64,000 nt of DNA. It comes from Candidatus Latescibacterota bacterium. Its GTDB lineage: Bacteria; Latescibacterota; UBA2968; SICM01. The notes under the pieces were generated by a model. The model did no database searches, had not been told where the DNA came from, and saw only the letters and a program-made list of their open reading frames with translations. Position numbers and translations under genes: made by a program. Shown piece after piece: positions 1 to 64,000 of the stretch; the first letter of the stretch is position 1; each line of letters opens with the position of its first letter. The stretch is from NCBI GenBank assembly GCA_965217865.1, contig CBDCJO010000002.1, positions 128,001 through 192,000 of the forward strand, read 5' to 3'.

Positions 1-870
1 AAAATTCGAGTCAGATCAATTCAAGAACTTAAAAAAATGATGCCCGGCTTAAAGAGAAAATACCCGAAACTTGACATCAACAAAGTCATAGGGCAAGCGG
101 CCTCAGGATTGTCAGAAAAAGAGTATTCTCAAGATCCCTGGTCTGTGTCACTTCAAATCGGAGGAAATCTGGCCGGTCGGTCAATCGTCAAATCGTGTCT
201 TGCGCTTGCGTATGAGGCTGGTCTCCACGTTAAAGACTGCGAACATGCAAAAAGCTATCTTGTGTCGAACGGAGAACCTTGTTTCGGATACTACAATGAA
301 ACGGATGTCGTTACTAACCGTCCCGCAAGAGTATTCTTCCATTGCATTTTCGTCTGCGGTGATCCGTCGTCCAGGCAGATATTAGGTTATGCGGAGTATT
401 TTGGTTATCAAAGAATAGTAGCTTGCCTATCAAGTAACTACGATGGTGATCGATTTTCCTGCTGCTACGCAATTGATCCTGTCACGGGCCGGAAACTAAA
501 TATTGATGTTCACTTGAATTTTACGCCGGAAGATATCAGCGCAATATATGCCTATGAGAAGGTGGGCAATGACAAGACGCGGACGGCCTTATCTTCTTTG
601 CTGAGAACCTGCAGGGAACGCTCGACGAAGGCTTCGATCGCTCATGCCGTCGAAGACGCGATGGAGTTCGCCTCATCGAATTGTGGCGTTCAGCCGGGGG
701 AGATGCTTTCTGACGAACAAGTAGAGAACCTAATTGGCTTGGTGCAGAGTCGACTTGAACCTTTTATGCGTCATCTTTATTTCAGCCGTACATTCAGCCC
801 CGAGGACTTGCAGAACATCGCGATCAAATCGGGATATTTGAGCCGAAGTAATGAGATCAAAGGCGGCTGA
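1..870 (+). CDS. Hypothetical protein, 5' end outside the window (possibly the C-terminal part of an HNH-type nuclease) directly upstream of hsdR
   Basis: Frame is open from base 1 to TGA at 870; lower GC than hsdR; typical accessory-gene position in a type I R-M locus. Confidence 0.5.
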   Translation, partial: KIRVRSIQELKKMMPGLKRKYPKLDINKVIGQAASGLSEKEYSQDPWSVSLQIGGNLAGRSIVKSCLALAYEAGLHVKDCEHAKSYLVSNGEPCFGYYNETDVVTNRPARVFFHCIFVCGDPSSRQILGYAEYFGYQRIVACLSSNYDGDRFSCCYAIDPVTGRKLNIDVHLNFTPEDISAIYAYEKVGNDKTRTALSSLLRTCRERSTKASIAHAVEDAMEFASSNCGVQPGEMLSDEQVENLIGLVQSRLEPFMRHLYFSRTFSPEDLQNIAIKSGYLSRSNEIKGG

Positions 871-908
871 TACACACGGCACATTCGATCTCTTATCGAG
901 GGCAGTGA

Positions 909-3900
909 ATGAACGGCTTGTGTGAATCCACCGTTGAAGACGCCGCCCTTGCTTGGCTGGAGAGAGTCGGCTGGCAGGTCGCGCATGGTCCCGACATCGC
1001 CCCGGATACGCCGGGCGCTGAGCGCTCCGACTATGGGCAAGTAATTCTGGTGCAACGTGTGCGTGATGCACTCGCACGGCTCAACCCCGACCTTCCCGCC
1101 GACGCGCTGGACGACGCCTTCCGTAGGCTAACTCGCCCGGAAGGTTCGACGCTGGAGGCCTGCAACCGCGCCTTTCACAGGATGCTGGTAGAAGGCGTGA
1201 CGGTGGAGTACCGGACCGACGACGGAGCGATACGCGGCGCACAGGCCCGCGTGATCGATTTCGACGATCCTGCCAACAACGACTGGCTTGCGGTCAACCA
1301 GTTCACCGTGGTCGAGAACAAGCACGAGCGCCGCCCGGACGTGGTGCTGTTCGTCAACGGCCTGCCGCTAGGCGTAATCGAGCTCAAGAACCCGGCGGAT
1401 GAGGACGCGACGACCTGGTCCGCTTGGCGGCAGCTCCAGACCTACAAGGCGGAAATTCCCTCGCTGTTCGCCTTCAACGCGGCGCTCGTCGTGTCGGACG
1501 GGCTGGAAGCGCGGATCGGCACGCTTACCGCTGGGCGGGAATGGTTCAAGCCCTGGCGCACGATATCGGGCGAGGCGCTGGCCGATCCGCAGATGCCGCA
1601 ATTGCAGGTGATGCTCGAAGGCGTCTGCGCTCCGGAACGCTTTCCATCGCTGGTTCGCGACTTCATCGTCTTCGAGGATGACGGCGGCCGGACGTTGGTC
1701 AAGAAGATGGCGGGGTATCATCAATTCCACGCCGTTGGCACGGCCGTTGCCGAAACGTTGCGGGCAACCGAGTTGCAACGGGCCACCGGCTTAGGCAAGG
1801 AACCAGGAAGCAACAAGTCGGGCCGTAGGCCGGGCGGCGATCGGGGTGACCGGCGCATCGGCGTGGTCTGGCATACCCAGGGTTCGGGAAAGAGCCTGAC
1901 CATGGCCTTCTATGCCGGGCGAATCATTCGCGAACCGGCGATGGAAAACCCCACTATCGTCGTGTTGACCGACCGAAACGATCTTGACGATCAGCTCTTC
2001 GGTATTTTCGCCCGTTGCCAGGATCTGCTACGGCAACCTCCGGTTCAGGCCGAGAACCGGGCCGACCTGCGCGCCAGGCTTGCGGTCGCATCAGGCGGCG
2101 TGGTGTTTACCACCATCCAGAAGTTCTTCCCCGAAGAGAAGGGAGACCGGCATCCCATCTTATCCGACCGGCGCAACATCGTGGTCATCGCCGACGAGGC
2201 GCACCGCAGTCAGTATGACTTCATTGACGGCTTCGCCCGCCACATGCGCGATGCGCTTCCCAACGCTTCGTTCATCGGTTTCACCGGCACGCCGATAGAG
2301 CTGGAGGATGCCAACACGCGCGCGGTGTTCGGCGATTACATCAGCATCTATGACATCCAGCGCGCGGTCGAGGATGGCGCGACCGTGCCGATCTACTACG
2401 AGAGTCGGCTTGCTCGACTGGTACTGGACGAAAGCGAGAAGCCGAAGATCGATCCCGACTTCGAGGAGGCAACCGAAGGCGAGGAGATCGAACGCAAGGA
2501 GAAACTCAAGACGAAATGGGCACAGCTTGAAGCGATCGTCGGCTCCAGGCACCGCCTTGCGCTGGTCGCCCGGGACATCGTTTCGCATTTCGAGCGGCGC
2601 ATCGAGGCCATGGACGGAAAGGCGATGGTCGTCTGCATGAGCCGGCGCATCTGCATCGACCTCTACCGCGAGTTGGCTCGTTTTCGCCTGAATTGGCATC
2701 ACGAGGACGACGACAAGGGACGAATCAAGGTCGTGATGACCGGTGCCGCCTCCGACCCGCCCGACTGGCAGCCCCATATCCGCAACAAGCCACGCCGCGA
2801 GGCGTTGGCAAACCGGTTCCGCGACGCCGGTGATCCGCTTCAGATCGTGCTCGTACGCGACATGTGGCTGACCGGCTTCGATGCGCCGAGCCTGCATACC
2901 ATGTATGTCGACAAGCCGATGCGTGGCCACGGGCTGATGCAGGCGATCGCGCGGGTGAACCGCGTCTTCCGGGACAAGCCGGGCGGCTTGGTCGTGGATT
3001 ACCTCGGGCTGGCGCATGAGCTCAAACGAGCGCTTGCGACCTACACCGAGAGCGGCGGCACGGGGAAGACCGCACTCGATCAGGCGGAAGCGGTGGCGGT
3101 GATGTCGGAGAAATACGAGATTTGTCGTGGATTGTTCCACGGCTTCGACTATTATCGGTGGATCGACGGGACACCGGCGAGACGTGTCAGCCTGCTGCCG
3201 GCGGCGCAGGAACACATTCTGTCGCAGGAGAACGGCAAGGATCGCTGCCTGCAGGCCGTGCGTGAACTCTCCCAAGCTTTCGCACTTGCTGTACCGCACG
3301 AGGAGGCGCTTCGCATCCGCGACGATGTGGCGTTCTTTCAGGCCGTCCGGTCCGTGCTGGCGAAGAGAGCTGAGGGGGAGATACGTCCTGAGGAAGAACT
3401 AGACTATGCCGTTCGCCAGATCGTCTCAAGGGCGGTTGCACCGGAAGGGGTTATCGACATCTTCGCCGATGCTGGCCTGGAGAAGCCCGATATTTCGATC
3501 CTGTCTGAGGAGTTCCTGGCCGAGGTGCGGGGCATGAAACAGCGCAACCTTGCGGTCGAGTTGTTGCAGAAGCTGTTGAAGGGAGAATTAGCCGTTCGTG
3601 GGCGAAAGAACGTCGTTCAGGCGCGATCCTTCGCCGAGATGCTGGAGCAGACCATCCACCGTTACCAGAACCGCGCCGTTGAGGCCGCGCAAGTCATCGA
3701 GGAATTAATCCAACTCGCCCGCGATATGCGCGAAGCGAACGCGCGCGGCGAGAAGCTCGGGCTGTCGGACGATGAGCTCGCCTTCTACGACGCGCTTGAG
3801 ACCAACGACAGCGCCGTGCAGGTACTCGGAGACGAGACCCTGCGCGAGATTGCTCGCGAATTGGTCGAGACTGTGCGGAACAACGTCACGATCGACTGGA

Positions 3901-4046
3901 CAGTGCGCGAGAACGTTCGTGCCAACCTCCGCCGGTTGGTCAAGCGCATTCTGCGCAAGTACGGATACCCGCCCGACAAACAGGAAAAGGCGACGCAGAC
4001 GGTGCTTGAACAAGCGGCGGTGCTCTCTCTCGGCTGGGCGACTTGA
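909..4046 (+). CDS. hsdR: Type I restriction endonuclease subunit R (EcoR124I-like)
   Basis: [20 protein letters not shown] nuclease motif, WHTQGSGKS Walker [19 protein letters not shown]-terminal YGYPPDKQ. Confidence 0.95.
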
Positions 4047-4299
4047 GCTCGGGCACTGGACCCAGTCGACGCGGATTGGAACGTCCGGACGTTTATTGGA
4101 CTCGACCAAATCGCCGACGCGACTCCCGCCATTGGAAAAGGCTGACCGCATGGGATGGAGCAATGGGTTGAATATCTCCCGTCATTCACCGATCTGACTG
4201 TATTCGAAATTGTATATGTGTGAAGTTGTTCAATTTTCAAGTCATTTTATATCAATACTAGCCATTCGATATACGGAGCTATGACTTTGTTAGCGCGAG

Positions 4300-4720
4300 A
4301 ACCCACGACGGAAGAGTGCTGCGGTTGCTGACGCTGCTGGACGAGTATACACGGGAATGCCTGGCGATCCGAGTGGAACGGAGGCTGGGTAGTCCGGAAG
4401 TGATCGAAACGTTGTCGGACGTAATGCTGTGGCGAGGGATCTCGGAACATTTTCGGTCCAACAACGGCCCGGGAGTTGCGGCAGTGGCTGGGGAAGCTCG
4501 GGACGGGAACGTTATACATCGAACCAGGCAGTCCGTGGGAGAACGGATACTGCGAGAGTTTCAATGAGAAGCTGAGAGACCAATGCCTGAACGGAGAGAT
4601 CTTCTACCCGTTGTAGGAGACCCAGATTGTGATTGAGCAATGGCGCGAGGAACACAACACCCGGAGGCCACACTCGGCGTTGGATTACAGGCCCCCGGCG
4701 CCGTGGGGCCTGTAATCCTG
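4300..4720 (+). pseudogene. IS3-family transposase (integrase core) remnant
   Basis: LRLLTLLDEYTRECLAIRVERRL...RSNNGP, then PGSPWENGYCESFN in another frame; frameshifted. Confidence 0.8.
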
Positions 4721-4794
4721 TTCTAAACCTAGTTTCACAACTCCAAGTGGTAATGTAATATGCCTCACATCTACTGGTGCAAAAACTTCGGTCT

Positions 4795-4974
4795 GGTCAG
4801 GTCGAGGGAAGTGAATGAAGCTTGCTGGCATTTGCGTGATGGGTGCCCTGAGCTCATCGCAACATAGACGGACGATGTACTTCCTGTTGGGCATGCCGAT
4901 CCTCCTCCCACAGCGAACGGATCGGGGAGATAACAAACATTCGGCACGCTCGTTTTAAATGTCAATAGGTACTA
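4795..4974 (-). mobile_element. IS630-family left end and 5' transposase fragment
   Basis: MPNRKYIVRL start; terminus ...GTCAATAGGTACTA ending at TA. Confidence 0.6.
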
Positions 4975-5767
4975 GCGGAGATCTAAAACCCGAGACAACC
5001 ACGAATCGCACCCCCCCACGGGTGCGATTTTTGTGTTCAGTCGAAGGCAGTTACGACCGGTGAAGGTCCCGGGCCAAAATCCTGCCTCGAGGTCCAGACT
5101 GCAAATTCCCCCCAGTTGGAGAAATTCGAATCCCAAAAACGGCTCCTAAGGCCCGATCGCCCGAAGGCGCATCCAACCCCACCCTCCCGGAGTCGGAGAT
5201 GATTACACCGTGCCCATTCCTGTCGGTGTGTGCGCCTTCCAGAGCGAAGGCCGAGGGGGTCCCGGCGCCGTTGACCAGGCGGACGGCTTCGGCCAGGCTG
5301 TTCCACTTTCTCATGTGTTCCATTTTCTCGGCCTTCGCCCTCCATTCCAGGCTGTACCGGTCCTTCATATGGTTTTCGCCTCGACGGTGCGGGCGTAATT
5401 ACGATATATCCTTTCAATACGGCATGTTACGTCTGACGAACAGAGAATGGTTCCGGGGAAAGGATCATATGGGGAGCCATATTCCCATCCGCCAACTTCG
5501 GCGGTCGTCCGTTAACGCCAGACCCCGTGGGGCAACCCCTTCGGGGTCTTGTCGTTTCTGCCGTATTCACAAACGCTTGTGCCATCTTCCCCCCTCTCTG
5601 CAAATTCTCTGTTTCGAAGCGCTCCACCCGGGATTGCAAGCGCAACCGTGGGGGCTGCATCCGTTGAGCAGAGATATCTCCTCCGGATTCTCTGATTCTC
5701 TGTTTTTTCAGTCGGCCTTGTTTAACAGCCCGGTTGCATCCGGACGGCCGGTTTCGACGTTTCGGAA
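4972..5767. repeat. Dispersed repeat, copy 1 (about 800 bp); near-identical to 50945-51728; 3' part also at 63449-63810
   Basis: Direct comparison: both long copies start CTAGCGGAGATCTAAAACCCGAGACAACC and align to ...TTTCGACGTTTCGGAA. Confidence 0.95.
5004..5032 (+). terminator. Intrinsic terminator-like hairpin (also present in repeat copy 2)
   Basis: AATCGCACCC-ccccac-GGGTGCGATT followed by TTT. Confidence 0.55.
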
Positions 5768-6034
5768 CCTGCGAGTATCCCCTTGGAGCCTGACCTCGAC
5801 CCCCTTCCTGACTCGCTCGACGTGACTCTCCCTTGCCTCGCTCATGGCGCAGGGCTTCCCGCGTTTCCGAAACGGCCGCCGTCTCGCCCCTGATTCCGGG
5901 AGCACCCAATAACGAGTAGCCGTCCGAAGAATCTGGGACGTTTGGGCAGAAACGACTTGACATGCCGGCCACACAAGTCGTTCATATTGAAAATGTTAAC
6001 GGCTTGATATCCCCAAGGGAAGGGAGGATTCCGT

Positions 6035-6571
6035 ATGGAAGCCGGCACGGTTCAACAGATTCAGGGGCTCTCCCGGATGACGGTGGGTGAACTGCGGGAG
6101 AAGTACATCAAGGTCTTCGGGGAGGAGACCCGCTCGTACCACAAGGCGTTCCTGCGCAAGCGTATCGCCTGGCGTCTGCAGGCCCTGGCCGAGGGCAGCC
6201 TCTCGGAGCGGGCCCGGCGGCGCGCCGGGGAACTGGCCAACGATGCGGACCTGAGACTGCGCGCCCCGCGGGATCAGAGCATGCCGGGCTCGGCGGCGGA
6301 GCAGGCGCGGACGACGGCCGGTCGCCTCCCGACCTCGCGGGACCGGCGGCTGCCCCTGCCGGGGACGCTTCTGGTGCGCACCTTCCAGGGCCGCGACCTG
6401 GTGGTGCAGGTGCTCGATGACGGCTTCGCGTTCGAGGGACGCCGCTACCGGTCTCTCTCCGCCATCGCCCGGCAGGTCACCGGCAGCCAATGGAACGGCT
6501 TTGCCTTCTTCGGGCTTACCCGGGGAAAGAGGCGGAACCACAGCCGTGGATCCGGAAGGGGCAACGCATGA
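6035..6571 (+). CDS. DUF2924 domain protein
   Basis: LRKRIAWRLQALAEG, PLPGTLLVRTFQG, YRSLSAIARQVTGSQWNGFAFFGL; RBS GGAGG; ATGA overlap with the recombinase. Confidence 0.9.
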   Translation: MEAGTVQQIQGLSRMTVGELREKYIKVFGEETRSYHKAFLRKRIAWRLQALAEGSLSERARRRAGELANDADLRLRAPRDQSMPGSAAEQARTTAGRLPTSRDRRLPLPGTLLVRTFQGRDLVVQVLDDGFAFEGRRYRSLSAIARQVTGSQWNGFAFFGLTRGKRRNHSRGSGRGNA

Positions 6572-7983
6572 GCGGAACCATCCCGGCATCGTCCTCCAAT
6601 GGAATCGGAACCCTCCGCTGCGCCATCTACACGCGCAAGTCCACCGGTGAGGGACTCGAGCAGGCCTTCAACAGCCTGGACGCCCAACGGGAATCGGCCG
6701 AGGCCTGCATCGCCAGCCGGCGGCAGGAGGGCTGGGTCTGCCTTCCCGGACGCTACGACGACGGCGGCTTCACCGGCGGGAACATGGAGCGGCCCGCACT
6801 CGAACGGCTCCTGACCGGCGTCGAGGCCGGCGCGATCGACTGCGTGGTGGTCTACAAGGTGGACCGGCTGAGCCGGTCGCTGCTGGACTTCGCCCGCATC
6901 ATGGAGCGGTTCGACCGGCACGGGGTGAGCTTCGTCTCAGTCACGCAGCAGTTCAACACGACTAGTTCGATGGGGCGGCTCACCTTGAACATCCTGCTGT
7001 CGTTCGCCCAGTTCGAGCGGGAGATCATCTCCGAGCGCACCCGGGACAAGATGTCGGCGGCGCGGCGCAAGGGAAAGTGGGTCGGGGGTCTGCCGGTGCT
7101 GGGGTATGACGTGGCCCCTGGGGGCGGGCGGCTGATCGTCAACGCGGAGGAAGCGGCGCGGGTCCGGGCGATCCATCACCTCTACCTGGACCATAAGGCC
7201 TTGATCCCGGTCGTCCGGGAGATCGACCGCCGCGGGTGGCTCACGAAACGCTGGATCACCCGGAAAGGCATCGAGCGAGGCGGCAAGCCCTTCACGAAGA
7301 ACAGCCTGCACCGGCTGCTGACCAACGTCATCTATGCGGGGAAGGTCCGGTACAAGTGCGCCCTCTATGAGGGGGAACACGACGCCCTGGTTGACGCCGG
7401 CCTGTGGCAGCGGATCCAGGACGCGCTCCGCACGAACGCCCGCACCGGAGGCAGGGAGGTGCGCAACAAATACGAAGCGTTGCTCAAGGGGTTGCTGTCC
7501 TGCACACCGTGCGGGACGGGCATGGCGCACGTCTGTACCGGCAGGAACGGAAAACGCTACCGTTATTACGTCTGCCGGAATGCCCGGCAGCGGGGCCGGT
7601 CGTCGTGTCCGGGCAGGTCCCTCAACGCCCACCAGATCGAAACCGCGGTGGTGGAGCACGTCCGCGGCATCGGGATGAACCAACAGGCCGTGGCGGCCAC
7701 GGTGGCCAAAGCGCGGGAACAGCGGCTGACCGCTCTCCGGGAAGAGGCTCCCGCTCTCGAGCGGGAAGCCGTGGATGAAAGCGACCTGGCCCGGGCCCTG
7801 GCGGTCTTCGACCCGGTCTGGACGGCGCTGGCCCCGCGGGAGCAGGCCCGGAGACTCCGGCTGCTCATCGAGCGGGTCGGCTACGACGGACGGGACGGCA
7901 CGGTGACCGTCACCTTTCGCCCACCCGGCATCGAGACGCTGTGCCGGAAGGCGGGTCTCGACGGACAGGAGGTCATGCGATGA
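6568..7983 (+). CDS. Large serine recombinase (resolvase + recombinase + Zn-ribbon)
   Basis: AIYTRKS catalytic serine motif, VYKVDRLSR, CTPCG...YYVC...C zinc ribbon; ATG at 6568 overlaps the upstream stop. Confidence 0.92.
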   Translation: MSGTIPASSSNGIGTLRCAIYTRKSTGEGLEQAFNSLDAQRESAEACIASRRQEGWVCLPGRYDDGGFTGGNMERPALERLLTGVEAGAIDCVVVYKVDRLSRSLLDFARIMERFDRHGVSFVSVTQQFNTTSSMGRLTLNILLSFAQFEREIISERTRDKMSAARRKGKWVGGLPVLGYDVAPGGGRLIVNAEEAARVRAIHHLYLDHKALIPVVREIDRRGWLTKRWITRKGIERGGKPFTKNSLHRLLTNVIYAGKVRYKCALYEGEHDALVDAGLWQRIQDALRTNARTGGREVRNKYEALLKGLLSCTPCGTGMAHVCTGRNGKRYRYYVCRNARQRGRSSCPGRSLNAHQIETAVVEHVRGIGMNQQAVAATVAKAREQRLTALREEAPALEREAVDESDLARALAVFDPVWTALAPREQARRLRLLIERVGYDGRDGTVTVTFRPPGIETLCRKAGLDGQEVMR

Positions 7984-8450
7984 GCGGTCGCGCATCCGAT
8001 GCGACCCGGGCCGGACCCGGACCCCTGGAAGTATCCTTCACGTTCCAGCCCGGAAACGGCCGGAACAACGGTTGCCGCCACACGGATCAGGACCGGAATG
8101 TCGAGCCGGGGAATATACCTCGCATATCGAGACTGACGGCCCTGGCGATACGGTTCGAGGGGCTGGTCCGGCGGGGCGACGTGTGGGACTATGCGGACCT
8201 GGCGCGCCTCGGCTGCGTGACCCGGGCGAGGATCACGCAGATCATGAACCTGCTCCACCTGGCGCCCGACATTCAGGAAGCGCTCCTGTTCCTGCCGCGC
8301 ACCCTCCGGGGCCGCGATCCGGTTTGCGAGAAGGACGTCCGTCCCATCGCCGCCGTCCCCCACTGGCCCCGCCAGCGCAAAATGTGGGCCACGCTCGCCG
8401 AAGAACGCTTGCCCTGCAGTATTCTGACGGCAATCACCACAAAGGAATAG
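7980..8450 (+). CDS. Small HTH-like protein, third gene of the DUF2924-recombinase cassette
   Basis: YADLARLGCVTRARITQIMNLLHLAPDIQEALL; ATGA overlap. Confidence 0.75.
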   Translation: MSGRASDATRAGPGPLEVSFTFQPGNGRNNGCRHTDQDRNVEPGNIPRISRLTALAIRFEGLVRRGDVWDYADLARLGCVTRARITQIMNLLHLAPDIQEALLFLPRTLRGRDPVCEKDVRPIAAVPHWPRQRKMWATLAEERLPCSILTAITTKE

Positions 8451-8514
8451 CCGGGCCTGCGCAAGTGCGTCTCCAAGGATCCGGATGCTCTCCCGGCTCT
8501 GGCGACTCAGGAAA

Positions 8515-8636
8515 TACGTGCCACGACACACATTATCGCACGCAGCTTCGTCGAGGAGCGACGCTGAACCGGTTGCGTGAAACTCACAGGACCTCCGGTT
8601 CCTCCATCCATTTTGCAGGACGCTCAGGACTTGACC
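8515..8636 (+). mobile_element. IS256 3' remnant with right inverted repeat
   Basis: RSFVEERR codons and TTTTGCAGGACGCTCAGGACTTGACC, matching the end of the IS256 at 45218. Confidence 0.8.
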
Positions 8637-8689
8637 TTTCCCCTGATTTGTCATATGCTCTTCATACCCTTGGCCAGAGGCATCGATGT

Positions 8690-8880
8690 TTCGGAACGTC
8701 CTTCGGTACGTATTCAGCGGAAGCGGCCGTGCGCCCGGAGCCCAAGATCATCGACCTCGGAGCCGGACATTCCAGCGCCGGCGAAACGCTCTGCGGGCGG
8801 ATCATCGGCGCGTTGAAGGCGGAGGCCCTGCTCAACGAGAACGTGGGCACCGGTTACATTGACCGCCATTGGCCGCTCAC
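8690..8880 (+). pseudogene. Internal fragment of a DUF499-family ATPase
   Basis: KIIDLGAGHSSAGETLCGRIIGALKAEALLNENVGTGYIDRHWP. Confidence 0.55.
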
Positions 8881-9095
8881 GAGTCTGGACCCTGCCCTCG
8901 TTCGCTGCGTTGTACGAAAGAGGGCGTGCTGGATCTTTTCATCGGTCCAGCGTTTGCCCTCCGGACCCTGATCGGTCTTCAAAAGGATCCGCGCGTGCCT
9001 CTGCTTCAGAGCTGCTGTCTTGCCTTTGCTGATCCCACGCAGATATGACCGCTCCTCAGCCGTCAGCGTCACGATGTATCTCTTCTTTCGCTCTC
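8880..9095 (-). pseudogene. IS630-family transposase 5' fragment
   Basis: KKRYIVTLTAEER...HARILLKTDQGPEGKRWTDEKI. Confidence 0.75.
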
Positions 9096-9160
9096 CTTGT
9101 TCCTTTTGAGGGGAGCTACGGAGAGTATACGTCTTTTGGCTCCACAACGGAAGATCAACA

Positions 9161-10285
9161 TTGCATGCATCAACACCCCGGCTTGTTGTAATAGACTGCG
9201 AGACCACCGGCCTGGGCCAACATGATCGTATTGTAGAGATCACCGCGCTCACACTCAACCCGCAGACATGGGAACCGGTAGACGAGTACGATACGCTGAT
9301 TAACCCTGAACGCGACGTCGGCCCCGTGGGTCTGCACGGCATCACAGCATCGATGGTCGAGGCAGCGCCCACCTTCTCCGAGGTTGCCGTTGCACTGGCC
9401 CGCCGACTCCATGGTTCGATCCTGATAGCGCACAATCTTTCCTTCGACACCCGAATGCTGGCTTACGAGTTCGACCGGCTCGGAGTGCCTTTCAACGCCG
9501 GCTCAGGTCTGTGCACCTTCAGAGCCACCGGCGAGAAACTCATTGCCGCGTGCCACAAGTTCGGGATCGCGCTGAACGTCCAGCACCGAGCGCTCGCCGA
9601 CGCACGCGCCACCGCTGACCTTGCACGAGAGGTCCTGGCCGACGACGAAGCTGACTCCGAAGCGGCGACGGTCTGTTGCGTCTCCGAGGCCGTCAATCCA
9701 AGGACCTTGCGACGGGAGAGCACGGATGCCGGGATCAGCGAGCTAGCACGCATCGTGTCGCTCGCTTATTACCCAAGATCGGATGAGGTATTACTCCAGT
9801 ACTTTGACGCCCTGGACTGGGTGCTTGACGACAACCATATCAACGATCAGGAACGCGCAGCCATTGAAAAGTTGGCCGTGACTCTCGGCCTTTCCAACGA
9901 GGTTCGCCAGGAGACGCACCTCACCTATCTGGCGTCGATCATCGCTGCCGCCAAACGCGATGGCGTCGTCACCGAAGCCGAGCAACACCTCATCAGTCAG
10001 ATCGCGGACGCGCTGGGATCACTGGAGTGATCATCCCCGAGGCAACAGACCTTCCGAACACGACCAGTCTCCGAGGTGGGATGCGTGTCTGCTTCACCGG
10101 CGAGGCCGTCGTCGAAGAAACCCAAGTCCACAGGTCGAAATTGGAGGAATACACGGCGCTCGTTGGAATGCAGCCCGTCAAGTCGGTCACAAAGAAAGGC
10201 TGCGATTTGCTGGTAGCATTTGACACTTTTAGTCATTCAGGTAAAGACACGTAAGGCGCACAGCTACGGCATTCCAGTGATGGGG
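9161..10285 (+). pseudogene. DEDDh 3'-5' exonuclease (DnaQ-like) + TerB-like + BRCT protein, frameshifted near 10020 and 10248
   Basis: VIDCETTG, AHNLSFD, HRALADA; AKRDGVVTEAE; VCFTGE...SVTKK BRCT motif in a shifted frame. Confidence 0.8.
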
Positions 10286-10317
10286 TGGTGGACTTTCTCA
10301 GTGAGATCGGGCCCGAA

Positions 10318-10511
10318 TACGCTCCCTCGCTTCTTCACGGAGAAAATCTTCCTTATATTCGTTCACGCCGTTCTCATTCGCGTAGTAGCCAGATGGCAGA
10401 ACATCAACATCACGTCCACTGAACTCCCCAGGCTGAAATGGTAGCCGTTGCGTGAAACTCACAGGATCTCCGGTTCACTCCATCCATTTTGCAGAACGAT
10501 CAGGATTGACC
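10318..10511 (+). mobile_element. IS256 3' remnant with right end
   Basis: TLPRFFTEK...RWQNINIT...EMVAVA and terminal TTTTGCAGAACGATCAGGATTGACC, paralogous to the IS256 at 45218-46642. Confidence 0.85.
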
Positions 10512-10648
10512 ATCGCCCTCTTGCGATGTCGCGAGCGGGCCCCAACGGCTCCTGACGACCGTTCCGTTCTACGCGGCATCCACGAACTTTCTTCCGCACT
10601 ATAGTCCAAAAGTTGGCCATTCCCGTAGCGATGAGGTAACTACCCCTC

Positions 10649-12202
10649 ATGGTACGCCAAGCCTGGGGCAAGACCGACATGGAGGGCAACGGCGTTCACC
10701 CTCTCGCCCATCATTCCATGGACGTAGCGGCGGTGTTTACACGAATGTCGAAACTGCCGATCATCCGCGACCGGCTGGAAACAGCGGCGGAATCCGCACT
10801 GACGGATTTGGGTTGCCAGCGGCTGGCGGCCCTGGTGTTTCTGCATGATATCGGAAAACTGCATCCGGGGTTTCAGGCGAAGGGCTGGCCGTCCGGATCA
10901 TGGCACGGGCCGGTGCGCGGCCACGGAAAGGAAGGCTGGGCGTTCCTCATACTCGCCTCGAAATGGCCGGATCACCCATTCCACGAGACGATGCAGTGGA
11001 TCATGGGATGGGGCAAGGCGGTCGACCCGCTCTTCGCGGCGATGATCGCGCATCATGGACGGCCCGTGGAGCGACCGTCGGCTCCGACATTCAATGATTG
11101 GCCGGTCCTGCCACATTATGATTGGCGGGTGGAAGCGTGCGTCATGGATGATGCCCTGCATCGCTGGTTCGGCGGAGCTTTCGAATCCGGAGGCTCGCCA
11201 TTGTCCGACAGGCCGCAATTCCATCACGCGGTTGCCGGGCTGGTAGCGCTGGCGGACTGGATCGGTTCGGATACAAGGTTTTTCCCTTTCACGGAACCTC
11301 CTGACTCCAGCTACGACTCTACGGCGTACAATGCCACAGCGCTGGCGTTGGCGACGATCGGTTTGGATCCAGGCAAACTCGCCGCCCGTCCTGCGCCGGA
11401 ATTTTCGGAGTTGACCGGTTTTTCCAAGCCTAAACCGGCGCAGGACACGGTGGGACGGGTGGGACAGGAGGCGCGACTCCTGATTCTCGAAGCCGAAACC
11501 GGGTCGGGCAAGACCGAAGCCGCGCTGTGGCGCTTCACCCAACTATTGGCTGCAGGAGCGGTTTCGGGCCTCTACTTCGCCGTGCCGACGCGCGCTGCGG
11601 CTAGGCAGCTTCATGGCCGCGTCAATAACGCGTTGCGTCGGGTGTTCAGTGAGAACGCACCGGAGGCCGTGCTGGCTATCCCAGGCATGCTGAAGGCGGG
11701 AGAATTCGAAGGCCAACGTCTGCCTCATTGGCAGGTAAGATGGGACGACGACACAAAATCGGCCCCGCAACGATGGGCCGCCGAGCACGCAACGCGGTTT
11801 CTGTCGGCGTCCGTAGCAGTCGGCACGGTGGATCAGGCGATGCTCGCCGGCCTTCAGGTGAAGCATGCCCATCTGCGGGGCAGCGCTCTGAGCCGCAGCC
11901 TCTTGGTGATCGACGAGGTTCATGCTTCCGACGCCTACATGACCGAGATTCTGAAACGACTTCTGGATGGGCATCTCGCCACCGGGGGATACGCGATGTT
12001 GATGTCCGCGACGCTGGGCGCTCGGGCGCGGGTGCGCTGGACCGGCGAAACGTTGCCGAAGTTCGGAGTCGCAAGGGAGGTACCCTATCCGGCGGTCTGG
12101 GTTAAGGGAAAGAACGAACCGCGCACCGCGACGGACGCGGTACACCCTGAGACTAAAGCTGTGTATCTCGAGACCGTGCCGACGATGGACCCGGCGTGGA
12201 GC
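10649..12202 (+). pseudogene. cas3: Cas3 (HD nuclease + N-terminal helicase half), 3'-truncated at the CRISPR array
   Basis: HPLAHHSMDV, LHDIGK, AHHG, LADWIGS; AETGSGKTE, DEVH, MSAT; the second RecA/C-terminal domain is absent and the ORF reads into repeat 1. Confidence 0.9.
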
Positions 12203-13024
12203 GGTTCCCCCGCACACGCGGGGATAGACCCCCCTCTGGAGAGTCGTTGAGCGTGTCGTCCACGGTTCCCCCGCACACGCGGGGATAGACCCAGTTGCGG
12301 CTTGTCGTGGAGTTCACGGACGAGGGTTCCCCCGCACACGCGGGGATAGACCCTATAAGGAGGATTAATGGGAACGATCGTGGCAGGTTCCCCCGCACAC
12401 GCGGGGATAGACCCTCACGGCCAGGTCGATCTCAGCCACCTTTGCGGGTTCCCCCGCACACGCGGGGATAGACCCCTCAGAAACCCACGCAGGGTTTTGG
12501 TTGTATGGGTTCCCCCGCACAGGCGGGGATAGACCGTAAAAGGTTTCCAGGTGTTCCCGCACCACCAGGGTTCCCCCGCACACGCGGGGATAGACCCGAC
12601 CTGGAATGGCTCACCCACGGAGCGGATCGGGTTCCCCCGCACACGCGGGGATAGACCGTTTTCATATTGATTGCCTGATTCCGCCATTGGGGTTCCCCCG
12701 CACACGCGGGGATAGACCCCTCACGAGCCATGCTTCAAGCTCTCGCTGCCAGGTTCCCCCGCACACGCGGGGATAGACCCTGGACGGAGGCTTTGTCTTC
12801 CAACCCGGCGTCGGTTCCCCCGCACACGCGGGGATAGACCCGATCCTCCCCGCTCAGAAAATCCCTCCCGGATGGTTCCCCCGCACACGCGGGGATAGAC
12901 CCGACGATCGCGCGGACTGGCGGGAGGCTTACGCGGTTCCCCCGCACACGCGGGGATAGACCCGGTATAGCTGTCATCGGTAGTCAAGGTCTCGCGGTTC
13001 CCCCGCACACGCGGGGATAGACCC
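12203..13024 (+). CRISPR. Type I-E CRISPR array, 14 repeats and 13 spacers of 32 nt
   Basis: 29-nt repeat GGTTCCCCCGCACACGCGGGGATAGACCC at exact 61-nt period (12203, 12264 ... 12996) with a CCCCGC/GCGGGG stem; spacers all differ. Confidence 0.98.
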
Positions 13025-13043
13025 GGTAGCCACAGACGTCCAG

Positions 13044-15168
13044 GCACGCACTCAATTGGGAAACTGAGGAAAAGGTTGCCAAGAAACGGGGAGTGGACAA
13101 ACGAGGACCCAAGAGCGACGAAGCCTACGTCCGCGAGGTCCTGGGCGACATGGCGAATGCCCGGAATGTCCTGATCATCAACGATGAAGCACATCATGCG
13201 TGGCGCGTTCCTGCTGGATCCAAGGTCAAAGGCATCGCCAAGGATGAGATAGAGGAAGCTACCAAGTGGGTCGGCGGCCTGGATCGAATCCATAAGGCGC
13301 GGAGCATTCTCGCTTGCTACGACTTCTCCGCCACGCCCTTCGCGCCGTCAGGCAAACGGAGTTCCGAGGAGGCGTTGTTCGGCTGGATCGTGAGTGATTT
13401 CGGCCTGAACGACGCCATCGAGTCCGGTTTGGTCAAGACCCCGCGCGTCGTGATTCGCGACGACGCGGTGCCCAACGCCAAAACCTACAAATCCCGCCTC
13501 TACCACATCTACAACGATGTCGAGGTCAAGGACGACCTGAACCGGCGGGCCAAACCCGAGGAACCCCTGCCGGACTTGGTCATGAACGGCTATTACCTTC
13601 TCGGCTACGATTGGCGCGAAACCGCCGAGGATTGGGCGGCACGACCGGACAGCACCCCGCCGGTAATGATCACCGTCGCCAACCGCACCGAGACGGCGGC
13701 CCGGATCAAGTATGCGTTCGACCATAGAAAGGTGCGTATCAGTGAACTATGCGACCCTAAGCGGACCCTCCACATTGATTCGAGGGTTCTGGGCGAGGCC
13801 GAGGCCGCCGAGGAACCGATCGCGGAGGTCGGTGCTGGCGAGAGCGAGGAAAACGAGGGCAGCAGCCACACACGCAAACTGACCAGGAAACAGCAGGCCG
13901 AGTCGCTGCGCCGGCAAGTGGATACCGTGGGCCGGCCCGGCAGGGAGGGCGAGCAGATCCAGAACGTGATCTCCGTCGGAATGCTGTCCGAGGGTTGGGA
14001 CGCGAAAACCGTGACACACATCATGGGTCTGCGCGCATTCAGCAGCCAGCTTCTTTGCGAGCAGGTCGTCGGACGCGGCCTGCGTCGCACGACTTATGAT
14101 GTGAACGCGGACGGTCTATTCGAAGCTGAGCACGTCAACATATTCGGGGTACCCTTCACCTTCCTGCCACACGAGGGCGGGGAAGATGGTCCGCCGCCAC
14201 CACCAAAGCCGAAGACCGCCATCGAGCCGGTCTCGGACAAGGTGGCTTTTGAAATTTCCTGGCCGAATGTGCTCCGTGTAGAGCATACCTACCGCCCGCG
14301 CTTGTCACTGGAATGGGAAAAAGTGAAGCCCCTTGAGCTGGATGCCTCTCAGACGGCCAAAGTCGCCGAGCTTGCCCCAATCGTCGAAGGCAAGCCCGAT
14401 ATGACGAAGATCAATGCCATCGACTTGCAGAAGCTGGCACAGAAGTTCCGTACGCAGCGAATCATCTTCGAGACCTCTCGGGATGTTTACGATCAGATGC
14501 GACAGAATTGGTCGGGCAAGAAAGCCTCCTTGTTGGCCCAGTTAGTACGGCTGGTCGAGCAATTCATATGTTCGGACAGGATCCGCATCACTCCCGCGCT
14601 ATTCCTCCACGACGATCTCACGCGCCGGCTTATCATCACACTCAACATGAACAAGGTCGTCCAACATATCTCGGAGGCAATCCGCTTCGAGAACACCCAG
14701 AGCCTGGATCTCGTGTTCGATCAGGATCGACCCATTCGTTCAACCAACGACATGGGGACGTGGTTCACCGGCAAGCCTTGCGAGCGCACGGCGCGCAGCC
14801 ATATCAATTTCTGTGTCTATGACAGCACTTGGGAAGCATCGGAAGCCTTTGTGCTGGATCACAGCCCCGAGGTGGCCGCTTGGGTGAAAAACGATCATCT
14901 GGGCTTCGAAGTGTTCTATGTCTATCGCGGCGTGGTACGGAAGTACCGTCCGGATTTCCTTATCCGGCTAAAGTCCGGTGACATGCTGGTATTGGAAACC
15001 AAGGGGGAGGACGACGAACAGAACCAAACCAAACGCCGGTTCCTCGACGAATGGGTCACCGCCGTCAACGCGCATGGGGGCTTCGGCCGTTGGGTGTGGG
15101 ATGTATCTCGAGCCCCCAGTGAGGTTCATGGCATTCTTGCGCACCATGCGGGCGCCAGCCCCGCTTGA
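13044..15168 (+). pseudogene. Type III-like restriction endonuclease Res (BPTD_3080-like), 5'-truncated
   Basis: HALNWETE..., INDEAHHAW, FSATP, LSEGWD, EQVVGRGLRR, YRPDF...VLETKG; Walker A region is missing. Confidence 0.85.
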
Positions 15169-15494
15169 AAGTGTACCTCTGGGAAGGCAACGTTCATGAC
15201 TGCTCGATTGAGGATAGCGTCCAAGCGTGGTGCCCCGCGCCCGTCCTATTCAAGGCGGGGGAACTCAGCTGGATTCCAGGCACTCGCGAATGGTGCATGC
15301 CGGATGACACGTCGGTGGCTCAGCATCGTGAGGGGATTGGTCACAGCGCCTTGCTCGCCCGCGAGGATTGGCTGAAGCGGACTCTTCGAAAGACCGGTCA
15401 CTCGATCGTGTTTAGATGGTTCGGCAAATCCGCCCTTAACATCCTGTTTTTGCTAGGAAATCAGATTACGCGAATTTTCGCAGGTTGGTACTAG
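15165..15494 (+). pseudogene. Probable C-terminal fragment of a large hypothetical protein
   Basis: Short ORF overlapping the Res stop; no recognisable N-terminus. Confidence 0.3.
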
Positions 15495-15647
15495 GTCACC
15501 AAGGAACCTCTCAGTGGAAATTTGCAGATTCTAAGTAGCGATGATGAATGGCCTTACAAATGAAAGCCTCTAACAATCGCATGCACTAAAACTGGTAAGG
15601 GCCTGTATCCCCAAAAACTGTCCAAAATATTGAAAGAGCACAAACCG

Positions 15648-16592
15648 ATGAAAAAATCAGTTGTTCGTTTCCCCTCCCCAAGTGTGTTGCGCACATGCCT
15701 GTTCGCGTTGGCCTGTCTCACCTTCTCGTCTGTCGGATATGCTTCTCCTCAACCATCGGAAGCCGACAACGTGCATTTTTGCCTGCCTATCGATTTTGAA
15801 GAAATGAGAGAGAGCGATAGCTCCTATGCCGCTCGCAAGCAGGCGTTTGACTTGAATGTTGGCGAACCCCGCACCGTGCGGCTGATCTACTTCCTGCCCA
15901 ATGACCGTCCGTTTCGCGCAGAAGTGGTTGATTCGATGAAAGTTGCGATTCGCCGGATTCAGACCTTCTACGGCGATCAGATGCAAGTGCACGGATACGG
16001 GAACAAAACCTTCCGCTTTGAAACCGATGTGCAGGGCGAGCCGATGGTTCATCGCGTGGACGGTCAACACCCCGATAGTCACTATTTTGATAACACATTT
16101 CAAGCTATGAATGACGAGATTGAACAGGTGTTTGATCTCTATGCGAACGTTTACCTCCTTGTCATTGACAATAGTATATATGCAATTGTTACTCGTTCTC
16201 GGGGTGCGGGAGGAAGAGGAGGCCGGCAGGGAAAAAATGCTGGCTATGCGTTGGTTCATGGGGGATTTAGCTTCAGAACAGCGGCACATGAACTTGGACA
16301 CGCCTTCGGATTGCGGCACGATTTCAACGATGATGCGTACATCATGTCGTATGGCGGCGGCCAACGACGCTCTCTATCTGCGTGCAATGCCGAATTTTTG
16401 GCTGTGCATCCCTACTTCGATCCCAGTGTTGAAGCACAAGAAGCACCGCCGCCGACAATCGAACTCATTTCACAGACTGCCTATCCGGCAGGCTCAAGAA
16501 GCGTCTCCGTTCAACTCGAAGTCAGCGACCCAGAGGGACTTCACCAAGTGCTCCTGCTCGTTGTCGGTGAAGTGAAGGCGTGTCGTGGATTG
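15648..16592 (+). pseudogene. N-terminal part (signal peptide + zinc metallopeptidase) of a WD40 surface-protein paralog, 3'-truncated
   Basis: AAHELGHAFGLRH HExxHxxGxxH motif; closely paralogous to 57850-58800; cut by a RepA fragment. Confidence 0.85.
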
Positions 16593-16594
16593 GC

Positions 16595-16925
16595 GGGCGT
16601 ACCAGGCCAGCAAGAGACGGGGCAGGTTGCCGTAGGGGAGCTTATTATTGACCCCGGCGGTCACCACCCCCAACGTGTACGGGCCATTGCGCCAGACGTA
16701 CTGGTTCCGGCGGCCGGGGTTGGTGCGGGGCAGTGAGCACAACGCCATCATCCGCGCCATGAAACCGAGGTCCGGGTCCGCTTCTCGGGCCGTCACCAAC
16801 TGGTCGACTTGGCGGGCGAGGGTCCAGTGGTGGAACTTCTGTGGACTGGGCACGGGCCAGTCGTTCCACTCGAAGGCGCGCCGCATCTTCTCGTACTCTC
16901 GCCGCCGTCGCTCCTTCTCGCTCAT
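16595..16925 (-). pseudogene. repA: Plasmid replication initiator RepA N-terminal fragment
   Basis: DLGFMARMMALCSLPRTNPG...LPYGNLPRLLLAW. Confidence 0.75.
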
Positions 16926-16962
16926 GGCTTCAGTTTCCCACTGTGGCGGCGGCAGATCCGCC

Positions 16963-17898
16963 TCACTGATCTGATCCTCTCATCAGATTAAGGCGGTGTC
17001 TCTGCCGAGTATTCACAGGAGATCGAATATAGGTCGTGTCGGCTCCGCCAATCAGCGCCACTAACAATCGGCAGACAAGCGCCTTTATCTCAAGCGTAAG
17101 ATACCGATTGGTGGGGGTGCCTCCGAGCCCTGCAAAACCAAGCGGTTCGCTCACGAACAGAGCCTCGTGCAATGTGTCGTTCCGAATCGCAGCAACGGAA
17201 TCAACCCAAGGGGGCGTTTTAATGCTGAACTGACAGCACATCCACTTGATCCGACGAGCATGGCTGGGATAATTCGATGGTTGGCGTAACTCTTGGGCCA
17301 ACTTGTAGCAGGCGTCAATCGCCATATAGAAGTACACGAACCTCTCGAAACCTAGATTCTGCGGGTTCTGGCCGAGGAACAGTGCGTGTACTGCTGCCGC
17401 GAAACGTTTCGCCTGCCGGCGCTTAGCGCAGTTCGTGGTCCAGAAGACCTCGGCCAACTTAACTGCATGGGTGAGGCTTGACCCATGCAAGATGAAGTCG
17501 ACAAGCATGCCGGGTTTGAGCGGAGTAGCGTCAAGAAAACCCGCCTCAGTCGCGGTCAGCCGCATGCCGACGAAGAACGACAGCGCCCAGAGATGGAAAT
17601 CGAGGTGATCCCCGCTCGTGGCCTCCGCGTGTTCGATCAAATGCGTCTTTGGCAACCCGAACACGCGGGAGGCGTACGGGAGTTCCCGGATTTTTCCGCT
17701 CACAAACTCACGATGCTGTTGAGGTGGCGCGTAGACCCAGTTGTTTTCAATGCCATCGTCGGTGAGCATGTCGCTAGCGGTCCGCTCGATATTCGGGAGC
17801 GAACTGACTGTGACTGGTCCCGCTTTGATCTCTAGCGGCTGCGGGTAGAACCCGAACTCCTTACGCATACTCTTTAGTCTCCCATGCTGGGCAGGCAC
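16963..17898 (-). CDS. Hypothetical protein with a HEPN-like RxxxxH motif
   Basis: FVYFYMAIDACY helix and IRNDTLHE; ORF looks intact. Confidence 0.55.
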   Translation of the reverse strand: MPAQHGRLKSMRKEFGFYPQPLEIKAGPVTVSSLPNIERTASDMLTDDGIENNWVYAPPQQHREFVSGKIRELPYASRVFGLPKTHLIEHAEATSGDHLDFHLWALSFFVGMRLTATEAGFLDATPLKPGMLVDFILHGSSLTHAVKLAEVFWTTNCAKRRQAKRFAAAVHALFLGQNPQNLGFERFVYFYMAIDACYKLAQELRQPSNYPSHARRIKWMCCQFSIKTPPWVDSVAAIRNDTLHEALFVSEPLGFAGLGGTPTNRYLTLEIKALVCRLLVALIGGADTTYIRSPVNTRQRHRLNLMRGSDQ

Positions 17899-17937
17899 CC
17901 ACAGAGCGTGTCACTTTTCGTTTGTTCCTTGGGGACT

Positions 17938-18141
17938 TCAATCGGGCTTCACCGGCAGGTGATTCTGCTTCTTCGACGACGCAGATCTTACCCGCTGCGC
18001 TCTCTTGAAAGTCACGTCGGCAGCCTGGGGGTAGTCCACGCCTTTCCCACCCAAGAGTTCCTCAATCGTGAGCAGCTGAATACAAGGGTGATTCCCCCAG
18101 GGAGACTTGTAGAAGCCCGCTGAGGCCGCTTCTCGACGCAT
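17938..18141 (-). pseudogene. C-terminal fragment of a DNA methylase/restriction fusion protein
   Basis: MRREAASAGFY...IQLLTIEELLGGK...FKRA. Confidence 0.6.
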
Positions 18142-18739
18142 CGGTGCGGTCGGAGGGTTTGTGGCTGTGGATACTTGAGCTTTTTTATGCCCTTCCCTCG
18201 ATCCGGCCAGTTGAATCCTTTGTTAACAGCGAGATCACTTGGTTGGTCTACCCCTTCACCCGGAAAGAGGATCAGGCTCCTTATATGATGTAACCCGAAG
18301 ATTCTTTTCAGCGAGTGGAGTGATGTCGAGGACGCCCTTCGAGAAGGCGAACCCCCCAAACCCGACGAAATCCTAACAGACGTTCAAACCCAAGAAAAAC
18401 AAGACCGGGCTATTAACATACTTCTTTAATGCTCGATTTTTGGCTTTCTTTATGCGGTTCGCAGCTTTCTCTTAATAAAAAAGGGACTGTAGTGGGTCAA
18501 TCGCCTGGCGATAGGAACTGCTGCCCCTCGGCGCTGGTGCTGTGTCCCGGTGGCTCGGATCCGTAGAGGGGCTTCCAGAAATAACCCAACGGTTCCAGCG
18601 CGTCCAGATTGCGAATTCTCTGCTCTTGATGTTATTGGTCGATACGATACGGGCGAAACCGTCATTCTTTCCGGCTATAGAACGCCGCTCCATGACCTAC
18701 GCCGGGATCGGTGAGGTGCGGCTATGCGTCTCAAAGGCC

Positions 18740-18935
18740 CTAAGAATTCCGGCCTCGGCTTGACAACTTCGACGGCCCCAGTGCCCACACCCAGTCCGAG
18801 ATCCTTCAGAAGAATGCAAAGATCGATACCGTCGACCAGATCAATCGCTGGCGTCCCGTCCCTCACGGCCTCGCGCTCCGCATCCTTGGTGAACCCTCCT
18901 GTGGTGATGAACAGCCCCTTATCTGCGACGCCCGC
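18740..18935 (-). pseudogene. mrr: Mrr restriction endonuclease C-terminal fragment
   Basis: ADKGLFITTGGFTKDAEREA...IDLVDG...LKDLGLGV. Confidence 0.8.
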
Positions 18936-18986
18936 CAGCGTATGTTGATTCCCTCGCTGCTCCATGCTTCCTCCAAAATCACCGGT

Positions 18987-19370
18987 CTATTCTCCGGTTC
19001 GCTTTTGAGCTTCCTCCAGCATGCCAGGCAGTGTGAACAAGTAGAGGAAAACAAGCCTGGTAAATTTGGATAATTCCGCCGCATCATTTTTAGAAATTGG
19101 CTCTTCCTCATGTGCGGCGTCATTGCCGCCAAGCCGTATCTGATGCGCCCATTCGGCCAAAGCGGGCGTCAAATCCTGTTTCTTGGCAGCCTCCTCTATA
19201 CGATTGTACAATGTGCCTTTCATCTCGGGAAACTTGCTTTTCAAGCCAGTATCCAGCGCCTTACGGAACATACTGGCGGCGGCGTCCCAGTTTTTAGGCA
19301 GGTTATCAATAGCTTGCTCGAAGAAGCGCGCGACATTTTCAGGAGTATAGTCCGGCGCACCACCCGTAAA
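18987..19370 (-). pseudogene. DUF4145 (HEPN-superfamily) protein, 5' part missing or chimeric
   Basis: AAASMFRKALD...LYNRI...WAHQIRLGGNDAAH. Confidence 0.7.
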
Positions 19371-19565
19371 CAGTAATCTGAAATAGTTCAGCCTAGAGGG
19401 AATTGACGAGGCGATTACGCGCGTAGTGGTGCCTGGGAAAGAGGCCATGCGGTCAAGGGAACTGAAGATTGACCATGTCGGTACCCGCCGATCCGAAGAT
19501 TTACCACATCGTCCATGTAGACCGTTTACCATCGCATTACGGACAACGGTCTACTATGTGACGCG

Positions 19566-19800
19566 GTGATTGCGAAACGTCCACCAGATGGCACTGTGAT
19601 TGGCATGAGCAGCATCAAGAAGCGGCGATTGAAGTTGCCCCTGACGAGCCACCCCAATCTCTTTGTCGGTGAATGCGTGCCGTTTTACTTCTGTCCCCGC
19701 TCGGTCATGCTCTGCATGATCTACCGGGCGAACCACACGGAGTTGCCCTATCCGGTGGGCAAGACCTTATTGTTCATCTGGAAGCGGATTTGCGGGGCCG
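19566..19800 (+). pseudogene. darT: DarT (DUF4433) DNA ADP-ribosyltransferase fragment
   Basis: IGMSSIKKRRL...VGECVPFYFCPRSVML. Confidence 0.75.
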
Positions 19801-19829
19801 TGCAGCGTGAACTCCGCTCCAAAAACTCC

Positions 19830-20266
19830 CCCAATGGATCATTCTTCCATGTCGTTGCCGCGAGTTCCAGGTTGGGGTAGTTTGCGAGGGAAACATGCAG
19901 TTGAGCGAAAGCCTTACCATACGAACGTATAAGATCCTCCGGCTTCCCAGGCTTTGGATCGTCATCAGAGATAAGACACGGTGAAAGGGTGAATCGCGTT
20001 CCTTCAATATCCACAGTCTGCTGACCATCTCTGGCTCGAAGAGGAACAGCAACCGGAACTCCCTGTGAGGCGAGATGACGTAGCAGGTCGAACTGAAGGT
20101 CGAGCCTTTCGTGCGCTCCCTCGCCGACGAGTTTGAGAATAAGATCATCGCCGTTGGCACGTCTGACTCTGAACACCTTTTCCGGGCTCAGTTCCTCCAG
20201 AGAATGGGCCTGCGATATGCCCCATGCCTGGAGAGCCGCTAATGCTTTTTCACGAATAATCATCAT
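19830..20266 (-). pseudogene. Phosphotransferase (APH/homoserine-kinase type II-like) N-terminal fragment
   Basis: LILK...LLRHLASQGVPVAVP...YGKAFAQLH; the catalytic HGD motif is missing. Confidence 0.6.
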
Positions 20267-20361
20267 CAGAGAGGGGCATAGCCGCTAACGTTCCCGGCAC
20301 CCACGAACCTGCCAAAGGCAGGCTTGCGACCAAAGTAGTCCATCCAGACGTACCGCCAGTC

Positions 20362-20742
20362 ATGAAAACCTCCGCGGGATTTCCGGTCTTCGAGGTCCCG
20401 GACGAGGACATCCTTGCCTACTGCACCGCCAATCATCTGGCTGATGTAGCCACACAGGCGGGGCTGTCCGATTGGGTGGGGTCAGACTCCCGACCGGCGC
20501 CCGAATGCGCCACAACGGGCGCCTGGGGCGCCGTGTACGGGGAGCTGCTCACCTTCGACGACCCTGAACTCCCGCCTGCCCGCCATCGACCGCCTGGGTT
20601 CCGCCCGGGCGCTTCCAGCCTCTATCGGCGGGTGCTTGTCCTGGTCGCGGTGAATGGAGCCCACGAGCTCGCCTGGGTCTACACGGTCGAAACAACTGGC
20701 ATCAAGCGGCGCAGGATCGTGTCGGGATGCTGGCCAGAGTAG
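20362..20742 (+). pseudogene. Gamma-glutamylcyclotransferase-like fragment
   Basis: VYGELLTFDD...GFRPG..SLYRRV...AWVY. Confidence 0.55.
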
Positions 20743-20915
20743 CGGCAGGCCCAGAATTCATCGGCGGTGGTGCTGAAGTTGTCAGCGCAACATCCGTCCC
20801 AGTCGTGATGTGGGTCTGATCTCGTCGATGAAGTTTCCTTGACGCTTTCCCGTATTTTCCATATTTTGCTAGAATATGGGCATGTCTTCCCAAGAATCGT
20901 TCCGGTGGGGTAGCT

Positions 20916-21152
20916 ATGACGAGCCAAGATGATGTCCTCACCATCCCCGATGTCGCCAGCCTCCTCAAGGTGACAGAGAAGACCGTGTACAGCCTCGTCC
21001 GAAAGGGCGACTTGCCTGCCTTCAAGGTCGGCGGCCAGTGGCGGTTCCGTCGAACGGCAATCGACTCCTGGATCGAGGTGAAGACCAATGCTGCTGGCGC
21101 ACAGCCCGCCAACGATAGCGCGAAACCGTCGGCCATCAGTCGGGAGGACTGA
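20916..21152 (+). CDS. Excisionase-type HTH regulator preceding a DUF499 defence gene
   Basis: LTIPDVASLLKVTEKTVY...LPAFKVGGQWRFRR. Confidence 0.85.
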   Translation: MTSQDDVLTIPDVASLLKVTEKTVYSLVRKGDLPAFKVGGQWRFRRTAIDSWIEVKTNAAGAQPANDSAKPSAISRED

Positions 21153-21155
21153 CCA

Positions 21156-21290
21156 ATGTTGAAACTTACACTGCGACAGGAGTTTCAAAGTCGCCGCCTA
21201 AAAAGCACCGCTATCGAGCTGGCGAATTCGAGTAATACAGGCGCCACGCAGATCTCGGCATCGGACTTTCTGGAGATCACTTATCCGAGA
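21156..21290 (+). pseudogene. DUF499 ATPase N-terminal stub
   Basis: MLKLTLRQEFQSRRLKSTAIELANSSNTGATQISASDFLEITYP, then an abrupt junction. Confidence 0.6.
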
Positions 21291-22914
21291 TGGCAAGATC
21301 ATAGTCCTGGACAACCTATCCGAACAGACCATTGATCATGTGATTTTGGCGATGGAACATTTCGATCAGGTCATCGTGGTGCTTTCTACAGATAAGTTCT
21401 ATGCATACTACAAAGACGATGATAGGCTTGCGGAATTTAAAGTAATCGAAATTTTACCGCTCACACACAGTAGCCAAGAACAGCTAATCCGAAAGAGAAC
21501 CGAATTATCAGGCCAAGGTAAACCGGCATTAGACGGCCACATTGACCAAATAGAAAATCAAGTTAACGCGATCATCATCAACAATAGAATCCTTCCAAGA
21601 TACCCATTCTATGTTCTATCGATATTACAAACTTATGAAGGATTTATGCCCACCGATTTATCCATTACTTCATATGGCCATTGCTACTATGTCCTGATCA
21701 TTGCCCATCTTTTAAAGTCCGGCATTGCAAAATCTGAAGATGAGATAAACGCTTGTCTGAATTTTTCCGAAAACCTAGCGTTCACGATATACCACAGCGA
21801 TACTGCCCAGCATTGTCTCGACCAGGATTCGTTTGGCGAATTTGTTGAGGAATACAAGAGAAATTACGTCATTAAGGATTCAACGTTGAACAGGCTGTCT
21901 CATCAGAATTACGGAATTGTTGTAAGGAACGGTCAGTTCAGGACTCCCTACATGTACTACTACTTCCTAGGGAAATATTTGGCTAGGAACAGCGATAAAC
22001 ACGAGGACGTCATAGAAAGGATGTGCGACAGAAGTTACATTACAGCGAATTGTCTAACGCTGATATTCACGATTCATCACACAAGTGATTGTCGGATCAT
22101 CGACGACATTGTGCTTCGTACTATGTGTGCCTTAGGTGACGTGAAACCATCAGTGCTGGACCGCAAGGAGTCCCAGATATTCGGGGATATTGTAGCGGCC
22201 ATACCGCCAGAAATACTCTCCGGCGATACTGTCGAAGCCGAAAGGGAAAAGGTGAGGAAAGGAAGGGATCACCGCGAGCATGAGGGTTGCAATGAGTTGG
22301 ATGAAAACGACGATGAATCGGTTCATGTTGTGAATGATGCCTACAGAATTATGAAGAATAGTGAGATCTTAGGACAAATTTTGAGAAACAAGTATGGAAG
22401 TTTAGAACGTGAGAAGATCGTAGAAATTATTGAGACTATTGCAGACGGAAGGTTGCGGCTAGTTCGGTTGATTTTGGGAAGTCAGAAAGAAATGAATGAT
22501 TTTGCGACCTTCATCCACAAAAGGAGTCCGAAGTTTAGTCTTGATGAGATAAAACAGGCTCTTCGGTTCCTGTCTTTTTCTTGGACGATTTACAATGTTA
22601 AGAGAACTGTTGGCGAATTGAATAAACCTGAGATTCGGTCGCTTGTTGAAGACGTCGTAACGCAGAGGAACACGCCGGCCTACGACTTGATTGGATACTT
22701 TTTCAGGTTGGATACTATTGAGGAGTTTTCAAAGAACGAACAGAAACAGCTCAAAGATCTGTTGAACAGACATCGTTATGATTTTTTTAGGAAAATGGTC
22801 TCGATCAGGACGCAACACTACCTAAATACTCATAAAGTTGACACCCCGGTGGAACAGGCAGTTTGTTCATCGTTGGGAATTAAGTATAAGGCAAGACCGA
22901 AAAGGCTGAGCTAG
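21290..22914 (+). pseudogene. C-terminal portion of a large, probably STAND/NTPase-associated, defence-type protein; 5'-truncated
   Basis: Long low-GC ORF with FRTPYMYYYFLGKYL (wHTH-like motif after an NTPase); no Walker A remains. Confidence 0.5.
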
Positions 22915-23029
22915 ACCTTATGTATTGACGAGTATATGAAAGACCTCCTCCGATCTCGGTGATCGGGGGTTATCTTTGGGAAAACGGAAGTTCATCCAAA
23001 GACCTATCCCCAGCGAGAAGGAGAAGGCC

Positions 23030-23100
23030 ATGCGTAAATCTACGAAAGTTGTGGCGTTGGACATACACAAAGATTCGATCACCGTTGCGCTTGCCGGTCT
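23030..23100 (+). pseudogene. IS110-family transposase 5' stub
   Basis: MRKSTKVVALDIHKDSITVA after RBS AAGGAG. Confidence 0.6.
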
Positions 23101-23239
23101 GAACTGATTTCGGCAAGGGTAGAATCAGCTGCGCACCTCTTGGCGGCACACGGATACACTGTTTTGCTGCCAAACTTCAGAGGCAGTAGTGGCTATGGAG
23201 CCGAATTCTTGGAGCAGCTCCAGAACTATAAGATGATGT

Positions 23240-24453
23240 CAATCCCCTCCCTCCGCACCCAACTCAGGCGACTCATCAGCAACGAACCACGCCTGGCGGA
23301 ACGACTGGAAGTCCATTCGATCAACGCTGCCGGAGAGCACCTCTACAAGTCCCACTTCGGGCAGATCAATCTGGCGCCGCCAGAGTTTGTCCAAGAGTTG
23401 TTACGGGCCGCCAGCGAACGCGGAGAGAACCACAAGTTCAGTGGGCGATTCTTGCTGACCGAGTGGGAGCAGGTCGTTGATGCGTGGCAGTTGGACACCT
23501 GGGAGGCATATCGAGATGTCGTGCGCCTCGGCAGAAAAACGCGGCTCCCAGAGGCCCGGCGGGCAATCCTCTGGTCGATGTTCGAGCAGGTCCGCGCGGG
23601 CCTCGCCTCGCGGAACATGATCACGCGCTCCGAGATGTTCACGAAGTTGGCGAAAGCCGTTACAGAAAGTAGGAACCCGCCGTTTGACTTCACCGTGGTC
23701 GATGAGGCGCAAGATTTCGGCGTGTCCCACCTCCGGTTCTTTGCGGGGCTCTGCCGGCAACAGCCTGACGCGCTCTTCTTCGCTGGCGATCTCGGCCAGC
23801 GCATCTTCCAGCAGCCGTTCTCGTGGCTGGCCTTAGGCGTGGATATTCGAGGACGGTCGAAGACGCTACGGGTCAATTACCGCACTTCACATCAGATCCG
23901 GATGCAGGCGGACCGACTGCTCGGTCCCGAGGTGTCCGATGCCGATGGCAACAGGGAGGAGCGGCGCCATACCGTCTCCGTCTTCAATGGGCCGGTGCCG
24001 GAGATTCGAGTGCTGAGCAGCCAGGAAGAAGAAGTTGAACAAATTGGCCAGTGGTTGTCAGGACGTGAGAAAGACGGTGTAGCGCCCCACGAGTTTGGTG
24101 TCTTTGTGCGATCCGCCGCAGAACTGGACCGCGCGCGGTCGGCTGTGCAGCTCTCTGGACTCCCATTCAGTGTTCTAGATGAAAACGTCGCGACCACCAG
24201 CGGTCACGTCTCGATCAGCACCATGCATCTTGCCAAGGGGCTGGAATTCCGGGCCGTCGTTGTGATGGCCTGCGATGATGAAATCATCCCGTTGCAGGAG
24301 CGCATCGAAACTGTGGGCGACGACGCCGATCTGCAAGAGGTGTACGACACCGAGCGTCACTTGCTGTACGTCGCGTGCACACGAGCGAGAGATCATCTGC
24401 TTGTCACGAGCGTTGCCCCAGCATCGGAGTTTCTTGATGATCTGCGGGGGTGA
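23240..24453 (+). pseudogene. UvrD-like SF1 helicase, C-terminal two-thirds
   Basis: VVDEAQD, AGDLGQRI, LRVNYRT, TMHLAKGLEF, LLYVACTRARD; Walker A is absent and the 5' end is an S9-peptidase fragment. Confidence 0.8.
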
Positions 24454-24925
24454 ACCGTCGCGCTGCCGATGAAACCAATCCGGTGAAGCAGGTACTGGGT
24501 GGCCTCCTGTTCGGATACGTTAGGACCACGGATCAGTGGTGAGAGAGGCGTGGTTGCAAGCTGGGTTGGCGAAATTACCGAACTCCTTATTGTGGACGCG
24601 GTCAAGAGCCATTGTCTTTGAATGTTCCACCATCGGCAACCGGACGCATACCATGTCCGCATTTGTCCCGGCATCCGTCGAGCAAGCCGGGAAGCCGGGA
24701 AACTGTCTCACTATTATAGACACGGAGGGGAAGGTCGACTTTGAAAGTCACTAAAAAGACGTTGTGCGCCATGCCAGCCTTATCCACCGGAAAAGGATAG
24801 GCTAGTCCCTATACAAGCGTGAATTTTTCTTGGTTTTAGTAGAAAAAAGTTGAAATGCCCCAGTTTTCAGGCCTATAGTTGTAGTGTGAAAGACAAAAAG
24901 AGGCCATCAAAAAGGGGCATTTCAG

Positions 24926-26428
24926 ATGAGAGAATACAGGAAGATTCTTCGGAACAGGGAAGCACGAATTGTCCGTCGTTTGCGTCGGAAGCAGTGGTGC
25001 AGTCAGGTCAAGCCTATGATGTCTGGGGGAAACATCCACTACGAGATAAGTGGGAAGGCCGAGGCGATCACGTGTGGGGAGATCGGCGCGTTTCACCACC
25101 TGGTCCGCAGGGTTGGGCTGGTGAAAGAGATTGACCGTCATCTTCATCTTTTGAAAGTGCATTTGCCCTGTCACGAATCAGACCACGTTCTGAACATCGC
25201 CTGCAATGCGCTGGTTGGTGGTCAACGCCTTGAAGACATTGAGCTGCGCCGGCAGGATGCCACGTTCCTGAACGCTTTGGGCGCTCAGCGTCTCCCGGAT
25301 CCGACCACAGCAGGCGACTTTACACGTCGTTTCCGGCCATCGGATATCGAGACGTTGATGGATTGCATCAACCGGGTGCGCACCCGGATCTGGAAAAAGC
25401 GCGCCAGGGGCGAACTCAAAGAAGCCCTCATCGACATCGACGGCACCCTGGCCACCACCCTCGGAGAACGCAAGCAGGGCATGGCCCTGTCATACAACGG
25501 TATCTGGGGATACCATCCTCTCGTGGTCTCTCTGGCGAACACCAGGGAGGTGTTGTTTCTTGTGAATCGACCCGGCAATGTGCCCAGCCACGACGGTGCC
25601 GTAAAGTGGATCGATCGCGCCATCGCGCTGGTCGCCCCTTTCGCCAAACGCATCTGCCTGCGCGCAGACACCGGCTTCTCACTCACCCGGCACTTCGATC
25701 GTTGGTCGGAAAAGGTCGACTTCGTCTTCGGCATGGATGCTTACAGAGGATTGGTCAAGATCGCCAAATCCCTGTCACAGAGCGATTGGGAGCCCTTTGA
25801 ACGACAACCCAAATACCAGGTCAAGACCTCCCAGAGACAGAAACGCGAGAACGTGAAAGCCCGGATCATCCGGGAGCGCGGCTTCAAAAACATCCGACTT
25901 GCCAGTGAACGTGTTGCCGGGGTTTCGTATCGTCCTGCTCGATGCAGGAAGACCTGTCGACTCGTGATCCTCGAAAAGAACCTGAGCGTCGAACGCGGCG
26001 AAAACGCCCTGTTCGATGACAAGCGCTATTTCTTCTACATTACCACCCGCAAAGATCTTACGGCCGCGGAAATCGTGAGGCTGGCCAATGGACGGTGCGA
26101 TCAGGAAAACGTGATTGAACAACTCAAGAACGGGGTCAACGCCATGCGGATGCCCGTCGACAACCTGATGAGCAACTGGGCTTACATGATCATGACCGCC
26201 CTGGCGTGGAACCTCAAAGCCTGGTTCGCGTTGATGATCCGAAAGCGTGAGCGTCGCGATCAACTTCTGAGAATGGAGTTTCGCGCCTTCCTCCAGAATC
26301 TGATCTGGATCCCTTGCCAGATCGTGACCCGGGGAAGACAGATCATCTATCGTGTCTTGGGCTACAACCGGTGGATGACTGACTTCTTCCCGGTCTGGAA
26401 CAGAATCAGATGGCTCAAACCGGCCTGA
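24926..26428 (+). mobile_element. IS1380-family transposase (left end about 24807, right end not recognised)
   Basis: HESDHVLNI, RLPDPTTAGDF, IDIDGT, LRADTGF, RCDQENVIEQLKNG. Confidence 0.9.
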
Positions 26429-26572
26429 CTGCCATGTCAGCACCTGTCGTCGTAACATCACAGGGACAAGTCCGTCCACCCCGGCTAAAACACGTCCGCA
26501 AACTCAGTTAATTAGACAATCGCATGCCGAAACAATCACAAAAACAGCCCAGACATCTGATGCCGAGTGAAC

Positions 26573-26656
26573 GAAAGGTGACGGTCACCGTGCCGTCCGT
26601 CGTAGCCGATCCGCTCGATGAGCAGTCGGAGGCTCCGCTCCTGCTCACGCGGGGCC
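26573..26656 (-). pseudogene. Remnant of a second large serine recombinase C-terminus
   Basis: Reverse complement closely matches 7830-7920 (APREQ..LRLLIER.GYDG..GTVTVTF). Confidence 0.75.
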
Positions 26657-26685
26657 GGTGCCGCCCGGCAGGGACAAGCGGAACA

Positions 26686-28190
26686 TGTCAACAATTTTGA
26701 GACACTGAAAGTTGGAATTCAGTGAAGTCTCCGGCCGTCTCCATAAGAGGTGTCATCGGCACCGTGGACCCCCGTGCAGGTATCGGGACCGAGTTCGATT
26801 TGGTATCACCTGGCGTAATAACGATTGGATCCTGCTGGGACTTATCCGAGATCCGGGGTGGATTGATCCAGACCTCGGAAGGCAGGTCGGTTGGGCAGCG
26901 GGGGACCCTGCACAAAACGTTCGGGGTGGGCGATATAGGCACGCCACAGGGTCTGTTCACGGGCGGCAAGGATTTCCTTGGCGTAGCCATAGTGCACAGA
27001 TTCCGGGGTCAGCAAACCCAGGCCTGAGTGGCGATGCCCTGTGTTGTAACAGGTGAAGAACTCATGGCAAAATGAACGGGCGTGTGCAAGCCCCCCGAAG
27101 CGTTCCGGGAAGTCCGGGCGATACTTCAAGGTCTTGAACTGCGCCTCGGAGTAGGGGTTGTCGTTCGACACGTGCGGTCGTGAGTGCGATTTGGTCAGCC
27201 CCAGATCGGCCAGCAGGAGTGCCACGGGTTTGCTGGTCATCGAAGCGCCTCGGTCAGTGTGTAGGGTCAATTGCCTTGGCACAACGCCTTGCTTTTTACA
27301 ACTCTCCTCGATGAGGCGCCTGGCCAGCGCCTCTTTTTCCAGGCGCGCGACCATCCAGCCGACGACGTAGCGGCTGTAGATGTCCAGGAGCACGTAGAGA
27401 TAGTAGAATGTCCACTTGACAGGCCCCAGCAGCTTCGTGATATCCCAGTACCACACTTGGTTGGGTGCCGTTGCCACCAGGCGAGGTACTGGATGGTTCG
27501 GATGTCTCAGCTGGTTGCGGCGTTCCCGGACTTCCTCGTGTGCCTTCAGGATGCGATACATCGTGCTGAGTGAGCAGAAATACAGACCTTCATCCAGCAA
27601 CTCGGCCCAGACCTGAGGAGGGGCTTTATCCATAAGCCGTTTGCAGTGCAACAGATCCATGACGACCTGCTGTTCGGGAGGGGCCAGGGCCCGATGTGAC
27701 CTGCGCTTTACCCGTGTGGTGGGGGCCTGCCGCCAACGATACAGGCTTGTCCGAGACACCGACAGCGTATCACAGGCAGGCGCCACCCAACTTTTCGGAG
27801 AGATCCTCTGCGGCCTGTATCAACCTCTGTCGTCTTGGTCGAGCTGGCTCAGGGGGATCCCCAGGAGCTCGGAGACTTTTTTTTGGATCTCCAGCATCGC
27901 CTCCGCACGCTGTAAGCGCCGCTTCAGGCGGGCGTCTTCCCGCTCCAGTTCTTTAACCCTGGGATCTTCCGGCTTTGCCTTGGGACCTCGCTTCTTTTTG
28001 GCAAGGCCTTCGAAGGTCAGGTTTGAGGAATACAGGCCTTCCCGTCTGAGAATAGCCCCAACCTCGCCGGAGGCCTTGCACTGATCGACTTCTTGGAGAA
28101 TGTGCAGCTTGTATTCTGTCGTGAAGCGGCGGCGCTTCGCCTTCTCCGAAACAGCCGGGTCCGGCACCGAACCGTCGGCGCCTGTGGCAG
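26686..28190 (-). mobile_element. IS3-family element (orfA about 27820-28170, orfB 26842-27786), degenerate
   Basis: KRRRFTTEYK orfA; WYWDITKL, LDIYSRYVVGW, HTDRG, DNPYSEAQFKTLKY; terminus TGTCAACAATTTTGAGACA at 26686. Confidence 0.9.
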
Positions 28191-28334
28191 GATCTCCAGT
28201 CGCCCTACGGGCTCCTTCCGCACCGAGGAGGACCTGCCGCCCCTGCCTGGTGGAAAGCATGGAGGCCGGGAACGGCTTGGGTCGGGTCGTGCAACGGATC
28301 ATCCTACCGATTCACGGGGAAAGGAGAGCGAATC

Positions 28335-28705
28335 ATGTTTCAGAAGCTTGCGGTGTTGTTGGTTTATATGGTCTTGTCCGCATTATCCGGCCAGGCGTTG
28401 GCTCAGGACGGTTTGTACATGGGGATGGACCTGGGAGTCGCAATAGCTCCAGGCATGAGTGTGAGCGGTACGGATAATGACTGGAGCACCAAATGCGACA
28501 AAATCATCAACCCGACTCAGGCGGAAACCGGTGATGGCTGTTTTTTCCCGCCACCTCCATCGGCATGGGTGGATCAGGTGGGCGAAGGCAGTGGGGTTCT
28601 GACGGGACTCGCCCGCGGATATCGCCGGGGGAACTTGAGAGTCGAGGGGGAGTATTTCCTTCGAACCACGACCTATGATGATCGCTCCAGGACGCGTATC
28701 GGCGT
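28335..28705 (+). pseudogene. Outer-membrane beta-barrel paralog, 3'-truncated
   Basis: Signal peptide + DGLYMGMDLG...RVEGEYF, paralogous to 29216-30178. Confidence 0.75.
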
Positions 28706-29215
28706 TATAGTATTTTACCCATTGTCATCATCACATGCAAGAGCCCGCCTGGTCGGGTCACCTGCTGAATACAAGAGCCATTTCCTACAGGGTATGGGGT
28801 AGCTGGGTGAACAGGCAGGACTTTCCCGCATCTCTCTTGCGTGATGGTGACGTGGCCCGGCATCCCCACCCAAAGGGTGTCAAAGGAAGTCACGTCGCGC
28901 CCACGGGGAGGGATGCCAATATGCAATCCTGGGGGTTAGCCTTAATCCGGCAAAAAAGCACCACAGATAATACCACATTATCACAGATCGGAGGACATAA
29001 ATACCCATGAATTGTAGGTAGAGACGAATCTGTTCAAGAGCGAAGACCCGAATGAAGGCCTATTTTTCACCTCATAGAATGTGGACTGGAGATTCCGCGG
29101 TCATATGTCCACTGAGCCCTGGAAAACACGTGTCATAAAGTGCCTAGACTTAGCCTGGGAATGCCGGATTGAGGTTAGCCCCTGTCTTCTAAACCAGCAA
29201 CCAGGAGGTGACATC

Positions 29216-30178
29216 ATGAAAAAAAACTTACTCGTGCTGATGGTGCTAGCGTTGGTGGTCTCCTCCGGCCCGGTATGGGCCAAGGACGGATTTTACATGG
29301 GAATGGACTTGGGCATTGCGGTGGCTCCGGGCATGGACATGGAGAGCTGGGATAATGATGTTCCAACTCAATGCGACGGGTTCATTAATAATGACGGGTC
29401 AGGGAATTATCTGGTGCCGCCGAGGAGAGATTGTACCCAGTCTAGTAGAGACGATTTCTCCTGGATTCAGCAGTTTGATGGAGGCACTGGCCTCTTGGCA
29501 GGGGTGGCCCTGGGGTATCGCCTGGGGAGTTTCAGGGTCGAGGGGGAATATTTCTATCGCGGCACGACCTATGATGACACGATCGATAACGTCCAGCTAC
29601 TACCGTCGGGGGAGCCGTTCCAGGGTGGTAAAGAAGGCGAACTCAGCTATACAGAAGCCGGGGTCGATGACGTGCTGTCGCACAACTTCTTCGCCAACCT
29701 GTACTACGACTACCGCTCGGACTCGAAGTTTATACCGTACGTGGGGTTTGGAGTCGGGGTTGGGCAGGTTTCCTTGGACTTCTTTAACCGATGGACGAGG
29801 AACTATGATGACCGCGACATCCCGACATTCACAAATGACAAGGATATTGAAGGTATTTCGGAGGCAGAACTTGAAGACCGCGAGCTTCTGAACCAGCGGG
29901 TCGCCGGGACGACTACCATCGGCAGGGCCAAGCTCTCGGATACGCTGTTCGGGTATCAGGCGATCGCCGGGGTGGATTATCGGGTCAGTGAGCCGGTCAC
30001 CATCGGGCTCAAGTTCCAGTGGGCGGATTTCGGTGAATTCGAGGATGGGGAAGAGTGGGATCAGCTCCGCAGTCATGAGTCCACTGTTAGACCGGGCGGT
30101 GCGCGGGTGCGATACACAGCGATGACGGAGGACATTCAATTCTGGGGCGTCAGCCTCAACATGAAGTATCAGTTCTGA
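29216..30178 (+). CDS. Outer-membrane beta-barrel protein (opacity/OmpA-like family)
   Basis: RBS GGAGGTG, signal peptide, FRVEGEYFY, FIPYVGFGVG, GYQAIAGVDY, terminal YQF. Confidence 0.85.
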   Translation: MKKNLLVLMVLALVVSSGPVWAKDGFYMGMDLGIAVAPGMDMESWDNDVPTQCDGFINNDGSGNYLVPPRRDCTQSSRDDFSWIQQFDGGTGLLAGVALGYRLGSFRVEGEYFYRGTTYDDTIDNVQLLPSGEPFQGGKEGELSYTEAGVDDVLSHNFFANLYYDYRSDSKFIPYVGFGVGVGQVSLDFFNRWTRNYDDRDIPTFTNDKDIEGISEAELEDRELLNQRVAGTTTIGRAKLSDTLFGYQAIAGVDYRVSEPVTIGLKFQWADFGEFEDGEEWDQLRSHESTVRPGGARVRYTAMTEDIQFWGVSLNMKYQF

Positions 30179-30207
30179 CCGGTAACTATGGAAAGGGTAT
30201 TCCCAGT

Positions 30208-30486
30208 ATGAGACACGTGTTGAGAGATGCCACAGGTGGATTTAAGTGCTTTCGCCGAGAGGCCTTGGTGGCTATTGATCTTGAAAGTCTTCATGCATCT
30301 GGCTATGCATTTCAGATTGAAGTTACAATGCGAATATGGAAGAAGGGATTCAGGATAAAAGAAATTCCTATCATATTTTATGATCGCACAGCAGGTGATT
30401 CAAAGATGTCAAAAAGAATCATGGGTGAAGCCATTTGGACAGTATGGTTGTTGCGCATCAAATCGATCTTTGGATTGTTGACTTAA
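30208..30486 (+). pseudogene. Polyprenol-phosphate mannosyltransferase (GT2) C-terminal fragment
   Basis: DATGGFKCFRREAL...GYAFQIE...EIPIIFYDR..G.SKMS. Confidence 0.8.
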
Positions 30487-30524
30487 CAATGACATGCTCA
30501 ACCGGCCTCTAAAAATTGGTATGT

Positions 30525-30615
30525 CAATACAGAGGAATCCCTCGACATCAGTTCCATTTATCCCTGAAGGAAATAGAGTTCAGATTTAACCACGAAGACG
30601 AGGATCTCTTACCAA
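30525..30615 (+). mobile_element. IS1595 internal remnant
   Basis: Diverged copy of 32383-32473. Confidence 0.75.
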
Positions 30616-30811
30616 CGTAAAGGACGAACTGTCTTTGAGGCCCATGGAAGACGATCAATGAGGATCCCTCTGCTGCCTCTTTGACGAGATCTATCCATTC
30701 TCCCGTATTGTGGTCTGTAATCGCAATGCCACAGCCTGGATTAAGATATGATCAGAAAAAATTGGCGATTGATTGGCTTAATAATTCTATTGATGGTTGT
30801 GCTTGCCATTC

Positions 30812-32670
30812 TTATACCACTTTGGACTGTCGGAAAGGTGATGCCTTTTTTCCACCAGATGATGGGCGTATTCCGGGTTTTGCTCCACTGGATAACCTGT
30901 TATCTTTAATTTGAGGTCGATTTTTGGGAACTACACACCCATCAGAATAAATCATAATTTCATGCCCAACAGAATGAGAATGAGCAAAATAGTTTATGCG
31001 AAATGTAGTTCTTACTTGATCTTTATATAGTTTAAGTATTTCTTGAGAGTTGTTATAAGAAATAATCCATTTGTAACCTAGCTGTCCTTTGATGAATTCC
31101 GCCAGCCTTGAATGGTCTTCCTTTTTATAGAAGTTAAGATATAGCGGGCTGCCTCTTCTGTAGTAAGGTGGGTCAAGGTAAACAAGAATCTTTGGATAGG
31201 ATTTGGCAAGTCGGCTTACCTTTTGCGTTAGAAATTCAATGGCGTCATTATTGTGAATTGATATTCTTGATTTATACAATGCGATTTTTTCTATTCTTTC
31301 AATGAGATCTATCTTATTGAATCTTGCTCCTAATTTCCATTCGCCAGATTGATTTTGACCCCCGATTGGTCCCGAATACAAAATACTTGATCGATTACAT
31401 CTATTTAAGAAAAAGGTGGCAAATCCAACTTGTAGTGAAGAAAATGATGATCTGTGAAAGAAAATATATTTTTGCTTACGCCATTCATCAATTGTAACAG
31501 GAGTATCATAGATCAATCTAACAAAATTATCTGTATTGCGAAGAATTGACTTCCAAAAGAGATAAATCGACCTATCAGCATCGTTAAGAATTATCTTTTC
31601 GACGTGTTCCGAATATAATAAATTAAGGTGATTGAGTAGATATTGGCACCAGCGTATATTAATAATATGCTGGTAATTAATCCACTTAAGTTAGCAAATG
31701 ACTGCAAGATAAGTAGGGCCTATTTTCGTGCAGCCCGTTGGGGTGGAAAAAGGCGATGTCCAAGCTGCGATTATCAGCGCAGGTTGCCCTTATTAAAAGA
31801 CGATCGGTTCAGGTGTTCACGGTGTGGATATCGGTTTAAAGATTTCACGGGCACTTATCTTGAAAGGCTTCGAATTTCATTTGACGAGCTTGCCCATTTA
31901 CTTTATCTGTTTGTATTGGGAGTGCCCTCTTACCGATCCAGGCACTACCTGTCCGTATCGCTGAAAACGGCTCAGCGGATTTATACCACGTTTCGCCAGG
32001 CCATCTACGATCATAGCTTTACGGACCAGGTGCTTTGGGGTGAGATCGAGTTGGACGAGGCGATGTATGGAGGTCATCATAAGGGTAAGCGTGGATGGGG
32101 AGCAGCCGGAAAACACTTGGTTTTCGGGCTTTATCAGAGGAACGGAAAAGTCCTCACCTTTCCCATTCCGGATCGAAGTCGAAACACCCTTACACCGCTT
32201 GTGACCTCACACACCAAAGCAGGCAGTCTATACTACACCGATGACTGGCACGCCTACACTTGGCTGTCAGTCAAAGGTGACCACGTGGTTGTTCGAAAAG
32301 AAGAAGGGGTGCCCAAAGGCAAAGGCCGACATCACATCAATGGCATCGAAGGCTTCTGGAGTTTTTCTAAAAATTGGCTATATCAATACAGAGGAATCCC
32401 TCGACATCATTTCCATTTATACCTGAAGGAAACAGAGTTCAGATTCAACCAGGAAAACGAGGATCTCTTCCCAATTATTGCTTCATATCTGGTGAATCTG
32501 GTACCAATATCTTCCTAATTACCTAAATTAATTGCAGCACCGGCACCCCCGCAAAATGGTTCAATATACGTGCCATCAAGAAGACCATTGACTTCGATCA
32601 ATTTGGCTAGGAAGTTAGATAGAACTGATTTCCCACCAGGGTATCGTAGCGGAGTATTGGATTTACCCAT
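30812..32670 (-). pseudogene. D12-class DNA adenine methyltransferase interrupted by IS1595
   Basis: 5' part MGKSNTPLRYPGGK...YIEPFCGGAG (32670-32524); 3' part with FFLNR and YLDPPYY. Confidence 0.9.
31627..32523 (+). mobile_element. Complete IS1595-family element with transposase (31643-32518)
   Basis: IRs GGTGATTGAGTAGATATTGGCACCAG / GGTAATTAGGAAGATATTGGTACCAG; 8-bp TSD TAAATTAA (31619-31626, 32524-32531); CPSC zinc finger, ELDE, YTDDW, INGIEGFW. Confidence 0.95.
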
Positions 32671-32680
32671 AACAATTTGG

Positions 32681-33490
32681 TCAATTAACCTCTGGTTCGA
32701 TTAAAATGATCTCAAAAAGGGGCGCCAACTGCCCCCAGAATCTTCGTAGCGACTCTTCTGTCGGCATAAAGTGTTCATTATGTGCGAATAAATTAAGGGT
32801 ATCTAATGAGAATAATTTTTCATTTTCTTTTAATAGTTTGTTTAGAGCTTGAATCACTTTTGGATTACCAATAATAGAGTTTTCAGAATTTACAACATAT
32901 GAAAGCATTTGTTTATGAGTAGGATTGAAGGTCTTGGGAAAGGTTTGTCCCTTTTTTTCAGCCTTCTTTTTTGCTGCTTCAATCATCTTATCCAGATGTC
33001 CTGTACGATTGAGGTAATAGCTCAGCGACATTTCAAGAAGCCCCCTGAGCAATATCGCGGTCGCATTGGGATATTGCGCCACAGGAAGTTTCTTCAATTC
33101 ATCAAAAATGTAATTAATCCTCTGATTACTTAAATCGCAAGAAAAATCAGATGGCACAATACCACGAGGTTTCGTTTTTCGCCTCGGCTTTCTTTGTGGT
33201 TCTCTTGTGGCTATTTCTTGGGATTTGTAAGCAGTTGATGTCATTAGAGTGGCTGGTGTAAAATGGCCCTTCTTTTTAAGATTGGGTTTTTCATTTACTT
33301 TGAACTTTTTTAAATAATTTGGAATGTCTTGTCTTTTGTATATATCTCTTGATTTTATTGTCCCGGTTGCTATGTCAACAACAATCTTTTTGAATCCTTT
33401 CTTAAATTCTTTAACATCAACTTTACCAACAAAGCCATCGCCGTTATCAAAAGTGATACCTAAGAACTCTCTAACAAGTGGGCTGGCCCT
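32681..33490 (-). pseudogene. 5'-truncated protein with a C-terminal HEPN-like helical domain, co-oriented just upstream of the methylase
   Basis: PNATAILLRGLLEMSL...LNLFAHN; low GC; stop 11 bp before the methylase ATG. Confidence 0.55.
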
Positions 33491-33762
33491 CGACGCTAGA
33501 CTGAGGAAGCTCCGCGACGAACCCAGGACAGGCGGTAACCGAGGGGAAACGGTGTCGAGTTTCGTCTCTTTTTGGGTGGGACCCATATCGTCCCGATCAC
33601 CTGAGGAGAGCGATTGTCCGCAGGCATCGGGCAGTGTCCTGAAACTTGGCCAGGATGCACCGGCAAACTGAAGTGATAGAGGCTGCGAGTGGGATATCCC
33701 TTGTTCCACGCGCCGCCGATGTCGATCGTCGGCCACGGTCCATCGACTTCAGCCGCCACTGC

Positions 33763-33985
33763 CGTCTCCGAGTCATTCTTCAAAACCTTGAAGACCGAAT
33801 GGCTGTATCACGTCGACTTGATCGACCTCGATCATGCAGAGCGCGAACTCTTCGAGTACATCGAAATGTTTTACAACAATCAGCGGCTGCACGCTTACCT
33901 GGACTATGTGTCCCCGGCCCTTTTTGAACGCCTATCGCTGCAGAAAGCGGCTTAAACCACTGTCCACTTTCCCCGGGGCATATCA
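33763..33985 (+). mobile_element. IS3-family right-end remnant (same element as 57112-57420)
   Basis: ESFFKTLKTE...YNNQRLH; end ...TTTCCCCGGGGCATATCA; near-identical inverted copy at 57112. Confidence 0.9.
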
Positions 33986-34385
33986 GCCAGCCGCCGAAAG
34001 GTCGTAGCCGCTGGACGCTGGAGTTGCTCGCCGACAAGCTGGTTGAACTCAACATCGTCGGGAGCATCTCCTATCGGACCGTGCAACGGGCGCTCAAAAA
34101 AACGAACTCAAGCCCCATCTGAAAACGTGCTGGGTGATTCCGCCCAGGGAAAACGCCGCATTCGTAGCTTGCATGGAGAATCTTCTGGATCTGTATCACC
34201 GGCCCTATGATCCGGAAAGGCCGCTTTTGGCCATGGACGAACACCCCGTGCAGTTGATCGGAGAGACACGCATCCCGGTCCCGGAAAAACCGGGGCATCC
34301 CCGACGTTACGACTATGAGTATGAGCGTAACGGCACAGCCGCGAACTTCTTGTTCCTCGAGCCCCTGACCGGACGTCGGAAGGCG
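33986..34385 (+). pseudogene. IS630-family transposase internal fragment
   Basis: PPKGRSRWTLELLADKL, CTCAAAAAAAC slippery site, FVACME, MDE, DYEYERNGTA. Confidence 0.85.
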
Positions 34386-34464
34386 AGATCGTTCAGTTAT
34401 GAGATACCTGTACAAGATCTGGAGCGGCTAGGACGGTTTTACTCCCAGCCAGATCCCCGCCCGT

Positions 34465-34515
34465 AAGCGTGAGCGTCGCGATCAACTTCTGAGAATGGAG
34501 TTTCGCGCCTTCCTC
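34465..34515 (+). repeat. 51-bp copy of IS1380 internal sequence 26243-26293
   Basis: AAGCGTGAGCGTCGCGATCAACTTCTGAGAATGGAGTTTCGCGCCTTCCTC at both sites. Confidence 0.9.
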
Positions 34516-35123
34516 GGCACGAACTCGATCACCTCCGGCGAGAGCCGACTGGGCCGCTTCGCCGAACTATCGGTAGGCTCCAGCGGCGCGATTCGTGATG
34601 GCGCACATGGTTGCCACGGGTAGCGGAAAAATCGTTAATGTTTGGGCATTCGCCGCGCCAATGGATTGGCCGGTTCACTCCCGAAGACTTTCCTGGGCTC
34701 TTCTGACATTGCCATGTTCCACTACCGAATCCATGGTGGCGGTTTTTAACCTGGAATGCCAACAAGGGAGTGTTCGAGTAATTGTCCTGGGCCTTGAGCA
34801 GATCTTTCTTATCCTCTCAAAGGGGCGTCAGCACAGTCGTCTGTGGTCGGTTTGGGATTCTCATGGAATATCATTATTCTTCTAAAGAATAGCTCCAAAA
34901 CAAAGAATCAAAAAGTAAAAATAGGAACTAAATGTTCTGTCGTATCGTCTTCCCGGTTGCCGAACCCACGTAGCGGGTTGCCGAAGGCCAAGGCGTGCAC
35001 GCGCCGCAGTGGCAACCGGTTGTTACACGACGTTGTTGTTAAGCGGCTAAAGGTTGGTCTGTTGGTTGCAGAGTTGGCTCTGATACAGGAAACCGATAAT
35101 GGTCTCCAGCCGCCCACATGTGG

Positions 35124-35310
35124 TCATCGTCTTTCCGTCGAATAGAGTATCAGGTCAATGTCCCTCCCGTGGATCCTGTCGGCCTTTTGGAGCAGCTTTT
35201 CCCGAGTAAACCCGAGACGCTCGAGCAATAGGGCGCTACGGGTGTTACCAACAGCCACGCAGGCCACGACCCTCTTGCGATCGAGCACATCGAAAGCATA
35301 GGCGATCAGG
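35124..35310 (-). pseudogene. RimJ/RimL GNAT acetyltransferase C-terminal fragment
   Basis: LIAYAFDVL..KRVVA...GNTRSALLLERLGFTRE. Confidence 0.65.
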
Positions 35311-35397
35311 CGACGACCGCAGATGGCCGCGATCCACCTGCCCTGATACGCCGCACCGACCCAGGATTCGAGTTCGATCGCGTGCGGCTGGTCCGCC

Positions 35398-35465
35398 ACA
35401 GGTTGCCTGCGCCGGTCTTCTTGAGTAGTTCATCGCCCATTGCCAGGTCGGGGTTCATCTTGGTG
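35398..35465 (-). pseudogene. Type III-like Mod methyltransferase fragment
   Basis: KMNPDLAMGDELLKKTGAGNL. Confidence 0.55.
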
Positions 35466-35584
35466 GGAAGCACGGTCAGGCCCAGGTGTTTGCCATTTGC
35501 CAAGGCGACCGGGCGAATCGTCACAAGTGAGCCATGATGGGCACTTACGGGGCCGGGAACAAGCACTGGAATCGCTCGGCTGGC

Positions 35585-35840
35585 CTTCACCCGTGTCACG
35601 GCGTACAATGCTGCGCATCGCGGCGTTGGCCTCCAGTGTCGTAGCATCCACGCCCAACGTCTTCCCCTTCACCAGACCCGCTTTGCACAAGACCCTCAGG
35701 ATCCACTTGAAAACCGCTTCGTGAACTTCCAAGGGAAGCCGATGCCGGATGCGAGACAGGCTGGAATGATCCGGGGTCTGTTCGTCAAGGGCATACCCCA
35801 AAAACCGGCGCAACGTCAGCGAGTCAGATACACGCCATTC
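35585..35840 (-). pseudogene. IS1182/IS5-like transposase fragment
   Basis: LRRFLGY...TPDHSSLSRIR...GVDATTLEANAAMRSIVRRD. Confidence 0.8.
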
Positions 35841-36155
35841 AGGGTGATTGTGCACTTGACAAAATAGGGCTTGGCAGTTCTTGTGTGTTTCGTTACACTT
35901 TATGGTTTTGACCTCCACTTGGATTTTGTCTCCCATAATGATGCATTGCGATCAGAGGCCCCGTGATCGAGAACACAGAGCTCACACACTAAACATCTTG
36001 CGTCATTTTGCGCGAGATGATGTTCCTTACCCTTCGAACTTGACTCCCGACGATATATACCGGGTCCTCCCTGGCGAAGACCCGGCGGCAGCCTGGAACT
36101 GCTCGCGCGGCGCCGACGTGTCACGCCGCGGGCGCCAAGGACCTATCATCCGCAT

Positions 36156-38153
36156 ATGAGTAACAGCGACCTGCACTGGATCGCGAACTATATCTGGGGG
36201 ATCGCCGACGACGTCCTCCGAGACCTCTACGTCCGCGGCAAGTACCGGGACGTCATCCTGCCGATGACGGTGCTGCGCCGGCTGGACGCGGTGCTGGTGG
36301 ATAGCAAGCCGAACGTGCTTGAGATGAAGGCAGTGCTCGACCAGACCGGCGTCGTCGAGCAGGACGCGGCCCTCCGGCAAGCGGCGGGACAGGCCTTCTA
36401 CAACACCTCGACGTTCACCCTGCGCGACCTCCGGGCCCGCGCTAGCCGGCAGCAGCTCAGGGCCGACTTCGAGGCCTACCTCGACGGCTTCTCGCCCAAC
36501 GTACAGGACATTCTCGAGAACTTTGAGTTCCGCAACCAGATCCCGCGGCTCTCGAAGGCCGACGCCCTGGGTACGCTCATCGAGAAGCTCACCTCGCCGG
36601 ACGTCAACCTCAGCCCAACCCCGGTGAAGCACGCTGACGGCTCGGTCCGGTATCCCGGCCTCGACAACCACGGTATGGGCTCGATCTTCGAGGAGTTGGT
36701 CCGCCGCTTCAACGAGGAGAACAACGAGGAGGCGGGCGAGCACTGGACGCCGCGCGACGCCGTGCGGCTGATGGCGAAGCTCGTCTTTCTCCCCGTCGCC
36801 GACGATCTCAAGTCTGGCACCTACCTGCTCTATGACGGCGCCTGCGGCACCGGCGGGATACTCACCGTCGCCGAGGAGACGCTGGGCCAGCTCGCGGCCG
36901 AGCGCGGCAAGGACGTCTCGATGCACCTGTTCGGCCAGGAGATCAACGCCGAGACCTACGCCATCTGCACGGCCGACCTGCTGCTCAAGGGCGAGGGCGA
37001 GGCGGCCGACAATATCGTCGGCGGCCCTGAGCACTCCACCCTCGCCAACGACGCCTTCCCGTCCCGCGAGTTCGACTTCATGCTCTCCAACCCGCCCTAC
37101 GGCAAGAACTGGAAGACCGACCTGGAGCGCATGGGCGGCAAGAAGGCTATGCGCGACCCGCGCTTAGTTATCGAGTACGCCGGCGATCCCGAGTACTCCC
37201 TGGTCACCCGCTCCAGCGACGGTCAGATGCTTTTCCTCGTCAACAAGCTCTCGAAGATGAAGCAGGACACGCCGCTCGGCAGCCGCATCGCCGAGGTGCA
37301 CAACGGCAGTTCGCTGTTCACCGGCGATGCTGGCCAGGGCGAGAGCAACATCCGCCGCTGGATCATCGAGAACGACTGGCTGGAGGCGATCGTCGCCCTG
37401 CCGCTCAACATGTTCTACAACACCGGCATCGCCACCTACATCTGGGTGCTTACTAACCGCAAGCCCGAGCACCGCAAGGGCAGGGTGCAGTTGATCGACG
37501 CCACGAAGTGGTACCGGCCGCTCCGCAAGAACCTGGGCAAGAAGAACTGCGAACTCGGCGAGGACGACATCGCCCGCATCTGCAACGCCTTCCTCGCTTT
37601 CGAGGAAACCGAGGATAGCCGCATCTTCGACAACGCCGCGTTCGGCTACTGGAAGGTGACGGTCGAACGGCCGTTGCGCATCGAGGCCGCCGACCCGAAC
37701 CGCGTCTACACGGCGGCAGAGATCAAGGCGCTGAAGGAGACTGGCAAGCGCAGCGAGGATGCGCCGCCGGTCCTCCGGAAGATCCACAAGCGCGGTACGA
37801 AGGCCGACCCGCTGCGCGGCCTGTTCGCTACCAACGTCAACGGCCGGCCGGCTGTCGTGGAGTACGAGCCGGATACCGACCTGCGCGACACCGAGCAGAT
37901 CCCGTTGCAGGAAGACGGCGGCATTGAGGCGTTCCTGCGCCGCGAGGTCCTGCCGTACGCGGCCGGCGCCTGGTACCAGGCGGGCAGTGTGAAGGTCGGC
38001 TACGAGATCAGCTTTACGCGCTACTTCTACAAGCCGAAGCCGATGCGGACGCTGGCAGAGATTCGGGCGGATATTCTGGCGCTGGAGCAGGAGACGGAAG
38101 GGCTGCTGGCCGAGATTCTCGGCGGCGGCGAACAGCGGGAGACGACTGCATGA
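36156..38153 (+). CDS. hsdM: Type I R-M methyltransferase subunit M
   Basis: IWGIADDVLR, EEAGEHWTPRD, YDGACGTGG, NPPY. Confidence 0.95.
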   Translation: MSNSDLHWIANYIWGIADDVLRDLYVRGKYRDVILPMTVLRRLDAVLVDSKPNVLEMKAVLDQTGVVEQDAALRQAAGQAFYNTSTFTLRDLRARASRQQLRADFEAYLDGFSPNVQDILENFEFRNQIPRLSKADALGTLIEKLTSPDVNLSPTPVKHADGSVRYPGLDNHGMGSIFEELVRRFNEENNEEAGEHWTPRDAVRLMAKLVFLPVADDLKSGTYLLYDGACGTGGILTVAEETLGQLAAERGKDVSMHLFGQEINAETYAICTADLLLKGEGEAADNIVGGPEHSTLANDAFPSREFDFMLSNPPYGKNWKTDLERMGGKKAMRDPRLVIEYAGDPEYSLVTRSSDGQMLFLVNKLSKMKQDTPLGSRIAEVHNGSSLFTGDAGQGESNIRRWIIENDWLEAIVALPLNMFYNTGIATYIWVLTNRKPEHRKGRVQLIDATKWYRPLRKNLGKKNCELGEDDIARICNAFLAFEETEDSRIFDNAAFGYWKVTVERPLRIEAADPNRVYTAAEIKALKETGKRSEDAPPVLRKIHKRGTKADPLRGLFATNVNGRPAVVEYEPDTDLRDTEQIPLQEDGGIEAFLRREVLPYAAGAWYQAGSVKVGYEISFTRYFYKPKPMRTLAEIRADILALEQETEGLLAEILGGGEQRETTA

Positions 38154-38362
38154 CTGAGATCATCTTCGAAATCACCGAAGACGAAGCGGACGGCGGGTAT
38201 TCGGCAAGCGCGCTCGGGTACGGCATTCACACCCAGGGCGAGTCTGTCGAGGAGATCCGCAGCAACGTCAAGGAAGCCGTCGACTGCTACTTCGACGACA
38301 CCATGCCGCGACCGAAGTTGATCCGGTTGCACTTCGTGCGGGACGAGGTTCTCGTGGCATGA
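38150..38362 (+). CDS. hicB: HicB-like antitoxin (no DNA-binding domain)
   Basis: EDEADGGYSA..LG..IHTQGESVEEIRSNVKEAV; ATGA-coupled to hsdM and to hicA. Confidence 0.75.
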   Translation: MTEIIFEITEDEADGGYSASALGYGIHTQGESVEEIRSNVKEAVDCYFDDTMPRPKLIRLHFVRDEVLVA

Positions 38363-38601
38363 AGTTGCCCCGCAACGTGAGCGGCGCGACGCTGCAAGCG
38401 TCGCTTCGACGTCTGGGGTACGACACCGTGCGACAGCGAGGCTCCCACGTGCGGATCACGACGCAGATCAACGGTGAACATCATGAGGTGATCCCGCTGC
38501 ACACTCCGATCAGGACGAAGACGCTGTCGAGCATCCTGAAGAGCGTTGCCCGGCACCACGAAATGACCGTCGAGGAGCTTCTCCGTGAACTCGACCTGTG
38601 A
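38359..38601 (+). CDS. hicA: HicA-family mRNA interferase toxin
   Basis: LRRLGY..VRQRGSHVR...IPLH..I...TLSSILK. Confidence 0.88.
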   Translation: MKLPRNVSGATLQASLRRLGYDTVRQRGSHVRITTQINGEHHEVIPLHTPIRTKTLSSILKSVARHHEMTVEELLRELDL

Positions 38602-39931
38602 ACTCGGCCGCCACGCGGCACGCGCACTCAAGCCGTACCCGGACTACAAGGACTCCGGAGTACCGTGGCTTGGAGAGGTGCCGAAGCATTGGGAGGTGCG
38701 GAGACTCAAGAGCTGGTTGGACGTCAATGAATTCGTCCTGTCGGAAGACACTGATCCAGAGTACACATTTGAGTACCTGGACATCGGGTCAGTTGCGACT
38801 GGCCGATTGACCGCAAAGCCCGAACGGATTCGATTCGGAAACTCACCGTCTCGGGCAAGGCGTGTCGTCAGGCCCGGCGATACGATCGTTTCGACGGTGA
38901 GGACCTATCTGAAAGCTGTCTGGCACGCGGAACACCAGGGTGATGATCTAGTCGCGTCAACCGGTTTTGCAGTGCTGACGCCGCGACGCGGCACGTTCCC
39001 GAGGTTCGTGAGCTATTTCTGCCAGAGTGATCCGTTCACAAACCGCGTTACGGCAGAGGCAGTGGGTATCGCATATCCAGCGATTGCCGAGACAAGGCTG
39101 GGAACGTTCGAGGTCTGCATTCCGCCCTATCCCGAACAAGCCGCCATCGTCCGCTTCCTCGACCACGCCGCGTATAGGCCCTCGGGCATCGAATGGTTGG
39201 GTGAGGTGCCGGAGCACTGGGAGGTGCGGCGGGTGAAGAGCTTGTCGCTAGTTAAGCGCGGTGCATCACCCAGGCCCATTGCCGACCCGAATTACTTCGA
39301 TGGCTATGGTGAGTACGCGTGGGTGCGCATCGCCGACGTTACAGCCAGCAGTCGCTATCTTGAGCGAACCACACAGCGGCTCTCCGTGCTCGGGCAGTCG
39401 CTGAGCGTGCCGCTCGAACCAGGCGCACTGTTCCTGAGCATCGCTGGCTCGGTTGGGAAACCGATAATCACCCGCATCAAGTGCTGTATCCACGACGGGT
39501 TCGTATACTTCCCACAGTTCACCGGTGACGTTGAGTTTCTCTGTCGAATTTTCGCGTCTGGCGCTCCCTTCGCTCGGCTTGGAAAGCTTGGAACCCAGCT
39601 TAATCTCAACACAGACACCGTCGGTAATATCTCGCTGGGCTGGCCCCCCTCTAAGGAACAAGCCGCCATCGTGTCCTTCCTGGATCGCACCACCGCAGCC
39701 CTCGATGCGGCGACCACGTCAGCTCAACGAGAAACCTCACTTCTCCGCGAATACCACACCCGCCTCATCGCCGACGTGGTCACTGGGAAGCTCGATGTGC
39801 GCGAGGCGGCGGTGGGGCTACCGGACGAGGTCAAGGAGCCGGAGCCCTTCGACGAAACCAGCGCCTTGATCGACGGCGAGGAAGAGCCCTCCGACGATCT
39901 CGACGCTGTGCCCGAGGAGGCTGCGGTGTGA
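38585..39931 (+). CDS. hsdS: Type I R-M specificity subunit S (central conserved region appears deleted)
   Basis: Two SGV/IxWLGEVPxHWEVRR repeats, two TRDs, EQAAIV motifs, LIADVVTGKLDVR; start codon uncertain. Confidence 0.9.
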   Translation: MNSTCELGRHAARALKPYPDYKDSGVPWLGEVPKHWEVRRLKSWLDVNEFVLSEDTDPEYTFEYLDIGSVATGRLTAKPERIRFGNSPSRARRVVRPGDTIVSTVRTYLKAVWHAEHQGDDLVASTGFAVLTPRRGTFPRFVSYFCQSDPFTNRVTAEAVGIAYPAIAETRLGTFEVCIPPYPEQAAIVRFLDHAAYRPSGIEWLGEVPEHWEVRRVKSLSLVKRGASPRPIADPNYFDGYGEYAWVRIADVTASSRYLERTTQRLSVLGQSLSVPLEPGALFLSIAGSVGKPIITRIKCCIHDGFVYFPQFTGDVEFLCRIFASGAPFARLGKLGTQLNLNTDTVGNISLGWPPSKEQAAIVSFLDRTTAALDAATTSAQRETSLLREYHTRLIADVVTGKLDVREAAVGLPDEVKEPEPFDETSALIDGEEEPSDDLDAVPEEAAV

Positions 39932-42927
39932 CGACCGACACCAGCGAACGCGGCCTCGAACGGCTGATCTGCACGGCGCTGGCCGGGCATGCCTGTGATC
40001 CGCCGCAGGCGGGGCAGGTCTCGGAGCCGCACGCGGGTTACGGCGGCGTGGGGTGGAGCGGTGGCAGTTCGCACGACTACGACCGCGAGTTCTGCGTCGA
40101 TCGGGTCCAGCTCGCGGCATTCCTGAAGTCCACCCAGCCGGACGCCGCCGAAGCGCTGGCGCTGGACGAGGACGGTCCGACGCGGCGCAAGTTCTTGGCG
40201 CGGCTGCAGGGCGAGATCGCCAAGCGCGGCACCATCGACGTGCTGCGCCACGGCCTCAGGCACGGCGCGCACGACCTGGACATCTTCTACGGTACTCCGT
40301 CACCCGGGAACGTGCAGGCGCAGCAGCGTTTCGAGCAGAACCGCTTCACCGTCGTCCGGCAGCTTCGCTACAGCCGCGACGACACCCAACGGGCGCTCGA
40401 CATCGGCCTCTTCATCAACGGCCTTCCGGTCTTCACGTTCGAGCTGAAGAACAGCCTGACCAAGCAGACGGTGGACGATGCGGTGTGGCAGTACCAGAAG
40501 GACCGCAACCCGCGCGAGAAGCTGTTCGAGTTCGGCCGCTGCGTGGCCCACTTCGCGGTGGACGAGAGCGACGTGCGTTTCTGCACCCACATCAGGGGAA
40601 AGGCGTCCTGGTTCCTGCCGTTCAACCTGGGCTGGAACGACGGCGCCGGTAATCCGCCCAACCCGATCGGCATCAAGACCGACTACCTGTGGCGAGACGT
40701 GCTGACCCGCGAAAGCCTGACCGACATCCTGGAGAACTACGCCCAGGTGGTGGAGGCGAGGGACGAGAAGACCGGCAAGAAAAAGCGGACGCAGATTTGG
40801 CCACGCTACCAACAGCTCGACGTAGTGCGCCGGCTGCTGGCCGACGCCGCGACGCACGGGGCTGGCCGGCGCTACCTGATCCAGCACTCGGCGGGCAGCG
40901 GGAAGAGCAACTCCATCGCTTGGCTGGCCCACCAACTGATCGGACTCGCGAAGGACGACGCTTCGACCTTCGACTCGATCATCGTGGTCACCGACCGGCG
41001 CATCCTCGACCGGCAGATCCGCGACACCATCAAGCAGTACGCCCAGGTCGGCGCGACGGTGGGGCACGCGGAGCGCTCCGGAGACCTGCGCCGGTTCATC
41101 GAGGCCGGCAAGAAGATCATCATCTCGACGGTTCAGAAGTTCCCCTTCATCCTCGACGAGATCGGCAACGAGCAGCGCGGGCAGCGCTTCGCCATCATCA
41201 TTGACGAGGCCCACTCCAGCCAGGGTGGGCGCACCTCGGCGTCCATCTCGGCCGCGCTTGGGACAGCCGGTGAAGAGGCCGAGGAGGAGACCACCGAGGA
41301 CCACATCAACCGCATGATGGAGTCGCGCAAGCTGCTCCCCAACGCCAGTTACTTCGCGTTCACCGCCACCCCGAAGAACAAGACGCTGGAGATCTTCGGC
41401 GCGCCGGACCCGCAGCCCGGCGGCGCGGTCAGGCACCACGCCTTCCACAGCTACACCATGAAGCAGGCAATCCAGGAGGGGTTCATCCTGGACGTGCTGG
41501 CGCACTACACGCCGGTGTCCAGCTACTACCGGCTTGCCAAGACGGTGGAGGACGACCCGGAGTTCGACGTCAAGAAGGCGCAGAAGAAACTGCGGCGCTT
41601 CGTCGAGGGCCACGACCACGCGATCCGCCTCAAGGCCGAGATCATGGTCGACCACTTCCACGAGCAGGTCATCGCCAAGAACAAGATCGGCGGCGAGGCG
41701 CGGGCGATGGTGGTCACCAACGGCATCGAGCGCACGATCCAGTACTTCCACGCCATCCGCGACTACCTGCAGGAGCGCAAGAGCCAGTACCGGGCCGTCG
41801 TGGCCTTCTCCGGCGAGCCCGAGTTCGGCGGCGAGAAGGTGACCGAGGCGTCGCTGAACGGCTTTCCGTCCGGCCAGATCGAAGACAAGATCCAGCAGGA
41901 TCCGTACCGCTTCCTGATCTGCGTCGACAAGTTCCAGACCGGCTACGACGAGCCATTGCTGCACACGATGTACGTGGACAAGACGCTGTCTGGCATCAAG
42001 GCGGTGCAGACCCTGTCGCGCCTCAACCGGGCGCATCCGAAGAAGCACGATGTCTTCGTGCTGGACTTCCTCAACGACGCCGACACCATCCGCGACGCCT
42101 TCACCGACTACTACCGCGCGACGATCCTCGCCGGCGAGACCGATCCCGACAAGCTCCACGACCTGCAGGCGGACCTGGATGCCGCCCAGGTCTACTCACC
42201 CGAGCAGATCGACGACTTCGTCGAGCGCTACCTCGACGGGGCCGAGCGCGACCAATTGGATCCGATCCTCGACGCCTGCGTGGCGGTCTATCGGAAAGAC
42301 CTGGACGAGGACGGGCAGGTGGACTTCAAGGGCAAGGCCAAGGCATTCGCGCGGACCTACGGCTTCCTGTCGTGCGTCCTGCCCTACACGAACGCCGCGT
42401 GGGAGAAGCGCTCGATCTTCCTGAACTTCCTGATCTCGAAGCTGCCGGCGCCCAAGGAGGAGGACCTCTCCAAGGGCATCCTCGACGCCATCGACATGGA
42501 CAGCTATCGGGTCGAGAAGCGCGCGGTGCAGCAGATCCTGCTGCCCGACGAGAATGCCGAGATCGCACCCGTGCCACCGAGCGGCGGCGGCCACGTGCCG
42601 GAGCCGGAGCTGGAGCGGCTCTCGAGCATCTTGAGAGAGTTCAATGACCTGTTCGGTGCCATCGCGTGGCAGGACACCGACCGTGTGAAGGAGATGATCA
42701 CGGAGACCATTCCTTTCCGAGTAGCCCAGGACGCTGCGTTCAAGAACGCTCGCCAGAACTCCGATCAGGACAATGCTCGCATTGAGCACGCCAAGGCGCT
42801 CACTCGTGTCATGACGGCGCTAATCAAGGATGATGCCGAACTGTTCAAGCAATTCATGGACAACGACAGCTTCAAGCGTTGGATGACTGAGACCGTGTTC
42901 GGCTTGGCCTGTAAGCAGGCCAGTTGA
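39928..42927 (+). CDS. hsdR: Type I restriction endonuclease subunit R
   Basis: LFINGLPVFTFELKN, QHSAGSGKS, DEAH, FTATP, VQTLSRLNR. Confidence 0.95.
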   Translation: MTTDTSERGLERLICTALAGHACDPPQAGQVSEPHAGYGGVGWSGGSSHDYDREFCVDRVQLAAFLKSTQPDAAEALALDEDGPTRRKFLARLQGEIAKRGTIDVLRHGLRHGAHDLDIFYGTPSPGNVQAQQRFEQNRFTVVRQLRYSRDDTQRALDIGLFINGLPVFTFELKNSLTKQTVDDAVWQYQKDRNPREKLFEFGRCVAHFAVDESDVRFCTHIRGKASWFLPFNLGWNDGAGNPPNPIGIKTDYLWRDVLTRESLTDILENYAQVVEARDEKTGKKKRTQIWPRYQQLDVVRRLLADAATHGAGRRYLIQHSAGSGKSNSIAWLAHQLIGLAKDDASTFDSIIVVTDRRILDRQIRDTIKQYAQVGATVGHAERSGDLRRFIEAGKKIIISTVQKFPFILDEIGNEQRGQRFAIIIDEAHSSQGGRTSASISAALGTAGEEAEEETTEDHINRMMESRKLLPNASYFAFTATPKNKTLEIFGAPDPQPGGAVRHHAFHSYTMKQAIQEGFILDVLAHYTPVSSYYRLAKTVEDDPEFDVKKAQKKLRRFVEGHDHAIRLKAEIMVDHFHEQVIAKNKIGGEARAMVVTNGIERTIQYFHAIRDYLQERKSQYRAVVAFSGEPEFGGEKVTEASLNGFPSGQIEDKIQQDPYRFLICVDKFQTGYDEPLLHTMYVDKTLSGIKAVQTLSRLNRAHPKKHDVFVLDFLNDADTIRDAFTDYYRATILAGETDPDKLHDLQADLDAAQVYSPEQIDDFVERYLDGAERDQLDPILDACVAVYRKDLDEDGQVDFKGKAKAFARTYGFLSCVLPYTNAAWEKRSIFLNFLISKLPAPKEEDLSKGILDAIDMDSYRVEKRAVQQILLPDENAEIAPVPPSGGGHVPEPELERLSSILREFNDLFGAIAWQDTDRVKEMITETIPFRVAQDAAFKNARQNSDQDNARIEHAKALTRVMTALIKDDAELFKQFMDNDSFKRWMTETVFGLACKQAS

Positions 42928-43019
42928 CGGGCTGGCCGTGAGGAACGGATCGACCGCGCACCCGTACGGTCGGATCGGTCGAACGTCTCAGCCTGTCCGA
43001 TTAGATCGCGGTTCGGCGT

Positions 43020-43110
43020 CGGACGCCCTCGGCCTGCAGCGCGTCGCGCTGCAGGTCCAGCGACTGGGAAGCCGTCCGCCTTCGAGACGCGGGCGTAGCC
43101 GATCAGCATG
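43020..43110 (-). pseudogene. Small serine resolvase N-terminal stub
   Basis: MLIGYARVSKADG. Confidence 0.65.
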
Positions 43111-43429
43111 TGTCGTAAACGGTCGTTTGCGACACACGTGCAATGATGTGGTCGCTCGCAATCTAATTGATATTTTCGAAACCAACCCGGAGGCGTGAAA
43201 CGCTGTCCGCTTTCTGAATATTCAAGGATCAGTTTCGTGGGACCAGAATCAGGATTTTGGGACGTATCTCCATGGCTGGTATTTGAGGACGCCAAACAGG
43301 TGGCAAAAATACGTGGCGGAGATTGCCAGGCGCTTCGGATACTTCCCAGCCAGCAAACCGGCATTGGTCGGTACAGGGGGGATACAATAAGGTAATTCTA
43401 ACTTTTGGGCTTGGCAGACTGACCAGTAT

Positions 43430-43585
43430 GTCAGCTTCGATATCTTCTACCCACTCGCGTTTTACGTCGTCCAGGCTCCACGTGTCAAGGTAGATCAGAT
43501 CGACGCTACCGGAGTTCATACCACGCATGATGTCCAGATTGTCGCTCGTCCACAGCGTGCGGTTCTTGAAGTTGGGTTCGCTCAT
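43430..43585 (-). pseudogene. N6/N4 DNA methylase N-terminal fragment with an internal deletion
   Basis: NRTLWTSDNLDIMRGMNSGSVDLIYLD joined directly to TWSLDD (PPF motif lost). Confidence 0.7.
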
Positions 43586-43760
43586 GTTGGCGGTGGTGGT
43601 GTTCATACGAGCACCTCTTAGGAGGAATAAATTAGAAAAACTTTTGGAATAAAAAAAACCATTGGGAATTGTCCATAATACCCTCTATTATGTAAAGACA
43701 ATTTAGGATTGAGCACCGACGGTAGGAACTTTCCCGTGAGTCCGTTTAGGAGGAAAGGCA

Positions 43761-44003
43761 ATGCAAAAACTAAAGGATGAGTTTGAATACTACCTTGGGC
43801 ATCAATCCGAACTAGCAGAAAAATATGAGGGAAAGTATATCGTAATCAAAAACAAAAAAGTTATCGGAGTTTACGATGATCAGATAAGAGCGATTGAAAC
43901 TACAGCCAAAGAACATGATATAGGCACATTTCTTGTACAGAAATGCGATCCTGATCCAGATAGCACTATTCACACATTTCATTCACGAGCATACTTTTCG
44001 TAG
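43761..44003 (+). CDS. Small DUF5678-like protein
   Basis: EFEYY..HQSELAEKYEGKYIVIKNKKVIGVYD; RBS AGGAGG. Confidence 0.7.
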   Translation: MQKLKDEFEYYLGHQSELAEKYEGKYIVIKNKKVIGVYDDQIRAIETTAKEHDIGTFLVQKCDPDPDSTIHTFHSRAYFS

Positions 44004-44537
44004 ATGCAAAAACCACCAATTACAGCTTTTACGACATCTTCGAATGAACATAAAAATGTCCTTATCAACGAGGTTCAAGTTGCCGCTGCTTATAAACCTT
44101 CAGTATATTATCCTTCGCCTATATTCAAGACATATAATGGGATTTGGGATACAGGGGCGACCCAAACTGCAATAACGAAGCGTGCGGTGAATGATTGCGC
44201 CCTCAAACCTATTAGCATGTGTCAGGTTAAAGGTGTTAATCAAACCAGATTGGCTAATGTATACTTAATAAATGCCAGATTACAGAACAAGGTGGAATTC
44301 GTCGAATTGCGAGCAATAGAAGTTGACGAATTATTGGGAAAAAATGTAGATCTGTTGATTGGAATGGATATAATCGGAGAGGGTGATTTTGCAGTTTCCA
44401 ATTATCAGGGGAAGACAACTTTCACATTTCAAATGCCATCACAAGCTAAAATAGATTTTGTCAAAAAAATTCATATGGACTCGATAACGAAAGGAAAAAG
44501 GCTTCGCAAAAAACGACCTAAATCACGAAAACGATAG
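44004..44537 (+). CDS. Retropepsin-like (clan AA) aspartyl protease
   Basis: IWDTGATQTAI and DLLIGMDII motifs; starts directly after the upstream stop. Confidence 0.85.
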   Translation: MQKPPITAFTTSSNEHKNVLINEVQVAAAYKPSVYYPSPIFKTYNGIWDTGATQTAITKRAVNDCALKPISMCQVKGVNQTRLANVYLINARLQNKVEFVELRAIEVDELLGKNVDLLIGMDIIGEGDFAVSNYQGKTTFTFQMPSQAKIDFVKKIHMDSITKGKRLRKKRPKSRKR

Positions 44538-44544
44538 TCTTGTT

Positions 44545-46856
44545 CTACGCGAAGCACCCCTTGAGGAAGGACCCGAACACGTTCTCATTCTTCCGGTTGT
44601 TGTATTTGTAGCAGGCCTCGGCCACGTAGAGCGGCATGTAGTGTTTGTTGTAATGGTGATGGGAACCGTACCAGGCTCTCTTGAGCAGAGACCAGAAGCC
44701 TTCGATGGTGTTGGTATGGGTGGAACCGTCCGCGTGGCTCACGCTGTGGTTGATGACGGAATGAGGCATGAACCTTCGAACGATGTCATAGGCTTGATAT
44801 TCGTCTGAAATGAGGATCGAATCATGGGGGTTGACCGTTCTGGTGAGGAAGTCGATGATGCTTCGTCCGGTGGGTGTCTTCGGCGACGCAGGCCGTGACG
44901 TTCCCGGATCGCTCCACCGCTCCCAGGACCGGAGTCTTTTTCGTCCCGCGGCCTCTTTTTTTTTTGGTTATCGTCATCCTTGCGGTTCCTGCGTCTTCGG
45001 GGTCGTCCTCCGACGTAGGTTTCGTCCGCTTCGATGATGCCCTTGAGCAGAGGAAGCTGTCCAGAGGCCATAGCCGCTCTGGTGCGCTGTTGCATGTACC
45101 AGGCCGTAGGGTTGGTCATGTCCAGGTCACGAGCCAATTGGCAACTGGACAGGCTCTTCTTGGCATTCAGAATAAAAGATATAGCCACAAACCATTTTTG
45201 AAGCGGCATATGCGTTCGGTCAAGTCTTAAGCGTCCTGCAAAATGCAAGCCTTCAACTGGAGGTCCAGTGAGGTTCACGCAACGGCTACCATTTCAGCCG
45301 GTGGTGCGATCTGTCGTTCCTCATAGAGCAGCTGGAGCTGGAGCAGTTCGGTGGCCGTGATGTTGATATTCTGCCACCTGGCAGCGGCACGGATGAGAAC
45401 AGCATAGACGAGCTTCAGGCAACTCTTTTCGGAGAAGAATCGCGGCAATGTTTTGGTTCGGCGGCGTTCCTCGACAAAGCTGCGTTCGATCAGGTTGGTA
45501 GTGCGGGCGAACTTCCGGAGTCGCCAGGGAAGCTGGAGGTGTGCGAGGAGAGCTTCGAGGTCCTCCGTGAGACACTTGCACAGACCGGGGAACTCCTTGC
45601 TGAACTTCTCCAGAAACTCTCGCACCGCACTTTGGCCGGCCTGAAGATCCGGGGCGTCACGAATCATCACCAGATACGGCTTGATCTCATGCCAGCGCGC
45701 ATCGGGCACCTTGGCTGCAAAGTTGCGCATCCGATGCACCCAGCAGCGTCCGCGCAGACTCTTCGGCCACATCTGGTCGATGGTCTGGATAAGCCCATCG
45801 GCTCCGTCGGTCGTGACGAACAGGGGTGCCGGTAAACCACGCCGGTCGAGATCCCGGACGAACTCGAGCCATGCCTCGCCGCTTTCTTTGCTGCCCAGAC
45901 CCAGGGAGATCAGAACTTTCCGGCCGTCCAGTGTGATGCCCCAGGCGCACAGCACGGCCTCCCGGGTGATGCCGTGGGTACGAAGCGGCTCGTACAGGCC
46001 GTCCAGGAACAGGAACAGGAGAGGAAAGTCGCTGAGATCGCGTTCCTGGAAGGCCTGGTATTGTTCCCAAAGGACTTCGGTGACTTCGCTGACCTTGCTG
46101 CGGCTAAGCAGGCAACGCCCCTGCTCATCAGTGAAGGCGTCCTCGATGTCCCGGGTAGACAGTCCACGCGCGTACATCTCGGTTGCCAGGCGCTGCACCA
46201 TCCCTGAGTCGCCGCGCAGAAGATCGTAAAGGCTGCACCGGTAGGGCTCCTCTGGATCCCTGACCTGAGGAATCGCGACCTCGAGGCGGCCTTCGGCAGT
46301 ATCCAGATAGCCCGGCTCATAGCCGCTACGGTAGCCTCGACGACCTTCACCGCGTTTATACCGATCGACACCCAGGTGGTCCCGCTGATGCGCCTCAAAA
46401 CCCTCCTGGCAGATCAGCCGGGTGGACAACTGAACTAGCTGAGTCAACGCCTCCTGGGCGCTCTCGACATCCTGGAGTCCTTCGATGAACTCCTTCAATT
46501 CCTTGCGCAATCTATCACTCGGAGCTATCTTCTTCATACGGCGTGACTCCTTCCTTTTGCCCACTCGGGGCGTCGAGGTTTTTGGGGACCTCTGGAAGAT
46601 AGCTCACGCCGCTTCTTTTTGCAGGAAATCTAAGACATTACCTGCGTTCCTTGAAAAATGGTCTTGGACAGCACATTGAAGCTGGCTTTACATACGTGAC
46701 AATTCCAACGTCCGATTCTTTTTTTTCCGACTTTTTAGCCACATCCGTAAATCCGCAGAGCGGGCAGTAAGGCTCGTTTCCAAACCTGATCCTTTCAAGG
46801 TGGTCTATGCATGATTGTTGGTCTGGAAAACGGTTGAGTATATCAGATAAATTCTA
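44545..46856 (-). pseudogene. IS1595-family transposase split by IS256 and frameshifted
   Basis: 5' part NLSDILNRFPDQQSC...CPLCG...RWNCHVCKASFNVLSKTIFQGTH (46856-46643) continues as MPLQKWF...EADETYVGG...HTNTIEGFWSLLKR (45217-44545). Confidence 0.88.
45218..46642 (-). mobile_element. Complete IS256-family element (transposase 45275-46564)
   Basis: MYARGLSTRD, LFLDG, TTDGADGL, RCWVH, RTTNLIER; IRs GGTCAAGTCTTAAGCGTCCTGCAAAA / GGTAATGTCTTAGATTTCCTGCAAAA; TGCGTTC duplicated at 45211-45217 and 46643-46649. Confidence 0.95.
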
Positions 46857-46978
46857 TGGTGAACCCTCCTTACCTACAATAATCGTCCACAGGGCATCGG
46901 ATTCTCTCCGTGTGCGACTTTATTCAGGAATCCGGGCAAATTTTAATGCGGAACCTTCAGAAAGCGACCGTGGGGGGG

Positions 46979-47017
46979 ACAGTGGAGTTGCAACAGTGGA
47001 GTTGCAACAGTGGAGTG
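46979..47017. repeat. 14-bp tandem repeat ACAGTGGAGTTGCA, about 2.7 copies
   Basis: Directly visible in the sequence. Confidence 0.85.
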
Positions 47018-47268
47018 CGAAAGTCACACGAATGGGGGGAGTTCAGGGAGTTCCTTCAAGGTGTTGTCTAATGCGGGGAGTTCCTTCAGGGTGTCGCATC
47101 AGGTCGAACGGGGGGGAAGTCCTTCCAGAGATCATCGAGCATCTTCGCCCTATCTGCTTCGAGTTCCTTCAGGGCCTTCAGGTCGAACGTGGGGAGGGGG
47201 AAGTCCTTCAGGTCATCGAGCATCTTCGCCCTCACGAGGCTTGAGTTTCGGCTTCCTTCGGCGAACCC

Positions 47269-47676
47269 TCATTTCCGGTCTCCTTTAGGTTGTGATCGAA
47301 CATCCTCGCGTGCCCGAGCTTTGGCTTCCTCGCGAGTCATTCCGCCCTCATATTCCATGATCGCCTCGCGTTCACCCAACGCCTCTTGATCTTCATCTCC
47401 CTTAAGGGGGGGTATCGTATCCGTTACAACGTTACAATCGTTATTTTTTTTGGAGTTAGGCGCAATCGTATCCGTTACAACGCAATCCTCTTGTAACGGA
47501 TAGAAAGTCTCCAAGTTACTGTTTTTATTCATTTGTAACGTTGTGTCGGATACGATACCCCCCTCTGAAGGATAGGACTTCCAAGCCCGTTCCAGTTCCT
47601 CTCGCTTGTACCCTCTCGCGGGATCTCCGACGTCGGGGCGGATCGTGCCCGGATAAACCTTGAACGGCTTGAGCAT
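47269..47676 (-). pseudogene. C-terminus of a phage-satellite/plasmid primase-associated protein (DUF3631-like) containing ori-like inverted repeats
   Basis: LKPFKVYPGTIR...RGYKREELERAWKSY, repeated VVTD motifs, ERxAIMEYEGGMTREEA tail. Confidence 0.6.
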
Positions 47677-47974
47677 GTCGGACAGGCCGCCTCAAACAAT
47701 AAAACCGGAAAATGGCTTTCCTCGAAAGGAGTTACTCGCGTGTGGTTATGGGGCCGCGTTCGGCACTATTGGAAGTGAAGTCTATGAACAGTACCGTCTT
47801 ATCGATGCTGTCTATTCCCTCTTCAATTACACAGCTCGGCTTCAGAATCCCGAGAATGCGCTACAGGCCTTAATTTCATGACTTTTCCGAACTCAAGAAG
47901 CTGGGTCCGAGTAAGTAACTCCTTACCATGAGGTGAAAATGGCTAACCAAGATCAGGATCGGAAGCCGGGAGGG

Positions 47975-48774
47975 CGCATGAACGAGACGCTGGAGGCGAT
48001 GGCCCGGGTGCTGTTCAAGTCCTGGTTCGTCGATTTCGACCCGGTCCGCGCCAAGATGGAAGGCCGCGACCCCGGCCTGCCCCAAGACCTTGCCGATCTG
48101 TTTCCCGACAGGCTCGTGGACTCGGAATTGGGGCAGATCCCGGAGGGGTGGGGGGCGGGCTGCCTCGCCGATATCGCCATCGCCCCACGGCGGGGAGTCG
48201 ATCCTGCGAACCTGCGCAACGAAATGCCCTATATCGGCCTGGAGCACATGCCCCGCCGCTCAATCGCTCTCACAGAATGGGAAGGTGCCGGGAAGGTTAC
48301 GGGCAGCAAGTCCATCTTTAATAAAGGCTTCTGTACGGCAAGCTCAGACCATACTTCCACAAGGCCGGTATCGCGCCGATGAACGGCATCTGCTCCACCG
48401 ACATCGTTGTTGTGGTACCCAAACTCATTGAGTGGTCCGCATTCGTGTTGGCCTGCATCTCCTCGGTCGAGTTCGTCACCTACACGGATCAGACCTCAAC
48501 CGGTACGAAAATGCCGCGAACGAGTTGGAAAACCATGAGCCTCTACCCACTGTGCCTTCCTGCCAAGTCCGTTGCACGGGCTTTCCAGAATGACGCGCGA
48601 CCGATTATAGGCCGTATTGTCGCCAATATTCACGAGAGCCGTACTCTCGTCGCTCTACGCGACACGCTGTTGCCGAAGCTGGTGTCGGGAGAACTACGGT
48701 TGGCGAACGTTGATATTGTCAGGGGTCGACGTCAGACACCCGCGGCGAGAGCAACCCAGCAGGTATCACCATGA
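47975..48774 (+). pseudogene. hsdS: Type I R-M HsdS C-terminal half, frameshifted
   Basis: [20 protein letters not shown]...IPEGW...LRDTLLPKLVSGELR. Confidence 0.85.
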
Positions 48775-48971
48775 ACAATAAACCAAAAACTGCGAACGTT
48801 GAAGAAATCACCAAGACATTTAGAGACCTGGGGCTGGATGACCCGGAACTGCGACGTCGCCTCAAAGAGTTCTCTGAACCGAGCAAATGGGCCGCACGAG
48901 TGAATAGGCGCTACTACGCTCTTAGTACTCGAAACAACACCGCGCAAGATGTGGAGGAACGCAATGCCTAA
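48771..48971 (+). CDS. Small hypothetical protein coupled to the SDH protease
   Basis: ATGA overlap with hsdS; overlaps the start of the next gene. Confidence 0.5.
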   Translation: MNNKPKTANVEEITKTFRDLGLDDPELRRRLKEFSEPSKWAARVNRRYYALSTRNNTAQDVEERNA

Positions 48972-49923
48972 CTGGAATCAGCTGCTGGACGAATTTCGTG
49001 CCGGGAGTATATATGATGTGATTCGGCGCCGATATCTCACCAAGATCGGCAAAACAACTGGTCGCAACGTGATCCTCTACTATTCAGGTTGGCTCCAGAA
49101 AGGGAATGTTCCGGGCGTCGAAATAAACGACGACGACAAGAACGGGTTCATGACTGTCATTCACGAATTGGACAGGAAGCTCGGCCTCGACCTTGTCCTG
49201 CACACGCCCGGCGGCGATTCAGCAGCCACGGAATCCGTCGTAGACTATCTGCGTTCAATGTTCAGCACTGATATTCGAGCGATCATTCCCCAGCTCGCCA
49301 TGTCCGGAGGCACCATGATTGCGTGTGCCTGCAAGGAGATACTAATGGGCAAGCAGTCGAGCCTCGGACCAATAGATCCTCAATTCCGAGGTATTCCGGC
49401 CCACGGATTGGTGGAGGAGTTTAACCGCGCAAAGAAGGAAGTCAACGAAGACAATTCCACGATTCCAATATGGCAACCTATTATCGCGAAGTACAATCCG
49501 ACCTTAATTGGAGAGTGCGAGAAGGCAATCGCATGGTCCAACGAAATGACAGATGAGTGGCTCCGCTCCGGCATGTTCGCGCAAGATGCGAGCCCCGACC
49601 CAAAAATTCCGAAGATACTTGAGGAACTGGGAGATCACGCACTTACGAAATCGCATGCTCGGCATTTGTCCATAGAACGGTGCCGGGACATGGGCCTGAA
49701 AGTCATTGCACTCGAGGATGATCAAGATCTGCAGGACTCTGTGTTGTCATTGCATCATGCCTGTATGCTCACCTTTACGGCAACTCCGGCATTTAAAGTT
49801 ATCGAAAACCAGCGAGGCATTGCGTTCATCAAGATCGCACAGCCAGTTGTGATTTCCGGGCAGCCGATGGCGAACCCGGAAGTGGATAAATTACCAGTGA
49901 AACAACCGGAAGATTCTCGATGA
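48964..49923 (+). CDS. SDH-family Clp-fold serine protease
   Basis: LDLVLHTPGG, AMSGGTMIA, SSLGPIDPQ, SHAR. Confidence 0.88.
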   Translation: MPNWNQLLDEFRAGSIYDVIRRRYLTKIGKTTGRNVILYYSGWLQKGNVPGVEINDDDKNGFMTVIHELDRKLGLDLVLHTPGGDSAATESVVDYLRSMFSTDIRAIIPQLAMSGGTMIACACKEILMGKQSSLGPIDPQFRGIPAHGLVEEFNRAKKEVNEDNSTIPIWQPIIAKYNPTLIGECEKAIAWSNEMTDEWLRSGMFAQDASPDPKIPKILEELGDHALTKSHARHLSIERCRDMGLKVIALEDDQDLQDSVLSLHHACMLTFTATPAFKVIENQRGIAFIKIAQPVVISGQPMANPEVDKLPVKQPEDSR

Positions 49924-50099
49924 CTTCACACGCGTGGCGTGGAACTGGGAGGCGATCATTGTAACCCGCCAAGTCTGGGTCAAGATGACACTCAGCGGCT
50001 TCGGTGTGAGGTCTGTGGAAAAGCACTCGAAGTTCGGTAGTGGGTGGGCAACTTCCTACTGCGGAAGTGTAACCTCGGGTAGACGATGTTTGAAGATAG

Positions 50100-50440
50100 A
50101 CGCGCCAGCATGTCTGGTTCGAACGGCGCCCCGGGGTCGGTCTTGGTCTTCTCGATCAGATTGTCAAGCGGGTCCGGCTCGGGTTCGCCGGCGCGCTGCT
50201 CGATGTAGTCCGCAACGTCAACGCCTTCCTCGATGGCGTCGGCAACGTCCCATCCGTCTTTGCGGTCGGGCTCGGGCTTGACGATCTGCACGGCTTCCGC
50301 CTTGGCTTTCGATGCGGTCCCCGTAAGATTGGCCATCGCCTTGCGGCCAGGATCGTCCGCATCCGGCCACAAGATCACGTGACGGCCTTCGAGGCAATGC
50401 CAATCGGTTTTATGGACGGCTCCCGTTCCGCCCATCCAGG
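50100..50440 (-). pseudogene. Toprim primase fragment (phage satellite/plasmid type)
   Basis: WMGG..AVHKTDW..LEGRHVILWPDADDPG...DGWDVADA. Confidence 0.75.
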
Positions 50441-50711
50441 AGAGCACGTCCGAGCGCCGGATGCGGGCAAACCGCATGTCCGGTTCGACGAGCGTGACGG
50501 GCAACGAGGCTGAGGGGTCCAGTTCTTGACCAACTTCGACGGAATCAGCGCAAAGATCAGGCGGGCGGACGATCACAGGGGACGCGGCAACACAAAACGG
50601 GCGGCACGGCACAGACGGCAAACTGGGCGAAGTGAGAGAAGTAAAGGTGGACTATCGCTATGAGAAGGAACTCGTTGCGCCGGATGGCTTCCGAGCCGAA
50701 CGCGCACATGT

Positions 50712-50870
50712 CCCCCCCCTCAACCCGTGGCACCGTGGCAAGTGTTGAAAAACAAGAAGTTGTGAGTGTTTCAACTCGTGGCATGGATGGTACGGTGCCA
50801 CGGGTTAAAGATCGCGCAATCCCTCGTAAACAAAAGGATGCCACGGTGCCACGGGTTGAACCCCCCCCCC
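50712..50870. repeat. Nested inverted repeats (iteron/ori-like)
   Basis: TCAACCCGTGGCACCGTGGCA (50720-50740) is the exact reverse complement of 50839-50859; inner degenerate pair at about 50772 and 50792. Confidence 0.85.
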
Positions 50871-50944
50871 AAGAGCGACTCCTGCGTAAAGAACACTTGT
50901 GACGAAGACCAAAAGGCGTTAGCTCGGGTTCGCGAGATACTCGG

Positions 50945-51728
50945 CTAGCGGAGATCTAAAACCCGAGACAACCACGAATCGCACCCCCCCACGGGTGCGA
51001 TTTTTGTGTTCAGTCGAAGGCAGTTACGACCGGTGAAGGTCCCGGGCCAAAATCCTGCCTCGAGGTCCAGACTGCAAATTCCCCCCAGTTGGGGAAATTC
51101 GAATCCCAAAAACGGCTCCTAAGGCCCGATCGCCCGAAGGCGCACCCCAAACCCTACCCCCGGAGTCGGAGATGATTACACCGTGCCCATTCCTGTCGGT
51201 GTGTGCGCCTTCCAGAGCGAAGGCCGAGGGGATCCCGGCGCCGTTGACCAGGCGGACGGCTTCGGCCAGGCTGTTCCACTTTCTCATGTGTTCCATTTTC
51301 TCGGCCTTCGCCCTCCATTCCAGGCTGTACCGGTCCTTCATATGGTTTCCGCCTCGACGGTGCGGGCGTAATTACGATATATCCTTTCAATACGGCATGT
51401 TACGTCTGACGAACAGAGAATGGTTCCGGGGAAAGGATCATATGGGGAGCCATATTCCCATCCGCCAACTTAGGCGGTCGTCCGTTAACGCAAGACCCCG
51501 TGGGGCAACCTTTCGGGGTCTTGTCGCTTCTGCCGTATTCACAAACGCTTGTGCCACCTCTCCCCCTCTCTACCGGTTCTCTGTTTCGAAGCGTTTCCCC
51601 CGGTGTTCGAGCGCAACCGTGGGGGTTGCGTCCGCTGAGCAGAGATATCTCTTCCGGATTCTCCGATTCTCTGTTTTTCCCGTCGGCCTTGTTTAACAGC
51701 CCGGTTGCGTCCTTTCGACGTTTCGGAA
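50945..51728. repeat. Dispersed repeat, copy 2
   Basis: Near-identical to 4972-5767. Confidence 0.95.
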
Positions 51729-52473
51729 GGTTCCTCCGGCAAGTATTCACCGGAAGCCGGACCGGCAGGTCCGGTCACCAGCTTACGAGCAGATCACCGG
51801 ACAGCAGAGGCGGCCGTGCGCCCGGAGTCCGAAACCGTAGCTGGCGCAGCCCCCAGTCCCAGCCCGAGCGACGCCTTCTCCGGCGATTTTAGCAAGGCTT
51901 ATCAAAGGCGCGCACGGTTCCCCCAAGGCGTGCGGGGAGATCCGTAAGGCCCGGTTCGTGGCCGCCTCTACGAGGGCTCTCCAGCATGGAATCCACACCT
52001 GGCGATCATGTTCAGGGACGAGCGGCCGGGGAAACGATAGGAGGGGAACGCGATGCCGCAGAACCCAACGCTGGAGGAGCGGCGTCTGCTGACGTTGCGC
52101 CTGCGCATCGCGGGCTGGAGCTATCGCGAGATCGCGACACGGGTCGGAGTGTCCCCGACGCAGGTCTTCCATCTCAGCAAGGAGAAACCATGAGTAAAGA
52201 CAAACTAGTACCAACCTGCGAAAATTCGCGTAATCTGATTGCCTAGCAAAAACAGGATGTTAAAGGCGGATTTGCACGCATAAACTTGTGCAGCTAAGTA
52301 CTAGAAGACGCCGCAAAGAAAAGGTTGAGAGAAGAAACTGAGCCGGTCGAGCGCAGCGATGCGCCGGGGAAGAAACCGGAGAAGCCGGAGAATCCAGGGG
52401 GATTCAGGGACCTGTTCGAGGATATGTGGGGTCACTTCGAGAACCCCCAGGATTCAAAAAAAAGGAAAATGCG

Positions 52474-52953
52474 ATGAGTTCGGTAGTTTGGGACAGAGAC
52501 AACCTGATCCAAAAAGTCGGAGGCAACGTCGAAGAACTGGGGCATGTGAAGTACGACCAGCACTCGAACGGGTACGTCCTTTGGCTTAAGGACACACGCG
52601 ACGTGTTCGGCACCAACAAAGGGTACATACGAGGCGACTCCTTCCCGTCGATGAAGGATGCCAAGCAGCACGCCGCTCTCTCCAAGTCCGCTTGGCTTTT
52701 GCACTACATGTGGATGGTCGGCCTGCGCGACGACGGAAATAAAACCGGCAAAGACGTTACCCAGGGCATAGAAGATTCCGAAAGCGGTAAGCCGCTGACG
52801 GTGTCAACGTTCAAGGAAGAAATGGACAAGCTCACGGACAATCTAGATAGGGCGGAGAAAGAAGCAAGCGAGAAAGAAAGAAAATCCGTAAAGCGAGATA
52901 TTTGCTTTTTCGTCGCCGGACTTGGCATCGGATTGGTCGGAATTTTTGTATAA
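52474..52953 (+). CDS. Hypothetical protein with a C-terminal membrane anchor
   Basis: Intact ORF after an AAGGA RBS; ends ICFFVAGLGIGLVGIFV. Confidence 0.55.
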   Translation: MSSVVWDRDNLIQKVGGNVEELGHVKYDQHSNGYVLWLKDTRDVFGTNKGYIRGDSFPSMKDAKQHAALSKSAWLLHYMWMVGLRDDGNKTGKDVTQGIEDSESGKPLTVSTFKEEMDKLTDNLDRAEKEASEKERKSVKRDICFFVAGLGIGLVGIFV

Positions 52954-53319
52954 TTTCCGTCCAAAGGTATTGCCAATCGAATCTCTCCTGCAATACCGTT
53001 TCGCAACGTCCAAGCTTTTGAAAACCCGTCTCGGGTCGGATCGTAGTTACAGGCGCATGATGGAAGTTCAGGCCCGGCAACTGTGACGCTGTCGGAAGCT
53101 GCGGCGAAGGAACCGACGCGTGAGGAGATTGCCCCGGAGTTGCCCCCCAATGTATGAAGTGGGCGAAAAGGAACCGCACAGGCTGTACGGCTGGTCCGTC
53201 TTGACCGCCGACCTGCTCGACAAGGCCCTTCATCTCACGAATGAGCGCAGCTGCTTCCCGCCGCTCTGCTTTGCCTGGGGTTGTTCCTCCAATTTCGATT
53301 GAATCCTTCCCCCACCGAG

Positions 53320-53602
53320 CTTGGGCGATCTCGATGGCTTCGGTCTGGTGCCGGTATAACACGAGGCGCCGGAAGATCTTTCCGCATTCCGGGTCGAGAG
53401 TGCCGTGTGACACAAGTTCGTCGACGGACCCACCCGGTACGAAGTTCGGGTTCAACTGGATGAGCGGGACGGGCCAGAAACGGCCACCGGCGTAAGCCTC
53501 GTCGACGGCTTGGTCGATGTCTGCCGCGCGGATGTTGGTGAAGCTTCGAGAAAAGCGTTCGTATTCTGAAATGAGTTCCTCACGGAAAGCGAAGACGTCC
53601 AT
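53320..53602 (-). pseudogene. N-terminal stub of a large DEAD/DEAH defence helicase (DUF1998-associated type)
   Basis: MDVFAFREELISEY...FWP.PLIQLNPNF...LYRHQTEAI. Confidence 0.7.
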
Positions 53603-53649
53603 CAGGCACCCTCCCCTCGCTCGAAGCGCTCAAGCACCTCAACCAGGTC

Positions 53650-54119
53650 AGTCAACGGCACCGCCATCTCGAACTATTGTACCGGTCCTCCGAAGCAGCC
53701 GCGGCAGCGTATCACTTGGAGAATACCTGCAGCTCCTGAAGGAGAAACTCGACCTGGAAAGAAAGGGAAAGGCTCTCGCGTCTTTCCTAGGTGTTGAATC
53801 TGATTTGATTCCAAAGTTAGAGACAAATACGGTCTCAATAGTGTCAATACCATTGCGTGAATTATATTCCATGGGTCGTAGCATAGGACTGAATACTGGC
53901 ACCTACCTTGAACTTCTTAGGAAGTCACATAGGCTTCACAACATCGGACCTAGATATAAAGGAGCTGCCAGGTATGATTCTAGGGAGGGAACCAAAGGGA
54001 AGGAGCAATCAATGAAAATCGCCTATGAGGAGCTGCTTCTCAAAGGTAAAGCAGAAGAAAGAGATAATGATCTGGAATCGCATCTGCACGCTCTGAGAGA
54101 GATGTTGGAAAAGAGCTAA
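53650..54119 (+). CDS. HTH-like protein, 5' end uncertain or truncated, coupled to ImmA
   Basis: SLGEYLQLLKEK...LASFLGVESDLIPKLE Xre-like helix pattern; TAATG overlap with the next gene. Confidence 0.45.
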
Positions 54120-54610
54120 TGGAAGAACTCCCAAGGAAAAGAACAGGCTACTGCAGGATGGCAGCGCGGAGTCTGCTTTCGAGATACAGCAAAGGAGCAG
54201 GTGATATCAGACCGCCAATTCCTGTCTGTGATATAGCTAAGTTTAATGGCTATAAGGTGGTGCTCCTTGAAACACTGACGGACAAACACTCGGCCATTGT
54301 GGACTTGCATGAGAAACTTATTGGAGTGAATAAGAAGCATCACTCACACAGGAGAAGGTTCTCCATAGGCCACGAACTCGGCCACATCTATCTTGAACAT
54401 CCTTCGGAAGACGAGCAATCTGAAGAGGAAGTGAAGTATTTTAACCTCGAAGCGAACGAATTCGCCGGTGAGCTACTTGTACCTCTACATTATCTGAAAC
54501 TCGAATTAAAGCAATGCAAGAATATGGATCAGCTTGCGAATCATTTCAACGTGAGTCCCGAAGTGGTATTCAGGAGGATCTCTTCCCAAGGGCTGTTGTC
54601 ATACATATAG
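54119..54610 (+). CDS. ImmA/IrrE-family zinc metallopeptidase
   Basis: RRRFSIGHELGH, EANEFAGELLVP, LANHFNVS. Confidence 0.92.
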   Translation: MEELPRKRTGYCRMAARSLLSRYSKGAGDIRPPIPVCDIAKFNGYKVVLLETLTDKHSAIVDLHEKLIGVNKKHHSHRRRFSIGHELGHIYLEHPSEDEQSEEEVKYFNLEANEFAGELLVPLHYLKLELKQCKNMDQLANHFNVSPEVVFRRISSQGLLSYI

Positions 54611-54639
54611 TCTTGTAAATTAGTTAGTTAATGGGATAA

Positions 54640-54674
54640 GGCCGCGTTCTCTCGGGAGCGCGGCCGTTCCTTTT
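54640..54674 (+). terminator. Intrinsic terminator after immA
   Basis: GGCCGCGTTCT-ctcg-GGAGCGCGGCC followed by GTTCCTTTT. Confidence 0.6.
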
Positions 54675-55165
54675 GTCCGGGGTGTAACCCGGTTTCGTTT
54701 ATATAAGTATAAGGTTCGGAAACCGCCGCGACAAGAACAACACCATGCTGGCCGAAATTGCATCCGGAAGATTTCCGGCAAAAGTGGATAAGGTAGACAG
54801 CGTCACTTCCGCGCTGCCCTCATTTCTTCATCTGCGCGGCGACTCCCGAAGGCAGGCTGAGCCTTCGCTAAAGGACATCCATCGTCCGTTTCCGGGTTCC
54901 GCTCTCGCAATCGATTAACTGAATGTCGGGACGGATCCAGCAATAGAGCTTCGAAAGGGCGGCCGCGGTTCGTACGGCCGAGGGGTACTGCCACTATACG
55001 GAGATCATGCCGGACGAGCCGGGGTTCAGGCCGGATTTCGTGGTGGCCGGCAGCACGGAGCGCGGGAATTCACCGCCGCCTCGGCGAACATCGGATCGCT
55101 ATGATGCGCAATAGGATCGAGTTGTTCGAATTCCCCTTAACTTTCCACAACCGGAGAAACAACCT

Positions 55166-55414
55166 ATGAATGGTGACACGCAAATTATCGTGAGTGGTCG
55201 TGAGTACAAGGTCTCTGGCAATGTCGTGACCTACGAGCAGGTCGTGAAGATCTGGAACGAGCTCCATGATGCAGAGAACAAGCACATCATCGGCACGCCC
55301 GGCATCGACTACGAAGACAGCCTGAAAGGCGAGGACGGTGTCCTCCTGCCGGGCAAGGACGTTGAAGTCAAGGACGGCACGAGCTTCTCGGTAGACCCCG
55401 AGCATGTCTCGTGA
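55166..55414 (+). CDS. Ubiquitin-like (multi-ubiquitin family) protein
   Basis: QIIVSGRE...VTYEQVV...IDY...G.LLPGKDVEVKDGTSFSV beta-grasp pattern; RBS GGAG. Confidence 0.8.
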   Translation: MNGDTQIIVSGREYKVSGNVVTYEQVVKIWNELHDAENKHIIGTPGIDYEDSLKGEDGVLLPGKDVEVKDGTSFSVDPEHVS

Positions 55415-56592
55415 GGGACCGTCTCTCCACGTTCGCTGAGCAGGCCGGGTTTGCCGTCAGGGTCGATTCCGACGTCGTCCTGGCCGTCCGGGTTCCTTGT
55501 CTGCTTGCAGACGGGGTTGTTGGCACTTGTACCATTGAGAAGTCCTACGACCCTATGAACGGGAAACCGAATGACCGGATAGGTGGCGCAGTCCATGCGG
55601 TGCGGATCACCGCTGACGAAGAGCACGACGGGCGCGTGTACCACGCGGACGGGAACCCGATTGAGAGCTACATCGCCGGCGACGGCAAGACCTGGTCGAA
55701 CATCTCCATCCGGAAAGGTAGCCAAAACAGCCCGGAGGAGGACGTGTCGGCGAGCGACTTGATCCACCGCTATGCGAAGCAGATCGTCGGGGCCGTGTCG
55801 GCGGACGGCTACTCCGAAACCGCTTCTCTCGGGAGGCGGGGTCCGTTCAAGATCCCGAACACTTTCGAGGCACGAGCGGCGATAGGCTCGGTTCAGGATC
55901 GCATCCGTGATCAGAGCATTGCGATCATCGGCTTGGGCGGAACGGGCGCCTACGTCCTAGACCTTATTGCGAAGACGCCAGTGGCGGAAATCCATCTTTT
56001 GGATTCCGACGACGTTGACTGGCACAACTTCATGCGCTCACCGGGCGCACCTACTGTCGAGGAGATTGAGTCGCGTCCCAAGGGGCGCCTGCGCAAAGTG
56101 GACTACTACCATTCCAAGTATGCCTCCCTCCGGGAAGGCATCCACCCGCACGCTGTTCGAGTGGACAGCCCGTCCATATTCGCCGAGTTTCTGTCGGCGC
56201 ATCCCGTCGACTATGTCTTCGTGTGTATCGACCAACTGACCGACGGCGATTCGCCGCGTCAGAACGTCGTCTACTGCGCGCTCTCAGCGGCGGAGGTCCC
56301 GTTCATAGACTCGGGTGTGAGCATTACGCTGGAAGACCACGCCGTCAGAGGGGCTGTGACGACGAGCGCCTATGCCGCAGGCTCTCGCGCGTGGAAGGAT
56401 GCCATTCCGAATGCCAGAGTCGAGGGCAATGTCCCCGGCTACCGCAACGTCCAGCTGCCGGAAGTGAACGCGTTGGCGGCGTCGCTTGCCGTGATGGAGT
56501 GGCGGCGTCGCACGGAACAGTATGTTTCGGGGTCGGCTTCGTTCCTCCACAAGTTCCGGCTCGAGACGCCGCGCATTGTCACAGCAGACTGA
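55411..56592 (+). CDS. E1/ThiF-family adenylyltransferase with an N-terminal DUF6791-like domain
   Basis: IAIIGLGGTGAYVLDLIAKTPV, D.D...HNFMRSPGA, YRNVQLPEVNALAA; GTGA overlap with the Ubl stop. Confidence 0.85.
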   Translation: MRDRLSTFAEQAGFAVRVDSDVVLAVRVPCLLADGVVGTCTIEKSYDPMNGKPNDRIGGAVHAVRITADEEHDGRVYHADGNPIESYIAGDGKTWSNISIRKGSQNSPEEDVSASDLIHRYAKQIVGAVSADGYSETASLGRRGPFKIPNTFEARAAIGSVQDRIRDQSIAIIGLGGTGAYVLDLIAKTPVAEIHLLDSDDVDWHNFMRSPGAPTVEEIESRPKGRLRKVDYYHSKYASLREGIHPHAVRVDSPSIFAEFLSAHPVDYVFVCIDQLTDGDSPRQNVVYCALSAAEVPFIDSGVSITLEDHAVRGAVTTSAYAAGSRAWKDAIPNARVEGNVPGYRNVQLPEVNALAASLAVMEWRRRTEQYVSGSASFLHKFRLETPRIVTAD

Positions 56593-56601
56593 CTCGCAGG
56601 A

Positions 56602-57027
56602 ATGACGCCCGTGAAACTCCGCCCCGTCTTCGTAGACGTATTGCCCGATTTTGACGCAATCAAAGCCGGTGAGCTCTGGATTAGCCACAAGTACCGGACT
56701 GTCAACCTGCGCTGCCCCTGCGGTTGCGGCGATCTGACAGTGCTGTCTCTCCACCCAAGCCGCTGGCACGTTCATTTCGATGGCAAGTCGGTCTCTCTGG
56801 ACGGTCCTAGGGGTGGGTCCGTGTGGGCCAATTCCGGCTGCGGCAGCCACTACTTCATAAGGAACAACGCTGTCATTTGGGCGCGTAGAATCGATCCAGG
56901 CCGTCATTCGGAGTATGCCCAAGTCGAACGGACGCGGCTGATTGCGTCTCAACGGAGCCGTCTGGCTTGGCGCTCCTGGCTCAAAGGTGTTTTCCGCTGT
57001 CTGTCGCTAGGGAGTTGGCGTAAGTAG
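56602..57027 (+). CDS. DUF6527-family protein (putative peptidase)
   Basis: GELWIS...CPCGCG...W...FDG..VSL...CGSHYFIRNNAVIW. Confidence 0.85.
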   Translation: MTPVKLRPVFVDVLPDFDAIKAGELWISHKYRTVNLRCPCGCGDLTVLSLHPSRWHVHFDGKSVSLDGPRGGSVWANSGCGSHYFIRNNAVIWARRIDPGRHSEYAQVERTRLIASQRSRLAWRSWLKGVFRCLSLGSWRK

Positions 57028-57111
57028 AGCGCCGCATTTCTTCTGGGTTGACCAGACGCGTGACCCGCGAGTGTGTGCTTGATTGCGTTCTAGTCGGTAC
57101 GTACATTGGGG

Positions 57112-57420
57112 TGATATGACCCGGGAAAAGTGAACAGTGGTTTAAGCCGCTTTCTGCAGCGATAGGCGTTCAAAAAGGGCCGGGGACACATAGTCCAGGT
57201 AAGCGTGCAGCCGCTGATTGTTGTAAAACATTTCGATGTACTCGAAGAGTTCGCGCTCTGCATGATCGAGGTCGATCAAGTCGACGTGATACAGCCATTC
57301 GGTCTTCAAGGTTTTGAAGAATGACTCGGAGACGGCATTGTCCCAGCAATCGGCCTTCTTGCTCATGCTTTGAACAAACTGATGCGCGTCGACGGCCTTT
57401 CGGAAGCCATCGCTACAGCC
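57112..57420 (-). mobile_element. IS3-family right-end remnant
   Basis: MSKKADCWDNAVSESFFKTLKTE; near-identical to 33763-33985. Confidence 0.9.
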
Positions 57421-57775
57421 GATTGGCCGGAGGACTTCGCGAATGGCACCGCTCGACAGATATCAATTGGCGGACGACAGGTTTCGGTTATATTTGAGAA
57501 GGTTGGTGACATCCCCTGATCTCAGGGCATCACTCTTGAGAAGTTCGGGCTAGTTACGCCCCACCCTCCGGGAGCAGCACCAAGGGCGTCACGGAGGGAT
57601 CGGAAACCAGTATCTCTTGGAAGGCGACCTTTTCAACACGGTCGGGGGTGGAGACCGTCCGCTCAAACGGGCTCAACGAAGTCAATCATCGTTTGGATGC
57701 CGCGCTGCAATCCTCCCCGCTTTCACAACACTATGATGACGAGGACTCATTCCAAGCTCTTCATGGAATGTCGAC

Positions 57776-60700
57776 TTGTCGACCGGTCGAATAACCACCA
57801 CGCGACGCGAAAACAGGTCTATGAATACAACCAGATACAGCCATCCCTCCTCAAGTGTGTTGCGCGCATGCCTGTTCGCATTGGTCTGTCTCACCTTCTC
57901 GTCTGTCGGGGGATATGCTTCTCCTCAGCCATCGGAAGCCGACAACGTGCATTTTTGCCGACCCCTCGATTTTGAAGAAACGAGAGACCGCGATAGCTCC
58001 TATGCCGCTCGCAAGCAGGCGTTTGACTTGAATGTTGGGGAACCCCGCACCGTACGGATGATCTACTTCTTGCCCAATGACCGCCCGTTTCGCGCAGAAG
58101 TGGTTCAGCGGATGAAAGATGAGATTCGCCAGATTCAGGCCTTCTATGCAGAACAGATGCAGGCGCACGGATACGGGAACAAAACCTTCCGCATTGAAAC
58201 GGATGCGCAGGGCGAGCCGATGGTTCATCACGTGGATGGTCAACACCCCGATAGTCACTATCTTGACAACACATTCCAGGCTATGAATGACGAGATTGAA
58301 CAGGTGTTTGATCGTGATGCGAACATTTACTTCACCGTCATTGACAATAGTATAGATGGAATTCGTACTGGGCGTGTTTGGAATGCGGGAGGAACAGGAG
58401 GCGACCGGGGAAAAAATGCTGGCTTTGTGTTGGTTCCTGGGGGATTTAGCTTCAGGACGGCGGCACATGAACTTGGACATGCTTTCAGATTGAAGCACGA
58501 TTTCAACGATGATACGTACATCATGTCGTATGGCGGCGGCCAGCGACGCTCTCTATCTGCGTGCAATGCCGAATTTTTGGCTGTGCATCCCTACTTCGAT
58601 CCCAGTGTTGAAGCGCAAGAAGCTCCGCCGCCGACAATCGAACTCATTTCACAGACCGGCTATCCGGCAGGCTCAAGAAGCGTCTCCGTTCAACTCGAAG
58701 TCAGCGACCCGGAAGGACTTCACCAAGTGCTCCTGTTCGTTAGAACAAGAGAAACACACTACGCCGCCGGATCGCTTGAAGTGAAGGCGTGTCGTGGATT
58801 GAAGGGCGCAAGAGAAGCCGTCGTTGAATTTGATTATAACGGTGTTATCCCATCTGATGGTTTGACGAGTCTTTCCAACCCTGACGCGCATCCGATTCAT
58901 GTCGAGGCCGTTGATACGGATGGGAATGTGGGCTATGCGTATTTTACCCTTGTGAAAATTTCGCCACAACATATCGCCACCCTGGGGGGGCATACGCGTT
59001 TTGTCCGATCTGTTGCGTTTTCACCCGATGGCACGACCCTCGCTTCGGGGTCACAGGATAGCACAGTCAAGCTGTGGAATGTTGCGACACGAACAAATAT
59101 CGCCACCCTGGGACACACGCATTTGGTTCGTTCTGTGGCATTTTCACCCGACGGAACAACCCTCGCTTCAGGGTCGAATGATGAAGCAGTTAAGCTGTGG
59201 GACATTGCGACACGAACAAACATCGCCACCCTTGAGGGGCATACGCGTGTTGTCCGATCTGTTGCGTTTTCACCCGATGGCACAACACTCGCTTCAGGGG
59301 CAGCGAGCGAAATCAAGCTATGGGACGTGGCGACAGGACGCAATATCGCCACCCTTGGGCATCCGTATATTGTCGACGCTGTTGCGTTCTCGCCCGATGG
59401 AACAACGCTCGCTTCAGGATCGGATGATGAAACGGTCAAGCTGTGGGACATTGCAACGCGAACAAATATCGCTACCCTGGAGGGGCATAAGTCCTGGGTC
59501 AATTCGGTGTCGTTTTCACCCGACGGGACAACGCTCGCTTCAGGATCGGATGATGAAACGGTCAAGCTGTGGGACATTGCAACGCGAACAAATATCGCCA
59601 CCCTTGAGGGGCATAAGTCTTCTGTCCGTTCTGTTGCGTTCTCGCCCAATGGCACGACCCTCGCTTCGGGGTCACGGGATAACGCTTCAGGGTCATTGGA
59701 TAACACGGTCAAGCTGTGGGACGTGGCGACGGGACAAAATATCGCGACTTATAGGCATAGGGATAAGCATTCTGGTCAGGTGCAATCTGTCTATTCTGTA
59801 GCGTTTTCACCCAATGGCACGACCCTCGCCTCGGGGGCAGGGTCTTGGGATGGGAATGGCACGGTCATTCTGTGGGATGTATCTGGGCGGTTACGACCCC
59901 GTCCTCGAACGCTTGTGAAAATCTCAGGCGACAACCAGCAGGGCACGCCCGGTGCCGCGTTGTCGAACCCCATGGTCGTTGAAGTGAACGATCAGTACGA
60001 TCATCCCTTACCGGGTGCGCAAATCATGTTTACGGTCACCGCGGGCGAGGGGAGGCTCAGCGGGAGATTCACTGTCGAGCACGCAAAGACCGGTGCCAAC
60101 GGCAGAGCAGAGAACACTCTGACACTTGGGAGCATTCCGGGGCCGAACACCGTTGAGGTATCTGTCACTGGACTTGAGCCTGTGACCTTCAACGCTGTGG
60201 GAGTTGGAACGTCCACCACATCAATCATGGGTGGTGATTATCGGACATGGCATTTACCCGATGGCGCAATAATCCGCCTGGGAAAAGGACGCATTGGTGA
60301 GGGCGACAGGGCAGTGGCGTTTTCGCCGGATGGTCAACGCCTCGCCGTGGCAAGTGGTATCGGTGTCTGGCTTTACGATGTGGCGACCTCTCGTGAACTC
60401 GCGCTATTCACCGGACACACGGGTGATGTCAGGACCGTGGCGTTCTCTCCCAATGGCACGATGCTGGCTTCCGGGTCTTATAATCACACAGGGTCACGAG
60501 ATAGTGGTACGCTCAATCTGTGGAACGTGGCGACAGGAGAAAATATCGCCACCCTTGGGGGGTACAACCGCACTTGGCGGGAGTCTGTCCAGTCTGTGGC
60601 GTTCTCACCCGACGGCACAACACTCGCCTCGGGGTCTCATGGTGATATCAAGCTATGGGACGTAGCGACACGGACAAATATCGCCACCCTTGAGGAGCAT

Positions 60701-61318
60701 ACGGAGTGGGTCTTTTCTGTGGCATTTTCACCCGATGGCACAACACTCGCCTCGGGATCACAGGACCGCACGGTTAAACTGTGGGATGTGGCGACGCGAA
60801 CAAATACCGCTACCCTGAGGCATGGGACTGGGGACGAGGGCATCATCCGTTCTGTTGCGTTCTCACCCGACGGCACAACACTCGCCTCGGGAGCGTGGGC
60901 TAAAACGGTCAAACTGTGGAACGTGACGACAGGAGAAAATATCGCCACACTAAAGCATCATACGTATAATGTCGAGGCCGTGGCGTTTTCACCCGATGGG
61001 ACGACACTCGCTTCAGGGTCTTATGATGATGTCAACCTATGGGACGTAGCGACGGGAGTAAATATCGCCACCCTTGCACATACGAGTACGGCTTTTTCTG
61101 TGGCGTTCTCACCAGACGGCACAATGCTCGCTGCAGGATTACGGGATGATGGAACGGTCAGACTATGGAATTTCACAACACAAAACATCGCCATACTAAG
61201 GCATAGTACCAGGGTTGAATCTGTTGCGTTTTCACCCGATTCCAGTACATTCGGTTTGAAAAGGAAAACGCTCAATGCGTTGGATTCTCGGGCGGGCCGC
61301 TATATCTTATGTCCGTGA
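57776..61318 (+). CDS. Zinc metallopeptidase + WD40 x7 + Ig-like + WD40 x8 surface protein; native start and C-terminus both appear lost
   Basis: AAHELGH; 15 (A/S)FSP(D/N) blades; KISGDNQQG Ig-like domain; junctions at about 57852 and 61245. Confidence 0.88.
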   Translation: MSTGRITTTRRENRSMNTTRYSHPSSSVLRACLFALVCLTFSSVGGYASPQPSEADNVHFCRPLDFEETRDRDSSYAARKQAFDLNVGEPRTVRMIYFLPNDRPFRAEVVQRMKDEIRQIQAFYAEQMQAHGYGNKTFRIETDAQGEPMVHHVDGQHPDSHYLDNTFQAMNDEIEQVFDRDANIYFTVIDNSIDGIRTGRVWNAGGTGGDRGKNAGFVLVPGGFSFRTAAHELGHAFRLKHDFNDDTYIMSYGGGQRRSLSACNAEFLAVHPYFDPSVEAQEAPPPTIELISQTGYPAGSRSVSVQLEVSDPEGLHQVLLFVRTRETHYAAGSLEVKACRGLKGAREAVVEFDYNGVIPSDGLTSLSNPDAHPIHVEAVDTDGNVGYAYFTLVKISPQHIATLGGHTRFVRSVAFSPDGTTLASGSQDSTVKLWNVATRTNIATLGHTHLVRSVAFSPDGTTLASGSNDEAVKLWDIATRTNIATLEGHTRVVRSVAFSPDGTTLASGAASEIKLWDVATGRNIATLGHPYIVDAVAFSPDGTTLASGSDDETVKLWDIATRTNIATLEGHKSWVNSVSFSPDGTTLASGSDDETVKLWDIATRTNIATLEGHKSSVRSVAFSPNGTTLASGSRDNASGSLDNTVKLWDVATGQNIATYRHRDKHSGQVQSVYSVAFSPNGTTLASGAGSWDGNGTVILWDVSGRLRPRPRTLVKISGDNQQGTPGAALSNPMVVEVNDQYDHPLPGAQIMFTVTAGEGRLSGRFTVEHAKTGANGRAENTLTLGSIPGPNTVEVSVTGLEPVTFNAVGVGTSTTSIMGGDYRTWHLPDGAIIRLGKGRIGEGDRAVAFSPDGQRLAVASGIGVWLYDVATSRELALFTGHTGDVRTVAFSPNGTMLASGSYNHTGSRDSGTLNLWNVATGENIATLGGYNRTWRESVQSVAFSPDGTTLASGSHGDIKLWDVATRTNIATLEEHTEWVFSVAFSPDGTTLASGSQDRTVKLWDVATRTNTATLRHGTGDEGIIRSVAFSPDGTTLASGAWAKTVKLWNVTTGENIATLKHHTYNVEAVAFSPDGTTLASGSYDDVNLWDVATGVNIATLAHTSTAFSVAFSPDGTMLAAGLRDDGTVRLWNFTTQNIAILRHSTRVESVAFSPDSSTFGLKRKTLNALDSRAGRYILCP
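57785..57852 (-). pseudogene. IS3 integrase-core stub replacing the 5' end of the WD40 gene
   Basis: EGWLYLVVFIDLFSRRVV. Confidence 0.7.
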
Positions 61319-61499
61319 GGTTCTTGTCCCGAGAGCGAAAAGTGGAGAAATAACGATAATTGTTGCTCGCAGGGCGCGGGACTGGGGTGTTCCGAATGGA
61401 AGACATATCATTGTGTACAGGTCATCTGAATCCCGTGGGCAACATCTATCACTTAATAGTCGAGGAGGAAAGGCCATTGCGAAAAGGCTTGGGATATGA
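61250..61499 (+). pseudogene. C-terminal fragment of an unrelated hypothetical protein
   Basis: ...HIIVY.SSESRG.HLSLNSRGGKAIAKRLGI stop; no start recognised. Confidence 0.35.
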
Positions 61500-61509
61500 C
61501 CATTCTCCT

Positions 61510-62760
61510 TCAGCTCTCCGGCACATATGGCGATTTCCATAATTGACGAATATCATCGATTTCCTGCTTGATCATGGCAATCCGCTCTATTCCCAGCCCA
61601 AAAGCAAATCCGCTTACCCTCTTGACATTGAAACCCGCCTGGCGTAACATATCTTCTTTCAGAAGCCCGCAGCCGCCCATTCCAAACCATTTTTCGTTCC
61701 ATCTGATATCGAATTCAATACCAGCTTCGACAAACTTGAAATCATGATTGCGCCAACGGATCTCGACTTCTCCGAACACCGCAATGAGCGTTTGCCGGAC
61801 CGTTGATTTCAGGGTCTGAAGATCAGCGGTTTGGTCGATGCAAATCCCATCGACTTGATGGAAGACTTTGGAATGACGTCGATCTTCACTGTCCGATCGA
61901 AAAACTCTTCCGGCCGCGAGCAAACGCACGGGTGGTTTCCGTCCCTTTATCGCCTGAAATGTCGTGTGGGTCGTATGGGTCCGGAGGATTTCATTATCGC
62001 TTACGTGATAAGCCATTTCGGTGACTCCCATATCCTCCTCCACCGATCTATCTACGATTTCCTCACCGCCGATGATTTCATACGAGGACAGGGCGGTCCG
62101 GATCTGTTCCCAGATCGTTCTGACCGGATGCCCTTCGATCTCCATCGGTTTTGGCCTATTGAGCAGCTCCCCCACCACTTTCTCGCTGAAACGTTCATCA
62201 GGTGAATGATCCTTCAGGGATTCGCTGACCATTTCGATCATCCTTTCTTTTAATCTCTTTCTGGAGTCGTGCAGTCGCTTTTTGACGGTGGTCACGGGCA
62301 ACTCCAGAAAATCGCCGATTTCTTTTTGAGAATATCCATCGATGTAGAACAAAGCTGTCACGGTCCTTTCGTGTTCCGCGAGGGTCCGAAGGGCCTGGAT
62401 CACTTTTTCCTTCAATTCTTTCGCTTCCATTATTTCATCGGGAGAAGGCTCAGATGAGGTTATCTCAGTCGTGTCTTCAAGCGAAATTGTTGGAACCGGC
62501 CTGTCCCGCGTGAACCGGTCGCAATGCTTGAAGATGATCTTTCGGAACCATCCGGGGAAAGCATCAGGATTTTGAAGCTGCGAAAGTTTCAAGAAGGCTT
62601 CGATGAATGCCTCCTGCGCGGCATCCTCGGCTAACTGAAAGTCATTGAGGAGCGAGTAGCAATAGCCCACGGCCATATCCTGGAAGCGTCGAACGATCGT
62701 TCCATATGCGTTTAGGTCGCCGGACTTGGTCCGAAGGATTAAAGATTGGAGTTCTTCCAC
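61510..62760 (-). CDS. ECF sigma factor fused to a PheRS-alpha-like (class II aaRS) catalytic domain
   Basis: Sigma2 AEDAAQEAF...FPGWFRKI, sigma4 YSQKEIGDFLELPVTTVKKRL; then HPV, LRTHT, GRVFRSD, HSKVFHQVDG, GCG, GFAFGLGIERIAM...DDIR. Confidence 0.9.
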   Translation of the reverse strand: MEELQSLILRTKSGDLNAYGTIVRRFQDMAVGYCYSLLNDFQLAEDAAQEAFIEAFLKLSQLQNPDAFPGWFRKIIFKHCDRFTRDRPVPTISLEDTTEITSSEPSPDEIMEAKELKEKVIQALRTLAEHERTVTALFYIDGYSQKEIGDFLELPVTTVKKRLHDSRKRLKERMIEMVSESLKDHSPDERFSEKVVGELLNRPKPMEIEGHPVRTIWEQIRTALSSYEIIGGEEIVDRSVEEDMGVTEMAYHVSDNEILRTHTTHTTFQAIKGRKPPVRLLAAGRVFRSDSEDRRHSKVFHQVDGICIDQTADLQTLKSTVRQTLIAVFGEVEIRWRNHDFKFVEAGIEFDIRWNEKWFGMGGCGLLKEDMLRQAGFNVKRVSGFAFGLGIERIAMIKQEIDDIRQLWKSPYVPES

Positions 62761-62796
62761 TTTTTCCCCGTTTCTGAGAAGGTTCCTTCTATAAAG

Positions 62797-62825
62797 TAAG
62801 ACCCGATTCTTCCTTTAAAGGTTAC
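62797..62825 (-). promoter_or_regulatory. Candidate ECF-type (autoregulatory) promoter
   Basis: Minus strand GTAACC-N17-GTCTTA, about 35 bp upstream of the GTG start. Confidence 0.4.
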
Positions 62826-62856
62826 TGAAGTCCTGAAGAAACTTCAATATTATTAT

Positions 62857-63000
62857 GGTAATTAGGAAGATATTGGTACCAGATTCACCAGATATGAAGC
62901 AATAATTGGGAAGAGATCCTCGTCTTCCTGGTTGAATCTGAACTCTGTTTCCTTCAGGTATAAATGGAAATGATGTCGAGGGATTCCTCTGTATTGATAT
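62857..63000 (-). mobile_element. IS1595 right-end remnant
   Basis: Near-identical reverse complement of 32380-32523 including the IR. Confidence 0.9.
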
Positions 63001-63214
63001 ACACGAGACGCCCTCGCCCGACTGCTCTCCGATTTCGACGCGCCGCCGCCCATCGGGCACCGGCTCACGCGGGAGGCTCGGCTCGACATCCGCAGCGTAG
63101 CAGCAGATCCCTTCACTTCGCCCTCGGGCTCGACCACGCGACGCCCGAACTTGAAGACGGGAACTTCCGTTCGAGCAGCCAGACGGCTGGCTGCCATGTC
63201 GGAGGCTCGGCTTC

Positions 63215-63288
63215 AGCGGATGAAGCTGATACCCCGGAAGAGTGAGGTCCTGAGGCCTGACGGCTTGGTCAAGGTCCGCCATAGCCAC
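63215..63288 (-). pseudogene. HigB-like toxin fragment
   Basis: LDQAVRPQDLTLPGYQLHPLK. Confidence 0.55.
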
Positions 63289-63448
63289 CGCAATCCGCTC
63301 CGCCTGATCAGCGCGCAGCTTGCTGAGATCTCCTCGCTCATAAAGCCGCTTGAGGCCACGATGGCGAAAAGCCCGAATGAAGCTGCGGCAGGTCCCTGAT
63401 CCGAGATGGGAGAGGAAAACTGATTTTTGACGCGGCCTTCCCCCTCTG

Positions 63449-63810
63449 CGGTGCGGGCGTGATTACGGTAGATCCTTTCAATACAGCAAGTTACGACTGA
63501 CGAACAGAGAATGGTTCCGGGGAGAGGATCATATGGGGAGCCAGATTCCCATCCGCCAACTTCGGCGGTCGTCCGTTAACGCAAGACTCCGTGGGGCAAC
63601 CCTTCGGGGTCTTGTCGTTTCTGTCGTATTCACAAACACTTGGGCCACCTCCTTCCCCTCTCTGCCGATTCTCTGTTTCGAAGCATTTCCCCCGGTGTCC
63701 GAGCACAACCGTGGGGTTGCGTCCGTTGAGCAGAGATATCTCCTCCGGATTCTCTGATTCTCTGTTTTTCCCGTCGGCTTTATTTAACAGCCTGGTTCGA
63801 CGTTTGGGAA
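63449..63810. repeat. Dispersed repeat, copy 3 (core only)
   Basis: Aligns to 5385-5767 from CGGTGCGGGCGT onward, with substitutions. Confidence 0.92.
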
Positions 63811-64000
63811 CGTCCCCCGGTATGTATTCACTGGAGCCGGACCAGTTCCCCCGAATTTGAGCAGTTCCGCGTCGGAGGTTTCCCGTCCGGGCTCCGTACC
63901 ACCACGTCACCCACTGCCCCCCCCTGCCGGTGAACGCAGGGTTTTGCTGGTCAGCCTTGTATTTCAGGGTATCGGTACCGGAGACGATCCCGATGATGGT

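Follow-up and report, generated by a model that had tools for sequence, protein, structure and literature searches.

One-component ECF sigma factors with a fused extension are already known as a kind of regulator, and include ECF41 (SnoaL-like extension), ECF42 (TPR) and ECF115 (variable extensions, with a Clp protease neighbour). Aminoacyl-tRNA synthetases, for their part, have paralogues with other jobs, such as the HisRS-like domain of GCN2, HisZ and EpmA. In these proteins, as in SrmL, a class II core is reused without tRNA charging, and we know of none of the four that is fused to a sigma factor. The extensions of ECF41 and ECF42 modulate the activity of the sigma factor or are required for it, according to the supplement of PMC7826278. 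ECF264, from the Paenibacillaceae, is presented in Supplementary Text S2 of the same work (Casas-Pastor et al. 2021, PMC7826278) with a DUF1835 extension of about 350 aa and the predicted promoter GTAACCTT (-35) and GGCACATT (-10). We examined a gene of a Candidatus Latescibacterota bacterium in which an ECF sigma factor is fused to a domain resembling PheS. This fusion is real, conserved and apparently undescribed. No description of a sigma/PheS fusion was found in the literature: 'tRNA' and 'synthetase' do not occur in the main text of PMC7826278, nor 'synthetase' in that of PMC8999054, and we found no such fusion in the supplement of the former, whose tables may yet contain an entry. Among the extensions described in the text of the current ECF classification, we likewise found none that joins a sigma factor straight to the relic of an aminoacyl-tRNA synthetase.

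The gene lies near the end of the window, that is, the whole stretch of 64,000 nucleotides that was analysed (Table 1). The first-pass annotation had read it as one intact ORF encoding a complete ECF sigma2/sigma4 followed by a PheS core, and this was borne out: the ORF opens with a GTG codon and is free of internal stops, and Pfam finds all three domains in one chain. The sigma part consists of sigma2 and sigma4 with a short linker between them and without sigma3 or sigma1, which is the domain composition of an ECF, and it scores 85.9 bits with the NCBIfam sigma70-ECF family (TIGR02937; cut-off 42.9). The extension beyond the sigma factor, at 240 aa, exceeds the 50 aa used to define extended ECFs. 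The tRNA-synt_2d match covers profile positions 46-238 of 246 (E 2.6e-51), and the protein stays below the cut-off both of NCBIfam pheS (TIGR00468; 163 bits, cut-off 237) and of the SrmL family, 'PheS-related mystery ligase' (NF051887; 124.6 bits, cut-off 300; 65-85 bits for subtypes 2-4, see below). The best matches among solved structures are bacterial PheRS alpha chains. An AlphaFold2 model built from a 119-row alignment agrees with the annotated fold, its top Foldseek matches being PheRS alpha (4p71_C, rmsd 2.0 Å over 212 columns); with a mean pLDDT of 86.7 but a pTM of 0.59, each domain is placed confidently and their mutual placement is not.

Table 1. Features of the fusion gene, given as positions in the window
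Feature	Position	Strand	Basis
Predicted -35 element (GTAACCTT)	62818..62825	minus	Upstream alignment and matrix scan
Predicted -10 element (CGGGTCTT), 12 nt after the -35 box, then conserved TAGAAGG	62798..62805	minus	Upstream alignment and matrix scan
ECF sigma - PheS-like fusion gene, 416 aa	61510..62760	minus	ORF, Pfam and homologue search
Sigma region 2, residues 22-78	62527..62697	minus	Pfam PF04542 (Sigma70_r2)
Sigma region 4, residues 118-172	62245..62409	minus	Pfam PF08281 (Sigma70_r4_2, residues 118-170) / PF04545
Predicted internal start: in-frame Met177 behind a Shine-Dalgarno at codons 172-174 (GAA AGG ATG)	62230..62247	minus	Codon conservation
Predicted free protein of 240 aa (residues 177-416), with linker helices and PheS-like domain	61510..62232	minus	Inferred from codon signal
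PheS-alpha-like class II core, residues 193-410	61531..62184	minus	Pfam tRNA-synt_2d (PF01409), structure comparison
Class II motifs: motif 1 HP 211-212; motif 2 R288 and FHQxD 300-304; motif 3 R393			

A protein search returned at least 120 full-length homologues (47-94% identical, 88-100% coverage), and all 120 that were listed carry tRNA-synt_2d together with the sigma domains. In addition, a 926-nt contig from another study, with 60 differences, covers 61543-62468 and runs across the sigma/synthetase junction. A one-off chimera or a misassembly, against which the first-pass annotation had cautioned, was rejected on these two grounds. The alignment of subtype 1, to which the window gene belongs, comprises 118 homologues and the query (n = 119; one near-copy and one partial sequence were left out). 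A second form, about 24% identical, was found in the genome of a relative (locus L129), and 90 proteins were retrieved when it served as the query; those that reach 390 aa, 74 in number, make up subtypes 2 (33) and 3 (41), one without the Pfam domain being left out, and one protein assigned to subtype 3 trees nearer subtype 2. A fourth form is present in a Poribacteria-labelled genome (locus L160). The source labels of the fusions include Phycisphaerae, Planctomycetota, Hydrogenedentota, Latescibacteria, Gemmatimonadetes and Myxococcota. Within the phylum the distribution is patchy: two of the 168 genomes carry a full subtype-1 fusion and a third carries subtype 2 (at least 3/168 in total). 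In a search for stand-alone or differently fused forms, the best 150 matches in a 50%-cluster library were family members, fragments, canonical PheS and a few proteins with an extra C-terminal domain (11/150 inspected). Carriage of the fusion by phages was also considered and rejected: among 98 pattern stretches in viral contigs, none was confirmed as a relative. A 14-kb contig labelled Planctomycetota (L159) holds two divergently oriented fusion copies (6141-7394 and 13331-14449), both with the promoter motif described below.

The PheS-like domain is not a near-copy of a housekeeping enzyme, since it is 33-37% identical to seven canonical PheS taken from relatives and fusion hosts, canonical pheS of its own genome (G000) being absent from the assembly. 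As pheT (C2:5771145-5773433) runs to the end of contig 2, the missing pheS most likely lies in an assembly gap. Canonical PheS was found in 38 of 40 relatives and in five of the six other fusion hosts, none being found in the sixth (G168); together with the position of pheT at the contig edge, this led us to reject the fusion as the sole housekeeping PheS of its host. A quick IQ-TREE analysis of 63 domains placed the 28 fused ones together, separated by a single branch (99 SH-aLRT) from the 32 canonical bacterial PheS. Hence, the synthetase domains of the fusions appear to form one clade outside housekeeping PheS, although long-branch attraction is possible because the stem is long. In two families of the same class, relatives have a long PheS (open frame of about 520-560 aa; loci L102-L110), which does not group with bacterial PheS in the tree and has the look of the archaeal type.

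Three features go beyond the first-pass annotation: a promoter for the gene itself, an internal start with a predicted free product, and the use of the sigma factor as a chassis for interchangeable cargoes. Upstream alignments gave AACCTT or GTATCC, 12 nt, and (T/C)GG[GC][TA]CTT, often followed by TAGAAGG; in the window copy the motif reads AACCTT-N12-GGGTCTT, and it is conserved ahead of subtype-1 fusion genes. A promoter matrix was trained on 36 loci from other genomes and seeded with the window's own motif. Scores of at least 15 were obtained for all seven other subtype-1 loci and for 25 of 29 sister sigmas (32/36, in-sample), versus 0 of 180 shuffles. Six of 51 held-out loci scored above 19, a DUF1835 sigma among them, and the motif was absent from the single subtype-2 and subtype-4 loci. 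In the 6.43-Mb genome of the window, the best site precedes the paralogue of the fusion and the second-best the window fusion itself, while the third and thirteenth precede two lineage sigmas. There were 11 sites with a score of at least 21, against none in shuffles, and those outside the lineage lie nearly all inside long ORFs. When the core boxes alone were used, the top three of 4989 crude genes all belonged to this sigma lineage, and below that the counts matched shuffles. In five other genomes the exact pattern showed no enrichment (12 matches, 14 for the reversed control), and 4 of the 12 precede lineage sigmas. A regulon beyond the gene itself was rejected, as high sites elsewhere lie nearly all within long ORFs and the exact pattern is not enriched in the five genomes. 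We infer that the upstream motif is this sigma factor's own promoter and that the gene is autoregulated with no further regulon detectable, in a search seeded with the window motif that would miss a weak or divergent one. Methyltransferase genes adjoin four of the seven subtype-1 loci and could be co-transcribed targets in some genomes. Two more lineage sigmas with the same promoter occur in the same genome: at C2:4225018-4225665 most of the sigma factor is gone and the frame runs, by eye, into a glyoxalase/bleomycin-resistance-like domain, and at C2:4199059-4199745 the sigma factor has a short tail only.

By promoter and tree, the closest known ECF would be ECF264, although the DUF1835 that defines its extension gave no match (PF08874); the extension of the fusion is instead the PheS-alpha core (PF01409). 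Both have a long C-terminal extension and no anti-sigma factor. Compared with the ECF264 promoter given in Supplementary Text S2, the fusion motif, GTAACCTT-N12-(T/C)GG[GC][TA]CTT, has an identical -35 element in the window and a similar but not identical -10 element (GGGTCTT against GGCACATT). A Paenibacillus DUF1835 sigma (L038), used as a stand-in for ECF264, had a promoter score of 27 when held out and groups with the fusion sigma lineage (97 SH-aLRT), on a long branch. Contrary to ECF264, the named hosts of the fusion are not Firmicutes and the conserved ABC transporter neighbour is missing, and the ECF264 section of that supplement describes no internal start like the one predicted here. 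The promoters of ECF42 (TGTCGAT/CGTC) and ECF115 (ATC/CGT) differ from that of the fusion, and in comparison with ECF41, ECF42 and ECF115 the extension of the fusion is the relic of an essential enzyme, predicted as a separate product too.

The same sigma factor is a chassis that carries many interchangeable cargoes. A search with the fusion alignment yielded 80 genome loci, of which two are full fusions; 34 loci were scanned, picked for a long ORF among the 38 that matched best. Their cargoes were PheS-like in two cases, ankyrin in 18 (one with F1-beta too) and TPR in four (one under the cut-off), with two more F1-beta, one SecA, one BFN and one DUF1835, and five without a Pfam family. Judged by eye, the SecA cargo is truncated, and the F1-beta cargoes have altered P-loops and lack GERTRE, which we take to be a motif of F1-beta. 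In the sigma tree, the subtype-1 sigmas and 19 of 20 sister sigmas share a common branch (97 SH-aLRT), with subtypes 2 and 3 on a separate one; within the chassis, this tree is compatible with the subtype-1 fusions being one clade or several. The SecA and F1-beta fusions are found at L005:670-3240, L023:6001-7980, L024:5083-6699 and L032:1830-3359. At L034:6001-7346, the chassis sigma and promoter are followed by a separate +1 gene whose product is a Clp protease, a neighbour also known from ECF115, and at L044:5384-6300 by a separate +1 ankyrin gene, which is either a split form or a frameshift.

We also found a codon signal at the sigma/synthetase junction. Arg173 is encoded by AGG in 10 of 10 subtype-1 loci (8 genomes or contigs), which gives GAAAGGATG upstream of Met177; AGG accounts for 108 of 1375 other Arg codons in the same genes and for 31 of 218 Glu-Arg-Met contexts in the window's own genome. 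Anti-Shine-Dalgarno pairing of -5 kcal/mol or below was predicted at the junction in 10/10 subtype-1, 2/2 subtype-2/4 and 17/21 sister loci, compared to 19/77 and 44/196 at other Met codons; 9 of 30 sisters were dropped from this test (7 without a regex match, 2 without the Met). Met177 is retained in 116 of 119 subtype-1 proteins. As the loci are kin, no p-value is given. This pattern suggests that Met177 is used, which would release a free synthetase-like protein of 240 aa, although the internal Shine-Dalgarno may instead be a relic of a former two-gene operon.

These observations are consistent with an autoregulated sensor-and-sponge loop whose output would be its own ligand-binding domain, a reading that we favour tentatively, as quite possible though short of probable. 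The sigma factor would transcribe only its own gene, in a one-gene positive-feedback circuit. A ligand of the kept ATP/adenylate site and the widened aromatic pocket, presumably of nucleotide type and bound without tRNA charging, would bind the fused domain and thereby turn the sigma factor on, either because it relieves an inhibition that the linker or the free domain exerts, or because it stabilizes the protein. From the internal start, the synthetase-like half would be made on its own as well, and this free protein would accumulate, take up the ligand and so shield the host PheRS; the ligand might be an adenylate mimic or an aromatic-amine compound aimed at that enzyme. Since the only visible target of the sigma factor is itself, in a gene predicted to release its cargo, the cargo would be the output of the circuit. 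Against this sensor-and-sponge loop, the ankyrin and TPR cargoes of the sister sigmas bind proteins rather than small molecules, and the window copy lacks the Glu360 that its paralogue keeps.

A wider version, which we regard as rather unlikely, is a class of 'integrated decoys', in which a self-only ECF sigma factor is joined to a disabled essential target, namely PheRS alpha here and F1-beta or SecA in the sisters. An inhibitor or attacker of the real enzyme would bind the decoy, the sigma factor would amplify its own gene, and large amounts of free decoy, made from the internal start, would protect the housekeeping enzyme. If this were true, one could read from the cargoes which essential proteins are being attacked in these uncultured bacteria.

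The first-pass annotation had proposed a co-opted synthetase fold that links aromatic amino-acid, adenylate or tRNA status to transcription. The conserved ECF, the non-housekeeping domain, the lack of an anti-sigma gene and the retained ATP-site residues agree with the co-opted fold in a one-component regulator, but sensing of tRNA is not supported. The N-terminal coiled coil of PheS (PF02912) gives no match, its place being taken by the sigma factor, while a canonical PheS (L123) has it. The NFDxL..HPARD loop is absent from the fusions when compared with 21-22 canonical PheS, as the annotation had noted of its NFDxLxxPxxHPAR segment, and its loss extends to all subtypes, as does that of the RPxxFPF Arg, which just 33 of 119 subtype-1 members keep. 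No pheT adjoined the fusion among the neighbours scanned. PMC3275996 links the coiled coil to tRNA binding and reports that PheS-alpha lacks aminoacylation activity, whether on its own or as a dimer. With the tRNA arm, the loop and much of the Phe pocket lost or changed, the PheS-like domain is unlikely to charge or sense tRNA. For sensing of phenylalanine status the support is weak, since the Phe pocket is variable within subtypes as well as from one to another. At the FPF site the window copy has FKF, and in the family the first Phe is F or Y and the second varies; the conserved pocket Gln is replaced by Thr, Met or Leu in the fusions. The position of E. coli Ala294 is Gly in subtypes 2 (28/33) and 3 (41/41), and that of Thr251 is Cys (27/33 and 40/41). 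In E. coli PheRS, a change to Gly at Ala294 or Thr251 widens the pocket, as reported in PMC3275996. The NDxRF tail is replaced by LWxPPYV or AERV. In summary, the fusion shares with PheS the class II core and motifs 1-3 in order, including all the motifs quoted in the annotation, but it lacks the coiled coil, the loop, the NDxRF tail and an adjoining pheT, has an altered Phe pocket and forms a separate clade; on four tested features it falls outside PheS.

These losses bear on the proposal that the fusion is a one-component sensor of an aromatic amino acid, an adenylate or uncharged tRNA that drives a regulon made up of other genes; in this model the free domain, should it be produced, would act as a threshold-setting anti-sigma factor. 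We consider this unlikely. The fold and the ATP-site residues are kept, no anti-sigma family was found among the scanned neighbours of fusion loci, and the extensions of ECF41 and ECF42 modulate activity in the supplement of PMC7826278. However, a regulon of amino-acid genes was not detectable, and well-placed sites in the own genome occur only before genes of this sigma lineage; moreover, the tRNA-binding parts are absent, the Phe pocket is variable, and presence in the phylum is as patchy as described above.

Contrary to the tRNA-binding parts, the adenylate site is largely retained. In subtypes 1, 2 and 3, respectively, R288 is kept in 112/119, 33/33 and 41/41, F300 in 109/119, 33/33 and 41/41, Q302 in 106/119, 33/33 and 41/41, an acid at 304 in 113/119, 33/33 and 41/41, and R393 in 108/119, 31/33 and 41/41, and GIDDIR is present; we take R288, FHQ, the acid at 304 and R393/GIDDIR to be the residues that bind ATP and adenylate. 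The FHQVD that the annotation had set against the canonical FHQxE is the subtype-1 consensus (D in 97/119, E in 16/119). Its other point, the replacement of Glu360, holds for the window copy, to which WFGM is peculiar, the paralogue in the same genome reading WIEL: position 360 is E in 61, D in 13 and G in 19 of 119 subtype-1 proteins. At least one of the five core adenylate residues is missing in 23 of the 119, of which 7 keep two or fewer and are still full length, and all are gone in one protein (P0256), so nucleotide binding seems dispensable in some lineages. Hence, on these residue counts, the ATP site is likely to be used for binding in most members but not in all.

The same residues could serve an active adenylating enzyme (an EpmA-like protein ligase, a small-molecule detoxifier or a dinucleotide synthase), with the sigma factor as its private expression cassette. 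Subtypes 2 and 3 show no variation at R288 and FHQ and almost none at R393, the remodelled pocket is conserved there (acid at 262, Thr264, Gly386), sister sigmas carry enzyme-like cargoes such as BFN, and the predicted internal start would yield a free enzyme. We nevertheless think it decidedly unlikely for the window gene, whose subtype tolerates loss of the catalytic arginines R288 (7/119) and R393 (11/119) and has neither E nor D at position 360 in 45 of 119 members; nor was a conserved substrate gene found near the scanned loci.

The columns that are most invariant in subtype 1 (P203, H211, P212, E234, L259, R260, G284, R285 and F287) direct attention to a further function. The motif 1 region forms the subunit interface in class II synthetases. 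These columns lie in or around motif 1, and lineages that lose the ATP site keep those of the motif 1 region, as if the domain acted on proteins, either by pairing with host PheT or as a bait for some PheRS-attacking protein of a phage or toxin, and in this way sensed or throttled translation; other cargoes are likewise subunits of essential complexes or protein-binding repeats. Replacement of the NDxRF tail speaks against such a role, as does the lack of a confirmed relative in viral contigs, and the invariant residues may simply hold the fold. We find action on proteins very doubtful, and return to the sensor-and-sponge loop as the preferred reading.

The genome of the window contains two full copies of the fusion (91% identical), one 5'-truncated copy and one fragment. 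Between the two full copies, dN/dS is 0.22-0.23 in the sigma half and 0.22 in the synthetase half, which shows purifying selection on the fusion. A selfish or near-neutral self-expressing cassette with the cargo as a drifting relic, which the self-only predicted promoter, the patchy distribution and the four copies (two truncated) among transposase genes would suit, is highly improbable in view of this ratio in the PheS-like domain and of the length and motifs kept across subtypes that are only about 24% identical. The truncated copies lie at C2:557100-558035 (L126) and C2:272029-272316 (L127). The last 783 nt of L126 are identical to the window copy, and it keeps the internal Shine-Dalgarno and the whole predicted 240-aa short ORF; it may have arisen by duplication not long ago, or else reflect a mixture of strains (contamination 9.3%).

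Should both the self-only promoter and the second product be borne out, this gene would be a complete feedback device with its own sensing domain as output, and its logic would differ from control by a sigma/anti-sigma pair or through a regulon. It would also point to natural ligands or inhibitors of PheRS that are not yet known. The gene is small and portable and has a predicted promoter, and the modular sigma chassis might be of use for biosensors.

As in the annotation, neither pheT nor an anti-sigma gene adjoins the fusion in the window, where the gene beside it is a convergent WD40 gene; no neighbour or operon was conserved across the fusion loci, the +1 genes being different and a convergent neighbour occurring at many of them. 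The WD40 gene (57776-61318, plus strand) encodes a 1180-aa repeat protein of a multi-copy family; around 61054-61240 the contigs from other runs depart from the window sequence, which may mean that this copy has a rearranged 3' end. Just upstream of the fusion promoter, a repeated element (62848-63078) is marked by a depth spike, and its short ORF resembles what we take to be the end of an IS1595 transposase. Further away, after an IrrE/M78 peptidase gene (54119-54610), a three-gene run on the plus strand (55166-57027) encodes a multiubiquitin-like protein (PF14452), a 393-aa ThiF/E1 protein (PRK06153-like, below the cut-off) and a DUF6527 protein. This run resembles bacterial ubiquitin-like conjugation operons, and the bulk of it recurs at 99.7% near C2:3536874 of the same genome.
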